A stretch of DNA of 64,000 nt, taken from positions 1,692 to 65,691 of the forward strand of contig CAUSWF010000007.1 of the NCBI GenBank assembly GCA_963535465.1. Direction: 5' to 3'. The position numbers were made by a program, and so were the translations under genes. How positions within the stretch are numbered: the stretch's first letter is position 1; each line of letters opens with the position of its first letter. The notes beneath the pieces were generated by a model. It ran no database searches. It was not told where the DNA came from and was given only the letters and a program-made list of their open reading frames with translations. Source of the stretch: an uncultured Erysipelotrichaceae bacterium. Lineage in GTDB: Bacteria; Bacillota_I; Bacilli_A; RF39; UBA660. Positions 1 to 64,000 of the stretch are shown one piece after another.

Positions 1-4
1 TATA

Positions 5-27
5 ACAAAAAAAGGACATATGTCCTT
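5..27 (-). terminator. rho-independent terminator
   Basis: Palindrome AAGGACATATGTCCTT followed by a U-run on the minus RNA. It overlaps the stop codon. Confidence 0.7.
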
Positions 28-1099
28 ATCTATTTTTATTTTTTATACACTTTTCTTTATGTATCTTCATACATTTATATGAAATATCTAGTGTACTATC
101 TTTACTAAGAATTTTAGATATTTCATTCTCATTTTCTATTATTGCCTCATTTGTTTCTGTAGAAGTAAAACCTTTTAAAGCATCTTCATTAAATCTAATA
201 TTTCTCCAGAATAAATATGCAAGTCTTTTACTAAATCTTTTAATATTTTTAGTTTCATTTTCACTTAAATTATCTAACATATCTAAATTTATACTAGTCT
301 TCCCTCCATCAAATTTAAAATATTCTTTTGGAAGATTAGAAAAATAATTAATTACCTGAAACTTTTTCTCAGATTTATCTAAATCAGGTTTTAAATCACT
401 ATGATTATCATCAAATAAACTAATCTTACTAAAAATATGTCCTGTTTTTTCTCTTAATATATTTTCATATTTACTTCTAGAATTATATAAAGCTTGATTA
501 TCATCTATTATATTTTTAGTCTTTTCTCCATAAAAACTATATATATTTTTCTTATATTTATCATACCTTTGCATCGCTTCTACCATATTTCTAAGTGATA
601 AATAATCATTCATATAAAACTTATAATCCGATAAAAAAGCCTCTTGCCCATAAACAGCTCTATCGACATCAAAATTATTTAGAAAATTTTTAGAAAAATT
701 AAATTGGCCCATAGTAAACAATGTTTTAAAATCATAATCTCTTAAATAAGAAACAAATTTATCATATATATTTTTACTAAGCTCTCTATAGTAACTAATA
801 TCTCTTTCACATTTATCTAAAGACTTAATAAAAGATAATTTTTCTAACTTATCATCACTATAACAAATATTATAAAATTTTATCTTATCATCTATAGTAA
901 ATATAAATATATCAGTATTAACATTAATATCATGTTTGCTTTTATCATTTAAATATTTACTAAACTCGCTTTTATCACTAAAACAAGTAGTAAATCTATC
1001 AATATCAGATAATTTAGAAAAACCATCTTTATTTAATTTAATTAATTTAGCATCCCCATTAATTATAAAAGCTACAAAATATTCTTTATTTTTCCCCAT
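26..1099 (-). CDS. hypothetical protein, no recognisable domain
   Basis: Long minus ORF. I trimmed the start to MGKNKEY, which is preceded by GGAGG plus a 7-nt spacer. I recognise no motifs. Confidence 0.5.
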   Translation of the reverse strand: MGKNKEYFVAFIINGDAKLIKLNKDGFSKLSDIDRFTTCFSDKSEFSKYLNDKSKHDINVNTDIFIFTIDDKIKFYNICYSDDKLEKLSFIKSLDKCERDISYYRELSKNIYDKFVSYLRDYDFKTLFTMGQFNFSKNFLNNFDVDRAVYGQEAFLSDYKFYMNDYLSLRNMVEAMQRYDKYKKNIYSFYGEKTKNIIDDNQALYNSRSKYENILREKTGHIFSKISLFDDNHSDLKPDLDKSEKKFQVINYFSNLPKEYFKFDGGKTSINLDMLDNLSENETKNIKRFSKRLAYLFWRNIRFNEDALKGFTSTETNEAIIENENEISKILSKDSTLDISYKCMKIHKEKCIKNKNR

Positions 1100-1140
1100 A
1101 TTAGCCTCCATATTTGCCCATATTATAACATATTTTAATA

Positions 1141-1175
1141 ATAAAAGCAAAAAGTCCTATATATCAAGGACTTTT
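1141..1175 (-). terminator. rho-independent terminator after topA
   Basis: 9-bp stem AAAAGTCCT/AGGACTTTT followed by UGCUUUUAU. It contains the topA stop codon. Confidence 0.65.
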
Positions 1176-3166
1176 TCTTCTCCATTTTTATCTTTTACTA
1201 TTAATTTTTTGTCTTCTACTCTAACAGGTAAATCCCATGTCGCAACTTTACATTTAGGAAAATTATCACATCCATAAAATATTTTACCACGACGAGTAGT
1301 CTTCTCTATAATATTACCACCACAATTAGGACAAACTAAAATAGGTTTTTTCTCAACTACTTCTTTTTCTTCCTTTTTTATATACTTACAAGTAGGATAA
1401 TTACTACAAGCAATAAAATCCCCATATTTGCCATGTCTCTTAACAAGAGGTGAAGAACAATTTGGACATAATTCACCAACTTCTTCATCTTTTTTCTTCT
1501 CCATTGTAGTAAAAGCAGAAGCAATTCTATCTTCAAATAAATTATAAAAATCTTCCAATACTTTATTCCATACAGCATCCCCTGTTGCTACTCTATCTAA
1601 ATCATCTTCCATATTCTTTGTATATTCAACATTTATAATATCAGAAAATGCTTCTTGCAACTTATCAGTCGCAAGTATACCATCACTTGTAGGAATAAAT
1701 ACTTTCTTAACTAAATCAACATATCCTCTACTCTTAATAGTATCTATTATAGTCGCATAAGTACTAGGTCTACCAATACCATCTTCTTCTAAAGTCTTAA
1801 TAAGTTTAGCTTCACTATATCTAGCAGGAGGCTTAGTAAAATGCTGCTCTGGAATAATTTCATTACTCTTATATATCTTATCGATAACTATTTCAGGTAT
1901 CTCTTCCTGATTTTCTTCTTCATAATCTCTATATACTTTTAAATATCCATCAAAAACTACCACACTTCCAACAGTCTTAAATATATAACTATTATTATCA
2001 AATAAGCAAGTAGTCTGTTTTACCTTAGCATCTCCCATTAAAGAAGCTAATACTCTCTTATATATTAAACTATATAATTTAAACTCATCACTCGTTAAAT
2101 ATTTTTTTAAAATATCAGGACTTCTATTTATACTAGTAGGTCTAATACCCTCATGTGCATCTTGTACATTATCTTTATCTTTACCCTTCTTATAATACCC
2201 CAAATATTCTTTACCATATTTATCATTTATATAAGCATAAGTACTTTTAATAAACTCATCACTAAGTCTTACACTATCAGTTCTCATATAAGTAATTAAT
2301 CCAACAACTTCACTACCAATATCAATTCCCTCATATAATTTTTGAGCAATACTCATAGTCTTTTTAGCACTAAAACCAAGTTTAGTAGATGCTTCTTGTT
2401 GTAAAGTAGAAGTAGTAAAAACACTCTTACTATGTCTTTTCTTATCAACACTACTAACATCAATACATTTAAAATTATCATCTATTTTATTTAATACACT
2501 ATCTACATCATCTTTATTATTTAATTTTATTTCTTGTTCTTTATACTTATACAAATCAGCAGAAAAATTATCAAAATTAGCTGTAATAGTCCAATATTCT
2601 TCTTCTTTAAATGCTTCTATTTCTCTTTCTCTATCGACTATTAATTTTAATGCAACACTTTGTACTCTACCAGCACTCTTAACACCAATCTTACTCTGTA
2701 ATAATTTGCTTAATCTAAAACCAATAATTCTATCAAGTATTCTACGAGTCTCCTGACTCTTAACTAAATTATCATCTATCTTACCAGGATTATTAATAGC
2801 TTCTAATACTTTATCATGAGTAATTTCATTAAATTTAACTCTTAAATAATTATCTTCCTTTATTCCTAATGCATCCTTCAAATGCCAAGCAATAGCTTCT
2901 CCCTCTCTATCAGGGTCACTCGCTAAATAAACTATACTGCTATTTTTAACATCTTTTTTAAGTTCCTTAATAACATTACTCTTACCCTTAATAGGAACAT
3001 ATTTAGGAGTAAAACCATTAGAAACATCAACTCCAAGTCCATACTTACCAGTAGTTGCTAAATCTCTAATATGTCCTTTAGAAGATACAACCTTATATTC
3101 ATCCCCCAAATATTTACCAATAGTATGACTCTTACTAGGGCTCTCCACTATAACTAACTTCTTCAT
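1157..3166 (-). CDS. topA: DNA topoisomerase I
   Basis: TOPRIM N-terminus VIVESPSK and DPDREGE. Active-site Tyr context TYMRTDS. C-terminal CxxC zinc ribbons (CPNC..CSNYPTC, CPNCGG..CDNFPKC). Confidence 0.95.
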   Translation of the reverse strand: MKKLVIVESPSKSHTIGKYLGDEYKVVSSKGHIRDLATTGKYGLGVDVSNGFTPKYVPIKGKSNVIKELKKDVKNSSIVYLASDPDREGEAIAWHLKDALGIKEDNYLRVKFNEITHDKVLEAINNPGKIDDNLVKSQETRRILDRIIGFRLSKLLQSKIGVKSAGRVQSVALKLIVDREREIEAFKEEEYWTITANFDNFSADLYKYKEQEIKLNNKDDVDSVLNKIDDNFKCIDVSSVDKKRHSKSVFTTSTLQQEASTKLGFSAKKTMSIAQKLYEGIDIGSEVVGLITYMRTDSVRLSDEFIKSTYAYINDKYGKEYLGYYKKGKDKDNVQDAHEGIRPTSINRSPDILKKYLTSDEFKLYSLIYKRVLASLMGDAKVKQTTCLFDNNSYIFKTVGSVVVFDGYLKVYRDYEEENQEEIPEIVIDKIYKSNEIIPEQHFTKPPARYSEAKLIKTLEEDGIGRPSTYATIIDTIKSRGYVDLVKKVFIPTSDGILATDKLQEAFSDIINVEYTKNMEDDLDRVATGDAVWNKVLEDFYNLFEDRIASAFTTMEKKKDEEVGELCPNCSSPLVKRHGKYGDFIACSNYPTCKYIKKEEKEVVEKKPILVCPNCGGNIIEKTTRRGKIFYGCDNFPKCKVATWDLPVRVEDKKLIVKDKNGEEKVLDI

Positions 3167-3167
3167 A

Positions 3168-4016
3168 TTACTTCTCCTTATCTAAATAACTCTTAACAGG
3201 ACCATAACTTCTCCTATGACAATCTAATATACCATACTCTTCTATTGCTTTAATATGATCTTTCGTAGGATATCCTTTATTATTTTTAAAATTATACATA
3301 GGATACTTCTTATCTAGTTCATACATATCCCTATCTCTTGTAACTTTCGCAATAATAGATGCCGCACTAATACTAATAGATAATAAATCACCTTTAACTA
3401 TACTAGTACTAGGAATATCTATATCTAATTTCATCGCATCAATTAAAACATGTTCAATCTTACACTTAGTAAGACAATCATCAATTGCTCTTTTCATAGC
3501 TATCTTAGTAGCCTCATATATATTATACTTATCAACCTCAATACTACTACATCTACCAATACCAATACCTAAAGCATTATTACAAATTATATCATAATAA
3601 TAATTTCTCTTCTCTTCACTTAATTTCTTACTATCCGTTAAACCGTCTATTTTAAATGATTTAGGTAAAACAACACAACTACAAACTACATCTCCAATTA
3701 AAGGACCACGTCCAACTTCATCTACTCCAGCAATATAATTAATACCAATACCTTCTAACTCATCTTCATAACTTCTATTATTATCTTTCCTAATAAATAC
3801 ATTAATCTTATTAATTAAACTTTTACTCTTAATAGTATTAATTAAACTATCTAATGACTCAACTCTATATCCATCTATATTATCATAAGAATAATTATTA
3901 TCACTAACACATATTGAAGAACACTCTTTAATTACTCCATGCATAACTAAAGCAGCTTCTCCTATAATAATACCATCCTCTTTTATTATTTCTTTTTCTA
4001 TTTCAAATTTATCCAT
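3168..4016 (-). CDS. rnhB: ribonuclease HII with about 95-aa N-terminal extension
   Basis: GVDEVGRGPL catalytic motif and the conserved rbgA-rnhB neighbourhood. Confidence 0.9.
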   Translation of the reverse strand: MDKFEIEKEIIKEDGIIIGEAALVMHGVIKECSSICVSDNNYSYDNIDGYRVESLDSLINTIKSKSLINKINVFIRKDNNRSYEDELEGIGINYIAGVDEVGRGPLIGDVVCSCVVLPKSFKIDGLTDSKKLSEEKRNYYYDIICNNALGIGIGRCSSIEVDKYNIYEATKIAMKRAIDDCLTKCKIEHVLIDAMKLDIDIPSTSIVKGDLLSISISAASIIAKVTRDRDMYELDKKYPMYNFKNNKGYPTKDHIKAIEEYGILDCHRRSYGPVKSYLDKEK

Positions 4017-4079
4017 ATTTTAATTATTAACTTAAAATAAATAAAAATCAAGTCTTAATAAAAAAATAGAAAATAATTT

Positions 4080-4934
4080 CTATTTTAATCTATCAAAAGT
4101 AACCTTACCAATTCTACCTTCTTGTAAATCTTTAATAACTATAGTCGCAACTTTTAAATAATCTGCAACTCCTCCTCTTTGTAATGCCCCACGTAATCTA
4201 CCAATAACTTCAAACTCTTCTTCTAAAGTATCAGTAAGAGAATCTATCCCATATCTTTCTTTTAATAAATCAGGATATAACTCTTCTAATTTACGAAGTA
4301 TATAAACTGCTACATCAATAGGTCTAGCAACTTCTTCTTTAATAGACGAAAAAGAAGCAAGAATATATCCTCTATCATAATCTTTAATCTTAGACCATAA
4401 AATACCAGGAGTATCAAGTAGTTCTACATCTTTATTAATTCTAATCCAAGACAAACTCTTAGTAACACCAGGCTTATTACCAACATTAACACTACGTCTT
4501 CCAACTAATCTATTAATTAAAGTACTCTTACCAACATTAGGTGCACCAATTATAGCAACACGAGCTGGTCTTTCTTGCATACCCTTTAATTTTCTCTTAT
4601 CATTTTCTTCCTTCATCAATTTAACAGTTTCATTAATAACTATACTAACATCACCCTTAAGTAAATCAAGAGGAATAACTATACTATTATTCTTATAACT
4701 ATTAATTATCTTATCAGTCTCTTCTTTATCACATAAGTCATACTTAGTTAAAATAATAATCTTCTTTTTATTCTTAGTAATATCGTTAACATCCTCTAAT
4801 CTAGAACTAATAGGCATTCTAGCATCTATTACTTCATACACAATATCTATTAAATCTAACTTCTCTCGTATCTCCCTCTTAGTCTTAGCCATATGACCAG
4901 GATACCAATTTATATTAGTTTTATTTTCATTCAT
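4080..4934 (-). CDS. rbgA: ribosome biogenesis GTPase A (YlqF/RbgA)
   Basis: INWYPGHMAK hallmark. Circularly permuted G motifs (TKYD, GAPNVGKSTLIN, DTPG). Start trimmed to MNENK, preceded by AAGGAG. Confidence 0.9.
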   Translation of the reverse strand: MNENKTNINWYPGHMAKTKREIREKLDLIDIVYEVIDARMPISSRLEDVNDITKNKKKIIILTKYDLCDKEETDKIINSYKNNSIVIPLDLLKGDVSIVINETVKLMKEENDKRKLKGMQERPARVAIIGAPNVGKSTLINRLVGRRSVNVGNKPGVTKSLSWIRINKDVELLDTPGILWSKIKDYDRGYILASFSSIKEEVARPIDVAVYILRKLEELYPDLLKERYGIDSLTDTLEEEFEVIGRLRGALQRGGVADYLKVATIVIKDLQEGRIGKVTFDRLK

Positions 4935-5009
4935 TTGGATCAACTCCTTTATTTTAAAGTGTTCAAATATGAACATTTTTTTAATTCAGTCGAAATCGAC
5001 GGGTTATAA

Positions 5010-6002
5010 TTATTTGTTTTCATATTCACTATTCGGTAATGATTTCATTAACAAATCAAAATCACTTTTAAGTTCTTTCATTTCTCTTTCTCTATATAAT
5101 TGAAATTCTTTTTCTGCTTTTTTAATTGCTTCTTCATGCGATATTTTACCATTACCTTCAAGTATTTTTCTTCGATTTAATAATATTTGATTATCAAGTT
5201 CTTCAATCCAATCATTCATTTTCATAGTTCTTTGTTCTAATGCTTGTAATTCTGCAAAATCCAAGAATTGAGATACTAATAAGTTTAATCTTTGAAGCTC
5301 AATTTCAGATAAATAATTCTTTGCAATTTTAACATCATCAATAGTTACATAATTACCTTTAAAATTAGTCATACCAACATATGGCTTTCCATTGTCTACC
5401 CTATTATATATTAATTCAGCAGCTGTTTGTTCATGTACTGCATAATGAAGTTTATTTTGAACTGTAGCAAAGAACTTTTTAGTTATTTCACTTCTAGGAT
5501 CATAGTCTATACTAGTTGCATATATATCAGTTACTTGTTGGTAAAAATTCCTTTCACTAGAACGAATATCTCTAATTCTTTGAAGCAATTCTTTGAAATA
5601 TCTATTACCACCTTGTTTTAATCTACTATCGTCCATAGTAAAACCTTTTTGTATGTATTCATGTAATCTTGTAGTAGCCCAAATTCTAAACCTTACAGCT
5701 ACATCAGATTGAACTCTATATCCTAGGGCAATTATCATATCTAAATTATAATGAGCAATATTTCTTTTTACTTCTCTATTGCCTTCATTTTGAACCTGCA
5801 AGAATTTCTTGCAAGTTGAATTAGGTAATTCATTATCTTCATAAATATTATTAATATGTTGTTCAATATTTTGTCTTGTAGTTTTATAAATGTCTGCGAG
5901 TTGATATTTTGTTAACCATACATCTTCATCTATAAATTTGACATCAACTCTAGTTAATCCATCTTTATCTTCATATATTAATATTTCATTTTTATTATCC
6001 AT
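5010..6002 (-). CDS. RhuM-family (virulence protein RhuM-like) DNA-binding protein
   Basis: Family-typical N-terminus (IYEDKDG..VDV....VWLT..Q.A..) and HYNLDMIIALGYRVQS..A..FR.WAT block. RBS GGAGGG. Confidence 0.7.
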   Translation of the reverse strand: MDNKNEILIYEDKDGLTRVDVKFIDEDVWLTKYQLADIYKTTRQNIEQHINNIYEDNELPNSTCKKFLQVQNEGNREVKRNIAHYNLDMIIALGYRVQSDVAVRFRIWATTRLHEYIQKGFTMDDSRLKQGGNRYFKELLQRIRDIRSSERNFYQQVTDIYATSIDYDPRSEITKKFFATVQNKLHYAVHEQTAAELIYNRVDNGKPYVGMTNFKGNYVTIDDVKIAKNYLSEIELQRLNLLVSQFLDFAELQALEQRTMKMNDWIEELDNQILLNRRKILEGNGKISHEEAIKKAEKEFQLYREREMKELKSDFDLLMKSLPNSEYENK

Positions 6003-6020
6003 AATTACCCTCCTTTACCG

Positions 6021-6470
6021 TTATTCAATATCATTTCTTCTTATAAAATCATTATATACCCAATCCGGAGCATAATCTAAAATATATGAAAGTTCATCAA
6101 TCAATTCTTTTTTAGTTAATGATTTAATATAACTTTGTGTTTTATTATATAACTTTTCTTGATAATCTTCATATTCTTCTTGTAATCTTTCTTGTTCTTC
6201 CTCAAAGTCTTTTGCTTCTTCTGGAAATGCAGTAAAAAATGTTGCTACTATATGTTTACATACTATTCTTTTTCCATTTGCAAGCGGACAAGTACAAGTG
6301 GACCTTCTAGGATGTGATACATCTAAATAAATATCATAATTATTAGTTCCTATTGCTGTACTAGTAAATTCATAATCATTTATTTTTTTTAAATTTTTTA
6401 TTTTCTTATTTTTATAATAATCTAATCCTCTCCAGCAAGAAGCTCCACTTGCAGATGAAACTATTCCCAT
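6021..6470 (-). CDS. SWIM zinc-finger protein
   Basis: CxCx(n)CxH signature CTCPLANGKRIVCKH. Start trimmed to MGIVSS, preceded by AAGAGGT. It ends 18 nt upstream of the RhuM gene. Confidence 0.65.
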   Translation of the reverse strand: MGIVSSASGASCWRGLDYYKNKKIKNLKKINDYEFTSTAIGTNNYDIYLDVSHPRRSTCTCPLANGKRIVCKHIVATFFTAFPEEAKDFEEEQERLQEEYEDYQEKLYNKTQSYIKSLTKKELIDELSYILDYAPDWVYNDFIRRNDIE

Positions 6471-6616
6471 TTTATTACCTCTTTTCATTTGGTCTTGACT
6501 ATCCGTTATCACCATATCAATTACTAAGCGTTTTTACTTAAAATAACCTATTTTTTGCTAATTTTTATCTATTTTAACATATTTTCATACTAAAACTTCA
6601 TTCTATTTTTTCTATA

Positions 6617-7408
6617 TTATATTTTATCAAAACTTTCAGAAACTAATTTTTCAACATTTATGTCTTCATTTTGACAAATTTTATTTGAAATATATGTAAG
6701 ATATTCGATATTTCCATCTCCGCCCCTAATTGGAGATGTAGTTAATTTTTTTAAATAAAATCCTTTTTCATTAAAATAACTTATTAAAGAGTTAATTATA
6801 TTGATATGGATATTTTTGTTCAATATTATACCCTTATATTTAGTAGCAATTTCTTTTCCACATTCAAATTGAGGCTTGATTAAACATATTATATCTATTT
6901 TTATTTTTTCCAAATAGATTTTATCTATAATTTGCTTTAAAGAGATAAATGATACATCACAAACTATAGCATCTAAATTACTAAAATATTTACTCTCCAA
7001 ATCTTTAAAATTAGTTTTTTCATGTAAATCGATTAATTTATTATTTCTTAATGATTCATGTAACAAATTTGTTCCTACATCTATAGCAATTATTGAGGCA
7101 ACACCATGTTGAATTGCACAATCACAAAATCCACCAGTACTTGATCCAATGTCCATTATTTTTAGTCCTGTCATATCTATATTGAATTCGTTAATTGCGT
7201 GTTCAAGTTTTAAACCGCCTCTAGATACATACTTTAATTTATCATTTTCTTTTATATTTATTTTATCTTCAGCAGAAACTAAATAATTCATCTTTTCTAC
7301 TATTTTTCCATTACATAAAACTAAATTTGCTTTTATTAATTCTTGTGCTTTAGCTCTAGACGGTGCTAAATTTCTAATAAACAATTCTTTATCTATTCGA
7401 TTGGCCAT
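6617..7408 (-). CDS. tlyA: TlyA-family rRNA 2'-O-methyltransferase (hemolysin A-like)
   Basis: N-terminal S4 domain plus FtsJ-like SAM motif DIGSSTGGFCDC. RBS AAGGAGG. Confidence 0.85.
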   Translation of the reverse strand: MANRIDKELFIRNLAPSRAKAQELIKANLVLCNGKIVEKMNYLVSAEDKINIKENDKLKYVSRGGLKLEHAINEFNIDMTGLKIMDIGSSTGGFCDCAIQHGVASIIAIDVGTNLLHESLRNNKLIDLHEKTNFKDLESKYFSNLDAIVCDVSFISLKQIIDKIYLEKIKIDIICLIKPQFECGKEIATKYKGIILNKNIHINIINSLISYFNEKGFYLKKLTTSPIRGGDGNIEYLTYISNKICQNEDINVEKLVSESFDKI

Positions 7409-7511
7409 ATCAAAATACCTCCTTACTTAATAATATAGTTTATTTATTATTTCATCTGTTATTTTTTTGAGATTCAATGTAATTACTCAATAGCTGTTTT
7501 ACTCTTATATT

Positions 7512-7793
7512 TTATGAGAGTTTTACAGCAATAATTGCATACAAATTATAAAAACCTGTTAGATATTTCTTGCCATCAGAGGCAGTTACTCTAATTTTTT
7601 GAGTAACTGAATTTTTATCCAATTCATTCGAATCAAAAACATTTTGCAAATGATATGTTATATTATTTTCTCTTACTCCAAATAAGGTTGCCATACTTTT
7701 TTGAGTAAGCCATATTGTTTCATCTTTTAATATAACATCAATATTTGCTTTTCCATCCTCTGTTTCATATAAAACTATATTACTCTCTTTCAT
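7512..7793 (-). pseudogene. truncated RhuM-family N-terminal remnant (93 codons)
   Basis: Aligns residue for residue with the first ~93 aa of the 5010-6002 protein (LYETEDGKANIDV..IWLTQ..NELDKNS..FYNL.AII). It stops just where the GYRV core should begin. Confidence 0.55.
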
Positions 7794-7881
7794 ATATACA
7801 CTTTCTCTCTATCGATATAAGATGTGTTAGATTGTTACAAGTCAATACCCTAATCCCTCTCAAAAATGAGTATATTTTAAA

Positions 7882-8589
7882 CTAATCTCTTCTCTTAATA
7901 CTATCCAACTCATCTTTACTTAATTCTCTAATCATTCCTAATTTTAAATCATCAGGTAGCAGCAATCTACCTATACCTATTCTATTTAATTCAACAACCT
8001 TTGCTTTATAGCATCCAAACATCCTTTTAATTTGATGATATCTTCCTTCAGTAAGAATAACTTCAGCTAAATACTTATCTTTAATTTTTAATATAGCAGA
8101 CTTACAGTCTCCATCATTTAATCTAACTCCATTTTTAAATCCTTCTACCATATCAGTAGTTAATGGTATATCAATTATAACCTCATATGTCTTAGAAACA
8201 TGCTTTTTAGGAGATAAAATATCATGAGCAAATACTCCATCATCTGTAATAATCATAAGTCCAGTAGTATCTTTATCAAGTCTTCCAGCAGGAAATAAAT
8301 TTCTCTTTCTATATTCTTCTGGTACCAATTCTAATACACTTTTCTCATTAACTCTCTCAGTAGTAGAAACATAACCCTTAGGTTTATTTAATATCAAATA
8401 AATATTTTTCTTAACTCCAATAATTTCATTATTAATTTTAATAATTATATCATCTTCTTCACATTTTAAATCAGACTTATCTATTATTTTATCATTAACT
8501 AATACTAATTTCTTAGAAACTAAATTTTTAATCTCTTTTCTACTATAATTAGTCTGTTCAGAGATTATTCTATCAATTCTCTTAATCAT
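7882..8589 (-). CDS. RsuA/RluB-family rRNA pseudouridine synthase
   Basis: S4 N-terminus and catalytic motif AGRLDKDTTGLMIIT. Confidence 0.85.
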   Translation of the reverse strand: MIKRIDRIISEQTNYSRKEIKNLVSKKLVLVNDKIIDKSDLKCEEDDIIIKINNEIIGVKKNIYLILNKPKGYVSTTERVNEKSVLELVPEEYRKRNLFPAGRLDKDTTGLMIITDDGVFAHDILSPKKHVSKTYEVIIDIPLTTDMVEGFKNGVRLNDGDCKSAILKIKDKYLAEVILTEGRYHQIKRMFGCYKAKVVELNRIGIGRLLLPDDLKLGMIRELSKDELDSIKRRD

Positions 8590-8673
8590 TATTACCTCCT
8601 AACACTTATATATATTATATACTTTATTAATAACATTACAAAATAAAAGATTAACTATAAAGTTAATCTAATT

Positions 8674-9630
8674 TTAATACTTATAAAATCCTTCTTTTAC
8701 TGATTTACCTAACTTACCTTCAGCAATATACTTATCAAGTATTTTAAGCATTCCTTTAAAATTATATGGAAGCATCATCTTCTTAAGTAGTGGGCTAAAT
8801 ATTCCAGGTACCTTCTTATATTGTTCAACTACATTTTTAACAGTATTTAAACCAATATTATCCATTATTTCAAATGGTCCCTTTGGAGCTCCTGTTCCAA
8901 TCTTCCAAGCTCTATCTATACTTTCAGGATCAGATATTCCATTTGCCATTAAATCAAATCCACTAATTAAAAATGGTACTAACATAGAATTTAATAAATA
9001 ACCATTTTTTTCCTTATTAACCGGTAAAGCAATCATTCTAATACTATTAGAAAAATCAATTACTTCATCAAAATATTTCTTATTAGTTCCATCATGCATC
9101 ATAACTTCAGCAATATTTTTATCCCAAATATTATTCGCAAAATGTAGTGATAAGAACTTCTCACTTCTTCCTGTATATTTAGCAAATCTAGATGGAAGCA
9201 AAGTAGAAGAATTTGTAACAAGTACAGTCTTATCATCTAAATAAGGAGCTAACTTTTTATAAAATTCTATCTTTTCCTTCTCATTCTCGGCCATAGCTTC
9301 AATCACTAAATCAGCACCCTCTACCGCTTTTTTCATATCTACTTCTAATTTAATTGAATTATATGCAGTATTAACTTTATCAATACACTCTTTATAATTA
9401 AAATCATCTTTATCAGAAAGTCCTAAAGCCCAATGACCATTATTCTTATTCATTTCCTTTAATGTATCTTCATATATCTTTTTTAAATTATCTAGTTTAG
9501 GTTGAGTACGAGTCTTACTATCTTCACTTCTAAGCCATATAGTAACATCGTATCCACAGTAAGCTGATTGAAAAGCTATTTGACTTCCTAAAACTCCTCC
9601 ACCTGCAACTACTATTTTTTTATATTTCAT
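8674..9630 (-). CDS. 3-hydroxyacyl-CoA dehydrogenase family protein
   Basis: Rossmann motif VAGGGVLGSQIA at the N-terminus. Length and layout fit the HADH family. No other beta-oxidation or butyrate genes are nearby. Confidence 0.6.
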   Translation of the reverse strand: MKYKKIVVAGGGVLGSQIAFQSAYCGYDVTIWLRSEDSKTRTQPKLDNLKKIYEDTLKEMNKNNGHWALGLSDKDDFNYKECIDKVNTAYNSIKLEVDMKKAVEGADLVIEAMAENEKEKIEFYKKLAPYLDDKTVLVTNSSTLLPSRFAKYTGRSEKFLSLHFANNIWDKNIAEVMMHDGTNKKYFDEVIDFSNSIRMIALPVNKEKNGYLLNSMLVPFLISGFDLMANGISDPESIDRAWKIGTGAPKGPFEIMDNIGLNTVKNVVEQYKKVPGIFSPLLKKMMLPYNFKGMLKILDKYIAEGKLGKSVKEGFYKY

Positions 9631-9735
9631 TATTCCTCCTCGTACATCTAAAATAATATTATTTTATTTGTACTATCTAATTTTATCACAATTATTAGAA
9701 AATATTAATAATAGGTATTTCTCTTAAAATATTTA

Positions 9736-10233
9736 TTATTTACTATTTTTCTTTCTAATAGGAAGACATCTATTTACATTATCACAATATTTTATATATT
9801 TCTTTCCATATTTCTTAGTTAACCATTTCTCTTCTGTATTAATAACAAGTATAGTCAAGAATAAATAATATAATATTGGTAAAAACATAAGATAAAAATT
9901 ATTTATAAAAAACAAAACTCCAGTACAAATAAACATAAATGATACATATATAGGATTTCTAGTATAAGAATATATTCCTGTAGTTACTAATTTATTATCA
10001 ACTATATTTTTATCTATCTTAGAACTAATCGCAGCCTGATACCATAAATATATACCAATAATTATAGAAATAAATCCTAAAAATATATAATAAATCCTTA
10101 AAATCAAATTATTACACTCATCCTTTGGTATTACTCCTTTAATAGATAAAATAACTCCCACTATAGTAACTATTACTATAGTAAATACATATATTGGTCC
10201 AACTCCCAAAACTGGTAAATGCCTCTTTTTCAT
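9736..10233 (-). CDS. isoprenylcysteine carboxyl / phospholipid methyltransferase-family membrane protein
   Basis: Multi-TM protein with TTGIYSYTRNPIYVSFM (RNPxY) motif. Confidence 0.6.
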   Translation of the reverse strand: MKKRHLPVLGVGPIYVFTIVIVTIVGVILSIKGVIPKDECNNLILRIYYIFLGFISIIIGIYLWYQAAISSKIDKNIVDNKLVTTGIYSYTRNPIYVSFMFICTGVLFFINNFYLMFLPILYYLFLTILVINTEEKWLTKKYGKKYIKYCDNVNRCLPIRKKNSK

Positions 10234-10261
10234 AAATCCTCCTACTATCTAAATTATAGCA

Positions 10262-10284
10262 CAAAAAAACTCTAAAAAGAGTTT
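10262..10284 (-). terminator. terminator after pht-like gene
   Basis: AAACTCT-TTTT-AGAGTTT followed by a U-run. Confidence 0.6.
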
Positions 10285-11756
10285 TATAAATTTATATTAT
10301 AAGTTTTACCATTTTTATCTTCTACTTTGCCTGATTTATAAAATTTATATTGATCAAAAACTTCATCTTCTACTACTTCTTTTAACTTATTAATAATTTC
10401 TTCTTTAGTCATATTATATAGTTTAGAAGCCTCATCTAATCCGATTACATATTCTTCTTTCTTTTCATATCCTTCTACATAAGAATCAGTATCTTCCCAT
10501 TCTTTTACATCATCTTCATCTACTTCTCCCTTAGGAGGCATACTAGTTAAAGCTTCTATCTTACCATCTTTTGTAACTTCTAAATCAGATAAACTAATCT
10601 TAGCTTCTTTATCATTAAGGAAATAAACATATAAATCATCACCTATTTGATTAACTGCACTAACTACTACACCATAATACTTAGCTACAAACTTTTTCTT
10701 AGCTTCTATTACTTTATAGTCATCTTCCTTCTTCTCTTCTTTATTATTATATTCCTTTCCCCAACCTGCTTTAGTAGGTTTTTCTTCTGGATGTAAAATA
10801 TAATATTTAAATGTTGCGACTACATCTTTTGCACTATACTTACCAAAAGTACCACTCTTTGCAAAAGAGGCAATATCTTTTATAGAAACATTATGATAAT
10901 GATTTATATGAGGAACAATAAATTGTTTTTCACTAAATTTTACAACTTTACCAAATGTATTATCACTATCACCATATCCTACAAGACCAGGTAGTAAATT
11001 AGAAAATACATCTACCTTCTCATCTTTTGGAATAACTAACTTAGCTTCCACTTCTTCATATGTAAATAACTCGTCATCATTTGCCTCTTCAGTTGGCTTT
11101 AAATATTCTCCTATAGTAATTCCAGGATATACTTTTCTAGGATCTTCTCCTCTATATATATAATCTGCTTCCTCACCATTTGCCATAATTAAATGCCAGT
11201 GATCTCCATGTCTTAGAGCTTTAACAATTCTCTTAGGATCATTATCATCTTGAACAATAGGACTCTCTTCCTTATGTTCTAATCTACTAATATGACTATC
11301 ATTATATTCTTCTATATTTATATAAGGAAATAAACTACTAGGATTATCATATGTTAAAACTTCACTTCCATCTCCTAAATATACATGATAGTGATCTCCA
11401 TGTATTTTTATACTTCTAACATCTTTACCAATCAAACTACTAGCTTTAACAACTTTTACTATACCTAAATTATTAATATTACCACCACTCTTAGAAGGAT
11501 CAGTATAAGTAATATGTTCTTTACCATCCTTTGTAAAAACATGCCAGTGATCTCCATGTTTAACCACTCTATCAATTTGACTACTATCAACCTGATCATC
11601 AACTAAAACAGATGTAGTATCATCTACCGCATAAGTAACTTTCTTAGGCTTAAAAGTATAATCTTTAGTGTCTTTTTTATTACCACTATTTACACTATTC
11701 AAACCAACAATAAAACCACAAATAAATATAAATATACCTAATATTATTTTTTTCAT
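10284..11756 (-). CDS. histidine-triad (Pht-like) surface protein
   Basis: Four HxxHxH triads (HGDHWH twice, HGDHYH, HINHYH). N-terminal signal/anchor. Lies directly downstream of the zinc ABC operon, as the streptococcal pht genes do. Confidence 0.75.
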   Translation of the reverse strand: MKKIILGIFIFICGFIVGLNSVNSGNKKDTKDYTFKPKKVTYAVDDTTSVLVDDQVDSSQIDRVVKHGDHWHVFTKDGKEHITYTDPSKSGGNINNLGIVKVVKASSLIGKDVRSIKIHGDHYHVYLGDGSEVLTYDNPSSLFPYINIEEYNDSHISRLEHKEESPIVQDDNDPKRIVKALRHGDHWHLIMANGEEADYIYRGEDPRKVYPGITIGEYLKPTEEANDDELFTYEEVEAKLVIPKDEKVDVFSNLLPGLVGYGDSDNTFGKVVKFSEKQFIVPHINHYHNVSIKDIASFAKSGTFGKYSAKDVVATFKYYILHPEEKPTKAGWGKEYNNKEEKKEDDYKVIEAKKKFVAKYYGVVVSAVNQIGDDLYVYFLNDKEAKISLSDLEVTKDGKIEALTSMPPKGEVDEDDVKEWEDTDSYVEGYEKKEEYVIGLDEASKLYNMTKEEIINKLKEVVEDEVFDQYKFYKSGKVEDKNGKTYNINL

Positions 11757-11757
11757 A

Positions 11758-12552
11758 TTACCTCCTCTTAAATATAAATGAAATAACTAAAAATATCGCT
11801 GCAACAAGTACAATAACTGAACCTGGTTTTAAATTAAAATAATAAGAAATTATAAGTCCAAGATAAATATATAGTATTGATAAAACAATAGATATAACTA
11901 AAGTATCTTTATAACTTCTACTAAATTGCATAGCACTTATTACTGGAATAACTAATAAAGATGAAACTATTAAAGAACCAATTGTCTTAGCCGCAATACT
12001 AATCGCAATACCAGATAGTAATGTAAATATAAAATTAATTAACTTAGTATTAACTCCAAGTATCTTAGCACTATTACTATCAAAAGTAGATAAATATAAC
12101 TCTTTATAAATAACTTTATAAATTATTAAAACTATTATAAACATAATAATTACTAAATAAAATTCACTATCACTAATCGTAACAATAGATCCAAACAAAT
12201 AAGAACTAATAGAATTAGAATTACCAGTAAAACTAGTAAATATACCTGCAAGACCTATAGATATCGCAAGTATTATCACAGTAGATATTTCTTCATATGA
12301 TTTTAATTTCTCTCTTATATATTCAATAGAAAGACCTGCTACACTACAAACTACTATAGAAGAAAGTATTGGATTTATCCCTAAAAAAAGTCCTATAGAA
12401 ACACCTGCTAAAGAAGCATGTGACAAACTATCTCCCATCATAGATAATCTCTTTAATATAATAGGAAGACCAATTAAAGGTAAAATAATAGCTAATATTC
12501 CACCTACTATAAATGCTCTTCTCATAAATTCATAACCAAGTATATCAAGCAT
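11758..12552 (-). CDS. metal (Zn/Mn) ABC transporter permease, ABC-3 family
   Basis: About 8 TM segments with typical ZnuB/AdcB layout. Sits between the ATPase gene and the pht-like gene. Confidence 0.85.
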   Translation of the reverse strand: MLDILGYEFMRRAFIVGGILAIILPLIGLPIILKRLSMMGDSLSHASLAGVSIGLFLGINPILSSIVVCSVAGLSIEYIREKLKSYEEISTVIILAISIGLAGIFTSFTGNSNSISSYLFGSIVTISDSEFYLVIIMFIIVLIIYKVIYKELYLSTFDSNSAKILGVNTKLINFIFTLLSGIAISIAAKTIGSLIVSSLLVIPVISAMQFSRSYKDTLVISIVLSILYIYLGLIISYYFNLKPGSVIVLVAAIFLVISFIFKRR

Positions 12553-13198
12553 TTACTCCTCCTATTACTCCATCTTTTATCTCAAATACCTTATCAGCAT
12601 ACTTCTTCGCATCACTTAAATTATGTGTAACCATAATTATAGTCTTCCCATTTCTACTTAACTCTTTTAATAACTCATATAATGTTATAGAAAACTTAGA
12701 ATCAATACCAGTAGTAGGCTCATCTAAAATAATAAGTTTAGCATCTTTTATTAAAGCTAATAATAATCCAAATCTTTGTAATTGTCCTCCACTAAGTTCA
12801 CTAAGTCTCTTATTAGAACATCTTTCTAAATTAACTAATTTTAAATATTTAGACACATCTCTATCTTTCTTCAAATAAGATAAATGTATATCAACAGCCT
12901 CACTAACAGTAGTAGGAAAATTACGATATCCATTGACCGCATTTTGAGATATATAAGAAATATCTTTATAATGATTATTCTTATCTATATAATCTCCAAA
13001 TAACTTAATTTTCTTATAACTTTTTAAATTACCAAGAATTAAATTAAGTAAAGTAGATTTACCAACACCATTTTCTCCAATTATTAAATCAAACTCTTTT
13101 TCTTTAACTACTAAATTAATATCTTTTAATATTTTATTTTTATCATATCCAAACGATAAATTATTAATTTCAACTACATTATTCATTAAATGATTCAA
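12545..13198 (-). CDS. metal ABC transporter ATP-binding protein
   Basis: Walker A GENGVGKST, signature LSGGQLQR, Walker B LIILDEP. Confidence 0.9.
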   Translation of the reverse strand: MNHLMNNVVEINNLSFGYDKNKILKDINLVVKEKEFDLIIGENGVGKSTLLNLILGNLKSYKKIKLFGDYIDKNNHYKDISYISQNAVNGYRNFPTTVSEAVDIHLSYLKKDRDVSKYLKLVNLERCSNKRLSELSGGQLQRFGLLLALIKDAKLIILDEPTTGIDSKFSITLYELLKELSRNGKTIIMVTHNLSDAKKYADKVFEIKDGVIGGVNA

Positions 13199-14114
13199 CC
13201 AACTTCTCTAAATTATATTTCATAAGTCCTACATAACCTTTTTTTGATTCTTCCTTAGTTAAAGATTCCATAGTATATAAAGTAGAAGTACGAGCTCCAG
13301 TATTTTTAGCTAAAGTCTCTGCTACTTTAGGAGTAGCTTTACCTTCAAAAAATATTGTCTTAATATTATGTTTTTTAGTAAAATCAGCTATTTCTTTTAA
13401 TTGTTTAGCAGTAGGCTCATCTTCAGGTGATATACCAGTAACCGCAACTTGTTTTAAATTATAATCTTTTGCTAAATAATTAAATGCTGCATGTGATACT
13501 ACAAAGTATTTTTCACTACTCTTAACACTACTTAATTTACTTTCAAATTCTTTGTCTAATTCTTTTAATTCATTTGTTAATTTATCAAAATTTTTCTTAT
13601 AATAATTCTTATTATTACTATCTATTGATACTAATTTAGTATAAATAGTATCTGCCTCTATTATTGCATTCTTAATACTTAACCAAGTATGAGGATTAAC
13701 ATCATGATGATGTTTATCTTCTTCATGATCATCATGATCATCATCGCTCTCATCTTTTCCTTTTAATAAAGTTAGTCCTTGTGATAAATCTAAATACTTA
13801 TTATCATCTTTACTAATAGATTTTAAATCATCAATAAAACTCTCCATAGAAGCCCCATTATATACTATTAAATCAGCCTTAACTATCTTAGTCATATCAT
13901 TAGCCTTTAATTCAAAGTCATGTGGTTCTTGATTATCTTTTATTATCATTCTAACATCAAATTTATCACCTGCTATAGACTTAACTAAATCATATACAGG
14001 AAAAAATGTCGTATAGATTACTCTCTTCTTACTAACTTCTCTCTTTCTAAAACATCCAGTAGTAACAACTACTCCCAATATTAATACAAATATCAATTTA
14101 AAAAACTTTTTCAT
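13179..14114 (-). CDS. zinc ABC transporter substrate-binding lipoprotein (ZnuA/AdcA-like)
   Basis: Lipobox TTGC. His/Asp-rich loop DESDDDHDDHEEDKHHHD, typical of Zn-specific cluster A-I binding proteins. Confidence 0.85.
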   Translation of the reverse strand: MKKFFKLIFVLILGVVVTTGCFRKREVSKKRVIYTTFFPVYDLVKSIAGDKFDVRMIIKDNQEPHDFELKANDMTKIVKADLIVYNGASMESFIDDLKSISKDDNKYLDLSQGLTLLKGKDESDDDHDDHEEDKHHHDVNPHTWLSIKNAIIEADTIYTKLVSIDSNNKNYYKKNFDKLTNELKELDKEFESKLSSVKSSEKYFVVSHAAFNYLAKDYNLKQVAVTGISPEDEPTAKQLKEIADFTKKHNIKTIFFEGKATPKVAETLAKNTGARTSTLYTMESLTKEESKKGYVGLMKYNLEKLVESFNE

Positions 14115-14131
14115 ATTTCCTCCGCATATTA

Positions 14132-14160
14132 ATTTTATATGTTTAATAATATATTGTCAA
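14132..14160 (-). promoter_or_regulatory. promoter of zinc-uptake operon
   Basis: TTGACA, 17 nt, then TAAAAT. It lies about 20 nt upstream of the RBS GCGGAGG. Confidence 0.6.
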
Positions 14161-14163
14161 TAC

Positions 14164-14186
14164 AATTTGAAAATATTTTTCAAATT
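14164..14186 (-). promoter_or_regulatory. 10-bp-arm palindrome next to the -35 of the zinc operon, candidate operator
   Basis: AATTTGAAAA-TAT-TTTTCAAATT, a perfect inverted repeat between the lepB terminator and the TTGACA box. Confidence 0.3.
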
Positions 14187-14209
14187 AAAAAGAGTAGTCA
14201 AACTACTCT
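14186..14209 (-). terminator. terminator after lepB
   Basis: AGAGTAGT-TTG-ACTACTCT followed by U5. Confidence 0.7.
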
Positions 14210-14730
14210 ACATTACCAAATCTACTTATAGGAAATATAATATGCTTCGCAACTCCCTTAATAGAACTCCTATCAAAATATCCTAACATTCTACTATCTT
14301 CAGAAACTCCTCTATTGTCTCCCATTAAATAATATTTGTTCTTAGGTACTTCTACTACATATCCACATATATCATATGAATAATTACATGTATCTTTTAT
14401 AGCATTATCATTTAAATATTTTTCCTTATATTCTTCGCCATTAATATATAATTTATTATTAGAATATAATAACTTATCTGAAGGCAATCCAATAACTCTT
14501 TTAATTATATAAGTACCATTAACATTCGCAACTACTATATCTCCTCTTTTAATAGGTCTAAATCTTAAACCTATCTCATTAAGTATCATAATATCTCCAT
14601 CTACTAAATTAGGATTCATAGATGTTCCTTTTACTCTAACTGGATATATAACTAATTCTTTAATAATAATAATTACTAACAATATAATTAAATAAGGTAA
14701 TACATCTTTCTTAAAATTTATTTTATTCAT
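14203..14730 (-). CDS. lepB: signal peptidase I
   Basis: GTSMNP (Ser), KRVIGLP (Lys) and GDNRGVSEDSR boxes. Confidence 0.9.
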   Translation of the reverse strand: MNKINFKKDVLPYLIILLVIIIIKELVIYPVRVKGTSMNPNLVDGDIMILNEIGLRFRPIKRGDIVVANVNGTYIIKRVIGLPSDKLLYSNNKLYINGEEYKEKYLNDNAIKDTCNYSYDICGYVVEVPKNKYYLMGDNRGVSEDSRMLGYFDRSSIKGVAKHIIFPISRFGNVE

Positions 14731-14744
14731 AACCCCTCCTAAAG

Positions 14745-14766
14745 AAAAAATAAGGCAAAAGCCTTA
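14745..14766 (-). terminator. terminator after rplS
   Basis: TAAGGC-TTTT-GCCTTA followed by U6. Confidence 0.65.
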
Positions 14767-15111
14767 TTATTTAGTTCCTCTTTCTTTAATACGATAAGCG
14801 CTCTTTCTACCCTTAAGGAAGTTAAGTTTAGCTCTTCTAACTTTACCTTTACGAACTACTGTTATAGCAGCAATTTGTGGTGAGTGAATTGGGAATACTC
14901 TGTTTACTCCAACTCCTCCTGAAATCTTACGAACAGTGAAAGTTTCAGAAACTGATCCACCTTTCTTAGAAGTAACTATTCCTTCATAAGCTTGGATACG
15001 ACTTCTTTTTCCTTCAATGATCTTAACATCAACTCTTACAGTATCTCCTACACGGAATTCTGGAACATTAGGATTAATTTGTTTAGCATTAATCTTGTCA
15101 ATAACGTTCAT
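14767..15111 (-). CDS. rplS: 50S ribosomal protein L19
   Basis: Clear L19 sequence. Start trimmed to MNVIDK, preceded by GAGAGGAG. Confidence 0.95.
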   Translation of the reverse strand: MNVIDKINAKQINPNVPEFRVGDTVRVDVKIIEGKRSRIQAYEGIVTSKKGGSVSETFTVRKISGGVGVNRVFPIHSPQIAAITVVRKGKVRRAKLNFLKGRKSAYRIKERGTK

Positions 15112-15220
15112 ATTAAGTCTCCTCTCTATACATATTATCAAAATGATCACAATCTATATCTTTGATATTAGTAGTTCCTAGAACACCATATCCTAATTGG
15201 CGGATCACTTCTAATTGACG
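15112..15220 (-). promoter_or_regulatory. roughly 110-nt 5' UTR of rplS, candidate ribosomal-protein (L19-type) leader
   Basis: A consensus promoter at 15227-15255 leaves a long untranslated leader before the rplS RBS. I did not verify its structure. Confidence 0.3.
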
Positions 15221-15226
15221 TTTAAA

Positions 15227-15255
15227 ATTATAACACACTACTATTAATAATTCAA
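15227..15255 (-). promoter_or_regulatory. promoter of rplS
   Basis: TTGAAT, 17 nt, then TATAAT. Confidence 0.65.
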
Positions 15256-15266
15256 GCATTATACAA

Positions 15267-16703
15267 TTATTTATCTTCTAAATCAGCTTCCTTTAATGTG
15301 TATTTATATATTACATCTCTATCTTCTAAATAGAATTCACTCTTTACATTATTAACTCTAGTATAAACAATAGGCTTATTAATCATCTTTCTAACATTTA
15401 CTAATTCTTCTATACTAGATACTTTTATTAATTTAGAATCACTAGGAGCATAATAATCTCCTACACTATTTATAATATCTTTTTCATAAGTAGTTAATAT
15501 TTCATTCAATCTAGTTAAATATTTATTGCCCTTAACTACATACTTATTTATAAAATCAACCATATGAGTTAATACTAATAATCCAAGTAAAGTAAATATT
15601 GCAAAAAGTATAATATATACTAATCTATATTTATTCCACATAGTATCAGGAGACTTTTCTTCATAACTACTTTCTCCAATAGAAGTAGTAGTAATTCTAA
15701 ACTCTTCTTCTCCCAAAGGCATCACAACAGATGCTGCCTCTTCAGTCTTATCATGACTATCAACATATAGTACTATAGAAAGCTCATATCTACCTGCATT
15801 AGGTATATTTTTAACATATTCCATAGCTTGATTTTTATATTTATCATAATTAACATCTATTGTTGTAGAAAAAGATATATCTTCTCCATAACCACTATTT
15901 TGTTTAGCATAAGTTAAATCGTCTTCATATTGATTAATTACTTTATTAGTTGCTTTATCATATATAGTTATTCTCGCAACACCATAATATCTATAAAAAT
16001 ACTTAACTTTATGAGCATACTTCATATTATAACCAAATCCAGCTCTTACATATGAAATATCATTAGTATTATATACCCTATTTTGTCCAACACAAACTCC
16101 ATCTTTCTTACAAACAGAATAAGTAGAACTAGATTGTTCTAATACTCTAATACTATTATCTTTAGTAGTATATGTAGCCTTATATGCAAAAAATGCCGCT
16201 ACTATAAAAAATATTATAGAAGTAATTAAACCACTCGCAACTCTCGCTTCATATGAGAAATAAAACTTACGTGGTTTCACTTCACCACTTAAATTTATGA
16301 CTTCTTCCTTTTTCTCATAATTATCATAATTATCACTAAATTTAAAGTAGTTTTCTTTTTCTTCTTTTTCTTCTATCTCTACATGAGGAGTATCTAAATT
16401 AAATTGATTTATATCATTATTATCTAATATATCTAACTCTTCAATCTTATCATTTATCTTTATATTTTTTAATTCTACTTTATCATTAGATACTTTAGTA
16501 TTAACATTAGACTTTTTTAAAGTATCTTTACTTTTCTTTATACTAATATTTTTCTTAGCAGTACTCTTTTTAACATTAGTATTTTTCTTAGTATTATCCT
16601 TATCTTTTTCTTTAACACTCTTATAATTAGATTTCTTTCTATAATACTCTTTTTTAGTACTCTTACTACTATTCTTTCCTTTTTTCTTAACACTATCAGC
16701 CAT
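15267..16703 (-). CDS. hypothetical bitopic membrane protein with Lys-rich disordered N-terminus
   Basis: About 90-aa K/S/N-rich N-terminus. Two TM helices flank a roughly 190-aa extracytoplasmic domain. No motif recognised. Confidence 0.5.
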   Translation of the reverse strand: MADSVKKKGKNSSKSTKKEYYRKKSNYKSVKEKDKDNTKKNTNVKKSTAKKNISIKKSKDTLKKSNVNTKVSNDKVELKNIKINDKIEELDILDNNDINQFNLDTPHVEIEEKEEKENYFKFSDNYDNYEKKEEVINLSGEVKPRKFYFSYEARVASGLITSIIFFIVAAFFAYKATYTTKDNSIRVLEQSSSTYSVCKKDGVCVGQNRVYNTNDISYVRAGFGYNMKYAHKVKYFYRYYGVARITIYDKATNKVINQYEDDLTYAKQNSGYGEDISFSTTIDVNYDKYKNQAMEYVKNIPNAGRYELSIVLYVDSHDKTEEAASVVMPLGEEEFRITTTSIGESSYEEKSPDTMWNKYRLVYIILFAIFTLLGLLVLTHMVDFINKYVVKGNKYLTRLNEILTTYEKDIINSVGDYYAPSDSKLIKVSSIEELVNVRKMINKPIVYTRVNNVKSEFYLEDRDVIYKYTLKEADLEDK

Positions 16704-16762
16704 ATTATCACCCTAATCTCTACTATAAATAGTATACAACACAAAATAAAAAAAGAAAATAT

Positions 16763-17185
16763 CTATTTCCCTTTTCCATGACTTATTTCTTTTAAATATT
16801 GATTTTTAATCTCTAACTGTTTTAGTGCTTTCTTCTTTAATAATTGAAGCTTATTACTCATCTTCTTTAGTTCTTTCTCATTTAAATATTCTCTATATTT
16901 ATTCTTAACTTGTTTTCTAAATCTTTCTATATGATCAAGTACCCTAACTGCTCCATCATCATCATCCCCTGTTAAATCATCTATCGCATCACTTATTAAT
17001 TTATTATATCTTGCACTAACTATTTTAGAAATAAAACTACATTTTAAATCATCATCAACTAATAAAAAATTACTAATATCATGTCCACTAATATTACCAC
17101 TCTTATCTTTAAGCGTATTAAAACCATCTAGTTCTACTAATACTTTTTTACATACTTCAATTTCTTTATTAGTTAATTTATACAT
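16763..17185 (-). CDS. hypothetical protein (acidic patch, C-terminal coiled coil)
   Basis: ORF with RBS AGAGAGGT, tightly packed after trmD. Confidence 0.45.
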   Translation of the reverse strand: MYKLTNKEIEVCKKVLVELDGFNTLKDKSGNISGHDISNFLLVDDDLKCSFISKIVSARYNKLISDAIDDLTGDDDDGAVRVLDHIERFRKQVKNKYREYLNEKELKKMSNKLQLLKKKALKQLEIKNQYLKEISHGKGK

Positions 17186-17186
17186 A

Positions 17187-17852
17187 TTACCTCTCTAATA
17201 AATCAGGTCTTTTTTCTCTAGTTCTTTTAATTGCCTCATTCATTCTATATTCTTCTATTTTTGCATGATCTCCATTTAATAATACTTCCGGTACATCCAT
17301 ACCCATAAAACTTCTAGGTTTTGTATACGTAGGATAATCAAGTAAATTATTATTAAAAGAATCATTAATATGACTAGAAGTATTAATAACTCCTGGTATC
17401 AATCTTACTATACTATCAACTATCGCACAAGCCGCTATCTCTCCTCCAGTAAGTATATAATCTCCAATAGATATTTCCATATCAACCAAACTTCTTATCC
17501 TCTCATCAAATCCCTCATAATGACCACATATTAATATTATATGTTTATAAGTACTTAATTTATAAGCTATATCTTGCTTATATTGTACACCATCTGGTGT
17601 CAAAAGTATAACAAGTGAATCTTTAGTTCTTATATCTTTTAAAGCATCATATATAGGTTGAACCATTAAAACCATTCCAGCTCCTCCACCATATGGAGTA
17701 TCATCTACCTTATTATGTTTATCATCAGTGTAATCTCTAAAATTAACTATATTAATTTCTACTTTTTTTAAATCTATTGCACGCTTAATAATAGACTCAC
17801 TAAATACACCATTAAACATCTCTGGAAATATTGAAAGTATATCTATTTTCAT
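17187..17852 (-). CDS. trmD: tRNA (guanine37-N1)-methyltransferase
   Basis: Typical TrmD sequence (DDTPYGGGAGMV, GHYEGFDERI). Confidence 0.95.
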   Translation of the reverse strand: MKIDILSIFPEMFNGVFSESIIKRAIDLKKVEINIVNFRDYTDDKHNKVDDTPYGGGAGMVLMVQPIYDALKDIRTKDSLVILLTPDGVQYKQDIAYKLSTYKHIILICGHYEGFDERIRSLVDMEISIGDYILTGGEIAACAIVDSIVRLIPGVINTSSHINDSFNNNLLDYPTYTKPRSFMGMDVPEVLLNGDHAKIEEYRMNEAIKRTREKRPDLLER

Positions 17853-18322
17853 AATAAATCACCTACATCTACTATTATTTCTTTTTTAACTTTATCTATT
17901 TTTTTTATCATAGGAGAATTAAATGGTATTAAACATTTATTAGTTCTAATAATCTTATTAGTAGAAGATGCATAAAACACTTCTTCTATTTCTAATTCTA
18001 TTCCATTAGTATCTACTATATTATAATTTATTAAATCACTATCAAGTACCTCATTATCATCTAATATAAGTAAACTCTTATCAAAGTATACTTTCTTACC
18101 AACTAAGAATAATACTTGATTAATATTATTATACTCATCCAAGATAACCATATCAAATGTCTTATGAGGTCTATAAGTTTTAATTAAATATTTTTTATCA
18201 TCAATTATTAAACTATTACCCTTAACAAATACTTTATCTTTATATAAAAAATCACTTCTAATTCTAAGTTCTCCTTTAATACCATGAGTATTTACAATTT
18301 TACCTATATATATCTTATCCAT
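17849..18322 (-). CDS. rimM: 16S rRNA processing protein RimM
   Basis: GKIVNTHGIKGELRI N-terminus and rimM-trmD synteny. Confidence 0.85.
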   Translation of the reverse strand: MDKIYIGKIVNTHGIKGELRIRSDFLYKDKVFVKGNSLIIDDKKYLIKTYRPHKTFDMVILDEYNNINQVLFLVGKKVYFDKSLLILDDNEVLDSDLINYNIVDTNGIELEIEEVFYASSTNKIIRTNKCLIPFNSPMIKKIDKVKKEIIVDVGDLL

Positions 18323-19029
18323 TATTTACCTAATTCATATAGAAGTATACTACAAGCAACTCCCACATTCAAACTCTCTACTTTATCACTCATATTTATA
18401 TAAAGACTACTAGTTGCCATATCACTAATTATATCTCTAACACCATTTCCTTCATTACCCATAATAAGTACATAATTACTACTATTAACACCTCTAACAT
18501 CTTCTCCACAATTAACATTAGTAGTATAAATATTATTATAATTACTAAGTATATCAATAAGTTCATCTACTCCACTTACTCTATATATATTCATATGAAA
18601 TATCATGCCTTGAGTCGCTCTAACAACTTTAGGATTATATAAATCAACACATCCTTCACTAAGTATAATAGAACTAACTCCAAATGCTAAAGCACTTCTA
18701 ATAATAGTACCTAAATTACCAGGATCTTGTACTTCATCTAATACAAGTATCTTATCTCCAAAATTAGTATTAGAACTAATCTTTTTACATAATCCAATAA
18801 CTTGAGGAGGATTATCTAAACTAGTAATCTTCTTCATAACATCATGACTAACTAATATAGAATCCCTATAATTATTAGTACTATAAACTTCTACTAATAA
18901 CCCGCACTTCCTAGCCTCTTCTACTAAATGTTCTCCTTCTACTATAAACTCAAAATTTATATCTCTATATTTCTTTAAACTAAGTTTACTAAGATATTTA
19001 ACTTTATTATTACTAGTACTATCTATCAT
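18322..19029 (-). CDS. TrmH/SpoU-family RNA 2'-O-methyltransferase
   Basis: SpoU motifs DPGNLGTIIRSA, MGNEGNGV, LNVGVACSILLYE. Confidence 0.85.
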   Translation of the reverse strand: MIDSTSNNKVKYLSKLSLKKYRDINFEFIVEGEHLVEEARKCGLLVEVYSTNNYRDSILVSHDVMKKITSLDNPPQVIGLCKKISSNTNFGDKILVLDEVQDPGNLGTIIRSALAFGVSSIILSEGCVDLYNPKVVRATQGMIFHMNIYRVSGVDELIDILSNYNNIYTTNVNCGEDVRGVNSSNYVLIMGNEGNGVRDIISDMATSSLYINMSDKVESLNVGVACSILLYELGK

Positions 19030-19661
19030 AAAAACTCCTTCATTTCTTTCCTATATTTTTTATAATCACCTATATTTTCAGAAACAACTCCCCAAAATCT
19101 ACTAGAATGATCTGCATAAACTAAATGAGATAACTCGTGTACAATAACATAATCTAAATATTTAATATCTCTTTTCATAAGTTCTAGATTAAGTGTAATA
19201 ACATGAGTCTTAGTATTACATACTCCCCATCTACTCTTCATCTTACGAATTCTAAGTTTAGGATAAGGAATACTTCTAGAAAAATTATTATAGTAATAAT
19301 TTAATCTCTCTAAAAATATAACTTTAGCCTTATCTTTATAAAATTTATCTATATCAAAATCTTCTCCAATAAATACCTTATCTTCTCCAATAGATATTGT
19401 AGTATAACTAACTTTAACTATATCATATCTTTTACCTAAATAAAAAAATCCACTATTATTATTAACTCTCTTCGAAATAACTTTAACCATTTCTTCTATC
19501 TTATCTCTATTATTATTAATTAATTTAATTATTTCTCTATTAGAAGTGCCTCTATTAGTAGTAATAACCAAATTACATTCATTATCTAATCTTAAATAAG
19601 TATTCTTATTATTTTTTATTATAATTTTAATATCATTTATTCCATCTATATCTACATTCAT
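19026..19661 (-). CDS. YgjP-like (DUF45/M48-like) metal-dependent hydrolase
   Basis: HELSHLVYADHSSRFW zinc motif near the C-terminus. Confidence 0.7.
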   Translation of the reverse strand: MNVDIDGINDIKIIIKNNKNTYLRLDNECNLVITTNRGTSNREIIKLINNNRDKIEEMVKVISKRVNNNSGFFYLGKRYDIVKVSYTTISIGEDKVFIGEDFDIDKFYKDKAKVIFLERLNYYYNNFSRSIPYPKLRIRKMKSRWGVCNTKTHVITLNLELMKRDIKYLDYVIVHELSHLVYADHSSRFWGVVSENIGDYKKYRKEMKEFL

Positions 19662-19693
19662 ATTATCACTCGCATTTATTATACTATATTTAC

Positions 19694-19724
19694 AAAAGTA
19701 AAAGAAGTTATTTTACTAACTTCT
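19694..19724 (-). terminator. terminator after 19735-20160 gene
   Basis: AGAAGTTA-GTAAAA-TAACTTCT followed by UUUACUUUU. Confidence 0.6.
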
Positions 19725-19734
19725 CTTATTATAC

Positions 19735-20160
19735 TTATTTATTATCTTCTTCTATTAATACTACATCTTTTTCTTTATGATCATACTTAAATGCATAATC
19801 AACACCAGTCTTAACATCTATTTCATAATCAATTGGTCCATATGTCTCAGTAACTGTTCTATATATTATTCCAGGTCTTTGTATCATATAAGTTAAAGTA
19901 ATCTTTCTCTTTCCTGGTACAACTAATATATAAGGTTTAAAGCCCTTCGCATCAAATACAGGTTTTTCCCCATCTACTGCTTGAATATTAATTGTATAAG
20001 TCTTAAGACCAGCTACTGTTGCGATTCTTATTCTAACTGCATCTGGATGCATACTTAAGAATTCTTCTCTTCTTTCTTTTTGTTCTTTAGAATATTTTGC
20101 TGCAAATATTCCACAAAATACCATGACTGCTACCATGATTCCAATTATTATATATTGCAT
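19735..20160 (-). CDS. hypothetical N-terminally anchored protein
   Basis: One N-terminal TM helix. RBS AGGAGGA. No motif recognised. Confidence 0.5.
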   Translation of the reverse strand: MQYIIIGIMVAVMVFCGIFAAKYSKEQKERREEFLSMHPDAVRIRIATVAGLKTYTINIQAVDGEKPVFDAKGFKPYILVVPGKRKITLTYMIQRPGIIYRTVTETYGPIDYEIDVKTGVDYAFKYDHKEKDVVLIEEDNK

Positions 20161-20169
20161 ATTATCCTC

Positions 20170-22521
20170 CTATCTATCTCTAACAACTGCACTATATTTA
20201 TTGACTACTTTATTAACTATTTCGTCAAATTCTTTATTAACCTCTTCTGTAGTTAATGTTTTATTATTATCTTGGAATAATATATTATAAGCAAGAGCCT
20301 TCTTACCACTTAATTTATCTCCCTCATATATATCAAATAATTTAACACTATTAACTATTCTAGAAGAGTTTAATACACGCTTAATATCTCCTGCATTAAC
20401 ATCCTTAGAAACAACAAATGAAACATCTCTTGATACGCCAGGATATTTAGGTGCCTCTACATATTTTATATTCTTAACAGGTTTTAGTAATTTATTCATA
20501 CTTAATTCAAATACATATAAATCATCTTTACAAACATTAGGATGAACTCTACCAATAATACCTATAACCTCATTATCTAAAGTTATATAAGCACTCATAT
20601 AAGGATGCATATCACTATTATCACATGGAATAAATGAATATCTATTACTAAATCCCATATATCTTAATAAGTCTTCTACAATACCTTTTACTAAGTAAAA
20701 ATCAGTTTTAAAATTGTTTATTCCATTACCTATATAATTACCTTCAAGTAAACCAGCAACTAATGTATCTTCATTATAATTAATATCATATACTTTACTA
20801 ATCTCATATAAGAATATATCGTCTACTTTTCTAGACCTATTATAATTATATACCCCAATTAATGAATTAATCAAGGAACTTCTAACAACACTTTTATCAC
20901 TACCAAGTGGATTAGGTAAAACTATTCTATCAATATTTCTATATGAGAATTTGAAAGAATCAACTGGATTTATTAAAGTATAAGTCTTAACTTCATTTAA
21001 TCCATAACCTCTAAGTCTCTTAGATATCATTTTACGATATTTAACATCTCCCTTATATTCACCCTTCTTAATAGGAACCCTAGGTAATGTAGAAACTAAA
21101 TTATCATATCCATATAATTTACCAATTTCTTCAGCAATATCATTAATATTAGGTTCTATATCAAGTCTTCTATTAGGAATAATAACAATAAATTTATTAT
21201 CTTCATATTCATATTCAAATTGTAATCTATTAAGTTCATTTTCTATATCTTTATCACTAATAGTAATACCTAACATAGATGACACTTGATTACCAGTAAA
21301 AGTAACTGTTTTTAAACTCTTATCAATATTATCATATAATACTACTCCTTCTAACACTTTAGCAGAAGCATACTTTTCTAATAATTGACAAGCTCTCTTA
21401 GAAGCCTCTTCACTATACTCATAATTTAAACCTTTACCATATCTAATAGAAGCTTCACTTCTAAGATCTAGTCTATTAGCAGTATTTCTAATAGATACAG
21501 AATCAAATATAGCAGACTCAATAAATATATTTTTAGTATCTATACTAATTTCACTATTAGCCCCACCCATAACTCCAGCTATACACTCTATATTTTTGTC
21601 ATTACTAATAACTATATCTTTAGAAGATAACTTACGACTAACTCCATCAAGTGTAGTTACTTCTTCATTATCTAATGCATCTCTTACAATAACTTTGCTG
21701 CCTAATTTATCATAATCAAAGAAATGTAGAGGTTGACCATATTCAAGCATAACATAATTAGAAATATCTACTACATTATTAATACTTCTAATACCAACAC
21801 TTTCTAATCTCTTCTTAATAAATGCTGGAGACTCTCCTATCTTAACATCCTTAACCATTCTACCAACATAATAACTACATTTAGAAGTCTTAACATCTAA
21901 TTTAATATAATTATTAATATTATCATTAATTGTATTATAACTAATCACAGGTAAATTAATTTTTCTATTTAAAACAGCCGATACAATATAAGCAAATCCT
22001 ATATGGTAGTAGCAGTCATTATTTCTATGTTTATGAATATCTAGTTCAAATAAAGTATCATTACCTATATACTTAAATACATCTTCTCCAACAACACATT
22101 CTTCACTTAATTCAGTAATACCCTTCTTTTTAACTTCATCAGTATCATCTTCTAAACCAAGTTCAAATAAAGCACAAAGCATACCATTAGATACTTCTCC
22201 TCTAATAACACCACTCTTTATCTCACCACCTGGAAGTACTGCCCCAACTTTCGCAACTATTACTTTAATACCTTCTCTAACGTTAGGTGCACCACATACT
22301 ATATCAAGTACCTCTTCTCCTATATCTACCTTACATAAATGCAAATGATCACTATTAGGATGTTTTTTAACTTCTAATACAAGTCCAACCACTAAATTTT
22401 TAATATATTTAGAGATAACCCCTTCTACATTTATATCTTTATTAGTAACTAATTTTGCTAATTCTAAAGAATCTATATCACTAATATTAACATAATCATT
22501 AACCCAATCTAGATTTATCAT
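20170..22521 (-). CDS. pheT: phenylalanine--tRNA ligase beta subunit
   Basis: N-terminal tRNA-binding domain (HPNSDHLHLCKVDIG) with B3/4, B5 and FDX-ACB layout. ATGA-coupled to pheS. Confidence 0.95.
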   Translation of the reverse strand: MINLDWVNDYVNISDIDSLELAKLVTNKDINVEGVISKYIKNLVVGLVLEVKKHPNSDHLHLCKVDIGEEVLDIVCGAPNVREGIKVIVAKVGAVLPGGEIKSGVIRGEVSNGMLCALFELGLEDDTDEVKKKGITELSEECVVGEDVFKYIGNDTLFELDIHKHRNNDCYYHIGFAYIVSAVLNRKINLPVISYNTINDNINNYIKLDVKTSKCSYYVGRMVKDVKIGESPAFIKKRLESVGIRSINNVVDISNYVMLEYGQPLHFFDYDKLGSKVIVRDALDNEEVTTLDGVSRKLSSKDIVISNDKNIECIAGVMGGANSEISIDTKNIFIESAIFDSVSIRNTANRLDLRSEASIRYGKGLNYEYSEEASKRACQLLEKYASAKVLEGVVLYDNIDKSLKTVTFTGNQVSSMLGITISDKDIENELNRLQFEYEYEDNKFIVIIPNRRLDIEPNINDIAEEIGKLYGYDNLVSTLPRVPIKKGEYKGDVKYRKMISKRLRGYGLNEVKTYTLINPVDSFKFSYRNIDRIVLPNPLGSDKSVVRSSLINSLIGVYNYNRSRKVDDIFLYEISKVYDINYNEDTLVAGLLEGNYIGNGINNFKTDFYLVKGIVEDLLRYMGFSNRYSFIPCDNSDMHPYMSAYITLDNEVIGIIGRVHPNVCKDDLYVFELSMNKLLKPVKNIKYVEAPKYPGVSRDVSFVVSKDVNAGDIKRVLNSSRIVNSVKLFDIYEGDKLSGKKALAYNILFQDNNKTLTTEEVNKEFDEIVNKVVNKYSAVVRDR

Positions 22522-23555
22522 TAATCATCCCTCCTATCAAAGTTAGTTACTTCTCTTAAATCAGTATTATAAAATACTCTAACATCTTTTATAGAATACT
22601 TAAGCATTGCAAGTCTTTCTGCCCCAAATCCAAATGCAAAACCACTCCATTTACTTGGATCATATCCTGCTCCTCTTAATACATTAGGATGTACAATACC
22701 AGCACCAGCTACTGTAATCCAACCTGTATTCTTACATATATTACAACCATCTCCATGACAATTAAAACAAGATATATCAACCTCTACACTAGGTTCAGTA
22801 AATTGATAATAACTAGGTTTAAAACGAGTAACTGTATCCTTACCAAATAGCTTCTTAACTACCACATCTATTGTACCTTTTAAATCAGTTAAACTAACAT
22901 TCTTATCTATTAGTAATCCCTCTATTTGAGTAAATTGATGAGAATGTGTCGCATCATCATTATCTCTTCTATAAGTCTTACCAGGACAAATTAATCTAAG
23001 AGGAACATCTCCATTAGTCTTAAGCATCTCTCTAACTTGTACAGGACTAGTTTGACTTCTTAAAAGTATTTCTTCTCCTTCTATATAGAAAGTATCTTGA
23101 GCATCTCTTGCAGGATGTCCCTTAGGTATATTTAACATTTCAAAATTGTATTTATCTTCTTCAACCTCAGGTCCATCTACTACATCATAACCCATAGACA
23201 TAAATACTTCTTCTACTTCTTCAACTAATTTCTCTAATATATTAGGAGCACCAACTCTAACATTTAAACCGTCTATTGTTATATCTATCTTTTCACTCTC
23301 TAATTTCTTATTAAGTAAATAATTATCTATCTCACTCTTTTTCTCATTAAACTTACTATCAAACAAATTAAATAACTCATTAACAATCATTCCAAATTCT
23401 TTCTTCTTATCAGCTGCTACATCCTTAATAGAAGAACGAAGTTCAGTAAGTATACCCTTCTTACTTAAATATTTAATTCTAATATCTTCTAATCCTCTAG
23501 AATCATTAACTTCTCTCAAATCTTTCAATAAATTTTCTCTTATCTTATCTATCAT
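22521..23555 (-). CDS. pheS: phenylalanine--tRNA ligase alpha subunit
   Basis: Class II motifs (FQFTEPS, GFAFGFGAERLAML). Start trimmed to MIDKIREN, preceded by GGAGG. The longer ORF-track start runs through the T-box terminator. Confidence 0.95.
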   Translation of the reverse strand: MIDKIRENLLKDLREVNDSRGLEDIRIKYLSKKGILTELRSSIKDVAADKKKEFGMIVNELFNLFDSKFNEKKSEIDNYLLNKKLESEKIDITIDGLNVRVGAPNILEKLVEEVEEVFMSMGYDVVDGPEVEEDKYNFEMLNIPKGHPARDAQDTFYIEGEEILLRSQTSPVQVREMLKTNGDVPLRLICPGKTYRRDNDDATHSHQFTQIEGLLIDKNVSLTDLKGTIDVVVKKLFGKDTVTRFKPSYYQFTEPSVEVDISCFNCHGDGCNICKNTGWITVAGAGIVHPNVLRGAGYDPSKWSGFAFGFGAERLAMLKYSIKDVRVFYNTDLREVTNFDRRDD

Positions 23556-23565
23556 ATTTTCCTCC

Positions 23566-23735
23566 AAAAAAAGACTATAACATAAGGACGAACAACCGCG
23601 GTACCACCTTATTTTATAGCCTCTATACACTCAAATATTTTTAACGCAAATAACTCGCTTGTTGCCAAGAACTCATAGAGTGAATTCATTAACTCATATT
23701 ATGTATTTTCACCAACCATACACTCTCTTAAAATA
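23566..23735 (-). promoter_or_regulatory. T-box leader, Phe specifier UUC (23682-23684)
   Basis: On the minus RNA I read AGAGAGTG...GGTGA stem I, then a GAA-UUC-A specifier loop. The T-box AAGGTGGTACCGCGG follows, then a terminator helix and U7 just before the pheS RBS. Confidence 0.9.
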
Positions 23736-23767
23736 TTACGTTAACTACTATTTTCTAATCACAGTCT

Positions 23768-24310
23768 TTATACAGTCATCAATTCTTTTTCTTTCTCTTT
23801 ATATAAATCTTCTATTTTCTTATTATATGAATTAACTTCTTCTTGTACCCTATCTTCCCATCTTTCAGCTTCATCCTTAGGAAGTTTAGCTTCTTCTATA
23901 GTTTTTAATATATCACGTCTAACATTACGTAATGCAATCTTAGCTTCTTCAGAATACTCTTTTACTTGTTTAACTAATTCCTTTCTTCTATCCTCAGTTA
24001 ACTTAGGAATATTAATTCTAATACTTTCTCCATCATTAATAGGATTAAATCCCAAATTAGCAACATTGATACCTTTTTCAATATCTTTTAAACTACTCTT
24101 ATCAAAAGGTTTAATAAGTAACTCAGTAGCCTCTGGTACAGTTATATTAGCAATAGACTTTAATGGAGTTAAACTACCATAGTATTCTACCATTACTTTA
24201 TCTAAACTAGATGGATTAGCACGACCTGCTCTAACATTTTTAAATCCATTTAATAAATTTTCTAATACTTCTTCTGCTCCCATTTCAAATTCTTCTATAA
24301 AATTATCCAT
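23768..24310 (-). CDS. frr: ribosome recycling factor
   Basis: VRAGRANPSSLD and the RRF coiled-coil body. Start trimmed to MDNFIEE, preceded by GAGGTG. Confidence 0.95.
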   Translation of the reverse strand: MDNFIEEFEMGAEEVLENLLNGFKNVRAGRANPSSLDKVMVEYYGSLTPLKSIANITVPEATELLIKPFDKSSLKDIEKGINVANLGFNPINDGESIRINIPKLTEDRRKELVKQVKEYSEEAKIALRNVRRDILKTIEEAKLPKDEAERWEDRVQEEVNSYNKKIEDLYKEKEKELMTV

Positions 24311-24370
24311 AAAACACCTCAAAAATATTATATTATAAAAGAAATAATATTACTAGTATTAATTATTAAT

Positions 24371-24396
24371 AAAAGAAAAAAGTGGTAAAACCACTT
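24371..24396 (-). terminator. terminator between tsf and frr
   Basis: AAGTGG-TTTTA-CCACTT followed by UUUUUCUUUU. Confidence 0.65.
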
Positions 24397-25282
24397 AAGC
24401 ATTCTTAATTTGAGATGCTACTTCTTCAGCAAAGTTTTCTTCTCTCTTTTCAATTCCTTCTCCAACAGCAAATCTAACCATTGATAAAATCTTACCACCA
24501 TTATTAGATACATATTGACCAACTGTTAAACCTGAATCTTTAATAAAGTCTTGTTCTTCTAATACTATTTCTTTAAAGAATTTATTTAATCTACCTTCGC
24601 TCATCTTTTCAAGTATAGCATCAGGCTTATTAGCATTCTTTGGATCATTTTTAATTTCAGTTATAATAACTTCTTTTTCATGTAAAACATCTTTTTCAGG
24701 AACTTCACTTCTAACAGCAGCAATTGGATTCATTGCAGCAGCTTGCATAGCAACATCTTTAGCAACTTCTTCATTTGCTCCATTTACAGTAACTAAAGCT
24801 CCAATCTTACCACCCATATGTTTATAAACTCCAAAGAAATCTCCATCTTGCTTAGTAACTTTAACAAAACGTCTAAAAGATAACTTTTCCCCAATTGTTG
24901 CTACTAAATTAGTAAGTTTTTCTGAAATAGTTTCACCATCAACTACTAAGTTTAAAACATCTTCATTTGTATTTACTTCATTTTCTAATATAGCCTTAGC
25001 AAGTAAATCAACAAAATTTATAAATTTTTCATTTGAAGCAACGAAATCAGTTTCACTATTTACTTCTACTACTACTGCATTATTACCATCAACAAGTATT
25101 TGACATAATCCTTCAGCAGCAATTCTAGATTGTTTCTTTTCAGCCTTAGCAATACCATGTTCTCTTAACCAGTCAACTGCTTTTTCCATATCTCCGTTAA
25201 CTGCAGTAAGAGCCTTCTTACAATCCATCATTCCTGCACCAGTTTTTTCTCTTAATTCTTTTACGCTATTTGCATTTATCAT
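24395..25282 (-). CDS. tsf: elongation factor Ts
   Basis: UBA-like N-terminus VKELREKTGAGMMDCKKAL and conserved body. Confidence 0.95.
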   Translation of the reverse strand: MINANSVKELREKTGAGMMDCKKALTAVNGDMEKAVDWLREHGIAKAEKKQSRIAAEGLCQILVDGNNAVVVEVNSETDFVASNEKFINFVDLLAKAILENEVNTNEDVLNLVVDGETISEKLTNLVATIGEKLSFRRFVKVTKQDGDFFGVYKHMGGKIGALVTVNGANEEVAKDVAMQAAAMNPIAAVRSEVPEKDVLHEKEVIITEIKNDPKNANKPDAILEKMSEGRLNKFFKEIVLEEQDFIKDSGLTVGQYVSNNGGKILSMVRFAVGEGIEKREENFAEEVASQIKNA

Positions 25283-25303
25283 ATTTTCCTCCTATTATTA
25301 CAA

Positions 25304-25324
25304 GAAAAAGGATGTTGCCATCCT
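25304..25324 (-). terminator. hairpin/attenuator between rpsB and tsf
   Basis: AGGATG-GCAA-CATCCT followed by UUUUUC. Confidence 0.55.
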
Positions 25325-25332
25325 CCTCCCCA

Positions 25333-26235
25333 TTATTTATTTAATGCTTCAACTAATTCTTTTTTCTTCATTGTAGAATAACCTTTGATACCATTTTCTT
25401 TAGCAATTTCTTTTAATTCAGCTAAAGTCTTAGTATTTAAATCTTCTACTACTTCTTCCTTAACTTCTTCCACTATTTCGATATTTTTAGGCATTTCTTC
25501 TACTATTGTAGTTGCCTTATTCTTATCTTCTTCACTTATAAAATCAAGTACTTCGTTATTATTAACTTCAGCAATTGCATTAGTTAATACACCAATTAAT
25601 AATTTAATTGATCTAACAGCATCATCATTTCCAGGAATAACATAATCTACTAAATCTGGATCACAGTTAGTATCTACAACTCCAAATACTGGAATTCCTA
25701 AAATTCTAGCTTCTTTTATAGCATTAAGCTCTTTATGAGGGTCAACTATTACCATAGCTTGTGGTAATCTAGACATTTCACGAACTCCTCTTAAGTTCTT
25801 ATTTAATTTTTCATATTCTTTCTTAAGTCCTATTACTTCTTTTTTAGGTAAAGCTTCAAATGTACCATCTTTTTCCATTTCTTCGATAGCTTCCATTCTC
25901 TTAACTCTTGATCTAATAGTCTTAAAGTTAGTTAATGTTCCACCTAACCATCTTTCATTTACAAAGAACATATTTGTACGGTTAGCAGACTCTTCCATAG
26001 CTTCACTAGCTTGTTTCTTAGTTCCAACAAATAGAACCTTTCCACCTTCTTGAGCAATATTCTTCATTGCTTCATAAGCTTCTTCTAAACATTTAACTGT
26101 TTTTTGTAAATCGATTATATAAATGTCATCTCTAGATGTATAGATATATTCTCTCATCTTAGGATTCCAACGTCTTTTTTGATGTCCAAAATGAACACCA
26201 GCTTCTAATAAATAATTCATTGATACTATTGTCAT
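25333..26235 (-). CDS. rpsB: 30S ribosomal protein S2 with C-terminal acidic linker and Rho_N/HeH-like module
   Basis: The S2 core spans roughly aa 1-225. The tail ends [35 protein letters not shown]. Confidence 0.95.
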
Positions 26236-26319
26236 ATTTTTTCTCCTTCGTTATATCTTCTATTAGTTTCGAAAATTTATCACCTATAAGGCACTAGATA
26301 AATTAATTCACTAATATGT

Positions 26320-26895
26320 TTATTTTTCAAGTGCAGCAATTATTTCTGCTTTTTTAAGTCCAGTTACACTGATCTTTTTCTTCTTAGCAACTTCTTTTAA
26401 TTCAGCAACACTCATCTTGCTGTAATCAACTGCTTCTTTTTCTTCTTTTTTAACTTCTTTTTTAGTTTCTTTCTTTAAAGCCTTAGCACCAGCAACTTCT
26501 ACTTCTACTGTTGCCTTAACTTCATTCTTAACTAACTTACCTAGAAGACCCTTCTTAGAAAGTTCTACTATATTTGTAAATTGTTTTGGATCATTAATTG
26601 CTATTTCACTTAACATCTTTCTGTTAATTTCAATACCTGCCTTAGTTAATCCTGAAATGAATTTAGAATAACTAATATCATTTAATCTACAAGCAGCATT
26701 AATTCTTGTAATCCATAATTTTCTAAAGTCTCTCTTACGAGCCTTTCTATCTCTAAAAGCATAATCACCTGAAGTCATTAATTGCTCTTTAGCTGTTTTA
26801 TAAAGTCTGTGTTTACTTCCCCAGTAACCTTTAGCAGCCTTTAATACTTTTTTATGACGAGCCTTAGTTGTAGCTCCTGTTCTTACTCTTGCCAT
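26320..26895 (-). CDS. rplT: 50S ribosomal protein L20 with about 74-aa C-terminal extension ending in a Rho_N/HeH-like module
   Basis: The L20 core spans roughly aa 1-117. The tail ends [34 protein letters not shown]. Confidence 0.95.
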
Positions 26896-26907
26896 TTTGT
26901 CCTCCTA

Positions 26908-27096
26908 TTATATTGTTAGATTCTTAAATCTTCTTCTATCAGCTCTAGATAAATCATGTCCTCTTCTACAGCTTCTGTTAAATTTTGTACTCTTTGATCC
27001 AGTATTATGTCTAGATCCTGGTTTCCCTACTTTTATATCATTCTTACGAACAATAAAAACTTTCTTTGAACCCTTATGTGATTTTAATTTTGGCAT
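26908..27096 (-). CDS. rpmI: 50S ribosomal protein L35
   Basis: MPKLKSHKGSKK N-terminus and infC-rpmI-rplT order. Confidence 0.95.
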   Translation of the reverse strand: MPKLKSHKGSKKVFIVRKNDIKVGKPGSRHNTGSKSTKFNRSCRRGHDLSRADRRRFKNLTI

Positions 27097-27105
27097 ATTT
27101 TCCTC

Positions 27106-27636
27106 CTAGTTTCTTTCTTTAATTGATGTAAGTAGCATTGTCATCATTCTACCATCAAGTGTAGGTTTTTGCTCAACTACTGCAATATCTTTGCATGCTT
27201 CAGCAAACCTATTTAATACCTCTATTCCAAGTTCAGTATGAGCCATCTGTCTACCTTTAAATCTAATAGTTACTTTTACTCTATCTCCCTTAGAAAGATA
27301 TTTACTAGCATTTTTAAGTTTAGTTTGAAAATCTCCAACATCAATTACTGGTGATAATCTAAACTCCTTAAGCTCAGCCGTATTTGCTTTTTGTTTTTTT
27401 AGAGCTTCCTTAGCTTTCTTCTTTTTTTCATAGATATACTTGCTATAATCCATAAGTTTTGCAACCGGTGGATTTCCATTTGGACTAATTAAAACTAAAT
27501 CTAGGGAAGCATAACTTGCAAGTGTTAAAGCGTCCATTGTGGATTTTACTCCTACTTGTTCCCCATTAGGTCCTATTACTAAAACTTGAGGAACTCTAAT
27601 CTGCTTATTAATTAATAAATCATTTTTGTTATTAAT
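27106..27636 (-). CDS. infC: translation initiation factor IF-3, probable ATT start
   Basis: IF-3 sequence ([18 protein letters not shown]...). GGAGGTG lies 6 nt upstream of ATT at 27636-27634. The upstream ATGs at 27657 and 27651 have no RBS or sit inside it. Confidence 0.85.
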
Positions 27637-27657
27637 ATCAAACACCTCCATAAGCAT

Positions 27658-27778
27658 TTAAAAAGTGGATATAGAAATCCTATACCCACTTAAAAAACGT
27701 AATTATTACGGCTTTAATACCTACAGCTAATGTGCTATCAGGTGGATATAAATCTCTTTCCTCTTTTCAACAACTAAT
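27658..27778 (-). promoter_or_regulatory. L20-leader-type transcription attenuator upstream of infC-rpmI-rplT
   Basis: Terminator AAGTGGGTATAG-GATTT-CTATATCCACTT plus U5 at 27663-27691 abuts the infC RBS. An upstream copy of TATATCCAC (about 27741-27749) can pair with the terminator 5' arm instead. Confidence 0.6.
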
Positions 27779-27807
27779 ATTTAATCATATTACTACTATT
27801 TTGTCAA
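27779..27807 (-). promoter_or_regulatory. promoter for infC operon leader
   Basis: TTGACA, 17 nt, then TTAAAT preceded by TGa (extended -10). Confidence 0.5.
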
Positions 27808-27809
27808 CA

Positions 27810-29177
27810 TTAAAATTTAATTCTATCATTTATATAAGATACTATATCTTCTACTTTTATATTAACTTGTTCCATAGTATCTCTATCTCTTACAGTAACC
27901 TCTCCACTCTCTATTGTATTATCATCTATTGTTATACAAAATGGAGTACCAATCGCATCTGCTCTTCTATATCTCTTACCAATATTTGAAGAATCATCAT
28001 AACTAACCATAAATGTTTTAGATAACTCATCTCTTAACTTAGCAGCATATTCACCATGTCTTTTCTTAATAAGTGGTAATACTGCAACTTTATATGGAGC
28101 AAGATATGGCTTTAATTTAAGCACAACTCTAACTTCTCCATTAACTTCCTCTTCACTATAAGCCTCATTAAGAACAGCTAAAACAGTTCTATCAAGTCCG
28201 TAAGTAGACTCAACTATATATGGTACAAACTTCTCATTTGTATCAGGATCTAAGTACATTTGAGGAACACCACTATACTCAGTATGACGACTCAAATCAA
28301 AATCAGTTCTATTGTGAGTACCATTAACCTCTCCCCATCCAAAACAGAACTTATACTCGATATCACAAGCAGCCTTAGCATAGTGAGCTAACTTCTCATG
28401 ATCATGATATCTAAGTTTTTCACTAGGTAAACCAAGTCTTTCAAAAAACTTCTTACCATATTCTTTAAAATAATTATATAACTCTTCATCTTCTCCCTTA
28501 TGGCAAAAAGTCTGATATTCCATTTGTTCAAACTCTATAGTTCTAAAAGTAAAATTACCAGGAGTTATCTCATTTCTAAAAGCCTTACCAATTTGTCCAA
28601 TACTAAAAGGTAATTTACATCTCATAGTTCTTAAAACATTTAAATAGTTAACATATTCTCCTTGAGCATTTTCAGGTCTTAAATAAACTTTGTTTTTAGC
28701 ATCATTTATAACACCTCTATTAGTCTCAAACATTAAATTAAATTGTCTAATATCAGTAAAATCATGTTTACCACAATTAGGACAAGCAATATGCTTATCT
28801 TTAATAAATTCAAACATCTCTTCTTGACTCATCGCATCAGCCTTAGCATCTGGATATAAATCTTCTATTAAATTATCAACTCTAAATCTACTCTTACAAT
28901 TACGACAATCTATTAAAGGATCACTAAATGAAGACACATGACCTGATGCCTCCCATACTCTAGGATGCATCAAAATATCAGCATCTATCTCATATGCATT
29001 ATTTCTATTTTGAATAAACATATATCTCCAAGCATCTTTAATATTATTTTTAAGTCTTGCTCCTAATGGACCATAATCCCAAGTATTAGCTAAACCACCA
29101 TATATTTCACTCCCTTGGAATATATATCCATATTGCTTAGAATAATTAACTAAATCTATCATCTTTATATCTCTCAT
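27810..29177 (-). CDS. glyQS: glycine--tRNA ligase (homodimeric GlyQS type)
   Basis: GYIFQGSEIYGGLANTWDYGPLG N-terminus, class II core and anticodon-binding C-terminus. Confidence 0.95.
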   Translation of the reverse strand: MRDIKMIDLVNYSKQYGYIFQGSEIYGGLANTWDYGPLGARLKNNIKDAWRYMFIQNRNNAYEIDADILMHPRVWEASGHVSSFSDPLIDCRNCKSRFRVDNLIEDLYPDAKADAMSQEEMFEFIKDKHIACPNCGKHDFTDIRQFNLMFETNRGVINDAKNKVYLRPENAQGEYVNYLNVLRTMRCKLPFSIGQIGKAFRNEITPGNFTFRTIEFEQMEYQTFCHKGEDEELYNYFKEYGKKFFERLGLPSEKLRYHDHEKLAHYAKAACDIEYKFCFGWGEVNGTHNRTDFDLSRHTEYSGVPQMYLDPDTNEKFVPYIVESTYGLDRTVLAVLNEAYSEEEVNGEVRVVLKLKPYLAPYKVAVLPLIKKRHGEYAAKLRDELSKTFMVSYDDSSNIGKRYRRADAIGTPFCITIDDNTIESGEVTVRDRDTMEQVNIKVEDIVSYINDRIKF

Positions 29178-29701
29178 AAACTCTCCTTTATAATATCTAC
29201 TATCTTATCTTTATCAGACTCTATTATCATATATTGACTAGGTCTCATATCAAATAAATTATTCTCATATAATTTATATAATATCTTAATTATATCAGTA
29301 AAATAATAATTAACATTATATAAAATTATCTTTTTACATTTACCTATCTGAACCTGACATATAGAATTAAATAACTCAGTAATAGTCCCAATAGAACCAG
29401 GTAAAAATAATAAAACATCACTAATTTCATATATCTTATTAAATCTCTCCATAGTATTATCATAATAATAACTATCACTATACTTATTATTATCAGGTAA
29501 ATAATATTTAACACTAACACCAGTAATTTTCTTGTTATTATTTAAAAAGCTATTGTAAGCGTCACCCATTAAACCACTATTACTAGCCCCAAATACTAAA
29601 TCAACATCTTTAATTTTAGAAATATCATCTATTAATTCCTTAGATAAAATACTATATTTATCATCTATTTTAGAACTACTACATCCAATAAATAAATTCA
29701 T
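29174..29701 (-). CDS. LOG-family (TIGR00730-like) nucleotide phosphoribohydrolase
   Basis: PGSIGTITELF, a variant of the PGGxGTxxE motif. Its ATGA stop/start overlaps glyQS. Confidence 0.65.
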   Translation of the reverse strand: MNLFIGCSSSKIDDKYSILSKELIDDISKIKDVDLVFGASNSGLMGDAYNSFLNNNKKITGVSVKYYLPDNNKYSDSYYYDNTMERFNKIYEISDVLLFLPGSIGTITELFNSICQVQIGKCKKIILYNVNYYFTDIIKILYKLYENNLFDMRPSQYMIIESDKDKIVDIIKESL

Positions 29702-29740
29702 ATGCCTCCTATATTAATACATTTATAATACTTTGTAAAG

Positions 29741-30493
29741 TTAGAGATTAATATGTTCTATCTGTTTTAAAAAGTCTTTACTCTTCATATATATACCAGT
29801 ATACCTATCATAATAATCACTTAAAAATCTATTAATTTCATAACTAACATTTTCGCTAACATTTAATTTGCTAATATTATTAATATCTACATAATAATAT
29901 AACCTTATCATCTTAATCGCATCATGTGATACAATCTCCTGATCGCTGTAACAATTACTACATACATATCCACCACTACTGCTAGATAAACTAACTATAG
30001 AATTAACTCCTCCACAATAACTGCAAGAATCAATAGAAGGTCTAACTCCCAAATAATTAAGTAATTTAACTTCTATCATATTGGTAATAACTAAAGGATT
30101 AAAATTATCATTAATCTTATTAAGACCAGCAATTATTATAGGAAACATACTACTATCATTATTCTCTTTACTAACTTGATTAACTAAATCAATTATATAA
30201 GAAGCATAACTAATAGAAGTAAGATTACTAACTATATTATTATAACTATTAATAACATCACAACTAATAAGTGTAGATAATCCATCACTCTTATAATAAA
30301 CATTAAATCTACCATAAACTAACTTTCTACTAACACCCCTAAGCTTACTCTTAATATTACGACAACCCTTACTTATAACCCCAATAACACCATATTTATC
30401 AGTTAAAACATTAAGTATCTTGCTAGACTCACTATAATTAACCTCACTAATTATTAAACCATCAAACTCTTCTATTTTCCTATTCATCGTCAA
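29741..30493 (-). CDS. recO: DNA repair protein RecO
   Basis: OB-fold N-terminus, Cys4 finger CSYCGG...CSNC, and era-recO synteny. Confidence 0.85.
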   Translation of the reverse strand: MTMNRKIEEFDGLIISEVNYSESSKILNVLTDKYGVIGVISKGCRNIKSKLRGVSRKLVYGRFNVYYKSDGLSTLISCDVINSYNNIVSNLTSISYASYIIDLVNQVSKENNDSSMFPIIIAGLNKINDNFNPLVITNMIEVKLLNYLGVRPSIDSCSYCGGVNSIVSLSSSSGGYVCSNCYSDQEIVSHDAIKMIRLYYYVDINNISKLNVSENVSYEINRFLSDYYDRYTGIYMKSKDFLKQIEHINL

Positions 30494-31361
30494 GTCCTAA
30501 TTCCTTAAGTAATCTATCTTGATTTCTCCAATCTTTCATAGTCTTAACATATGTTTCTAAAAATACTTTCTTACCTAAAAACTTCTCCATATCATATCTT
30601 GCTCTAGAACCAACCTCTTTAAGCATAGAACCATTTTTGCCAATAATAATCTTCTTAATATTTTCTCTATCAACTACTATTAGTACTTGTATATGAACTA
30701 TATCTTCTTCCTCATTATAATTTTCAACTAAACAAGTAACTTCATGTGGAATCTCATCTCTAGTAAGTTCTAATATCTTTTCACGAACAAACTCTCCCAT
30801 AATAAATCTAGTAGAGACATTAGTTAACTCTTCATCATCATATAACTTATCACTATCGATTAAATATTTCTTAATAGTCTTAATTAAATCTCCTAAATTA
30901 TTACGCTTAGCACTAATAGGTATAACTTCATCAAACTTATATATATCATTTATCTTAGTAATTTCTTCAAGTAATACACTCTTATCTTTAATTAAATCAA
31001 TCTTATTTAAAATAAGTAATATAGGAACACCCTTATCTTTAATACGATTAAGTATAAATAAATCACCCTTACCAAATCCCTTAGTAGAATCAATTAAAAA
31101 CATTATCGCATTAATACCATCAACCGAATTATAACTCTTCTTATTCATTATATTACCAAGTTTATGTACAGGCTTATGAATACCAGGAGTATCTACAAAT
31201 ACTATCTGTGAATCACTATCATTATATATCCCCTCTATTATATTTCTAGTAGTACCACTAACATTAGAAGTAATAGCTAACTTCATCCCAATTAAACTAT
31301 TAAGTAAAGTAGACTTTCCAACATTAGGCCTACCAACTATACTAACAAATCCACACTTCAT
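30480..31361 (-). CDS. era: GTPase Era
   Basis: GRPNVGKSTLLN, DTPG and NKID motifs, plus a C-terminal KH domain. Confidence 0.95.
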   Translation of the reverse strand: MKCGFVSIVGRPNVGKSTLLNSLIGMKLAITSNVSGTTRNIIEGIYNDSDSQIVFVDTPGIHKPVHKLGNIMNKKSYNSVDGINAIMFLIDSTKGFGKGDLFILNRIKDKGVPILLILNKIDLIKDKSVLLEEITKINDIYKFDEVIPISAKRNNLGDLIKTIKKYLIDSDKLYDDEELTNVSTRFIMGEFVREKILELTRDEIPHEVTCLVENYNEEEDIVHIQVLIVVDRENIKKIIIGKNGSMLKEVGSRARYDMEKFLGKKVFLETYVKTMKDWRNQDRLLKELGLDDE

Positions 31362-31369
31362 ATAACCTC

Positions 31370-31753
31370 CTAAAATAATGCTAAAATCCTAGGTATAAAT
31401 ATAATACCACCAACTACAGCAGAAATTATTGCCATAACAAGTACAGCCCCAGCCGCACAATCTTTGCTATTACCTGCTAAAGTATTATACTCAGGACTAA
31501 CTAAATCAACTAAATATTCCAAACTAGTATTAAATAACTCAGCCATAAAAACTAAACCAATCATAATAAATAAACATATAAAATCCAGTTTACTAATATG
31601 TAGTATAAAACCAAGTATAATAACTAAAACACTACAGAAAAAATCAACTAATAAATTTTGTTCGCCTCTAAATCCTATAACTATACCATTAAAAGCATAT
31701 TTAAAACTCTTAAATAATTTTTTAATAGAAAAACTCTTATCTTTTAATTTCAT
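31370..31753 (-). CDS. dgkA: diacylglycerol/undecaprenol kinase DgkA family
   Basis: Three-TM small kinase with ELFNTSLEYLVD motif. Confidence 0.85.
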   Translation of the reverse strand: MKLKDKSFSIKKLFKSFKYAFNGIVIGFRGEQNLLVDFFCSVLVIILGFILHISKLDFICLFIMIGLVFMAELFNTSLEYLVDLVSPEYNTLAGNSKDCAAGAVLVMAIISAVVGGIIFIPRILALF

Positions 31754-32186
31754 ATAAATCTAATACCTCATCCTGTTTCTTAAACATAACTTCCTCATCT
31801 TCCTTAGTCATATGATCATAACCAAGTAAATGATAAAACCCATGTACTCCTAAAAAACATATTTCTCTAAGTAAACTATGTCCATATTCTAAAGCCTGAC
31901 TACGAGCCTTATCAATAGATATATATATATCACCAAGTACTCTAATATCACCAGGTAAAAATAAAGAATCATCATCCTCTAATGCAAAAGTAATAACATC
32001 AGTCTCTCTATCTATATTTCTATAATTCTTATTAAGTGTATGAATATAAGAATTATCTACAATAATAACATTAAAGTATGTATCAACTAACCCTTCCTTA
32101 TCCATTGCTCCATAAAGTACTTTTTCAAGCATCTCTAACTCTTCTATATCTTCATTAACTAAACTACTAAACTCTATCTTATTCAC
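31737..32186 (-). CDS. ybeY: rRNA maturation endoribonuclease YbeY
   Basis: HGFYHLLGYDH zinc motif. Confidence 0.95.
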   Translation of the reverse strand: MNKIEFSSLVNEDIEELEMLEKVLYGAMDKEGLVDTYFNVIIVDNSYIHTLNKNYRNIDRETDVITFALEDDDSLFLPGDIRVLGDIYISIDKARSQALEYGHSLLREICFLGVHGFYHLLGYDHMTKEDEEVMFKKQDEVLDLYEIKR

Positions 32187-32789
32187 TTAAATCACCACCA
32201 CAACATATATAAACAAAACTAAAAATAACAACATAAATATATTACAAATTATCTCCCTATATTTAATAGGTATTATATTATATATCTTCTTAACAAAAAT
32301 ATATATAATATATCCTAAAACACCACCAATTATATTTAAAATAATATCATCAACATCAAATACTCTACCAATAGAAAGTTGCACTACTTCTATAGTAAAA
32401 GATGTAACTATAGTAATAATCAAAGGAACATTCAAATTATTACTCTTAGTATAATAACTAATAAAGAATCCAAAAGGTAAAAACATACAAACATTACCAA
32501 TTACATTCTTTATAAATAATCTACTACCAAAAGCATATCTAAACATTTCTTTAAAAGGAGTAAAATTATTACCACTCCAAGAAACATAATCTTGAAAAGT
32601 AACTATCTGGAACAAAGATAAAACATATATTATAAAAAATAATGTAATAATATCTTTAAACAAATAAATCTTTTGATGATTTTTAATAATATAAGCTATT
32701 CTAATCGATATAATTACTACAATAGATATAGTAATCATAGGCCATATAATATTTCTAGCATTTCTAAATACATTAATAAAATTATTCAT
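32187..32789 (-). CDS. VanZ-family membrane protein
   Basis: Five-TM profile and E..Q....R..D..D...N..G C-terminal pattern (EVVQLSIGRVFDVDDIILNIIGG). Confidence 0.65.
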   Translation of the reverse strand: MNNFINVFRNARNIIWPMITISIVVIISIRIAYIIKNHQKIYLFKDIITLFFIIYVLSLFQIVTFQDYVSWSGNNFTPFKEMFRYAFGSRLFIKNVIGNVCMFLPFGFFISYYTKSNNLNVPLIITIVTSFTIEVVQLSIGRVFDVDDIILNIIGGVLGYIIYIFVKKIYNIIPIKYREIICNIFMLLFLVLFIYVVVVI

Positions 32790-32837
32790 AAATACCTCGC
32801 TACTTATATTTTACTATTTATTAAAAAAAAAGAAAAG

Positions 32838-33416
32838 TTAACTTTTCTTTTTACCAATCTTTATAATCTTTAAATCTTCTTTTGGAAGTAAAGAAGTATT
32901 ATCCATATCAGTACTTGTTGTATGTCCTATAACAATATCATCTTCTATACTACCATCATAAGTATAATAAATACCATCTTTTTCTACCTCTTCAATAAAA
33001 AAATCTTTTCCAAATATTTTTTTACTATTATTTTTATCACTAAAAGTATCATGAAAATATCTTTCATATGAATAATTATCTCTAATATTATAAATATTAC
33101 TATTCATTATCTCAATAACTTTTTCTTTTACTTCGCAACTTATATATTCATCATTATTTTTAGTATATTGTGAAGAAATAACATATTCATTTGATTCTTT
33201 TTCTCTATATAATTTTGCTTCAAAAGTATAAAAACTAGTTTCCCTACTGCTCTTAGCAAATACTGTTTCTTTATAAGTTCTAAAAGATTCTTTTTCATTA
33301 TGAGTAATACTTATATTAGATAAACGATGTGTCATAGCATTAATTACATTGTTAAATTCCTTATAAAGACTAGAAGATTGTATCAAAATTATAGTATCAA
33401 AATCTATTATCTTCAT
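32838..33416 (-). CDS. hypothetical protein, no recognisable domain
   Basis: ORF separated by 1 nt from the stop of the upstream gene (TAGTATG). Confidence 0.45.
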   Translation of the reverse strand: MKIIDFDTIILIQSSSLYKEFNNVINAMTHRLSNISITHNEKESFRTYKETVFAKSSRETSFYTFEAKLYREKESNEYVISSQYTKNNDEYISCEVKEKVIEIMNSNIYNIRDNYSYERYFHDTFSDKNNSKKIFGKDFFIEEVEKDGIYYTYDGSIEDDIVIGHTTSTDMDNTSLLPKEDLKIIKIGKKKS

Positions 33417-33417
33417 A

Positions 33418-34122
33418 CTATTCCACCATATATTTATTTTTTATTTTAGCTCGTTCAATAACTTCTTCTCCAATATCTTTCATAGAATCATTGTTCAATG
33501 GAGATTGTACTGTATCCTTATTAAATCTCTTAACAAGCATAGTTCCATCATTATTATTAATAGAAGTTAAAGTGTTTTTATTAACTATTATTGTAGAATC
33601 AAAAGTTGATGATGGTTTTCCTACATTATATAACACTTCAGTAAACTTATCGCCATCTTGTGTATAAGATGGATAAACTTTAAATATACGATTCAAACTA
33701 ATAAATTTCTTATATTCATCTGTTAATCTAGTAATAAATGATTGTTTGTTACCAATTTCGTTTAATGTTTCTAAGCTAATATCTATTATTTCTTCAGTAT
33801 CATTAAGTGTTTCTTTTACAGCAATTGCTTTAACAACATATGTATCATAATCATAAAATATTGATGTTTCATGAACTAAAACAGTATCATTAGTTTCAAC
33901 ACTCTCTAAATGTTTATATATAGTTTTACCAGTTCTTGCTTCTTTTTCTTTTTTTAAATCTTTACTTATATAAGTATAAGATTTATTCTCTATTAATTTT
34001 TTAGCTTCTTCATTAAATTTATCATAACTCTTAGTACTTCTAGCAATATTAGATAACCCTATTTCATTTAACGTTGAATCTTCCAAATTATTTATCGTTT
34101 TAATACCTTTTTTAAATTCCAT
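33418..34122 (-). CDS. hypothetical protein, no recognisable domain
   Basis: RBS GGAGGA. Preceded by a perfect consensus sigma-A promoter. Confidence 0.5.
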   Translation of the reverse strand: MEFKKGIKTINNLEDSTLNEIGLSNIARSTKSYDKFNEEAKKLIENKSYTYISKDLKKEKEARTGKTIYKHLESVETNDTVLVHETSIFYDYDTYVVKAIAVKETLNDTEEIIDISLETLNEIGNKQSFITRLTDEYKKFISLNRIFKVYPSYTQDGDKFTEVLYNVGKPSSTFDSTIIVNKNTLTSINNNDGTMLVKRFNKDTVQSPLNNDSMKDIGEEVIERAKIKNKYMVE

Positions 34123-34144
34123 AATTCCTCCATAAGCGATACAT

Positions 34145-34173
34145 ATTATAACAAAATATTAGAGTTTTGTCAA
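34145..34173 (-). promoter_or_regulatory. perfect consensus promoter for the two-gene hypothetical cassette
   Basis: TTGACA, 17 nt, then TATAAT. Confidence 0.7.
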
Positions 34174-34193
34174 AAAAGATGCCAAAGCATCTT
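34171..34193 (-). terminator. terminator after yqeY
   Basis: AAGATGC-TTTG-GCATCTT followed by U6. It overlaps the following -35. Confidence 0.7.
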
Positions 34194-34635
34194 ATAAATT
34201 AATTAGTTTTTCTTTTATTATAGAAGAAACTTCGCTCATATCAGCTTTACCCTTTAATTTAGCAGTAGCTGCTCCCATAACTTTACCCATATCTCTCATG
34301 CCCGTAGGTTTAACTTCATCAAATATTAAGTCTATTTCTTTAACTATTTCCTCATGATTTAATTGTTCAGGTAAATATTTAACTAGTATTTCAATTTCTT
34401 TATTTGTTATATCAGCTAAATCATTTCTATTAGCCTTAGTAAATTCTAAAACACTTTCTTTTCTCATTTTAATTTGACGAGAAACTACATCTATCAATAA
34501 AGTATCATCTTCATTTCTCTTATTATCAATTACTTCTTGTAAAATATTAGCCTTTACCATTCTAAGTACATCAAGCTTTAACTTATCTTTAGCTTTCATA
34601 GCTTCTATAATATCTTTTTTAAATGTTTCTATCAT
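34192..34635 (-). CDS. yqeY: GatB/YqeY domain protein
   Basis: YqeY-type sequence downstream of rpsU. Start trimmed to MIETFKKD, preceded by AGGGAGTGA. Confidence 0.85.
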   Translation of the reverse strand: MIETFKKDIIEAMKAKDKLKLDVLRMVKANILQEVIDNKRNEDDTLLIDVVSRQIKMRKESVLEFTKANRNDLADITNKEIEILVKYLPEQLNHEEIVKEIDLIFDEVKPTGMRDMGKVMGAATAKLKGKADMSEVSSIIKEKLINL

Positions 34636-34681
34636 ATTATCACTCCCTAAAAATATTTTATCACAAAAAATAGAGATTATC

Positions 34682-34885
34682 TTAATAATCTCTATTATTA
34701 GCACGATTTCTCTTTTGAGAATTCTTAATTCCTTCTTTTTTAGCTGCTCTTCTTCTTACTCCTGGTTTGTCGTAAGCTTCTCTTTTCTTGAATTCTGAAG
34801 GGACACCATCTCTAGCTACTTTTTGCTTAAATTTTCTTAAAGCTTGGTCTAAATTTCCGCCTCTAACTGTTACACGAGTTGCCAT
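34682..34885 (-). CDS. rpsU: 30S ribosomal protein S21
   Basis: LDQALRKFKQKVARDGV...KREAYDKPG. Confidence 0.95.
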   Translation of the reverse strand: MATRVTVRGGNLDQALRKFKQKVARDGVPSEFKKREAYDKPGVRRRAAKKEGIKNSQKRNRANNRDY

Positions 34886-34920
34886 TATTAATCCCCTCCT
34901 TCCGCGTTTAACTAAAATGA

Positions 34921-34949
34921 ATTATAGCAAAACTTCTATGTATTTTCAA
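34921..34949 (-). promoter_or_regulatory. promoter of rpsU-yqeY
   Basis: TTGAAA, 17 nt, then TATAAT. Confidence 0.65.
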
Positions 34950-34961
34950 GTATCTTTATAA

Positions 34962-34986
34962 GAAAAAAAGATAATTACTTATCTTT
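34962..34986 (-). terminator. terminator after SPFH gene
   Basis: AAAGATAA-GTAA-TTATCTTT with a U-run. It contains the stop codon. Confidence 0.6.
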
Positions 34987-35751
34987 TTTTATCTTTTGTA
35001 CAATATTACTAATATTCTCTTTACCAAAAGCACTTAAAACTTCTATTGGTATAGCAAATATTATTGTATTAGATTGATCAGATGATAAATCATTTATTGT
35101 AGCAAGTGTTCTTAAATGTAGTGCTCCAGGAGCCTCTGCCATAACCTTAGCAGCAAGTGCTAAGTTATTAGCAGCTTCAGATTCACCTCTACTCTTAGTA
35201 ATAACAGCTTCTTTTTCACGTTCAGCTTCAGCTACCTTAGCAATAACTCTTTGCATCTCTTCAGGTAACTTAATATCTTTTAATTCAACATTTTCTACTT
35301 TAATTCCCCAAGGATCAGTCGCAACATCTATAATCTTAGTAATTTCATCACTAATCTTATCACGTTCACTTAACAACTCATCAAGTGATACAGAACCAAC
35401 AGCATTTCTCATTGTAGTTTGAGCAAGTTGACTAACTGCATATTGGAATCTTTCAACTTCAATAATACACTTAGCAGCATCAAATACTTTAAAATAAAGT
35501 ACAGCATTAATTCTAACACTTACATTATCCTTAGTAATTGCATCTTGTTCAGGTACATCTACTGCCTTAGTTCTAACGTCTACTTTTTTAAATGAATCTA
35601 TAACTGGAAATACTAAATTCCAACCTGGAAGTAATATTTTATTAAATTTACCAAATCTAAATAAAACTCCCCTTTCATATTCATTTATTTGTCTTATTGA
35701 TATTACTACTAATGCTATAAGAACAATCAAAATAAAACCAAAAATTTCCAT
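34975..35751 (-). CDS. SPFH/band-7 (stomatin-like) membrane protein
   Basis: N-terminal TM and SPFH core (INEYERGVLFRFGKF...). The gap from the small ORFs upstream is 23 nt with no terminator. Confidence 0.85.
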   Translation of the reverse strand: MEIFGFILIVLIALVVISIRQINEYERGVLFRFGKFNKILLPGWNLVFPVIDSFKKVDVRTKAVDVPEQDAITKDNVSVRINAVLYFKVFDAAKCIIEVERFQYAVSQLAQTTMRNAVGSVSLDELLSERDKISDEITKIIDVATDPWGIKVENVELKDIKLPEEMQRVIAKVAEAEREKEAVITKSRGESEAANNLALAAKVMAEAPGALHLRTLATINDLSSDQSNTIIFAIPIEVLSAFGKENISNIVQKIKKDK

Positions 35752-35774
35752 ATCTTCCTCCTGGATATATTATA

Positions 35775-35924
35775 CTACAAAATACCAAAAATTGCTAGAT
35801 ATAAATGACTACCAATATCTACTCCCATCCTATATAATATACCAACATAATAACTAAGTACTATAACCAAAGCTATAGATAAAATTACCTTAAATATATT
35901 AATACCTATCATTTTAATGGACAT
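35775..35924 (-). CDS. small hydrophobic protein (49 aa), candidate bacteriocin immunity protein; not in ORF track
   Basis: My translation is MSIKMIGINIFKVILSIALVIVLSYYVGILYRMGVDIGSHLYLAIFGIL. RBS GAGGAGGA lies 6 nt before the ATG. It overlaps the end of peptide gene B by 16 nt. Confidence 0.6.
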   Translation of the reverse strand: MSIKMIGINIFKVILSIALVIVLSYYVGILYRMGVDIGSHLYLAIFGIL

Positions 35925-36076
35925 AACTTATCCTCCTCAACTCTTCTCAAAGAAGAACCCAAACTAACTCCAACATCTCTTAATATTCTAAATATAGAAG
36001 CAATACCACTAAATATAGAACCACTAATATATCCACCTCTTATATCTCTTAAACTATCAAAACTAACATCGATCAT
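35909..36076 (-). CDS. double-glycine-leader bacteriocin-like prepeptide B (55 aa); not in ORF track
   Basis: My translation is MIDVSFDSLRDIRGG/YISGSIFSGIASIFRILRDVGVSLGSSLRRVEEDKLCPLK. RBS GGAGG. Its ATG overlaps the TGA of peptide A (ATGA). Confidence 0.7.
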   Translation of the reverse strand: MIDVSFDSLRDIRGGYISGSIFSGIASIFRILRDVGVSLGSSLRRVEEDKLCPLK

Positions 36077-36225
36077 CTACAACCTCCTGGATTAGTATAA
36101 CCATCAATTATACCTGCAATAAAAACTATTGCTGAAAACACTGCAAAAACTATCATACCTACTGCAGTAATAGATATAGAACCACCCTTAATACCAGATA
36201 ATTCTAAAACACCAATTTCTTTCAT
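36073..36225 (-). CDS. double-glycine-leader bacteriocin-like prepeptide A (50 aa); not in ORF track
   Basis: My translation is MKEIGVLELSGIKGG/SISITAVGMIVFAVFSAIVFIAGIIDGYTNPGGCR. RBS GAGGAGG lies 4 nt before the ATG. The leader has Glu at -8 and hydrophobic residues at -4, -7 and -12. Confidence 0.75.
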   Translation of the reverse strand: MKEIGVLELSGIKGGSISITAVGMIVFAVFSAIVFIAGIIDGYTNPGGCR

Positions 36226-36243
36226 ATTTCCTCCTCAGTTTAG

Positions 36244-36272
36244 ATAATATATTTTTTTGAATAACTATTCAA
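36244..36272 (-). promoter_or_regulatory. promoter of bacteriocin peptide genes, with palindrome TTGAATA-AC-TATTCAA over the -35
   Basis: TTGAAT, 17 nt, then TATTAT. It lies 11 nt upstream of the RBS GAGGAGG. The inverted repeat spans 36257-36272. Confidence 0.55.
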
Positions 36273-36378
36273 ACGACTAATTTTAATATTTTAAATACAA
36301 AAGTTAACAAAATATTATAATTGACTATATAATTTAAATAATTACTATAATAAAACTATCTAAATTATCAAATATATA

Positions 36379-36756
36379 CTATTTAAAAATAATTTTAAAA
36401 ATATTAAATATCTTAATCTTATTACTATAAATATATATAACACCACTCTCTCTATCTCTTAATAAATTATGACTCTTAATCAAAATACTACTATATTTAT
36501 TAAATATATCATTATTAATATCAATTATCTTATAGTTATATATAAAACCCTTATAATAAAAAGAACTATTATTCTTAATTAAATTATTATCACTCTTATC
36601 AACTATAACTTCATATACCCCATCACTAACACATACTATATTAAAACTCTTATAAATATTTATATAAATACTATTAAAATATATAAATATAAATATAATT
36701 ACTATAAATAATAAAATAACTAAAGTATAAACTTTCCTAAACATACTATATCTCAT
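36379..36756 (-). CDS. small N-terminally anchored protein, possible exporter accessory factor
   Basis: One TM helix plus a roughly 90-aa domain. The start MRYSMF overlaps the ABC stop and has GGGGGT upstream. Confidence 0.5.
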   Translation of the reverse strand: MRYSMFRKVYTLVILLFIVIIFIFIYFNSIYINIYKSFNIVCVSDGVYEVIVDKSDNNLIKNNSSFYYKGFIYNYKIIDINNDIFNKYSSILIKSHNLLRDRESGVIYIYSNKIKIFNIFKIIFK

Positions 36757-38779
36757 TAATATTACCCCCATCTATACATAAAATTCTATTATATAAATCT
36801 AAATTACTCTTACGATGACTTATAAATATCAAAGTAGAATTATATAAATAATCCATAATACCCATAATAATATCTCTTTCCATTGAAATAGATAAAAAAT
36901 CAAATACTTCATCAAATATATATAAACTACACTTCTTAATAATACTTCTCGCAACTATTATTCTAATACCCTCTCCATTACTTAGATTACTACCATTATC
37001 TATTATTATTTTATTAGGATCTTTTATCTTACATAAACTAATTACTTTATCAACCTCATCCTTACTATAATTAACACCCATCGTAATATTATATATAACA
37101 CTCCCATTAAATATAGCCTCTTTCGATACATATAAACTATTTCTTCTAATACACTCTAAATGATAATGATTAATATCAATATCACCTATCTTAATAGAAT
37201 TATAACTAACCTCTCTATATCTCATAAGTATATGAGCTAAACTACTCTTACCAATACCACTCTCTCCATATATAAATACTCTATCCTTATACTTTATTAA
37301 ACATTTAGCATGATTAAATATATATCTACCATCTATTTGAATATTTAAATCTAATATATTAATATCTTCTTTTAAATCATATTTTAAATAATAAAAACTA
37401 TTACTATAATCATCACTATCTAAATAATATAAATCACATATTCGCTTCATACTAATATAAAACATAGAATAATCATCTATAAGCATAAATATTCTATTAA
37501 AAGAGGATAAAACAAAAGATAAAAAAGTATTATATAAAAATAAATCTACTATACTAATACTTTCTACAATAACCTCCCTAATACCAATAGAATATATAAA
37601 AACATATAATAAATTACTAAGATTATTTTTTATATAATTAACTACATTAATAAAAAATAAATATAAATAATTAATATTAATAAACTCTTCATATAGATTG
37701 ACACTATTATCAATAAACCTCTTCTCAAAGTGACTTCCTTTAATAGTATTAATAGATGAAAACTCCTCCACTATACTACTATTAATATTATCTTCAACTC
37801 TCTTAGTTTTATTATATTTATCTCTTCTATATTTACTAGTAACAATAGAAAAAATTATATTTATAATAAAATATATTAAACATATCCAAGTAATTAACTT
37901 ACTAATCTTAAACATAAATATTAAAAACAAAATAATACTAAATATATCAATTATTAAAAACATAAATACCTTAGTAATATAATCTTTTACTATACTTAAA
38001 TCTCTAATTCTATTTAATATCTCTCCGCTAGTTCTACTCTTAAAATAATAATATGGAAGTAACAATATTTTACTAAATAAAGAAGAAGTAACTATCTTAT
38101 CAAATATAAACATAATCTTAATTATTAAAGTATCTCTAATTAACACAATAACTTCTTTCAATATATATAAACTAATTATAAAAATATTAATATAAAATAA
38201 GTTATTAGTATTACCAAACTTTTCAATATAATTAGTCATATATTTTAAATGTATAGAACAAAATAAATTAAATAAAAAACTAAATACTATAAATATAAAT
38301 ACTATAAATAAACTACTCTTATTATTTCTAATAAATTTATTAACCTCTTTTACTATAATATTTCTCTTACGCATTATAGGTAAACTCCTATTAGGTTTAA
38401 ATAATAAAAATGTATTAGTACTAATACTATTAAATTCATATTTACTTATCTTTTTATAACCACAACTAGGATCCATTATAAGTATTTCTTTATCTACTTT
38501 TACAACTACTACAAAATGCATTAAACCCTTAATATTAACATAGGCAATACATGGTAAATTATCACTAATATTATCTATATCAGACTCTACTCCCCTAGCA
38601 GCCATTCCAAGCCTCTTAGAATAATTTATAAGTTCTAATGCACTAACTCCTTCTTTATTAGTATTAGTACCCTCTCTTAAAATACTCTTACTAATATCTC
38701 CCTTATAGTATCTAATAATATATAGTAGACAACTAACTCCACAATCACTAATATCATCTTGTAACACAGCTCTTATCAT
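36746..38779 (-). CDS. bacteriocin-processing ABC exporter with N-terminal C39 peptidase domain
   Basis: C39 motifs QDDISDCGVSCL (Cys), HFVVVV (His) and DP. Six-TM core. Walker A GESGIGKSS, variant signature LSNGEG, Walker B LYIFDE, H-loop SHR. Confidence 0.85.
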   Translation of the reverse strand: MIRAVLQDDISDCGVSCLLYIIRYYKGDISKSILREGTNTNKEGVSALELINYSKRLGMAARGVESDIDNISDNLPCIAYVNIKGLMHFVVVVKVDKEILIMDPSCGYKKISKYEFNSISTNTFLLFKPNRSLPIMRKRNIIVKEVNKFIRNNKSSLFIVFIFIVFSFLFNLFCSIHLKYMTNYIEKFGNTNNLFYINIFIISLYILKEVIVLIRDTLIIKIMFIFDKIVTSSLFSKILLLPYYYFKSRTSGEILNRIRDLSIVKDYITKVFMFLIIDIFSIILFLIFMFKISKLITWICLIYFIINIIFSIVTSKYRRDKYNKTKRVEDNINSSIVEEFSSINTIKGSHFEKRFIDNSVNLYEEFININYLYLFFINVVNYIKNNLSNLLYVFIYSIGIREVIVESISIVDLFLYNTFLSFVLSSFNRIFMLIDDYSMFYISMKRICDLYYLDSDDYSNSFYYLKYDLKEDINILDLNIQIDGRYIFNHAKCLIKYKDRVFIYGESGIGKSSLAHILMRYREVSYNSIKIGDIDINHYHLECIRRNSLYVSKEAIFNGSVIYNITMGVNYSKDEVDKVISLCKIKDPNKIIIDNGSNLSNGEGIRIIVARSIIKKCSLYIFDEVFDFLSISMERDIIMGIMDYLYNSTLIFISHRKSNLDLYNRILCIDGGNINEI

Positions 38780-38820
38780 ATATCCTCCAATATATTAAAC
38801 AAAAAATATTGATAAGACAC

Positions 38821-38845
38821 TAAAAAAATAGGATTTCTCCTATTT
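38821..38845 (-). terminator. terminator after aspS
   Basis: AAATAGGA-GAAA-TCCTATTT followed by a U-run. Confidence 0.7.
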
Positions 38846-40576
38846 TAAATCTATTTTAATATGTGCTTCTCTAAGTTGCTTTTCAGATATTTCAGAAGGA
38901 CATCCCATCATCATATCAGACCCATTTGCTGAAAGTGGAAATGGTACAACTTCTCTAATATTTTCCTCATCAAGTAAAAGCATTAATATTCTATCTATTC
39001 CAGGAGCCATACCAGCATGAGGAGGTGCTCCATATTTAAATGCTTCATATAAAGATGGGAATTTATTTATAACTTCTTCTTCAGGATATCCAGCAATAGA
39101 AAATGCGCGTTTTAGTATTTCAGGTGAATGATTTCTAACTCCTCCTGAAGCCATCTCATATCCATTACATACAAAATCATATTGATATGCTTCTATATCA
39201 AATGGATTCTTATTGTTAAGCGCATCAAGTCCACCTTGTGGCATAGAAAATGGATTATGAGAAAACTCTATACTACCATCTTCTTCATTTTCTTCATAAA
39301 ATGGAAAATCATTTATTATACAAAATTCATATTTTGACTTATCTATTAAATCTAATTCCTCTCCTAATTTAGTTCTTAAATTACCCATTATTCTAGAACA
39401 TCTCTTTTTATCAGCTACTATAAATAATACATTACCATCTACTAAATTAAATTTATCTCTAAGTAATTGTCTAATATTATCATCAAAGAATTTATCTAAA
39501 GAAGACTTAAATCCTCCATCTACTACTTTAATATATCCTAATACACTATGTAATCCCTTAACATACTCTTCTAACATCTTATACCAAGAATTAGACTTAT
39601 CTATATTATCCACTTTAATACATCTAACTACAGTATCCTTAAATGGAGCAAAGTCGCTCAAATTCATAATATCACTAATATCTTCTATTATTAGAGGATT
39701 TCTAAGATCAGGTTTATCACTACCATATTTTAATAATGCATCTTTATATTTAATTCTTCTAAATGGTAAAGGTGAAACCTCTTTGTTACCAAACTTAGTA
39801 AATACATCATAAAATACTTTTTCACCAATCTTATATACATCCTCATCTTCAGCAAAACTCATTTCAAAATCTAATTGATAAAACTCTCCATACAATCTAT
39901 CACTTCTAGGGTCTTCATCTCTAAAACAAGGTGCTATTTGAAAATACTTATCAAAACCAGATACCATTAATAATTGCTTAAATATTTGAGGAGCTTGTGG
40001 TAATGCATAAAACTTACCAGGATACTTACGAGAAGGTATAATAAAGTCTCTTGCTCCCTCAGGTGATGAAGCAGTAACAATAGGTGTTTGTATCTCAGTA
40101 AAATCCATTCCTCTCATTAAATCTCTAATATAAGAAATTACCCTACTTCTAAATAAAATATTATTATGAACTTCACTATTTCTTAAATCTAAATATCTAT
40201 ATTTTAATCTAGTATCTTCTAAAGACTCCTTACTATGAGCAACTTCAAATGGTAAAACAGGTAATGCCTCTCCTAATACTTCTATATCACTAATTACTAC
40301 TTCAACTTCGCCTGTTTTCATATTAGGATTAATCATATCACTTCGTCTTCTTCTAACAACACCAACTACACTAACAGTAGACTCTTTAATTAAATTACTA
40401 TATTTTTCTACTTCATCTGTATAAAGTTGTACTATACCAGTCTCATCTCTTAAAGTAATAAATTCTAAACTTCCTAAATTTCTAATAGAATTAATCCATC
40501 CAGCAAGTCTTATTTCCTTATCTACTAAATCTACTCCAACTTTTCCACAATAACAATTTCTATACTTATTTCCCAT
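38840..40576 (-). CDS. aspS: aspartate--tRNA ligase
   Basis: OB-fold N-terminus, FRDEDPRSDR..EFYQLD, and GMAPGIDRILM motif 3. Confidence 0.95.
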   Translation of the reverse strand: MGNKYRNCYCGKVGVDLVDKEIRLAGWINSIRNLGSLEFITLRDETGIVQLYTDEVEKYSNLIKESTVSVVGVVRRRRSDMINPNMKTGEVEVVISDIEVLGEALPVLPFEVAHSKESLEDTRLKYRYLDLRNSEVHNNILFRSRVISYIRDLMRGMDFTEIQTPIVTASSPEGARDFIIPSRKYPGKFYALPQAPQIFKQLLMVSGFDKYFQIAPCFRDEDPRSDRLYGEFYQLDFEMSFAEDEDVYKIGEKVFYDVFTKFGNKEVSPLPFRRIKYKDALLKYGSDKPDLRNPLIIEDISDIMNLSDFAPFKDTVVRCIKVDNIDKSNSWYKMLEEYVKGLHSVLGYIKVVDGGFKSSLDKFFDDNIRQLLRDKFNLVDGNVLFIVADKKRCSRIMGNLRTKLGEELDLIDKSKYEFCIINDFPFYEENEEDGSIEFSHNPFSMPQGGLDALNNKNPFDIEAYQYDFVCNGYEMASGGVRNHSPEILKRAFSIAGYPEEEVINKFPSLYEAFKYGAPPHAGMAPGIDRILMLLLDEENIREVVPFPLSANGSDMMMGCPSEISEKQLREAHIKIDLK

Positions 40577-40593
40577 ATTTCCTCCAATAAACT

Positions 40594-40752
40594 AAAAAAA
40601 GACCATAAATCTAAGGACGAGTATACCCGTGGTGCCACCTTAGTTCATGTCTTCCATGCTCTTTATATCTTAACGCGACTAACGATTGTCTTATAACTTG
40701 TGTCTTCATCTATTTATTATTAATAGTTTTCACCAACCACTATCTCTCTAAA
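40594..40752 (-). promoter_or_regulatory. T-box leader, Asp specifier GAC (40702-40704)
   Basis: AGAGAGATAGTGGTTGGTGA stem I, GAA-GAC-A specifier, T-box AAGGTGGCACCACGGG, and a terminator with U7 before the aspS RBS. Confidence 0.9.
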
Positions 40753-40822
40753 AATATAAATAGACTACTCTTCAAGTAAACATTACATCTATATTTTAAT
40801 AAATCATTTAAAATAAGTCAAA

Positions 40823-40847
40823 CAAAAAAAAGCAGATATAATCTGCT
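40823..40847 (-). terminator. terminator after tRNA-Arg
   Basis: AGCAGAT-TAT-ATCTGCT followed by U8. Confidence 0.7.
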
Positions 40848-40858
40848 TAATATTCAAA

Positions 40859-40935
<77 letters not shown>

Positions 40936-40958
40936 ATGCTCTTTCGGTTACAAGTAAA

Positions 40959-40988
40959 ATTATATACTAAATTACCTAACTTTGGCAA
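40959..40988 (-). promoter_or_regulatory. promoter of tRNA-Arg
   Basis: TTGCCA, 18 nt, then TATAAT. It lies about 24 nt upstream of the mature 5' end. Confidence 0.5.
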
Positions 40989-41005
40989 GCATTTTTTTAT
41001 TTTTT

Positions 41006-41503
41006 TTATTTGAATATTTTCTTTCTAAGTTTAAAATTATCATTATTATTAAATAAACCATCTCTAATTTTTTTATATAAGCTAACTCTAATACTAGGAT
41101 AGATATTATATATAATATCTTTAATTTCTTTAACCCTATCATTACTAGTAGTATAAATTGGTTCAATATCATCATGTATTTCATAAGAAAAATTATTCTT
41201 ATATAAAGTATAAAATATATTTTTATCTTTTAAACTTTCCAGTATCTTAATAAACTCTTTCGCCTGTATTAAAGAAATAGAATCTCCAAAATAAATTAAA
41301 TAATTATCTCCAGTTCCAAGTATAACAACATATCCTAAAGAAGAAAGTATTCTAGCCTTCTGAAAACCGACATCTAATTTAAAATAATTATTTATTTTAT
41401 TCTTCTCAATATAATAATTAACATATTTAATATGCTCTTCAAAAAAACTATTATCATAAATTATACCTAATTTATCAATAATTATTAATCTCTTATTATC
41501 CAT
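41006..41503 (-). CDS. hypothetical protein
   Basis: ORF ATGA-coupled to the upstream SDR gene. No motif recognised. Confidence 0.45.
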   Translation of the reverse strand: MDNKRLIIIDKLGIIYDNSFFEEHIKYVNYYIEKNKINNYFKLDVGFQKARILSSLGYVVILGTGDNYLIYFGDSISLIQAKEFIKILESLKDKNIFYTLYKNNFSYEIHDDIEPIYTTSNDRVKEIKDIIYNIYPSIRVSLYKKIRDGLFNNNDNFKLRKKIFK

Positions 41504-42228
41504 TAATTTTTTCTTCCACCATCTACTTTAATAATCGCATCATTTATATAACTAGCATCTTTACTACATAAGAATACTATTACCTTAGCTATTTCTTCAC
41601 TAGAAGCAAATCTACCAAGTAATATTTTATCTTCTTCAACTGCTCTTTGATCATAACTTAAATCTTTATTCATAGGAGTATCTACCCATCCAGGACAAAC
41701 ACAATTAACTCTAATAGGCGCAAGACTTAAAGCAAAATTATGAGTAAGAGAAATAACTCCTGCCTTAGAAGCATCATAATCAATAGACTCAGGATAATAA
41801 CTATCTATCGCATTAGTAGAAGAAACATTTACTATAACTCCTCTTTCACCCATCAACCTAGAAGCATACTTAGTAACTAAAAAAGTACCAACTAAATTAA
41901 CATCAACTACTCTTCTAAACTCTAAACTACTCTTATCATTAATAAAATTATCTAAAGCAATTGATGCATTGTTTATTAATATATCTATACTACCAAAATC
42001 ATTATATATATTATCAATTAATTTAGAAACATCTTCTTCACTACTTATATCACATTGATAAGAATAACACTTAACAGAATAATTTGATAAAATCTCATCA
42101 ACTACCCTATCCGCACCATCTTTATTCTTGTTGTAACATACCGCAACATCTATATTATGACTAGCTAAAAGTAGCGCTACTTGACTACCAATTCCACTGC
42201 TTGCCCCAGTAACAATCGCAACTGCCAT
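41503..42228 (-). CDS. SDR-family oxidoreductase (FabG-like)
   Basis: TGASSGIGS, NNAS and YDASK motifs. Confidence 0.8.
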   Translation of the reverse strand: MAVAIVTGASSGIGSQVALLLASHNIDVAVCYNKNKDGADRVVDEILSNYSVKCYSYQCDISSEEDVSKLIDNIYNDFGSIDILINNASIALDNFINDKSSLEFRRVVDVNLVGTFLVTKYASRLMGERGVIVNVSSTNAIDSYYPESIDYDASKAGVISLTHNFALSLAPIRVNCVCPGWVDTPMNKDLSYDQRAVEEDKILLGRFASSEEIAKVIVFLCSKDASYINDAIIKVDGGRKN

Positions 42229-42229
42229 A

Positions 42230-42622
42230 CTATCTTCCTACCCTTTCAATAAATTCTAAACTACTATCTATATCAGAATCAACAATATAACTCTTCATCT
42301 TATTATTTTCTAAATATACTAAACTAGCTCCCCTAAACTTAATATCACTAGAAATACCATATTTACTCAACTTATTATAGTAATCACTATTACTCTTATC
42401 AAGTATCTTATAACTAATATTATTACTATCTAAAACGCCCTTTACTTTATCACATAGAAAGCAATTATTATCCCTTATTAATATATAATTAAAAACTTCC
42501 CTTTTATCATCTATCCTATTATATATAGATACAACTAAGCATACTATAGGTACTAATATAATAATACTAACAATTAACCCTATAACAGCATTTCTCTTCA
42601 TCATTACTATTTCTTCATCCAT
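42230..42622 (-). CDS. membrane-anchored glutaredoxin/thioredoxin-fold-like protein
   Basis: One TM helix and a CFLC (CxxC) motif in a roughly 90-aa domain. Start trimmed to ATG MDEEIV; the track's start is a GTG inside the RBS AGGTGA. Confidence 0.45.
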   Translation of the reverse strand: MDEEIVMMKRNAVIGLIVSIIILVPIVCLVVSIYNRIDDKREVFNYILIRDNNCFLCDKVKGVLDSNNISYKILDKSNSDYYNKLSKYGISSDIKFRGASLVYLENNKMKSYIVDSDIDSSLEFIERVGR

Positions 42623-42667
42623 ACAATTCACCTATAATATTATATCATGTAAACACTTTATAGCATA

Positions 42668-42691
42668 TAAAAAGATTGATAATATCAATCT
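42668..42691 (-). terminator. second hairpin plus U-run about 45 nt after the ileS terminator
   Basis: AGATTGAT-ATT-ATCAATCT followed by UUUUU. Confidence 0.5.
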
Positions 42692-42735
42692 ATTATACTA
42701 ATCATATGTATAATGGAATATGTCTTAAAGAAAAT

Positions 42736-42763
42736 AAAAAATGTAGAATATTCTACATTTTTA
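42736..42763 (-). terminator. terminator after ileS
   Basis: Perfect 18-nt palindrome ATGTAGAATATTCTACAT flanked by A/T runs. Confidence 0.7.
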
Positions 42764-45700
42764 AACTCTTTCTACTTTTATAAATGCTGAAGATGAATTT
42801 AATTCATACTTATCTGATAAACTAGTATCTTTAATTAACTTATCTCCAAGTACTTCACCCATAATATAATCTTTATATTTATCAAACATTTCATCAATAT
42901 CACTATCTCCATTGTAGTAAACATTAATATGATCAGTTATAACAAAGTCAGCTTCTTTTCTTAATGATTGAACAGTTCTAACAAACTCTCTTGCTAAACC
43001 TTCAAGGATTAACTCAGGAGTTAAATGAGTATCAAGTACTACACTAACTCTATCATTTCCTGCTCCTTCAAATCCTTCTTTTTGTTTAATAGAAATAATT
43101 ACCATATCACTAGTTATATTAAACTCTTCACCATCTAATATAATAGTCTTATTATTATTCTTAACTTCTTCTATATCTTCTCTACTAAAATTAGATAACT
43201 CTTCTTGGAATAACTTAATCTTACTTCCAAGTACTTTACCAACTTCTTTAAAGTTAGGTTTAATTACGTAATCCATATATTGACTCATATCTTCTTTAAA
43301 TAATATTTCTTTAACATTTAATTCTTCTTTAATAACACTAACTAAATCTCCAATAATATCCTTAGTATCAATTGGTAAATATATATTACTAATAGGTTGT
43401 CTAACTTTAATAGAAGCCTCTTCTCTAGCGTTTCTTCCTAAACTACAAACATCTCTTACCATATCCATTTGTTTTTCAACATCCAAATTGATTAATTTCT
43501 CATTAACTTTAGGGAACTCTGCTAAATGAACTGATTCATCTCCAGTTAAATTCCTATAAACTTCTTCACTCATAAATGGAACTATAGGAGCACTTAATCT
43601 ACATAATGTAGATAATACTTCATAAGTAGTTTGATATACTGCTTTCTTAGAAATACTCATCTCACTATCCCAGAATCTTCTTCTACAACTTCTAATATAC
43701 CAGTTAGATAAATCATCGTTTAAGAAATCAACTAAATACTTAGTAACTTTATTTAAATCATACTCTAAATATGCATTAGAAACATTTTTAACTAATCTAT
43801 TTAATTTAGATAATAACCATTTATCAATTAACTCTCTATCTTCTGCTTCAATATTATATTCTCTAGGATCAATATGATCAGCATTCGCATACATTTGGAA
43901 GAATGAATAAGTATTCTTAAATGTAGAAGTAAACTTAGAATAAACCTCTTTAACTATATCTTCATTAAACTTAAGTGGAGTCCATACTGGAGAAGTATAT
44001 AACATAGTAAATCTAATTGTATCTGCTCCATATTTTCTCATTATTTCAATTGGCTCAATAATATTACCAGTAGACTTACTCATCTTCTTACCAAACTTAT
44101 CAAGCATCATATCATTAACTACTACATTCTTATAACTAGAAACACCAGATAAAATAGTAGAAATAACTATCAATGAATAGAACCATCCTCTAGTTTGATC
44201 AACTCCTTCAGCAATAAAATCAGCTGGGAATTGTTCTTTAAATAATTCTTTATTTTCAAATGGATAATGGAATTGTGCATATGGCATAACACCACTATCA
44301 AACCAAACATCTACTACATCAAGTACTCTAGTCATTAAAGATGAACACTTTGGACATTTTAAATGTAATTGATCAACATATGGTCTATGTAATTCAATCT
44401 TTTTAACATCTACATCTTCTACAACCATACTTTGTAATTCATCAAGTGAACCAATAACATGTTTATGACCACAACTACATGTCCATATAGGTAGCGGACA
44501 TCCCCAATATCTATTTCTAGAAATTCCCCAATCTACCATATTTTCTAACCAGTTAGCAAATCTCTTTTCTCCAACGTAATCTGGATACCAATTAACATGT
44601 TTATTAGCTTCTATTATTTGATCCTTTACTTTAGTAGTTTCAATATACCAAGCTGGCTTAGCATAATATATTAGAGGATGATTACATCTCCAACAATGAG
44701 GATATTCATGCACCATCTTAATCTTCTTAAATAATTTATCATTTTCTTTTAAATATTTAATAATCTCAATCTCAAGTTCAGGATCAACTACATCTCTTCC
44801 TACCCAAGGTCCAACGTTGTAGCATCCATCTTTACCAACTGGATTTAATGTAGGTAAATTATATTTCTTACCAACCTTATTATCATCTTCACCAAATGCA
44901 GGAGCAATATGTACTATACCTGTACCATCACTATCAGTAACATAATTATCTACAGTAACATAAAATGCTTTCTTATTAACTTCCATAAAAGGTAATAATT
45001 GTTCATAAGAAATACCTTCTAACTCACTACCTTTAAATTCAGATATTACTTCAATATCTTCTCCCAATACTTTATTAACTAAACTCTTGCCAACAATAAA
45101 AGTATATCCCATACTCTTAACCTTAACATAAGTAAGATCAGGATTAACACATAATGCTACATTAGCCATTAATGTCCAAGGAGTAGTAGTCCAAACTAAG
45201 AAATATTCATCTTTTCCAACTACTTTAAAAGGAACAATTACAGTATTAACACTAACTTCTTTATATCCTTGTGACACTTCATTAGCAGATAACTCAGTAC
45301 CACATCTAGGACAATATGGTAATACTTTATTCCCATAATATAAAAGTCCTTTTTTATCTATTTCTTTTAATGCCCACCATTCACTCTCTATATAATCATT
45401 AGTACAAGTAATATAAGGATTATTCATATCAATAAATTGACCCATAACCTTAGTTACTTTATTAATTTCATCTATATTAGTCGCAGTAGCTAAATTACAT
45501 TCACGACAAAAGTTCTCAATACCAAATTTCTCAATATCACCCTTATTTTTAAAACCTAACTTTTTCTCAACATTAACTTCTATTGGTAATCCATGAGTAT
45601 CAAGTCCAATCTTTCTTTTTACCTTATACCCATTCATAGTCTTATATTTACAAAAAGCATCTTTTATAGTTTTCGCAAATACATGGTGAAGACCAGGTTT

Positions 45701-45853
45701 AGCATTAGCGTATATTGGTCCATCATAAAACACATAATTCTTATCATTTCTACTATCAATACACTTAGTTAATATATCAATACTATCCCAATATTCATTA
45801 ACCCTATCTTCAGCATCACTAATTGATCCTTTATATAACTCTTTAAATTCCAT
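42761..45853 (-). CDS. ileS: isoleucine--tRNA ligase (long type 2 form)
   Basis: HIGH-type PGLHHVF, KMSKS, and a CP1 editing insertion. Start trimmed to MEFKEL, preceded by AGGAGGA. Confidence 0.95.
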   Translation of the reverse strand: MEFKELYKGSISDAEDRVNEYWDSIDILTKCIDSRNDKNYVFYDGPIYANAKPGLHHVFAKTIKDAFCKYKTMNGYKVKRKIGLDTHGLPIEVNVEKKLGFKNKGDIEKFGIENFCRECNLATATNIDEINKVTKVMGQFIDMNNPYITCTNDYIESEWWALKEIDKKGLLYYGNKVLPYCPRCGTELSANEVSQGYKEVSVNTVIVPFKVVGKDEYFLVWTTTPWTLMANVALCVNPDLTYVKVKSMGYTFIVGKSLVNKVLGEDIEVISEFKGSELEGISYEQLLPFMEVNKKAFYVTVDNYVTDSDGTGIVHIAPAFGEDDNKVGKKYNLPTLNPVGKDGCYNVGPWVGRDVVDPELEIEIIKYLKENDKLFKKIKMVHEYPHCWRCNHPLIYYAKPAWYIETTKVKDQIIEANKHVNWYPDYVGEKRFANWLENMVDWGISRNRYWGCPLPIWTCSCGHKHVIGSLDELQSMVVEDVDVKKIELHRPYVDQLHLKCPKCSSLMTRVLDVVDVWFDSGVMPYAQFHYPFENKELFKEQFPADFIAEGVDQTRGWFYSLIVISTILSGVSSYKNVVVNDMMLDKFGKKMSKSTGNIIEPIEIMRKYGADTIRFTMLYTSPVWTPLKFNEDIVKEVYSKFTSTFKNTYSFFQMYANADHIDPREYNIEAEDRELIDKWLLSKLNRLVKNVSNAYLEYDLNKVTKYLVDFLNDDLSNWYIRSCRRRFWDSEMSISKKAVYQTTYEVLSTLCRLSAPIVPFMSEEVYRNLTGDESVHLAEFPKVNEKLINLDVEKQMDMVRDVCSLGRNAREEASIKVRQPISNIYLPIDTKDIIGDLVSVIKEELNVKEILFKEDMSQYMDYVIKPNFKEVGKVLGSKIKLFQEELSNFSREDIEEVKNNNKTIILDGEEFNITSDMVIISIKQKEGFEGAGNDRVSVVLDTHLTPELILEGLAREFVRTVQSLRKEADFVITDHINVYYNGDSDIDEMFDKYKDYIMGEVLGDKLIKDTSLSDKYELNSSSAFIKVERV

Positions 45854-45866
45854 ACTTCCTCCTAAC

Positions 45867-46078
45867 AAAAAAACTACTCATCCAACAAAGGACGAATAGT
45901 TCGTGGTACCACCTTATTTTACTAGTAAACTAGCCTCATATTTATAACGTAATTACCCGTATTTATCTTTAAATAAATCGCACTTGAAAGTGATACTAAT
46001 ATACCTATCTATGTATTTTCACCAACCATACACTCTCTAAAAGAATCAGTACACTACGTCTTTCGCACTTGCTTTATA
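45867..46078 (-). promoter_or_regulatory. T-box leader, Ile specifier AUC (45992-45994)
   Basis: AGAGAGTGTATGGTTGGTGA stem I, nearly identical to the pheS leader. AUC-A lies before the closing ACTTT. T-box AAGGTGGTACCACGA, and U7 before the ileS RBS. Confidence 0.85.
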
Positions 46079-46084
46079 AAATGA

Positions 46085-46113
46085 ATAATATCAAATTTAT
46101 TAAATTATTTCAA
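46085..46113 (-). promoter_or_regulatory. promoter of ileS T-box leader
   Basis: TTGAAA, 17 nt, then TATTAT preceded by TGa. Confidence 0.6.
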
Positions 46114-46131
46114 TAGATTTTAATAATTTAA

Positions 46132-47694
46132 CTATTTAACATTAGAATTATATGAAGAAATAATATTTTTACTTCTCTCTATAATAGAAATATGACTCTT
46201 ATCTATTAATCTATATTGCATCATAAAATCATAAAACCTATTAAAATCACTAATACTCTTAAATAAATTATCACTATCTTCTTTATATAATTTATAACTA
46301 ATCATCATATCAATATCAATAGCTAAATCTTCTATAATTTCATTAAGAAATACACAAAATAATTTTCTATTAATTAAACTAGTATTCTTATAAACATCTT
46401 CTAATTCATATCTTTTTATAGAATAATAGAAAAATTCTCTATATACATCATGTGACATATTACAACCATTACTACTATAGTACTTATATAAATAAAAATC
46501 TATTATCTTAATAGGAGAAAATACTTTCCCATTCTTATCATAAAACTTCTTAAGTTGAGGATATTCATCAAACATACTTCTCTTTTTTGAAATCATAGTA
46601 CCAATACTTTCTATCGCATAAGCTTCTCCATCTCTTCTAATACTAATATTTTCACATTTTTCTTCTTGCATATTATTATTGTAGAAAGAATAACTCCTAA
46701 CAAGCCTATCTTTTAATGAATCCTTTACCTTACCATATTCTTTATCACTAAAATATTCTCCTGCAAAATCTAATCCATCACTAATACCAACAGACTCAGC
46801 TTCTAATTCACTATCTTTATATTTATAATTTACATCATATTCCTTAAATTTATCAGTAGTATGTAACTTAGAAGAAAGACTACACTTAATATAATTAAAT
46901 GCTGAAGAACTAACTTGACCACTCCTTGCCTCATACTCTTGCCTATAATGACAAAACTCATGACACAAAGTAACTATTCTAGTTAAATTTTTATAAGAAT
47001 TGTTTTTATATAATTTATCATTTATCGCAATATAAACCATACCATCTATATAAACTCCTGTATATTTATCACTATCATCAATACCATAATATACAGGAAT
47101 AATAGGCATATTATTAGAAATACATTTATTATAAACAATATATTTAAATATTAAATCATAAAATCTATCATAATTCTTATCTCTTCTATAATACTCTCTA
47201 ATTACTTTATCAATTAAAATATTATTATCCCCTATATTATTAGATAAATATAGAATCATAAAATAAAAATACTCATCATCTATTTCTTCTCTATTTAAAT
47301 ATTTCTTAGTAATTCTATCTACTAAATCCTTTAAATTATTATTACTTTTATTTATACTTTTAACTATATTATCAGGAAATATATCTAAACATTCTCTATA
47401 TATTCTAGAAGAAACAATTAAAGTAGGCTCTTCTTTATATAAACTAGAATAAATACTTATAACTTTATTTATAATATTCTTATCACTATTTTTAATTCTC
47501 TTAATTATTTCCTCTTCCATAACATCTATCATAAATAAATTATCTATAGTATTAAATTGAGATGAAGAACTAGTAATTGCATAACTAAAATAAGCATTAA
47601 AAAATAACTCTTTATTATCTAAAAACTCTTCTAATGTATTATTTATCTTACCATCTACATAACTTATATATTTTTTATAAATATCAACTACCAT
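46132..47694 (-). CDS. hypothetical protein with HExxH zincin-like motif
   Basis: LCHEFCHYRQEYE, with HEFCH in the centre of an otherwise unrecognisable 520-aa protein. Confidence 0.45.
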   Translation of the reverse strand: MVVDIYKKYISYVDGKINNTLEEFLDNKELFFNAYFSYAITSSSSQFNTIDNLFMIDVMEEEIIKRIKNSDKNIINKVISIYSSLYKEEPTLIVSSRIYRECLDIFPDNIVKSINKSNNNLKDLVDRITKKYLNREEIDDEYFYFMILYLSNNIGDNNILIDKVIREYYRRDKNYDRFYDLIFKYIVYNKCISNNMPIIPVYYGIDDSDKYTGVYIDGMVYIAINDKLYKNNSYKNLTRIVTLCHEFCHYRQEYEARSGQVSSSAFNYIKCSLSSKLHTTDKFKEYDVNYKYKDSELEAESVGISDGLDFAGEYFSDKEYGKVKDSLKDRLVRSYSFYNNNMQEEKCENISIRRDGEAYAIESIGTMISKKRSMFDEYPQLKKFYDKNGKVFSPIKIIDFYLYKYYSSNGCNMSHDVYREFFYYSIKRYELEDVYKNTSLINRKLFCVFLNEIIEDLAIDIDMMISYKLYKEDSDNLFKSISDFNRFYDFMMQYRLIDKSHISIIERSKNIISSYNSNVK

Positions 47695-47725
47695 ATATAC
47701 CTCAAAAAAGATACCAACTGGTATC

Positions 47726-48157
47726 TTATTCTAGTTCTAATACCTCAATCTCATCTACTATAGCTTGCTGTTCTTTAACTAGTATTTGTAACTTTCTTTT
47801 AAATATACGAGTATTTCTTTCTAATCTTTCAACTTTCTGATACTCTTCACTTGCTTTAAGTAATGCTTCATTAACTATCTTACTAGCATTATTTCTAGCC
47901 TCATCTATTATAACTTCAGCTTCTTTTAGTGCACTATCTCTAATAACTTGATTAGACTTCTCAATCTCAATCATCCTATTATATAATGCATCTTCTACTT
48001 TTCTATAATCTTCTATTACTTTTTTTAATTTAATTATTTCTTGTTTTTGTAGCTTACATTTTTCGATAATACCAGAGGTATTAGTAATTACATCATTAAC
48101 AAATTGATGCACTTCATCTTTATTATAACCATTCTCCTCTATACTAAATTTCTTCAT
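47726..48157 (-). CDS. DivIVA-domain protein
   Basis: N-terminal F..E.NGYNKDEVHQFVNDV motif and coiled-coil body, downstream of sepF. Confidence 0.8.
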   Translation of the reverse strand: MKKFSIEENGYNKDEVHQFVNDVITNTSGIIEKCKLQKQEIIKLKKVIEDYRKVEDALYNRMIEIEKSNQVIRDSALKEAEVIIDEARNNASKIVNEALLKASEEYQKVERLERNTRIFKRKLQILVKEQQAIVDEIEVLELE

Positions 48158-48175
48158 AAGCCCACCTATTATTTA

Positions 48176-48580
48176 TTAAAAGAAATCGTCTTCTCCACTT
48201 TTCTTTTTATTTATTTTATCTGCTTCTTCACTCATCTTACCTTCAACTTCTACATTATTAGGTGCACATAGTATTATACCATTACCTAACTTTTGTATAC
48301 TTCCATTAATTGAATAGATACATCCAGATAAGAAATCTGTTATTCTTCTAGCTTGATCTGGAGTAACTCTTTGTAATTTTACAATAACTCCAATTCTTTT
48401 CTTTAAATAATCAGCTATTTGTTGAGACTCACTAAAAGCACGAGGTTCAAGAAGCATCATCTTAGATCCTCCTACACCATTCTCTTGAGCAAATGTCTCA
48501 CGAGTAGTTTCATAAAATTCATCTGTTTCTTTGTCTTCAGGAGCATCTCCCGCTCCAAATATATTTTTAAATATTGCCAT
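48176..48580 (-). CDS. sepF: cell division protein SepF
   Basis: Conserved C-terminal domain (EPRAFSESQQIADYLK...VTPDQARRITDFLSG..Y...G). Confidence 0.85.
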   Translation of the reverse strand: MAIFKNIFGAGDAPEDKETDEFYETTRETFAQENGVGGSKMMLLEPRAFSESQQIADYLKKRIGVIVKLQRVTPDQARRITDFLSGCIYSINGSIQKLGNGIILCAPNNVEVEGKMSEEADKINKKKSGEDDFF

Positions 48581-48634
48581 AAATCCTCCAATTATTATAC
48601 TTATTTTATCATATTTTTTAATATCTTTACAATA

Positions 48635-50467
48635 TTAAATAACAACGTTATTTTCACCAACTCTTATAGAAGCATTTTGTTCTTGTTCCTTAACTTCTAC
48701 ATTGCCACTCTTTCTATACCAAACATCACATAAATCTACATTAGCAGAAAGTGGTCTTGGATTTGGTAAGAAGAAATGCATTGAAACAGGTATTTTAAAA
48801 GCACTACCAAACGCTACACAACTACCAGGTTCAAGATTCTTTATCTGCATAAGTATTTCACTACTTATATTAGGAACCATATCACGAATATAAGAACTAT
48901 CCTTTGGATGCAATGTTCTAAATATTATAAAGTTAGAACATTGAGAAATACAAGTATCAGATAACTCACTAGGTCTTTGTGTAATAAGTCCTATAAATAC
49001 ACCATACTTTCTTCCTTCCTTCGCAATTCTTTCAAATATATTATATCCAAGTAAAGATATATCAATATCTTTTTGTACATATCTATGTGCCTCTTCAATA
49101 ATAATATGGTATGCATGAGAAGCTCTAACATCATCATTAACGCTCTTCATAAATATCTTTCTAGAAATAATTTTAACAATAACTTTAGCCATTCTATCAT
49201 CAATATAATTAATATTAAAATTAATTATCTGACAAAGTTTTCCATCACTAGTAGTAATCAAATCCTCAACAAATTTATTCGCATCAACCTTTTTAGGATA
49301 TCTAAATAGTTCACTAACAGAACTATTACATAAATTATGTAATCTAACACTAAGTATTGATGCTGTATCATTAACTTTACTATTAGTTAAACTGCCTTGA
49401 CTAAGTAAAGCAAAATCCATTGCTAACTCTAAATCTTCTAAATCATAATAAATATTCTTATCTTCTTCACTAATATTAACTATCTCATCTAATATGTATC
49501 CACTTATAAACTTAACAATTAACTCCATCTCTTGTAGTTTACCAGTACCATCTATATATAAACATTGTTTTAATGTTCTAACATAACCAGGTTGAGCAAT
49601 CTTAGTCTCTAAATTTAAAAGTGGTGTATTAAACTTAGTTAAAATAGCTAAAAATTGATCTCTTATCTTAGAAGAATCTTTTCCACTTAATAAAACATCT
49701 AATAATACTCTAGCTATAATATCATTCTTAACTCTAATAGTAGTATCACTAACTCCCTTAAGCACAGGTACTAAATCTAACATCTTACTAATTATAGGTA
49801 ATTGATTAGGACTAGTCGCATCAAGTAATAATGCCAAATCATCTAAATCAAGTAACCATGCAGGTATTCTAAGTAAACTAGAACGTGAAGCCAAATTAGT
49901 AGTATAACTCTTATAATTAATATTATTATTAATACTATTTAGTCCACTAAAAGCTGTAGTATATTCCCCATAAGCATCAAAGAATAAAAATGTAGAATTA
50001 ATAGGAGGATTACTACTACTAAATAATGACTGAATCATATAACTAACACTACTACTCTTACCAGAACCACTATTACCAATAATACCAAAATGACTATTAA
50101 AAAACTTATTTACTAAAACATTAATTCTATAACCCTTATATATATTAGAAGTACCAAATAAAATAGTACCAAATCTAGTATCCTGTGGACCAAGTATCTT
50201 AGATATTTCATCTAACTTAATTAATCTAACTAAAGCATTAAAACTAGGTTTACGACTAGCACCTTGTATAAACTCTTCTCCCTGTATTTCACCAACTATA
50301 TTTATATACATACTATTCCTATTAGAATATACAATTTCCCCTATAATCTTAGAATCTCCACTCTCCATAACTACATGTAAATTTATAAGATTAACTTGTT
50401 TTGTTATATCAATATTAAGTTTTATCACAACAGTATTTTCACGTATTTCTTCTATTGTACCCAACAT
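48635..50467 (-). CDS. HerA-like (DUF87, FtsK/HerA superfamily) ATPase
   Basis: HAS-barrel-like N-terminus. Walker A GNSGSGKSS, Walker B IIIEEAHRY, and GRKYGVFIGLITQRPSELSDTCISQCSNFIIFR. Confidence 0.75.
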   Translation of the reverse strand: MLGTIEEIRENTVVIKLNIDITKQVNLINLHVVMESGDSKIIGEIVYSNRNSMYINIVGEIQGEEFIQGASRKPSFNALVRLIKLDEISKILGPQDTRFGTILFGTSNIYKGYRINVLVNKFFNSHFGIIGNSGSGKSSSVSYMIQSLFSSSNPPINSTFLFFDAYGEYTTAFSGLNSINNNINYKSYTTNLASRSSLLRIPAWLLDLDDLALLLDATSPNQLPIISKMLDLVPVLKGVSDTTIRVKNDIIARVLLDVLLSGKDSSKIRDQFLAILTKFNTPLLNLETKIAQPGYVRTLKQCLYIDGTGKLQEMELIVKFISGYILDEIVNISEEDKNIYYDLEDLELAMDFALLSQGSLTNSKVNDTASILSVRLHNLCNSSVSELFRYPKKVDANKFVEDLITTSDGKLCQIINFNINYIDDRMAKVIVKIISRKIFMKSVNDDVRASHAYHIIIEEAHRYVQKDIDISLLGYNIFERIAKEGRKYGVFIGLITQRPSELSDTCISQCSNFIIFRTLHPKDSSYIRDMVPNISSEILMQIKNLEPGSCVAFGSAFKIPVSMHFFLPNPRPLSANVDLCDVWYRKSGNVEVKEQEQNASIRVGENNVVI

Positions 50468-50530
50468 AAATCCACCACTCTTCTATTCTATATAAGTATA
50501 TCATAATAAAATATAAAATATCTATAGAAA

Positions 50531-50560
50531 TAAAATAAAAATAGCTCTTATGAGCTATTT
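50531..50560 (-). terminator. terminator after pilin-like two-gene operon
   Basis: AAATAGCTC-ATAA-GAGCTATTT followed by UUUAUUUUA. Confidence 0.7.
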
Positions 50561-51211
50561 AACTTCTATAGAAACAAGATTTAATCTGTTTGTCTTCTTT
50601 TCGTATTTATAAATAATTGTAGATATCTTACTCTTATCATAATTAACACTAGGTAATATATAAATATCTTTACTTGTATCTATCTTTACTTCACTTAATT
50701 TATTTTTCTTATTAATTGAATCATATATTATATATTTACCATCTTTAACTTCAAAATAACTAACTTTTCTAATGATAGAATAATACTTATCACTATCATT
50801 AACCTCAGTTGATTCAACTCTAAAATTAATATTATTATCTTTTCTTACTATATTAGTAAAACCATTTTTATAAGTATAACTTATCTTACTATTTTTATAA
50901 CTCTTCTTAGAAATATCCCCTTCAAAATAATCATTGTATTCTTTTTGAATCTTACTTTCTTTATAGTTAGGTAAACTAATATATACAACTGCCGCAGTCT
51001 TTTCTTCATTACTCATCTTACTAAAATTAACATTAACATCTTTAATAAAATATCCAAGTAATTTATAACTATCGTCTTTTAATTTTTTACTAATATCAGC
51101 AGTTACCTTTATTAGAGGTTTACTTTGCTTTTTATTTAAAAACATAAATATAAATCCAATAATAAGTAATAATAATCCACACACTAATAATATCTTATAA
51201 ATCTTCTTCAT
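50555..51211 (-). CDS. hypothetical N-terminally anchored protein
   Basis: Start MKKIYKILLV lies 2 nt after the pilin-like stop. One TM helix. No motif recognised. Confidence 0.5.
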   Translation of the reverse strand: MKKIYKILLVCGLLLLIIGFIFMFLNKKQSKPLIKVTADISKKLKDDSYKLLGYFIKDVNVNFSKMSNEEKTAAVVYISLPNYKESKIQKEYNDYFEGDISKKSYKNSKISYTYKNGFTNIVRKDNNINFRVESTEVNDSDKYYSIIRKVSYFEVKDGKYIIYDSINKKNKLSEVKIDTSKDIYILPSVNYDKSKISTIIYKYEKKTNRLNLVSIEVK

Positions 51212-51213
51212 AA

Positions 51214-53364
51214 TTATCTCCATACACACCAGTCAAAATTAATTCTCAAATCGATATTTGCTGAGTTTCCAGCCATATCTTGTATATTTACTATAATACC
51301 TACTCCTATTGTACTAGACGTACCTAAATAATCTTCCACTATATTAGATGCAGGATATGTATTATTTGTAGATGAATGACCACCATCCCATAAACTCCAG
51401 AATTCAATATTACGACTATAAATTCCAGATACATCATCTTTATATTGAGGCCAAATTATATGTGATTGTTTAAAACAACCAGAATAATATGGTGGAACTG
51501 TATCAAACATTACTCTTAATGCAGGTGATGCATCAGAAGCTACACCCTTAACATTATAACCTCTAAATACAACATAATTATCTCCATCAGGAATAACTTG
51601 TGCCGTTCTAAGCCAAGAAGCGTCTCTTGACTGTCTACCTTCATTTCTACCATATTGATTCCAGTGATTTACTAAACTTGCGACATGGCCATGAAATGCA
51701 TTTTTTAAATCTGGATATTTTATATGATAATAAGCTGCATCTATTACTCTACTTGGATCATCATCATGTAAATCCTTCCAAGTACAGTTTCTTATTCCTT
51801 CTTCTACAGATTTATTACTACCAAAAATACAATACTGATATCCCGCAATAGTAGAACCAGTTAAATCAGTTGAAGGACTAGAAACCTCAACTATAGTCTT
51901 ATTAGTCCATGTATTTATAGAATAAGCACTTATAGTTGGAGATGTTGGTCTGCATAATGAAGCAGATTTACTACAAGTTCTTGTTTCAGTTTCAACTCCA
52001 CATGAATTATCAAAATATTTATCTTTATATTTTTGAGAAACCTTCTCAGTACCAGGATTATCGCATGTAGCATCACATGATTTAATTATAGTAGCTTCAC
52101 CGTCTTTAACTTTTTCATTGCATTTTTTATAAACAGTATAATTGAAATCTTTCTCAGCTTTTGCTCCATTTAATCCAGTTACAACAACTTTTATTTTATG
52201 TGTTTTTCCATCTAATCCACCAAGAAAAGTATGCTCAACACTTCCAAATTGATTAAGTGTTTGCTTAAACCCATCATCTGTACTTATTTCTATAGATTTA
52301 ACATTATATGGAACACTTCCATAACGAGAAACAAATATTTCTATAGAATTTGAATTATAAGCAGGTATATTACTAAGTACATTTAAAGTAAATTTAGGTG
52401 GAATACAAGCAGTTGAAGTATTAACAGTACAAGGCTCTGTAACTTCTATTGCAGGACAAGGTGTATTTGTATTAACATCTTTTTTATTTTGACTATATGT
52501 AATTACTCCAGGTTTACCATCACAAGTCGCATCACATTCTTTAATTTTTACTTTTTCACCATCATTTTTTGTCATACTGCATTGTTTATATACAGTATAG
52601 GCTGCATTTTTAGCTAAATAAGTTCCATCACGATGCCAAACTTCCATTTTAACAACATTAACTCCTCCACTTAACCCACCTGGAAAAGTATAATTAAAGT
52701 TTTCTAATCCACCAGGTGAAGTATAATCCCTTTCGACTATAACTCCATTAGAATCAGTTAATTTAAGTTTAGTTATATAACATTGAGTAGCAGAACCAAG
52801 GCAACTGTAATTTAGAGAAACATTATCAGAATTATATGAACTTTGTTTAGACTTAATTTCTAATTTAAATACAGCAGCAGCATCATTACTCATAGTAGTA
52901 CCAGGTAATGGAATTCCAGTAGGTTCGGTACAAGAATCTCTACTTAATCCACCAGGTAAATAGTCATATGTAGTCGCATTACCTTTCTTACACTTTAAAG
53001 ATAAGTAATAATGATATTTATTATTACTCTTAAGAACTCTAACAAAAGTACTATAAACTCCATCTTTATTAGCACAACTTACATCTTTTATATTTATATT
53101 TTGAATTAAATTCTTAGTTTTCAATTCTTCATATGTAATGTCATAGCACCCATCTTTATCACCAAACATATCTACCCTATACTGATCAGTAAAAAATCTA
53201 GCACCACTAAGAAGAGTCTTTCCATATGTATTATATTTAGTACTATTCTGAGAAAACATAACTCTTCTAATAGTAGGAAAAGCAAGTAAAGAAAGTATAC
53301 CAAGTATTACTATAGTTATAAGTAACTCAATTAAAGTAAAACCTTTATTACGACATTTTATCAT
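51214..53364 (-). CDS. giant type IV pilin-like (prepilin N-terminal methylation motif) Cys-rich protein
   Basis: MIKCRNKG/FTLIELLITIVILGILSLLAF, a class III signal with Glu at +5. Start trimmed from the ORF-track start, which overlaps asnS and the promoter. Contains internal tandem domain repeats. Confidence 0.75.
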   Translation of the reverse strand: MIKCRNKGFTLIELLITIVILGILSLLAFPTIRRVMFSQNSTKYNTYGKTLLSGARFFTDQYRVDMFGDKDGCYDITYEELKTKNLIQNINIKDVSCANKDGVYSTFVRVLKSNNKYHYYLSLKCKKGNATTYDYLPGGLSRDSCTEPTGIPLPGTTMSNDAAAVFKLEIKSKQSSYNSDNVSLNYSCLGSATQCYITKLKLTDSNGVIVERDYTSPGGLENFNYTFPGGLSGGVNVVKMEVWHRDGTYLAKNAAYTVYKQCSMTKNDGEKVKIKECDATCDGKPGVITYSQNKKDVNTNTPCPAIEVTEPCTVNTSTACIPPKFTLNVLSNIPAYNSNSIEIFVSRYGSVPYNVKSIEISTDDGFKQTLNQFGSVEHTFLGGLDGKTHKIKVVVTGLNGAKAEKDFNYTVYKKCNEKVKDGEATIIKSCDATCDNPGTEKVSQKYKDKYFDNSCGVETETRTCSKSASLCRPTSPTISAYSINTWTNKTIVEVSSPSTDLTGSTIAGYQYCIFGSNKSVEEGIRNCTWKDLHDDDPSRVIDAAYYHIKYPDLKNAFHGHVASLVNHWNQYGRNEGRQSRDASWLRTAQVIPDGDNYVVFRGYNVKGVASDASPALRVMFDTVPPYYSGCFKQSHIIWPQYKDDVSGIYSRNIEFWSLWDGGHSSTNNTYPASNIVEDYLGTSSTIGVGIIVNIQDMAGNSANIDLRINFDWCVWR
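51949..52872 (-). repeat. tandem duplication of a roughly 150-aa module inside the pilin-like gene
   Basis: The two modules lie at track-ORF aa ~203-360 and ~362-510. Each ends in NYTVYK(Q/K)C....DGE..I(K)(E/S)CDATCD..G......Q..KD followed by a Cys-rich linker. Confidence 0.6.
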
Positions 53365-53383
53365 ATAATCACATCCTATTTTA

Positions 53384-53412
53384 ATTATATAAAAACAACT
53401 ATTATTTTTCAA
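53384..53412 (-). promoter_or_regulatory. promoter of pilin-like operon
   Basis: TTGAAA, 17 nt, then TATAAT, immediately after the asnS terminator. Confidence 0.65.
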
Positions 53413-53436
53413 TAAAAAAAGATGATTTCTCATCTT
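53413..53436 (-). terminator. terminator after asnS
   Basis: AAGATGA-GAAA-TCATCTT followed by U7. Confidence 0.7.
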
Positions 53437-54802
53437 AATAATCACAATTACCTGGAGTTCTAGGATATGGTATAACATCTCTAATATTATCTATACCAGT
53501 AAGATACATTATAAGTCTTTCAAATCCCATACCAAATCCAGAATGTACATTAGTTCCATATTTTCTTAAATTAACATACCATTCTATCTCTTTTTCATCA
53601 ATTCCAAATTCCTTCATTCTATTAACTAATTTTTCTAAATTCTCTTCTCTTTGAGAACCACCCATTAATTCTCCAGAACCAGGTACTTCTAAATCAACTG
53701 CCGCAACAGTCTCATTATCTTCATTTAACTTCATATAATATGCCTTTATATCTTTAGGCCAATTTTTAATAAATACTGGTCCATTAAAATATTCAGTAAT
53801 ATATCTTTCATGTTCTTTAGCAATATCATCCTTATAACTTGGAGTAAACTCCCATTTATTAGGTGCTTTTAATAATATATCAACAACATCCCTGTGGTCT
53901 ATTCTAACAAACTCTGAATCAATTAATTTTTCTAATTTTTCTCTTAACCCTTTAGATACAAATCCATCTAAAAAATCTATTTCACGAGGACACTTATCTA
54001 ATACATACTTAACTATAAACTTAAGCATATCTTCTTCTATATCCATTAATTGGTCTAAATCACAAAAAGCAATTTCAGGTTCAATCATCCAAAATTCATT
54101 AGCATGTGTCTTAGTATTAGAATTCTCAGTTCTAAATGTAGGACCAAATGTATAAATATTTTTAAATGCAGCCGCAAAAGTCTCACCATGTAATTGACCA
54201 GATCCAGTAATATAACTCTTTTTACCAAATAAATCTTTAGTAAAATCAACTTTTCCGTTTATATTATCTAAATTTAAAGTAGTAATCTTAAACATTTGAT
54301 CTGAACCTTCACAATCAGCTGTAGTTATTAAAGGAGTATGTACATATAAATAATCTCTATCTTGAAAATATGTGTGTATAGCCATAGCCGCAACACTTCT
54401 AATTCTAAATACAGCTTGGAATAAATTAGTTCTAGGTCTAAGATAAGCCTGTTCTCTTAAAAACTCTCTAGTATGTCTCTTAGGTTGAATAGGATAATCT
54501 TCTGAACTATCACCAAGTAATATTACTTCTTTAGCTAAAACTTCAAAATCTTGTCCAGAAGCAGGAGATTCATGTAACTCTCCTACTACTTTAATAGCTG
54601 CTCCTATATGATACTTTTGTATATCATCAAAATTACTTAATTTATTATCATAAACAATTTGTATAGGAGTAAAATAAGTACCATCAGAAAAAGATATAAA
54701 ACCAAACTCTTTTTGTTTTCTATGATTCTTAATCCATCCCTCTAATACAACTTCCTTACCCATATATTTATCTAAATTTTTAAATATTTCTCTATCACTC
54801 AT
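53435..54802 (-). CDS. asnS: asparagine--tRNA ligase
   Basis: FRTENSNTKTHANEFWMIEPE and GFGMGFERL motifs. Confidence 0.95.
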   Translation of the reverse strand: MSDREIFKNLDKYMGKEVVLEGWIKNHRKQKEFGFISFSDGTYFTPIQIVYDNKLSNFDDIQKYHIGAAIKVVGELHESPASGQDFEVLAKEVILLGDSSEDYPIQPKRHTREFLREQAYLRPRTNLFQAVFRIRSVAAMAIHTYFQDRDYLYVHTPLITTADCEGSDQMFKITTLNLDNINGKVDFTKDLFGKKSYITGSGQLHGETFAAAFKNIYTFGPTFRTENSNTKTHANEFWMIEPEIAFCDLDQLMDIEEDMLKFIVKYVLDKCPREIDFLDGFVSKGLREKLEKLIDSEFVRIDHRDVVDILLKAPNKWEFTPSYKDDIAKEHERYITEYFNGPVFIKNWPKDIKAYYMKLNEDNETVAAVDLEVPGSGELMGGSQREENLEKLVNRMKEFGIDEKEIEWYVNLRKYGTNVHSGFGMGFERLIMYLTGIDNIRDVIPYPRTPGNCDY

Positions 54803-54810
54803 AACTACAC

Positions 54811-55644
54811 CTACTTCATTATATTTTTAAACTCTATCGGAGTCTTAGTCTCAAATAACATAACTTCTTTCTTATGTGGATAATATACTTGTAATCTATT
54901 AGCATGTAAATAAAGTCTCTTTTCATTATCCTTCTTTATAAAATATTTCTTATCTCCTACTATAGGATTACCCATACTATTAAATAATACTCTAATCTGA
55001 TTACGTCTACCAGTCTCTATATCAATAGCTACTAATGTATACTTATCATTTTCTTTAACTACATTATAATTAGTAATAGCCTCTAAACCATCTTTAGAAA
55101 CATATACTAAATTAGTCTTAGTCTCTTTCAAATACTGTATACATCTATCACTCTTATTTTTTAATTTACCATGAACAACAGCAACATAACTTCTATGAGC
55201 ATTACTATTCCAACCATCTTGTAGCATATTTTTAGTTTCTTCATCTTTCGCAAGTAACACTACTCCACTAGTATCTTTATCTAATCTATGTACTATAAAT
55301 ACTTTAGCATTCTTATTCTTAACTTTTAAATACTCTCTAACTTTATGATATAGAGTTTCGCTTTTCTCTTTATCAGTTGCGATAGTAAGTAATCCACTAG
55401 GTTTATTAACAACTATTATATGCATATCTTCATATAATATATCAAAAGGTAAACTAGCATTATTCTTAGATTCTATAGTAATAATATTACCAATATTTAA
55501 CTTATAATTATACTTAGTAGTTCTACTATTATTAACATATATAGAACCATGTTCTAAATATTGTTTAATTCTCTTCCTAGGCATATCTAAATTATTACAT
55601 AAATATTCTAATAACTCTCCTGCCTCTTTTACTTTTATTCTCAT
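54811..55644 (-). CDS. RluA-family pseudouridine synthase
   Basis: S4-like N-terminus and HRLDKDTSGVVLLAK. Confidence 0.85.
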   Translation of the reverse strand: MRIKVKEAGELLEYLCNNLDMPRKRIKQYLEHGSIYVNNSRTTKYNYKLNIGNIITIESKNNASLPFDILYEDMHIIVVNKPSGLLTIATDKEKSETLYHKVREYLKVKNKNAKVFIVHRLDKDTSGVVLLAKDEETKNMLQDGWNSNAHRSYVAVVHGKLKNKSDRCIQYLKETKTNLVYVSKDGLEAITNYNVVKENDKYTLVAIDIETGRRNQIRVLFNSMGNPIVGDKKYFIKKDNEKRLYLHANRLQVYYPHKKEVMLFETKTPIEFKNIMK

Positions 55645-55653
55645 ACTTCCTCC

Positions 55654-55678
55654 AAAAAACTTACCATAAAGGTAAGTT
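55654..55678 (-). terminator. terminator after MacB-type ABC pair
   Basis: AACTTACC-TTTAT-GGTAAGTT followed by a U-run, directly before the RluA gene RBS. Confidence 0.65.
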
Positions 55679-55713
55679 ATTAAGTTAAATATATTATAAA
55701 CTATATTTTATAA

Positions 55714-58086
55714 TTAATCTACATCATTTCTAGATAATATCTTATGAGGAGTATTTCTCATAACATTAAATAAAGGTAATAATCCAACTACTAAGTTAAG
55801 TACATATACCACAATAACACTAATTATAAATATTTCCTTATTTATAATAAACTGCTTACCTATTAAACTAACACTAGAAATTTGTTTCAAGAAAGAATTC
55901 ATTATAATAAGTCCTGGAACAGATGCCACTGTAGTAATAACTAATATTTCTCCCATAAACATCTTATAAATATCAATCTTTTTAATACCAATAGCTCTAA
56001 GTATACCAACTTCTTTTATTCTACTCATAAATGATGATCTAATCATTAAGAATATTTCAACAAATGAAATTAATAAAAATACACCTGCTATTAATAAATT
56101 ATTATTAACACTCTTTTGTCTATTAGAAATAAACTTTAATCTATCCTGTTCATAAGTACTTTGTACTTCATAACCATTATTAATTAAATTATTAATAGAA
56201 TCTTCTTTTCCATATACATAAAACTTACTCCAATTAGAATATAATAAATTAGTAACAGTATTATCATTTATATATATAGAATCATTAGTATAAGGACTAA
56301 TATAATATCCAACTACTTTTAATTTATTATTATTTATCTTATTCTTTAAATAAGAATTTAACTTATAATTTTCCTTCTCACTTATATGTACTAAAGCCTC
56401 ATAATCACCTGGTAATCTTCCTTCTTTTAAAGTAAAATTATTATCTTTTATATTTCTATAATTAGAAGCAAAGTTTTCATATTCTTCACTATTAATAAGA
56501 TAACTAAAATCTTTTTTATTTATATAAAAACTCTTAACACCACAATCAACTATACCACTAACTCTTAATCTTAATTTACCTCTAACTAAGTATTTACCAA
56601 CTAAATCTTTATAACTTAATATTCCTATACTTTTAGGACTATTAAATTTATCAATATTATTTTCTATTACTCTTCTATCTACTAATACTTCATTATCTCC
56701 AGGCATCACACCATATATTAAATCACTCTTATCAATAACATCAGTAAAAGCAACTGGAGCAGATACATCTACACCTCTATCTTGAAACTGATATATAGTA
56801 TTAGTCTCTATTTGATAATTACCAGAAATACTAGGAATAATAGAACCATCTCCTAATAAATTCTTAACATTATTTATCTTTTCTATATTACCCTTAGGTA
56901 TATTTAAAGAATAATATTTCTTATTAACTTTCAAGAAATCAGAATCATCTATATGCATAACACCAGCTATATTAGAAATACTAAATAATATAAACATAGC
57001 ACTAATAACAAAGCCACCTAAAAGCATCTTCTTTATAAACTTATAATCAAGTACTATAGAAATACCCTTAGCTATCATACTTATAGGATTATAAATACTA
57101 GAATATTTAAGTTTCTTATCATTACTAAGTATACTTAAATCAAATTTATTCTTAATATAATCATCTTTAGTAATCTTCTTATAATGTTCATTAACTATCT
57201 CAATATTACTATTAGAATCAACTACTTCTACTTTCTTATCAGACTCAATATATATATTCCCGTTCTTAACTACAATAGTAAAATTAATATTATCTAAACT
57301 CTCATTATATATTTTACCATTAAACATATCTCCAGATACTTTTTCACATTTTTTAATATCTTTTAAATATATCTTATTATCAATTCTATAATCTAATTCA
57401 TCATTATGATTATTATCATAAATCGCTTCAACCTTACCATCTACAAGTTCTATAATCTTATCACTATAAAACATTGCTAAAGGCTTTTCATGAGTAACAA
57501 GTATTACTAACTTCTCTTGACTTATAGTCTTAATTATATTCATAACTTCAATAGTATTCTTACTATCCAAATTACCAGTAGGTTCATCCGCAATAATAAC
57601 ATCAGGATTCTTAACTATAGCTCTCGCAATACCAACTCTTTGTCTTTGTCCACCAGATAAAGCAGAAGCAGGTCTCTTACGATATCTATACATATCTATC
57701 TTTTCTAATACATAATTAACTCTTTTTTTAATCTCTTCTTTATCTTTAATACCTATCATTCTAAGAGATAAAGCTATATTATCAAAAACACTCATATTAT
57801 CAATTAAATTATAATTTTGAAATATATAACCAATTTTTAAAGTACGAATTTTATCTTTAAAATAACTAAAACGACTAAGTTTCTTACCATCTATATATAT
57901 AGAACCACTACTAATATTATCAAGACCACCTATCGCATTAAGTAAAGTAGTCTTACCAGAACCAGATTCACCAAGTAAACTAACAAGACCACTATTACCA
58001 AGCTCAAAAGAAGTATTATTAATGACATGATTTTCATTCTTTTTAAATCTATTAAAATATTTATTTACTTTAACTAATTTTATCAT
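55714..58086 (-). CDS. MacB-type fused ABC ATPase-FtsX permease
   Basis: [18 protein letters not shown] and [11 protein letters not shown] motifs. TM1, then a large extracytoplasmic domain, then three C-terminal FtsX TM helices. Confidence 0.85.
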
Positions 58087-60302
58087 TAAATCTCCTCCCT
58101 ATAAGCTTCTAATGCAGAATACTTAAATACCTTTCTAGAATATCTTAACGTAATAAATATAGACATTAAAGCTAAAATAATATAAACATATATATAATCA
58201 CTAAATCTAAAGTATTTAACTGTATCAGCTATAAATTTTAATTTAATAAATCCCTTATTTGCCAAAGAACTAATAAATATAAAGATAATATAACTAATAT
58301 TTATATCAGTAAATAATTCCATAATAAGTAAATCTCTACATATCTTCTTAGTTCCACCAAGTATTCTAACAGTAGAATAATATACATTTCTTGATTTAAG
58401 TATCAAAGTAATAATGAAGTAACTTAATAAGAATAAAGTAACTAAACTAATCGCAAACATAATAACTCTTACAACCCTAACAATCGCATTAGCCTCTTCC
58501 ATAGGATTAATTCCATAATCTTTTACAGGATAAACTGTATATTTATGAGATAATTCTTTTACGACATCATCTATTTTAGCTACATTATTAACTATTACAC
58601 TAGTCTGATAACTTCCTTTATTAAACATCTTAGAATAAATTTCCCTAGATACAAATATAGTATTTATCTTATCTTCATATTGTTCTTTACTAAGACCAAG
58701 TATCTTATTTATATTTTCTCTATTAAATTTATTAACTACTTTTACCAATAAATTATCTTCAACATATAAACTCTTAGCATTTATATTAATATAACTATTA
58801 ATACAATCATTCTTCTTACAATATATATCCATGGCATCAGACGTAACAGCCTGATCCCCAACTAACTTGTCATTAATCTCTAAATTAATAAATAATCTAT
58901 TCACATCATATATATTATCATTTATAGTAAATTTTAATTTAAATAAAGTTCTATTATAAATCTCTCTAACTTTATTTATTATCGCATCACTACAATATAT
59001 TGCTGAATTATCGCCATATGTAAGTTGAATAACAGAATCTTTATTTTCTTCATCTAATAAATACCCAACAATTTTATATTGACCAATTAAATTACCATCT
59101 ATTTCTAAATTATAAAAAGCATCTAATTTAACTTCAGTACTACCTTTAGAAATACGAACTACTATCTCATTAAAAGCCGTAGGCATTCTACCAAAGTCAA
59201 CTCTCTTAATTTCACTTATATTTTTAATTTTACCATAGACATAACTATCTTTATTATCAAGTGCAAAAGCCTTATCTAATAAAAAGTCATCTTTCACAAC
59301 ATTTTTAACATTATTAATTTTTCTAATTTCATCAATATCACTATCAAATATTTCACTTCTATCCTTTTTAGTAATAATTAATCTCTTCTTATCAATACCA
59401 TCAGGAAATATATTACTTATATTATTATCTTTATTTGAATCATCATTACGTCTTAAACTTCCATAAGAAGAAAATACAATTAAAGTTAAGAATAAATAAA
59501 CTAACATAAGTAAGAAAAACTTAATAGGAATATTAAAAGTATTTCTAAATGATAAAATAATTTTATTTATTAATTTAATGTTTTTATATTCTCTAGGAGT
59601 TGCACTTATCTTATCAGTTTTCTTTATAACTTTATCAGATATTATATTACCATCACTCATAGTAATCTTTCTAGTACAAAAAGCCTCTACATCTTCATAA
59701 TTATGAGTAACAATTACTACTAATTTATCTCTAGATAATTCATATAATAATTTCATAATACTTTTCGCATTAGCTCTATCTAAATTACCAGTAGGCTCAT
59801 CCGCCACAATAATAGGAGTATCTTTAACTAAACTACGAGCTATCGCAACTCTTTGCTTTTGCCCACCACTAAGTTTAGATGTTTTAGTATTTTTAAATTT
59901 AGTTAAACCAACCTTTTCTATTACATCAAGTATTCTATCCTTTATTTCAAATTTATTTGCCCCATCAAGTAATAATACTAATTCAATATTCTGATATACC
60001 GTATAACTATTAATCAAATTAAAAGTCTGAAATATATTACCAATATATCTTCTTCTATATACCTCTAAATCCTCTTCACTATAGTGACTAGTCTCTTCAC
60101 CATTTATATACATCTCACCTTCTTGATATGAATCAAGACCAGATATAACATTAAGTAAAGTAGATTTACCAGAACCAGATTCTCCAGTAATTACTACAAA
60201 CTCACCCATATCTAAAGACAAATTAACTTTACTAAATCCACTACTAATAACACCATTATTACTATAAAATTTAGATACGTTACTAAGTTTAATAATACTC
60301 AT
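58086..60302 (-). CDS. MacB-type fused ABC ATPase-FtsX permease (paralogue)
   Basis: GESGSGKST, LSGGQKQRV and [11 protein letters not shown] motifs. Same architecture as the downstream gene and ATGA-coupled to it. Confidence 0.85.
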   Translation of the reverse strand: MSIIKLSNVSKFYSNNGVISSGFSKVNLSLDMGEFVVITGESGSGKSTLLNVISGLDSYQEGEMYINGEETSHYSEEDLEVYRRRYIGNIFQTFNLINSYTVYQNIELVLLLDGANKFEIKDRILDVIEKVGLTKFKNTKTSKLSGGQKQRVAIARSLVKDTPIIVADEPTGNLDRANAKSIMKLLYELSRDKLVVIVTHNYEDVEAFCTRKITMSDGNIISDKVIKKTDKISATPREYKNIKLINKIILSFRNTFNIPIKFFLLMLVYLFLTLIVFSSYGSLRRNDDSNKDNNISNIFPDGIDKKRLIITKKDRSEIFDSDIDEIRKINNVKNVVKDDFLLDKAFALDNKDSYVYGKIKNISEIKRVDFGRMPTAFNEIVVRISKGSTEVKLDAFYNLEIDGNLIGQYKIVGYLLDEENKDSVIQLTYGDNSAIYCSDAIINKVREIYNRTLFKLKFTINDNIYDVNRLFINLEINDKLVGDQAVTSDAMDIYCKKNDCINSYININAKSLYVEDNLLVKVVNKFNRENINKILGLSKEQYEDKINTIFVSREIYSKMFNKGSYQTSVIVNNVAKIDDVVKELSHKYTVYPVKDYGINPMEEANAIVRVVRVIMFAISLVTLFLLSYFIITLILKSRNVYYSTVRILGGTKKICRDLLIMELFTDINISYIIFIFISSLANKGFIKLKFIADTVKYFRFSDYIYVYIILALMSIFITLRYSRKVFKYSALEAYREEI

Positions 60303-60344
60303 TTCTTCACCTCAAAATAATTATAACAAAAAAGTAAAATTAAA

Positions 60345-60743
60345 TCATTTAATTTTACTCTTTAAATTCTGCTTATATAAAGTGTATATAAAAGATAATA
60401 TAAGAAGTATTCCATATAATAATAATTTACTATTATGCATAACAAAATATCTATATATAAAATAAACTCCAATCATTGGCCATAATGCTATATATAAATA
60501 TTTAAGTATCTTATCATTAATACTAACTATCTTACTAATATTACTATTATTAATATTCTTCATATTATTAATAGTAATAATTAACTCGAGTATCTTACCA
60601 CTAAATACAAATAAATTAATTATAGAAATAAATATCGCAAGCACTAATAAATTTCTATATATAACACCCATAACTATAACTACAATAAATAATATAAAAC
60701 TAATAACAACTCCAAGTATATTTTTAACTAATTCATCTCTCAT
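60345..60743 (-). CDS. small polytopic membrane protein
   Basis: Four predicted TM segments. Overlaps the stop of the upstream HAD gene. Confidence 0.5.
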   Translation of the reverse strand: MRDELVKNILGVVISFILFIVVIVMGVIYRNLLVLAIFISIINLFVFSGKILELIITINNMKNINNSNISKIVSINDKILKYLYIALWPMIGVYFIYRYFVMHNSKLLLYGILLILSFIYTLYKQNLKSKIK

Positions 60744-61462
60744 TAAAACTTCTCCCTCATTAAATCAACAATAGATTGATACATCTTATATTTCTTCTTA
60801 TATATATCTAAACTACTACTAAGACTAAAACAATTAGAGTAATCATAAACACCACTACTATCACTAACAACACTAATTATCTGATCATTTTTGATTCTTT
60901 TAATCTTCATTATTTTACTAACTCCACTACACTTACTAACAAAAGATGCAGTAATATCAATATGATTAAATCTTTCAAAGTAATTAACTTTAATATTACC
61001 AAGACTCTTAATAATATTTTTATTATTACCATAAATTTCTATTTTAAATATATCACTACCATAATAATCTAAAAAATTATCTATATTATCTATCTTTACA
61101 GGATAATTATATCCCATATCTTCTCCAATATAATATGAATTATTTATAGTATAAAAAACTACATTATAATTCTTAAACTTAGAATATATCTTTTTAACAT
61201 TAGCTAAACTAATCTTCTTAGAATATATTTCTTTATCATTAATTAAGTCATATACATATGCCCCATCATAAGCAACAACATAATCAGAAAATATATAACT
61301 TCTATTATAATCAAATATAGTAACAGGACTATGACCTGTCGCAATTATAAATATTGCTCCATTATTTCTAATTCTATCAACTTCAAGCATGACATCTACC
61401 GCAATCGCATCATCCTTACCAAGTAATGAATATGAAAAATCACATACTATTGCCTTATACAT
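60743..61462 (-). CDS. Cof-type HAD-IIB-like protein with degenerate motif I
   Basis: Cof-like layout (IIATGHS, C-terminal VSDSSG). Motif I reads CDFSYSLL instead of DxDGTL. Confidence 0.5.
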   Translation of the reverse strand: MYKAIVCDFSYSLLGKDDAIAVDVMLEVDRIRNNGAIFIIATGHSPVTIFDYNRSYIFSDYVVAYDGAYVYDLINDKEIYSKKISLANVKKIYSKFKNYNVVFYTINNSYYIGEDMGYNYPVKIDNIDNFLDYYGSDIFKIEIYGNNKNIIKSLGNIKVNYFERFNHIDITASFVSKCSGVSKIMKIKRIKNDQIISVVSDSSGVYDYSNCFSLSSSLDIYKKKYKMYQSIVDLMREKF

Positions 61463-61529
61463 ATAATCACCTAAATAGATTATAGCATAAAAGTAAGAGA
61501 ATAAACCCTTACTTTTATTATATATTTAT

Positions 61530-64000
61530 CTAATCACTTCTTACACTAATAGTAATATTTTTAATAGTATTATCATCTACTAATATTATTTTATCACTTC
61601 TCTTACCATTAATAAGAATGAAATCTTCATCACTTTTAACAATTTCTATCTTATATAAAGTATTATTATAATAATATTTTAATCTAATATTACTTATATT
61701 ATCAGGTAAACTAGGTCTAATAATTAACCTATCTAAACTAACTTTAAATCCTAACAAACCATCTATTATAGTAGAAAAATTTATAGAACTATTACATAAA
61801 TATCTATAAGCCCTATTAGAATAACCTAATCTAAATAACTCTTTTATATATAAATTAGATAAATAGATATTAACTCCACCATTATTTAAAGTATAAGGTA
61901 GTTCTCTAATCATATCACCAGGTATATTTAAACTATTTTGATATGGAATATCTATTGTTCTAATAGTGTTATTCTTAACTAGCTTAGACTCTATACTATT
62001 AACTATACTAAGTATCTTATCTCTATCTTTTAATACACTAAGTCCTATAACATTAACACTTAAATATATACTAGCCTCACTATTATCATATCTACCATAT
62101 ATATCATTACCTATCTTATACCTGTAAAAATATTTATCAAAACACTTATCAATTACACTACTATAACTATTATAAAATTTATTTAGTTTATTACTCTTAC
62201 TAATATTAATAAATTGACCAAGTAACTTATATAACTTTAAACCAAGTAATACACTCTCTCCATCTTTAATACTATTAAAAGAAGTATCATATCCATCTCC
62301 AGCATCTATAATAGGTAAATTATTAGGACCAATAGAATAAATACTATATAAAAATAATTTAACTATATGTTCATATACACTACCTACTCCATCATCATAT
62401 ATCTTAACTTCTCTAGTAATATCATAAGAACTAATAGCTTCACTCTTAACATATCTAACTTCTTCTTCTAATATACTACTACCTCTAATACTAATATAAT
62501 TTAAAATACCATCTAATAGCCATAAATTTAAACATAGATTACGACGTCTCTCACCAGTATTATTATAAGGATTATATTTATTTATTACTTCTCCACTTCT
62601 CATAACTAAACCAAGTAATTTAATATAATCACTCTTATTATCATAAAACATATCAGTATCAACCAAATACCTAATATTATTAGGATAACTATTATCTAAA
62701 TAATCAACATATTCTAAATATAAATTATTAATAGACTCATTATACATTTCACACTGTACTTCAATATTATCTAATTTAAATAAACTAAATATCTTATCAA
62801 TTAACTTACTACTTATCTTTTTATCATTCTTACTAATAGTAATAACTATATCTTTATAAGATTTACTATCTATATTATATTTACCAAAACCTCTTATATA
62901 TAGAGGAATATCTCTCAAATCATCATCAAAATTATTTATAAATACTAAATTATCTTCATAATAATTATTAGATATATTAATATCTTTACTTACATCAATA
63001 CTAATCTTTTTATTACTATTATTATAATATCTAATTAAGTATACAAAATACCCATCACCTACAGCCATCTTACTAGATATATTTAAACCATTAAAATAAG
63101 CTATACCTCTATCATATTTATAATCTTCATACTTAATTAAACTATTATTAATATTAACCCTAAAATTACCAATATTAATTCTATTAATACCTATAGTAAA
63201 ACTACCATCATTAGATATATTTGAACTAATAATTTTATCTTTTATAGTATAACTATAATCTACATTAAAATTATTATTACTAACACTAACTATATCTAAT
63301 TTCTTATTAACAATATACCTGCTACCTATACATATTAAATCTATCTCTATATCACTATACTTATCTATATCTACATAATATGTTTTATAAGAACTATTAT
63401 AATAACTACATTTACCAATAATAACTAAATCTAAATTAATAAGATTCTTTTTTAAATAATTAAGTAATATTACACCATCTTCTAAATATTTTTCATATAC
63501 GACAATATAATTATTACTATCTATCCCAATACCCTCTAAATAACTATTAGATAAACCGCATCTCTTTAAATACTCTAATTTATAACTATTATCATTACTA
63601 AGTATATAAGCTAATATACTACTAAGTACATCAATATCATATAAACTATCTCTATTATTAGAAAACTTAGAACTAGCCTTAACTATCTTTAACTCTTCTA
63701 AATAACCCTTATAATATTTTAAAATATCTAAAATACCACTATAAGTAGTAGAATATCCATTAATAGTATCAATAGTAATACTTTCTAAACTCTTAATAGA
63801 TAAATCAATACAAATAGACCTATCTTCTATATAACCTTTATATTTACCTAATATACTAAACATATAATAACTATTATAATAATCTATATTTTTAATAATT
63901 AAACTATTATTAACTAAACTACTACTATAATTATTAAATAATTTATCTATACTAAAACTAATCTTTATATCTTTATCTTTACCCTTATTAGTAATTTTAT
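61530..64000 (-). CDS. divergent GH94/glucoamylase-like (alpha/alpha)6 glycosyl hydrolase or phosphorylase-like protein, 5' partial
   Basis: IIDAGDGYDTSFNSIKDGESVLLGL resembles the GH94 GGDWNDGMN...GESVWLG block. The reading frame stays open from 63863 to the window edge. Confidence 0.35.
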   Translation of the reverse strand, partial: KITNKGKDKDIKISFSIDKLFNNYSSSLVNNSLIIKNIDYYNSYYMFSILGKYKGYIEDRSICIDLSIKSLESITIDTINGYSTTYSGILDILKYYKGYLEELKIVKASSKFSNNRDSLYDIDVLSSILAYILSNDNSYKLEYLKRCGLSNSYLEGIGIDSNNYIVVYEKYLEDGVILLNYLKKNLINLDLVIIGKCSYYNSSYKTYYVDIDKYSDIEIDLICIGSRYIVNKKLDIVSVSNNNFNVDYSYTIKDKIISSNISNDGSFTIGINRINIGNFRVNINNSLIKYEDYKYDRGIAYFNGLNISSKMAVGDGYFVYLIRYYNNSNKKISIDVSKDINISNNYYEDNLVFINNFDDDLRDIPLYIRGFGKYNIDSKSYKDIVITISKNDKKISSKLIDKIFSLFKLDNIEVQCEMYNESINNLYLEYVDYLDNSYPNNIRYLVDTDMFYDNKSDYIKLLGLVMRSGEVINKYNPYNNTGERRRNLCLNLWLLDGILNYISIRGSSILEEEVRYVKSEAISSYDITREVKIYDDGVGSVYEHIVKLFLYSIYSIGPNNLPIIDAGDGYDTSFNSIKDGESVLLGLKLYKLLGQFINISKSNKLNKFYNSYSSVIDKCFDKYFYRYKIGNDIYGRYDNSEASIYLSVNVIGLSVLKDRDKILSIVNSIESKLVKNNTIRTIDIPYQNSLNIPGDMIRELPYTLNNGGVNIYLSNLYIKELFRLGYSNRAYRYLCNSSINFSTIIDGLLGFKVSLDRLIIRPSLPDNISNIRLKYYYNNTLYKIEIVKSDEDFILINGKRSDKIILVDDNTIKNITISVRSD

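Follow-up and report, generated by a model that had tools for sequence, protein, structure and literature searches.

Adjacent genes for two double-glycine-leader peptides upstream of rpsU in uncultured gut Bacilli: a candidate new class IIb-like bacteriocin family

Class IIb bacteriocins (lactococcin G/enterocin 1071, plantaricin EF and JK, CibAB) are produced from two adjacent, co-translated prepeptides with GG leaders of ~15 aa. They have a dedicated C39-ABC exporter, and each mature peptide, ~25-60 aa long, carries a GxxxG motif; one peptide is a hydrophobic and the other an amphipathic cationic helix, and a small hydrophobic ORF lies directly downstream. PCAT exporters (PCAT1/CtA, ComA/CSP, SunT/sublancin) have an N-terminal C39 domain (Gln/Cys/His/Asp), a six-helix ABC membrane domain and a nucleotide-binding domain, and carry GG-leader cargo whose leader is predicted to form a short helix. 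Leaders of this kind measure ~15-30 aa, terminate in GG (or GA/GS/AG) and have hydrophobic residues at -4, -7 and -12. LcnD and ComB are HlyD-type accessory proteins of roughly 450 aa. A C39-ABC paired with a ~126-aa protein is found in Mycoplasma (NCBIfam NF045998 and NF045999), where it is retained even in minimal genomes; the module described below has such a pair too, and both systems belong to low-GC, Mollicutes-related Bacilli.

The 64-kb window analyzed here (the whole stretch of 64,000 nucleotides) contains a module predicted to share these class IIb features, consisting of an exporter, an accessory protein, peptides A and B, and a small ORF C. Its exporter has the PCAT domain order and the B leader is predicted to be helical, whereas its cargo, compared with that of PCAT exporters in general, is a conserved heterologous pair. 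The mature parts of class IIb bacteriocins show no significant homology to mature A or B. Further differences are the nearly invariant Cys that A and B each carry close to the C-terminus, a seemingly vertical inheritance of the module and its constant location upstream of rpsU, the frequent lack of the immunity-like ORF, and an accessory protein that is 125–150 aa long and MAG1140-like. Since the module is found beside rpsU in dozens of uncultured gut bacteria, we regard it as a genuine family that has not been described before, within a type of system that is well known. Judged from sequence, A and B are probably two-peptide bacteriocins of a new, class IIb-like family, with putative antimicrobial activity.

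Two coupled genes for double-glycine-leader prepeptides

The peptide genes and their flanking spacer are as follows.
36226..36378, minus strand: AT-rich spacer of 153 nt from the accessory gene to A, containing the Shine-Dalgarno (SD) sequence GAGGAGG
36073..36225, minus strand: peptide A precursor, 50 aa, TGA stop (ORF translation)
36225..36181, minus strand: A leader, 15 aa, MKEIGVLELSGIKGG
36180..36076, minus strand: mature A, 35 aa, SISITAVGMIVFAVFSAIVFIAGIIDGYTNPGGCR
35909..36076, minus strand: peptide B precursor, 55 aa, TGA stop (ORF translation)
36076..36032, minus strand: B leader, 15 aa, MIDVSFDSLRDIRGG
36031..35912, minus strand: mature B, 40 aa, YISGSIFSGIASIFRILRDVGVSLGSSLRRVEEDKLCPLK
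35775..35924, minus strand: ORF C, 49 aa, very hydrophobic, candidate immunity or auxiliary peptide

The GAGGAGG sequence precedes the A start codon at 36225, and the start of B overlaps the A stop as ATGA, with AGGAGG 7 nt upstream of B. Both leaders end in G14-G15. Hydrophobic residues occupy positions -4, -7 and -12 in A (I12, L9 and I4, with Glu at -8) and in B (I12, L9 and V4). Mature A contains GIIDG and mature B GVSLG as the GxxxG motif, and each has a single Cys close to its C-terminus. Mature A is transmembrane (TM)-like (mean hydrophobicity <H>=0.94) and near-neutral, not cationic (pI 5.6); mature B is amphipathic (hydrophobic moment muH=0.69) with a pI of 9.2. AF2 with a multiple sequence alignment predicted a leader helix at residues 6-12 and a mature helix at residues 17-48 of B (pLDDT 72).

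The original prediction had given these frames with their coordinates, lengths, GAGGAGG sequence and ATGA overlap, and the sequence and ORFs agree with it; the leader positions, the mature lengths of 35 and 40 aa, the two GxxxG motifs and the C-terminal Cys residues that it described are all seen in the sequence. It had also called the genes unannotated. This is correct for the ORF track, in which the "empty gap" results from the default minimum of 60 aa used by the ORF lister, but not for the public contig: gene calls on an identical metagenome contig list A, B and C (50, 55 and 49 aa).

ORF C, called as a gene in public assemblies, is preceded by an AGGAGG-type ribosome-binding site, GAGGAGGA, and overlaps B by 16 nt, its ATG sitting within the conserved Leu-Cys codons of B (TTATGT). 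With an HMM built without the window species, ORF C of the window was not separable from noise (E=0.015). The spacer upstream of A contains an 8+8 perfect palindrome, TTTGAATA-N2-TATTCAAA, at 36256-36273. It is absent in most relatives, in which the accessory gene abuts or overlaps A. Promoter-like sites, those in the spacer included, were not above chance in this AT-rich DNA (41 found vs. 40.4 expected) and the terminator scan found 0; neither scan was informative.

One could read A, B and C as chance open frames in AT-rich intergenic DNA that encode nothing, given that the ORFs are short and the window peptides match no curated family. The strong SDs and the translational coupling speak against this. 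Small ORFs of 35-90 aa were screened in all six frames of the window (n=106) for the leader pattern [LIVMF]xx[LIVMF]xGG near the N-terminus, and the two that carry it are A and B, adjacent and both with an SD. HMMs built without the window species recovered the two peptides with E-values in the 1e-14 and 1e-17 range (window A, E=2.3e-14, 49.5 bits; window B, E=2e-17, 59.2 bits), each as the unique top match among 1273 six-frame pieces of the window. The pattern count and the E-values from HMMs of other species place A and B beyond chance. In addition, the peptides are conserved at the protein level across genomes with the module whose exporters are merely 33-43% identical, and the B family comprises at least 269 clusters at 50% identity. 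By these comparisons with relatives' loci, B clusters and independent HMMs, the chance explanation is effectively refuted, and its probability is close to nil. The genes and leaders are demonstrated: A and B are genuine genes, coupled in translation, and each encodes a prepeptide with a double-glycine leader. That they are exported as GG-leader peptides is very likely. An alternative genetic code was considered and rejected, as table 11 leaves the long housekeeping ORFs uninterrupted, with TGG as their Trp codon; public gene calls with TGA as Trp (P0001, P0003) are artefacts.

Exporter, accessory protein and curated families

Two genes precede the spacer.
36746..38779, minus strand: C39-peptidase-domain ABC exporter (PCAT type), 677 aa
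36379..36771, minus strand: accessory membrane protein, 130 aa from the first ATG, overlapping the exporter 3' end

The exporter matched the Pfam models Peptidase_C39 (4.5e-27), ABC_membrane (3.1e-26) and ABC_tran (2.7e-15). Its protease and transporter motifs were demonstrated directly: the C39 catalytic residues Gln7, Cys13, His88 and Asp104 are all present, and the Walker A (GESGIGKS), signature (LSNGE) and Walker B (LYIFDE) motifs are intact. A C39-ABC exporter immediately upstream of the peptide genes had been predicted; the exporter is there, but it does not directly adjoin A, because the accessory ORF of 125-130 aa lies in between (125 aa with the start at 36756 used in public gene calls).

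The best NCBIfam match of the exporter was NF045998, the Mbov_0121-family ABC transporter (257.9 bits vs. a curated cut-off of 500 bits, E=1.7e-76, residues 7-658). The best NCBIfam match of the accessory family was MAG1140_fam (NF045999; cut-off 35 bits), which 15 of 19 members matched over the full length, with a best E of 1.9e-6 and all scores below the cut-off; the window accessory scored 10.7 bits. Among named families, these two from Mycoplasma come closest to the exporter and accessory protein, which are relatives and not members of them, since the scores are far below the curated cut-offs. A Pfam scan of the 19 accessory proteins gave no match and a PDB profile search with the accessory found no relatives. 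The AF2 model of the accessory from a single sequence (pLDDT 51) was confident for the N-terminal TM helix, residues 2-37, alone.

Pfam and NCBIfam scans of A, B, C and the accessory protein of the window returned nothing meaningful, with no match at E<=1 for A and B. This is in line with the earlier statement that neither mature sequence was recognizable as a known family. The orthologues did match leader models: 14 of 16 matched PF10439 (Bacteriocin_IIc) and 11 of 16 PF03047 (ComC), and TIGR01847 was matched by 9/23 B members and 6/17 A members (P0006 at 16.3 bits, cut-off 15.7). Together with the C39 catalytic residues of the exporter, these matches of the orthologues support the predicted C39 type of leader. 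One homologue is already named 'bacteriocin' by NCBI. PDB profile searches with A and B found no relatives, and the mature region of B had no curated model. A resemblance of B to the ankyrin consensus was weak and repeat-summed and was judged coincidental.

The A family showed weak matches (E<=0.1) to the lactococcin G-beta/enterocin 1071B model NF038034 in 13 of 17 members; the best orthologue reached 29.3 bits (E=7.3e-7), below the 37-bit cut-off, and window A gave no match. Alignment of A with a lactococcin G-beta sequence by hhalign gave a probability of 30% with W...F(I/L)xGxxxG in register. A description of the A/B family was not found in the literature on double-glycine peptides, two-peptide bacteriocins and Mbov_0121/MAG1140.

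Conservation and genomic neighborhood

Downstream of the module, the window contains the following genes.
34975..35751: SPFH/Band-7 gene, found between the module and rpsU in the window species alone
34682..34885, minus strand: rpsU (ribosomal protein S21; translation), the conserved downstream neighbor of the module

A and B lie directly downstream of the exporter and accessory genes in 17 of the 20 assessable related genomes. Metagenomes contributed 22 further loci with the module, and four groups of more distant relatives have it as well. The conserved order is exporter, accessory, A, B, (C), rpsU-yqeY. At every related locus the accessory gene follows the exporter, and the order A then B is kept at all loci having both; P0182 is a natural A-B fusion protein. 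Deep conservation and co-occurrence of the parts are thus demonstrated. Loss of the reading frames and GG motifs in orthologous loci, which had been set in advance as a test of the original prediction, was not observed in the 17 of 20 related genomes or at any of the further metagenome loci. The three closest exporter relatives (L005, L015 and L023) have the exporter and accessory genes with no GG peptide within ~6 kb, searched on both sides except for L023 (downstream only).

The GG and both GxxxG motifs (A G38xxxG42, B G36xxxG40) are invariant columns, and leader L9 is at least 90% conserved. Invariant in the A family are G14, G15, F35, G38, G42 and P46, and in 121 B sequences G14, G15, G36, G40, S41, R44, R45, C52 and P53. 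C49 of A is present in every species except one; in one lineage, represented by three independent samples, the Cys is missing from both A and B. Mean pairwise identity was 46% for mature A, 53% for mature B and 53% for the ABC protein, and by this measure evolution of the mature peptides is not faster than that of the exporter. In a comparison of two strains with 98.5% identity, changes in B are confined to leader residues 2-10, while positions -7 and -4, the GG and the mature part are unchanged. On sequence grounds, selection on the mature peptides looks purifying and not diversifying.

All members of the A/B family come from uncultured gut and rumen Bacilli, and some B-family members occur on hundreds of gut metagenome contigs. 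Word-indexed searches with single window peptides found near-identical copies only; the homologues surfaced solely via synteny and profiles. A tblastn search of 72,556 plasmids with a typical B gave no match.

The rpsU-yqeY genes were found downstream of the module in related and distant loci (YqeY identity 57-90%). The upstream flank is variable, with mreCD and a site-2 protease, an SDR gene and a CxxC protein, aspS, or rsmD and ylbDE. The module looks vertically inherited. Positional analogues of ORF C (45-59 aa) are present in many relatives, not all. ORF C is absent or degraded with A and B kept in L004, L006, L007, L010, L012, L014, L017, L018, L021, L022, L037-L042 and L061. Of the class IIb-like layout that had been proposed, the paired A and B genes are conserved; for its third element, ORF C, which many relatives lack, the independent HMM did not detect conservation.

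No thiol-disulfide oxidoreductase or modification enzyme is encoded within the module, unlike the sublancin operon, in which such enzymes are present. The upstream TM-anchored CxxC protein was tried as a dedicated disulfide partner and rejected; it accompanies the SDR gene, and most neighborhoods of the module lack it. A regulator and kinase pair was seen beyond rpsU in L009 only, as judged by eye.

Possible functions of the peptide pair

From the parts of the module we infer the following route. The N-terminal C39 cysteine-protease domain of the exporter would recognize each 15-aa leader and cut after Gly15, and the exporter would pump the mature peptides out with the help of the single-pass accessory protein. 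Mature A is predicted to be a hydrophobic, transmembrane-type helix and mature B a cationic amphipathic helix; the two would pair via their invariant GxxxG motifs and may also be joined via their single conserved C-terminal cysteines. The pair would then act, and possibly kill, on membranes like a class IIb two-peptide bacteriocin, and ORF C may protect the producer. The idea of an A-B disulfide rests on the one lineage that lacks both cysteines, and the gut and rumen, as reducing habitats, may not favor it.

An antagonistic (bacteriocin) role is the candidate that we slightly favor. Several observations count against it. The fixed rpsU-yqeY site and the apparently vertical inheritance and purifying selection set the module apart from most bacteriocin loci; many loci with A and B lack the candidate immunity gene C or have a degraded copy; mature A is near-neutral; A and B of the window match no curated bacteriocin or leader model; and the closest exporter relatives have no GG peptide nearby. 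Alternatively, A and B may be exported and cleaved, not as weapons, but for a conserved physiological role in the producer itself, for instance in cell-cell signaling, in fratricide or gene exchange, or as a heterodimer that acts on membranes. Such a role would account for the vertical inheritance and for the linkage with a housekeeping operon. It is in keeping with a position next to rpsU-yqeY that is fixed in all sampled lineages beside a variable upstream flank, with the rate of evolution of the mature peptides, which does not exceed that of the exporter, with the repeated loss of C while A and B are retained, and with an exporter and accessory protein most like the Mycoplasma pair. A lead in the same direction comes from M. 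genitalium: its sigma-20 recombination/gene-transfer regulon includes MG_390, a C39-type ABC exporter, together with MG_389, which is co-transcribed, and deletion of MG_390 lowered recombination ~ten-fold (PMC4446450, PMC6105099). On the other hand, the loci have no receptor kinase or regulator in common next to the module. A TM-type 35-aa peptide combined with an amphipathic helix, both of them with GxxxG, is how pore-forming two-peptide bacteriocins are built, unlike known pheromones. Species-wide conserved two-peptide bacteriocins also exist, pneumococcal CibAB being an example. We consider a physiological role of this kind possible but rather unlikely.

Far less probable is a role of A and/or B as a pheromone of the ComC/BlpC type, with induction of a regulon via a two-component system. 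GG leaders are common to pheromones, and some orthologues gave weak matches to ComC, BlpC and EntF-induction-factor models. These matches are short and stand beside generic GG-leader model matches, which makes the leader their probable source. Among >40 loci, no histidine kinase or response regulator was conserved: there was none among Pfam-annotated neighbors, and none was conserved in the ORFs of 16 inspected loci. Unlike known pheromones, mature A and B are long and hydrophobic, come as a pair and have conserved GxxxG motifs.

With either function, the module defines a large, uncharacterized family of paired secreted peptides from Bacilli with almost no known biology. If the peptides are antimicrobial, they are candidate narrow-spectrum agents and could explain competition among uncultured gut and rumen Bacilli. 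The unusual evolutionary stability of the locus, its rpsU linkage, the paired cysteines and the frequent absence of an immunity gene make it a useful test case for whether 'bacteriocin-like' loci can serve conserved functions that are not antagonistic. The resemblance of the exporter and accessory protein to the Mycoplasma pair is a concrete, testable lead on those Mycoplasma genes.

A more speculative reading, which we hold to be improbable, replaces the conventional, strain-variable bacteriocin by an ancient, vertically inherited secretion system of Mollicutes-related, low-GC gut Bacilli near rpsU-yqeY, possibly co-transcribed with it, that exports a disulfide-linked A-B heterodimer and is the counterpart of the Mycoplasma C39-ABC pair. 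If this is true, A and B would represent the missing cargo class of the Mycoplasma C39-ABC and small-protein exporters, and a physiological role such as fratricide/gene exchange or membrane signaling would be indicated.

Peptide genes and their neighbourhood

We read the minus strand from 35600 to 36500 directly and listed the ORFs of at least 20 aa. The ORF listing and the sequence reading both gave a tightly packed series of two double-glycine-leader prepeptide genes (A and B) and a small hydrophobic ORF (C), which lies behind a C39-peptidase ABC exporter and a small membrane protein ORF (the accessory gene).

36746..38779, minus strand, exporter, 677 aa
36379..36771, minus strand, accessory gene, 125-130 aa
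36225..36073, minus strand, A, 50 aa
36076..35909, minus strand, B, 55 aa
35924..35775, minus strand, C, 49 aa
34975-35751, minus strand, SPFH/Band-7 (HflK/stomatin-like) gene, between C and rpsU
34682..34885, rpsU, downstream of C and the SPFH/Band-7 gene

The stop of A and the start of B share an ATGA. The first 16 nt of C lie within B, the ATG of C being made from the Leu-Cys codons of B (TTATGT). A strong Shine-Dalgarno sequence precedes each gene (GAGGAGG for A, AGGAGG for B and GAGGAGGA for C). Both leaders have 15 residues, end in Gly-Gly and carry hydrophobic residues at -4, -7 and -12 from the cleavage site, and the leader of A has Glu at -8. The predicted mature peptides, 35 aa (A) and 40 aa (B), each contain one GxxxG motif and one Cys near the C-terminus. 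The minus-strand reading and ORF list agreed with the original prediction in every sequence-level statement it makes. Its remark that the ORF track leaves the gap empty is true of that track, where a length threshold is the cause, but public gene calls on an identical metagenome contig (ENA ERZ14236307 NODE_166) include A, B and C.

The GC content of the window is ∼26%. The pattern [LIVMF]xx[LIVMF]xGG near the N-terminus was found in exactly two of 106 small ORFs (35-90 aa, six frames, 64-kb window), namely A and B, and the leader pattern is therefore not a chance product of AT-rich DNA. Code 11 leaves the long housekeeping ORFs of the organism unbroken, so that TGA is a true stop in A and B. 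Two public calls of A/B from short contigs (P0001 and P0003) read the TGA stop as Trp (…GGCRW…, …CPLKW); these appear to be artefacts of a metagenomic gene caller working under code 4.

The exporter matched Pfam C39 at its N-terminus (4.5e-27), ABC_membrane (3.1e-26) and ABC_tran (2.7e-15). The C39 residues Gln7, Cys13, His88 and Asp104 are present, and Walker A, signature and Walker B are intact. The accessory gene overlaps the exporter 3' end, encodes a confidently predicted N-terminal transmembrane helix and is separated from A by a 153-nt spacer. A perfect 8+8 palindrome (TTTGAATA-N2-TATTCAAA, 36256-36273) lies in this spacer ∼30 nt upstream of the A start codon; it could be an operator, but in DNA this rich in AT such repeats occur often. 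Downstream of C are the SPFH/Band-7 gene, rpsU, yqeY, ybeY, dgkA, era, recO and glyQS. The SPFH/Band-7 insertion occurs in this species only; elsewhere rpsU directly follows B or C.

Conservation of the module

Word searches with single window peptides returned near-identical copies only. With the exporter as query against one genome per species, we obtained 21 loci (33-43% identity). Each belongs to an uncultured MAG of gut or rumen origin; the labels are Bacilli, Erysipelotrichaceae, Mycoplasmatota and similar, with Muribaculaceae in a few cases. The order exporter, ∼135-aa accessory, A, B was found in 17 of the 20 loci extending past the exporter, several genes of related loci having GTG or TTG starts. 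HMMs built from other species only picked out window A (E = 2.3e-14) and B (E = 2e-17) as unique top matches in the window. Another 22 loci in this gene order came from scanning metagenomes. The B profile hit 269 clusters (E ≤ 1e-3) among 1.84 billion cluster representatives, with the common signature GG-leader ... G-x-S-(L/F)-G-S-x-I-R-R ... C. Four distant B groups (gut metagenomes including one rabbit-derived MAG, GC ∼25%) were inspected in genomic context; all have C39-ABC, a ∼150-aa accessory, A (44-46 aa, ...IIDGY(V/T)RPLxC), B and sometimes C, then rpsU-yqeY. The two frames and GG motifs, whose absence from relatives had been named beforehand as evidence against the peptide genes, are thus conserved in 17 of the 20 exporter loci and in both further sets, and the proposal survived this test. 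A tblastn search of 72,556 plasmids with a typical B returned no match.

Invariant residues of A are G14, G15, F35, G38, G42 and P46, with C49 kept in all species but one; those of B (121 sequences) are G14, G15, G36, G40, S41, R44, R45, C52 and P53. The GxxxG motifs singled out in the original prediction are therefore invariant family features. A and B evolve about as slowly as the exporter.

Mean pairwise identity across 15 species
Exporter, 53%
Accessory, 34%
Mature A, 46%
Mature B, 53%
S21, 90%
YqeY, 72%

In a strain 98.5% identical to the window (L003; flanking genes 98-99%), B is only 90.5% identical (window 35909-36076 vs. L003 6001-6168). Seven of the eight amino acid changes fall within leader residues 2-10; at -7, -4 and GG and in the mature peptide there is essentially no change. 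P0003 represents a third leader variant. The divergence could reflect recombination confined to a local tract, or selection on the N-terminal part of the leader that is either relaxed or diversifying. At another locus (L004, 8845-11252) B is followed not by C and rpsU but by two paralogous ∼400-aa ORFs whose N-termini are hydrophobic.

Relation to known families

Window A and B gave no match in Pfam or NCBIfam, in keeping with the earlier statement that the mature peptides belong to no recognised family. The suggested search with GG-leader and Bacteriocin_IIc models thus gave matches for orthologues only; these match the generic families Bacteriocin_IIc (14/16) and ComC (11/16), as well as TIGR01847, above its cut-off in one case. 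The latter match probably explains the name "bacteriocin" that one homologue bears at NCBI. Of 17 A-family members, 13 gave a weak match to the lactococcin G-beta/enterocin 1071B model (best 29.3 bits vs. cut-off 37). An hhalign comparison of A with lactococcin G-beta placed W...F(I/L)xGxxxG in register at a probability of only 30%. No relatives of A or B were found among solved structures. Because the window peptides are unmatched, orthologue matches are generic or below cut-off and solved structures hold no relatives, we treat A and B as a new family, a member of no named family, that would work in the manner of class IIb bacteriocins. There is no curated model for the mature regions, and a literature search found no paper describing the family. 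The B mature helix (…INAIVNVIKLLKDAGYSLG…) weakly resembles the ankyrin-repeat consensus (E = 7.5e-4 from four summed repeats, each alone insignificant), which is probably coincidental.

The best NCBIfam match of the exporter is the Mycoplasma Mbov_0121 family (257.9 bits, below the cut-off of 500), and of 19 accessory proteins 15 align along their full length with the Mycoplasma MAG1140 family (best E = 1.9e-6, below cut-off). The export machinery is thus nearest to a pair of Mycoplasma genes. MG_390 of M. genitalium, an exporter of the C39 type, is co-transcribed with a small neighbour, MG_389; both belong to the sigma-20 recombination/gene-transfer regulon, and MG_390 deletion lowers recombination ∼ten-fold (PMC4446450, PMC6105099). 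MG_390/MG_389 may be relatives of the pair described here. Systems in which a PCAT exporter serves a pair of GG-leader peptides are of a known kind; among them, A and B form a new and large family. Three of its properties are noteworthy, namely that it is always linked to rpsU, that its cysteines are paired and that its exporter and accessory resemble a Mycoplasma pair.

Peptide pairing and possible function

AlphaFold2 with the B alignment predicted a short helix in the leader (6-12) and a single long one in the mature peptide (17-48) at pLDDT 72. B is amphipathic and basic (hydrophobic moment muH 0.69, pI 9.2), and A is transmembrane-like and near-neutral (mean hydrophobicity <H> 0.94, pI 5.6), as would suit two peptides that act on membranes as a pair. 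A functional partnership is supported by P0182, a 102-aa protein from a short metagenome contig in which A and B are naturally fused in frame and both GG leaders are present. An apparent A-N-terminus/B-C-terminus deletion chimera (P0267) and an apparent B/C chimera (P0215) were also seen on short metagenome contigs. Only one species lacks Cys in A (…TDPAVDSSG; L018, 8464-8767), and there the Cys of B is replaced by Gly (…NNLGPLE). The same pair occurs in L063 and L064, making three independent samples; this species has no C gene, and its B has a new mid-helix Cys. The joint loss is a single evolutionary event and is suggestive, though no proof, of a joint role of the two thiols, e.g., an intermolecular disulfide.

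In the best-supported reading, A and B would be cleaved and exported, as directed by their leaders, by the C39-ABC exporter with its accessory protein. Their helices, hydrophobic in A and amphipathic in B, would then pack against each other through GxxxG, perhaps with a disulfide to lock them, and would act on membranes. The pair would be a two-peptide bacteriocin resembling class IIb, and C is a candidate immunity gene. The layout underlying the earlier class IIb proposal was confirmed and its interpretation gained support.

Four observations weaken a purely antagonistic role, so that a conserved physiological one (signalling, fratricide or gene exchange, membrane function) stays a serious rival, albeit one we hold to be less probable than the bacteriocin reading. 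The module looks vertically inherited, always just upstream of rpsU-yqeY, and its upstream flank has been rearranged several times. Mature A and B are apparently under purifying selection. Many lineages with A and B have lost C or carry a decayed copy, and an independent HMM did not recover C. The closest exporter relatives (L005, L015 and L023; 41-43% identity) keep exporter and accessory and share the upstream synteny of the window (ileS, TM-CxxC protein, SDR), with no rpsU next door and no GG-leader ORF within ∼6 kb on each side (downstream only for L023); exporter and cargo genes may have come apart at the point where the window has its unusual 153-nt spacer. With no conserved kinase or regulator near the module, we consider a classical pheromone circuit unlikely, and non-coding chance ORFs were excluded.

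Upstream of the module lies aspS behind a T-box leader. The window also has the following features.

40610-40784, 45885-46077 and 23581-23771, minus strand, T-box leaders upstream of aspS, ileS and another gene
40862-40935, minus strand, tRNA gene
42230-42631, minus strand, 133-aa ORF with N-terminal TM helix and CFLC (CxxC) motif

The 133-aa product looks like a membrane-anchored thioredoxin/glutaredoxin-like protein; its gene is not consistently near the peptide module and is conserved beside an SDR gene in L005, L013 and L015. The T-boxes and tRNA are typical of Firmicutes regulation.
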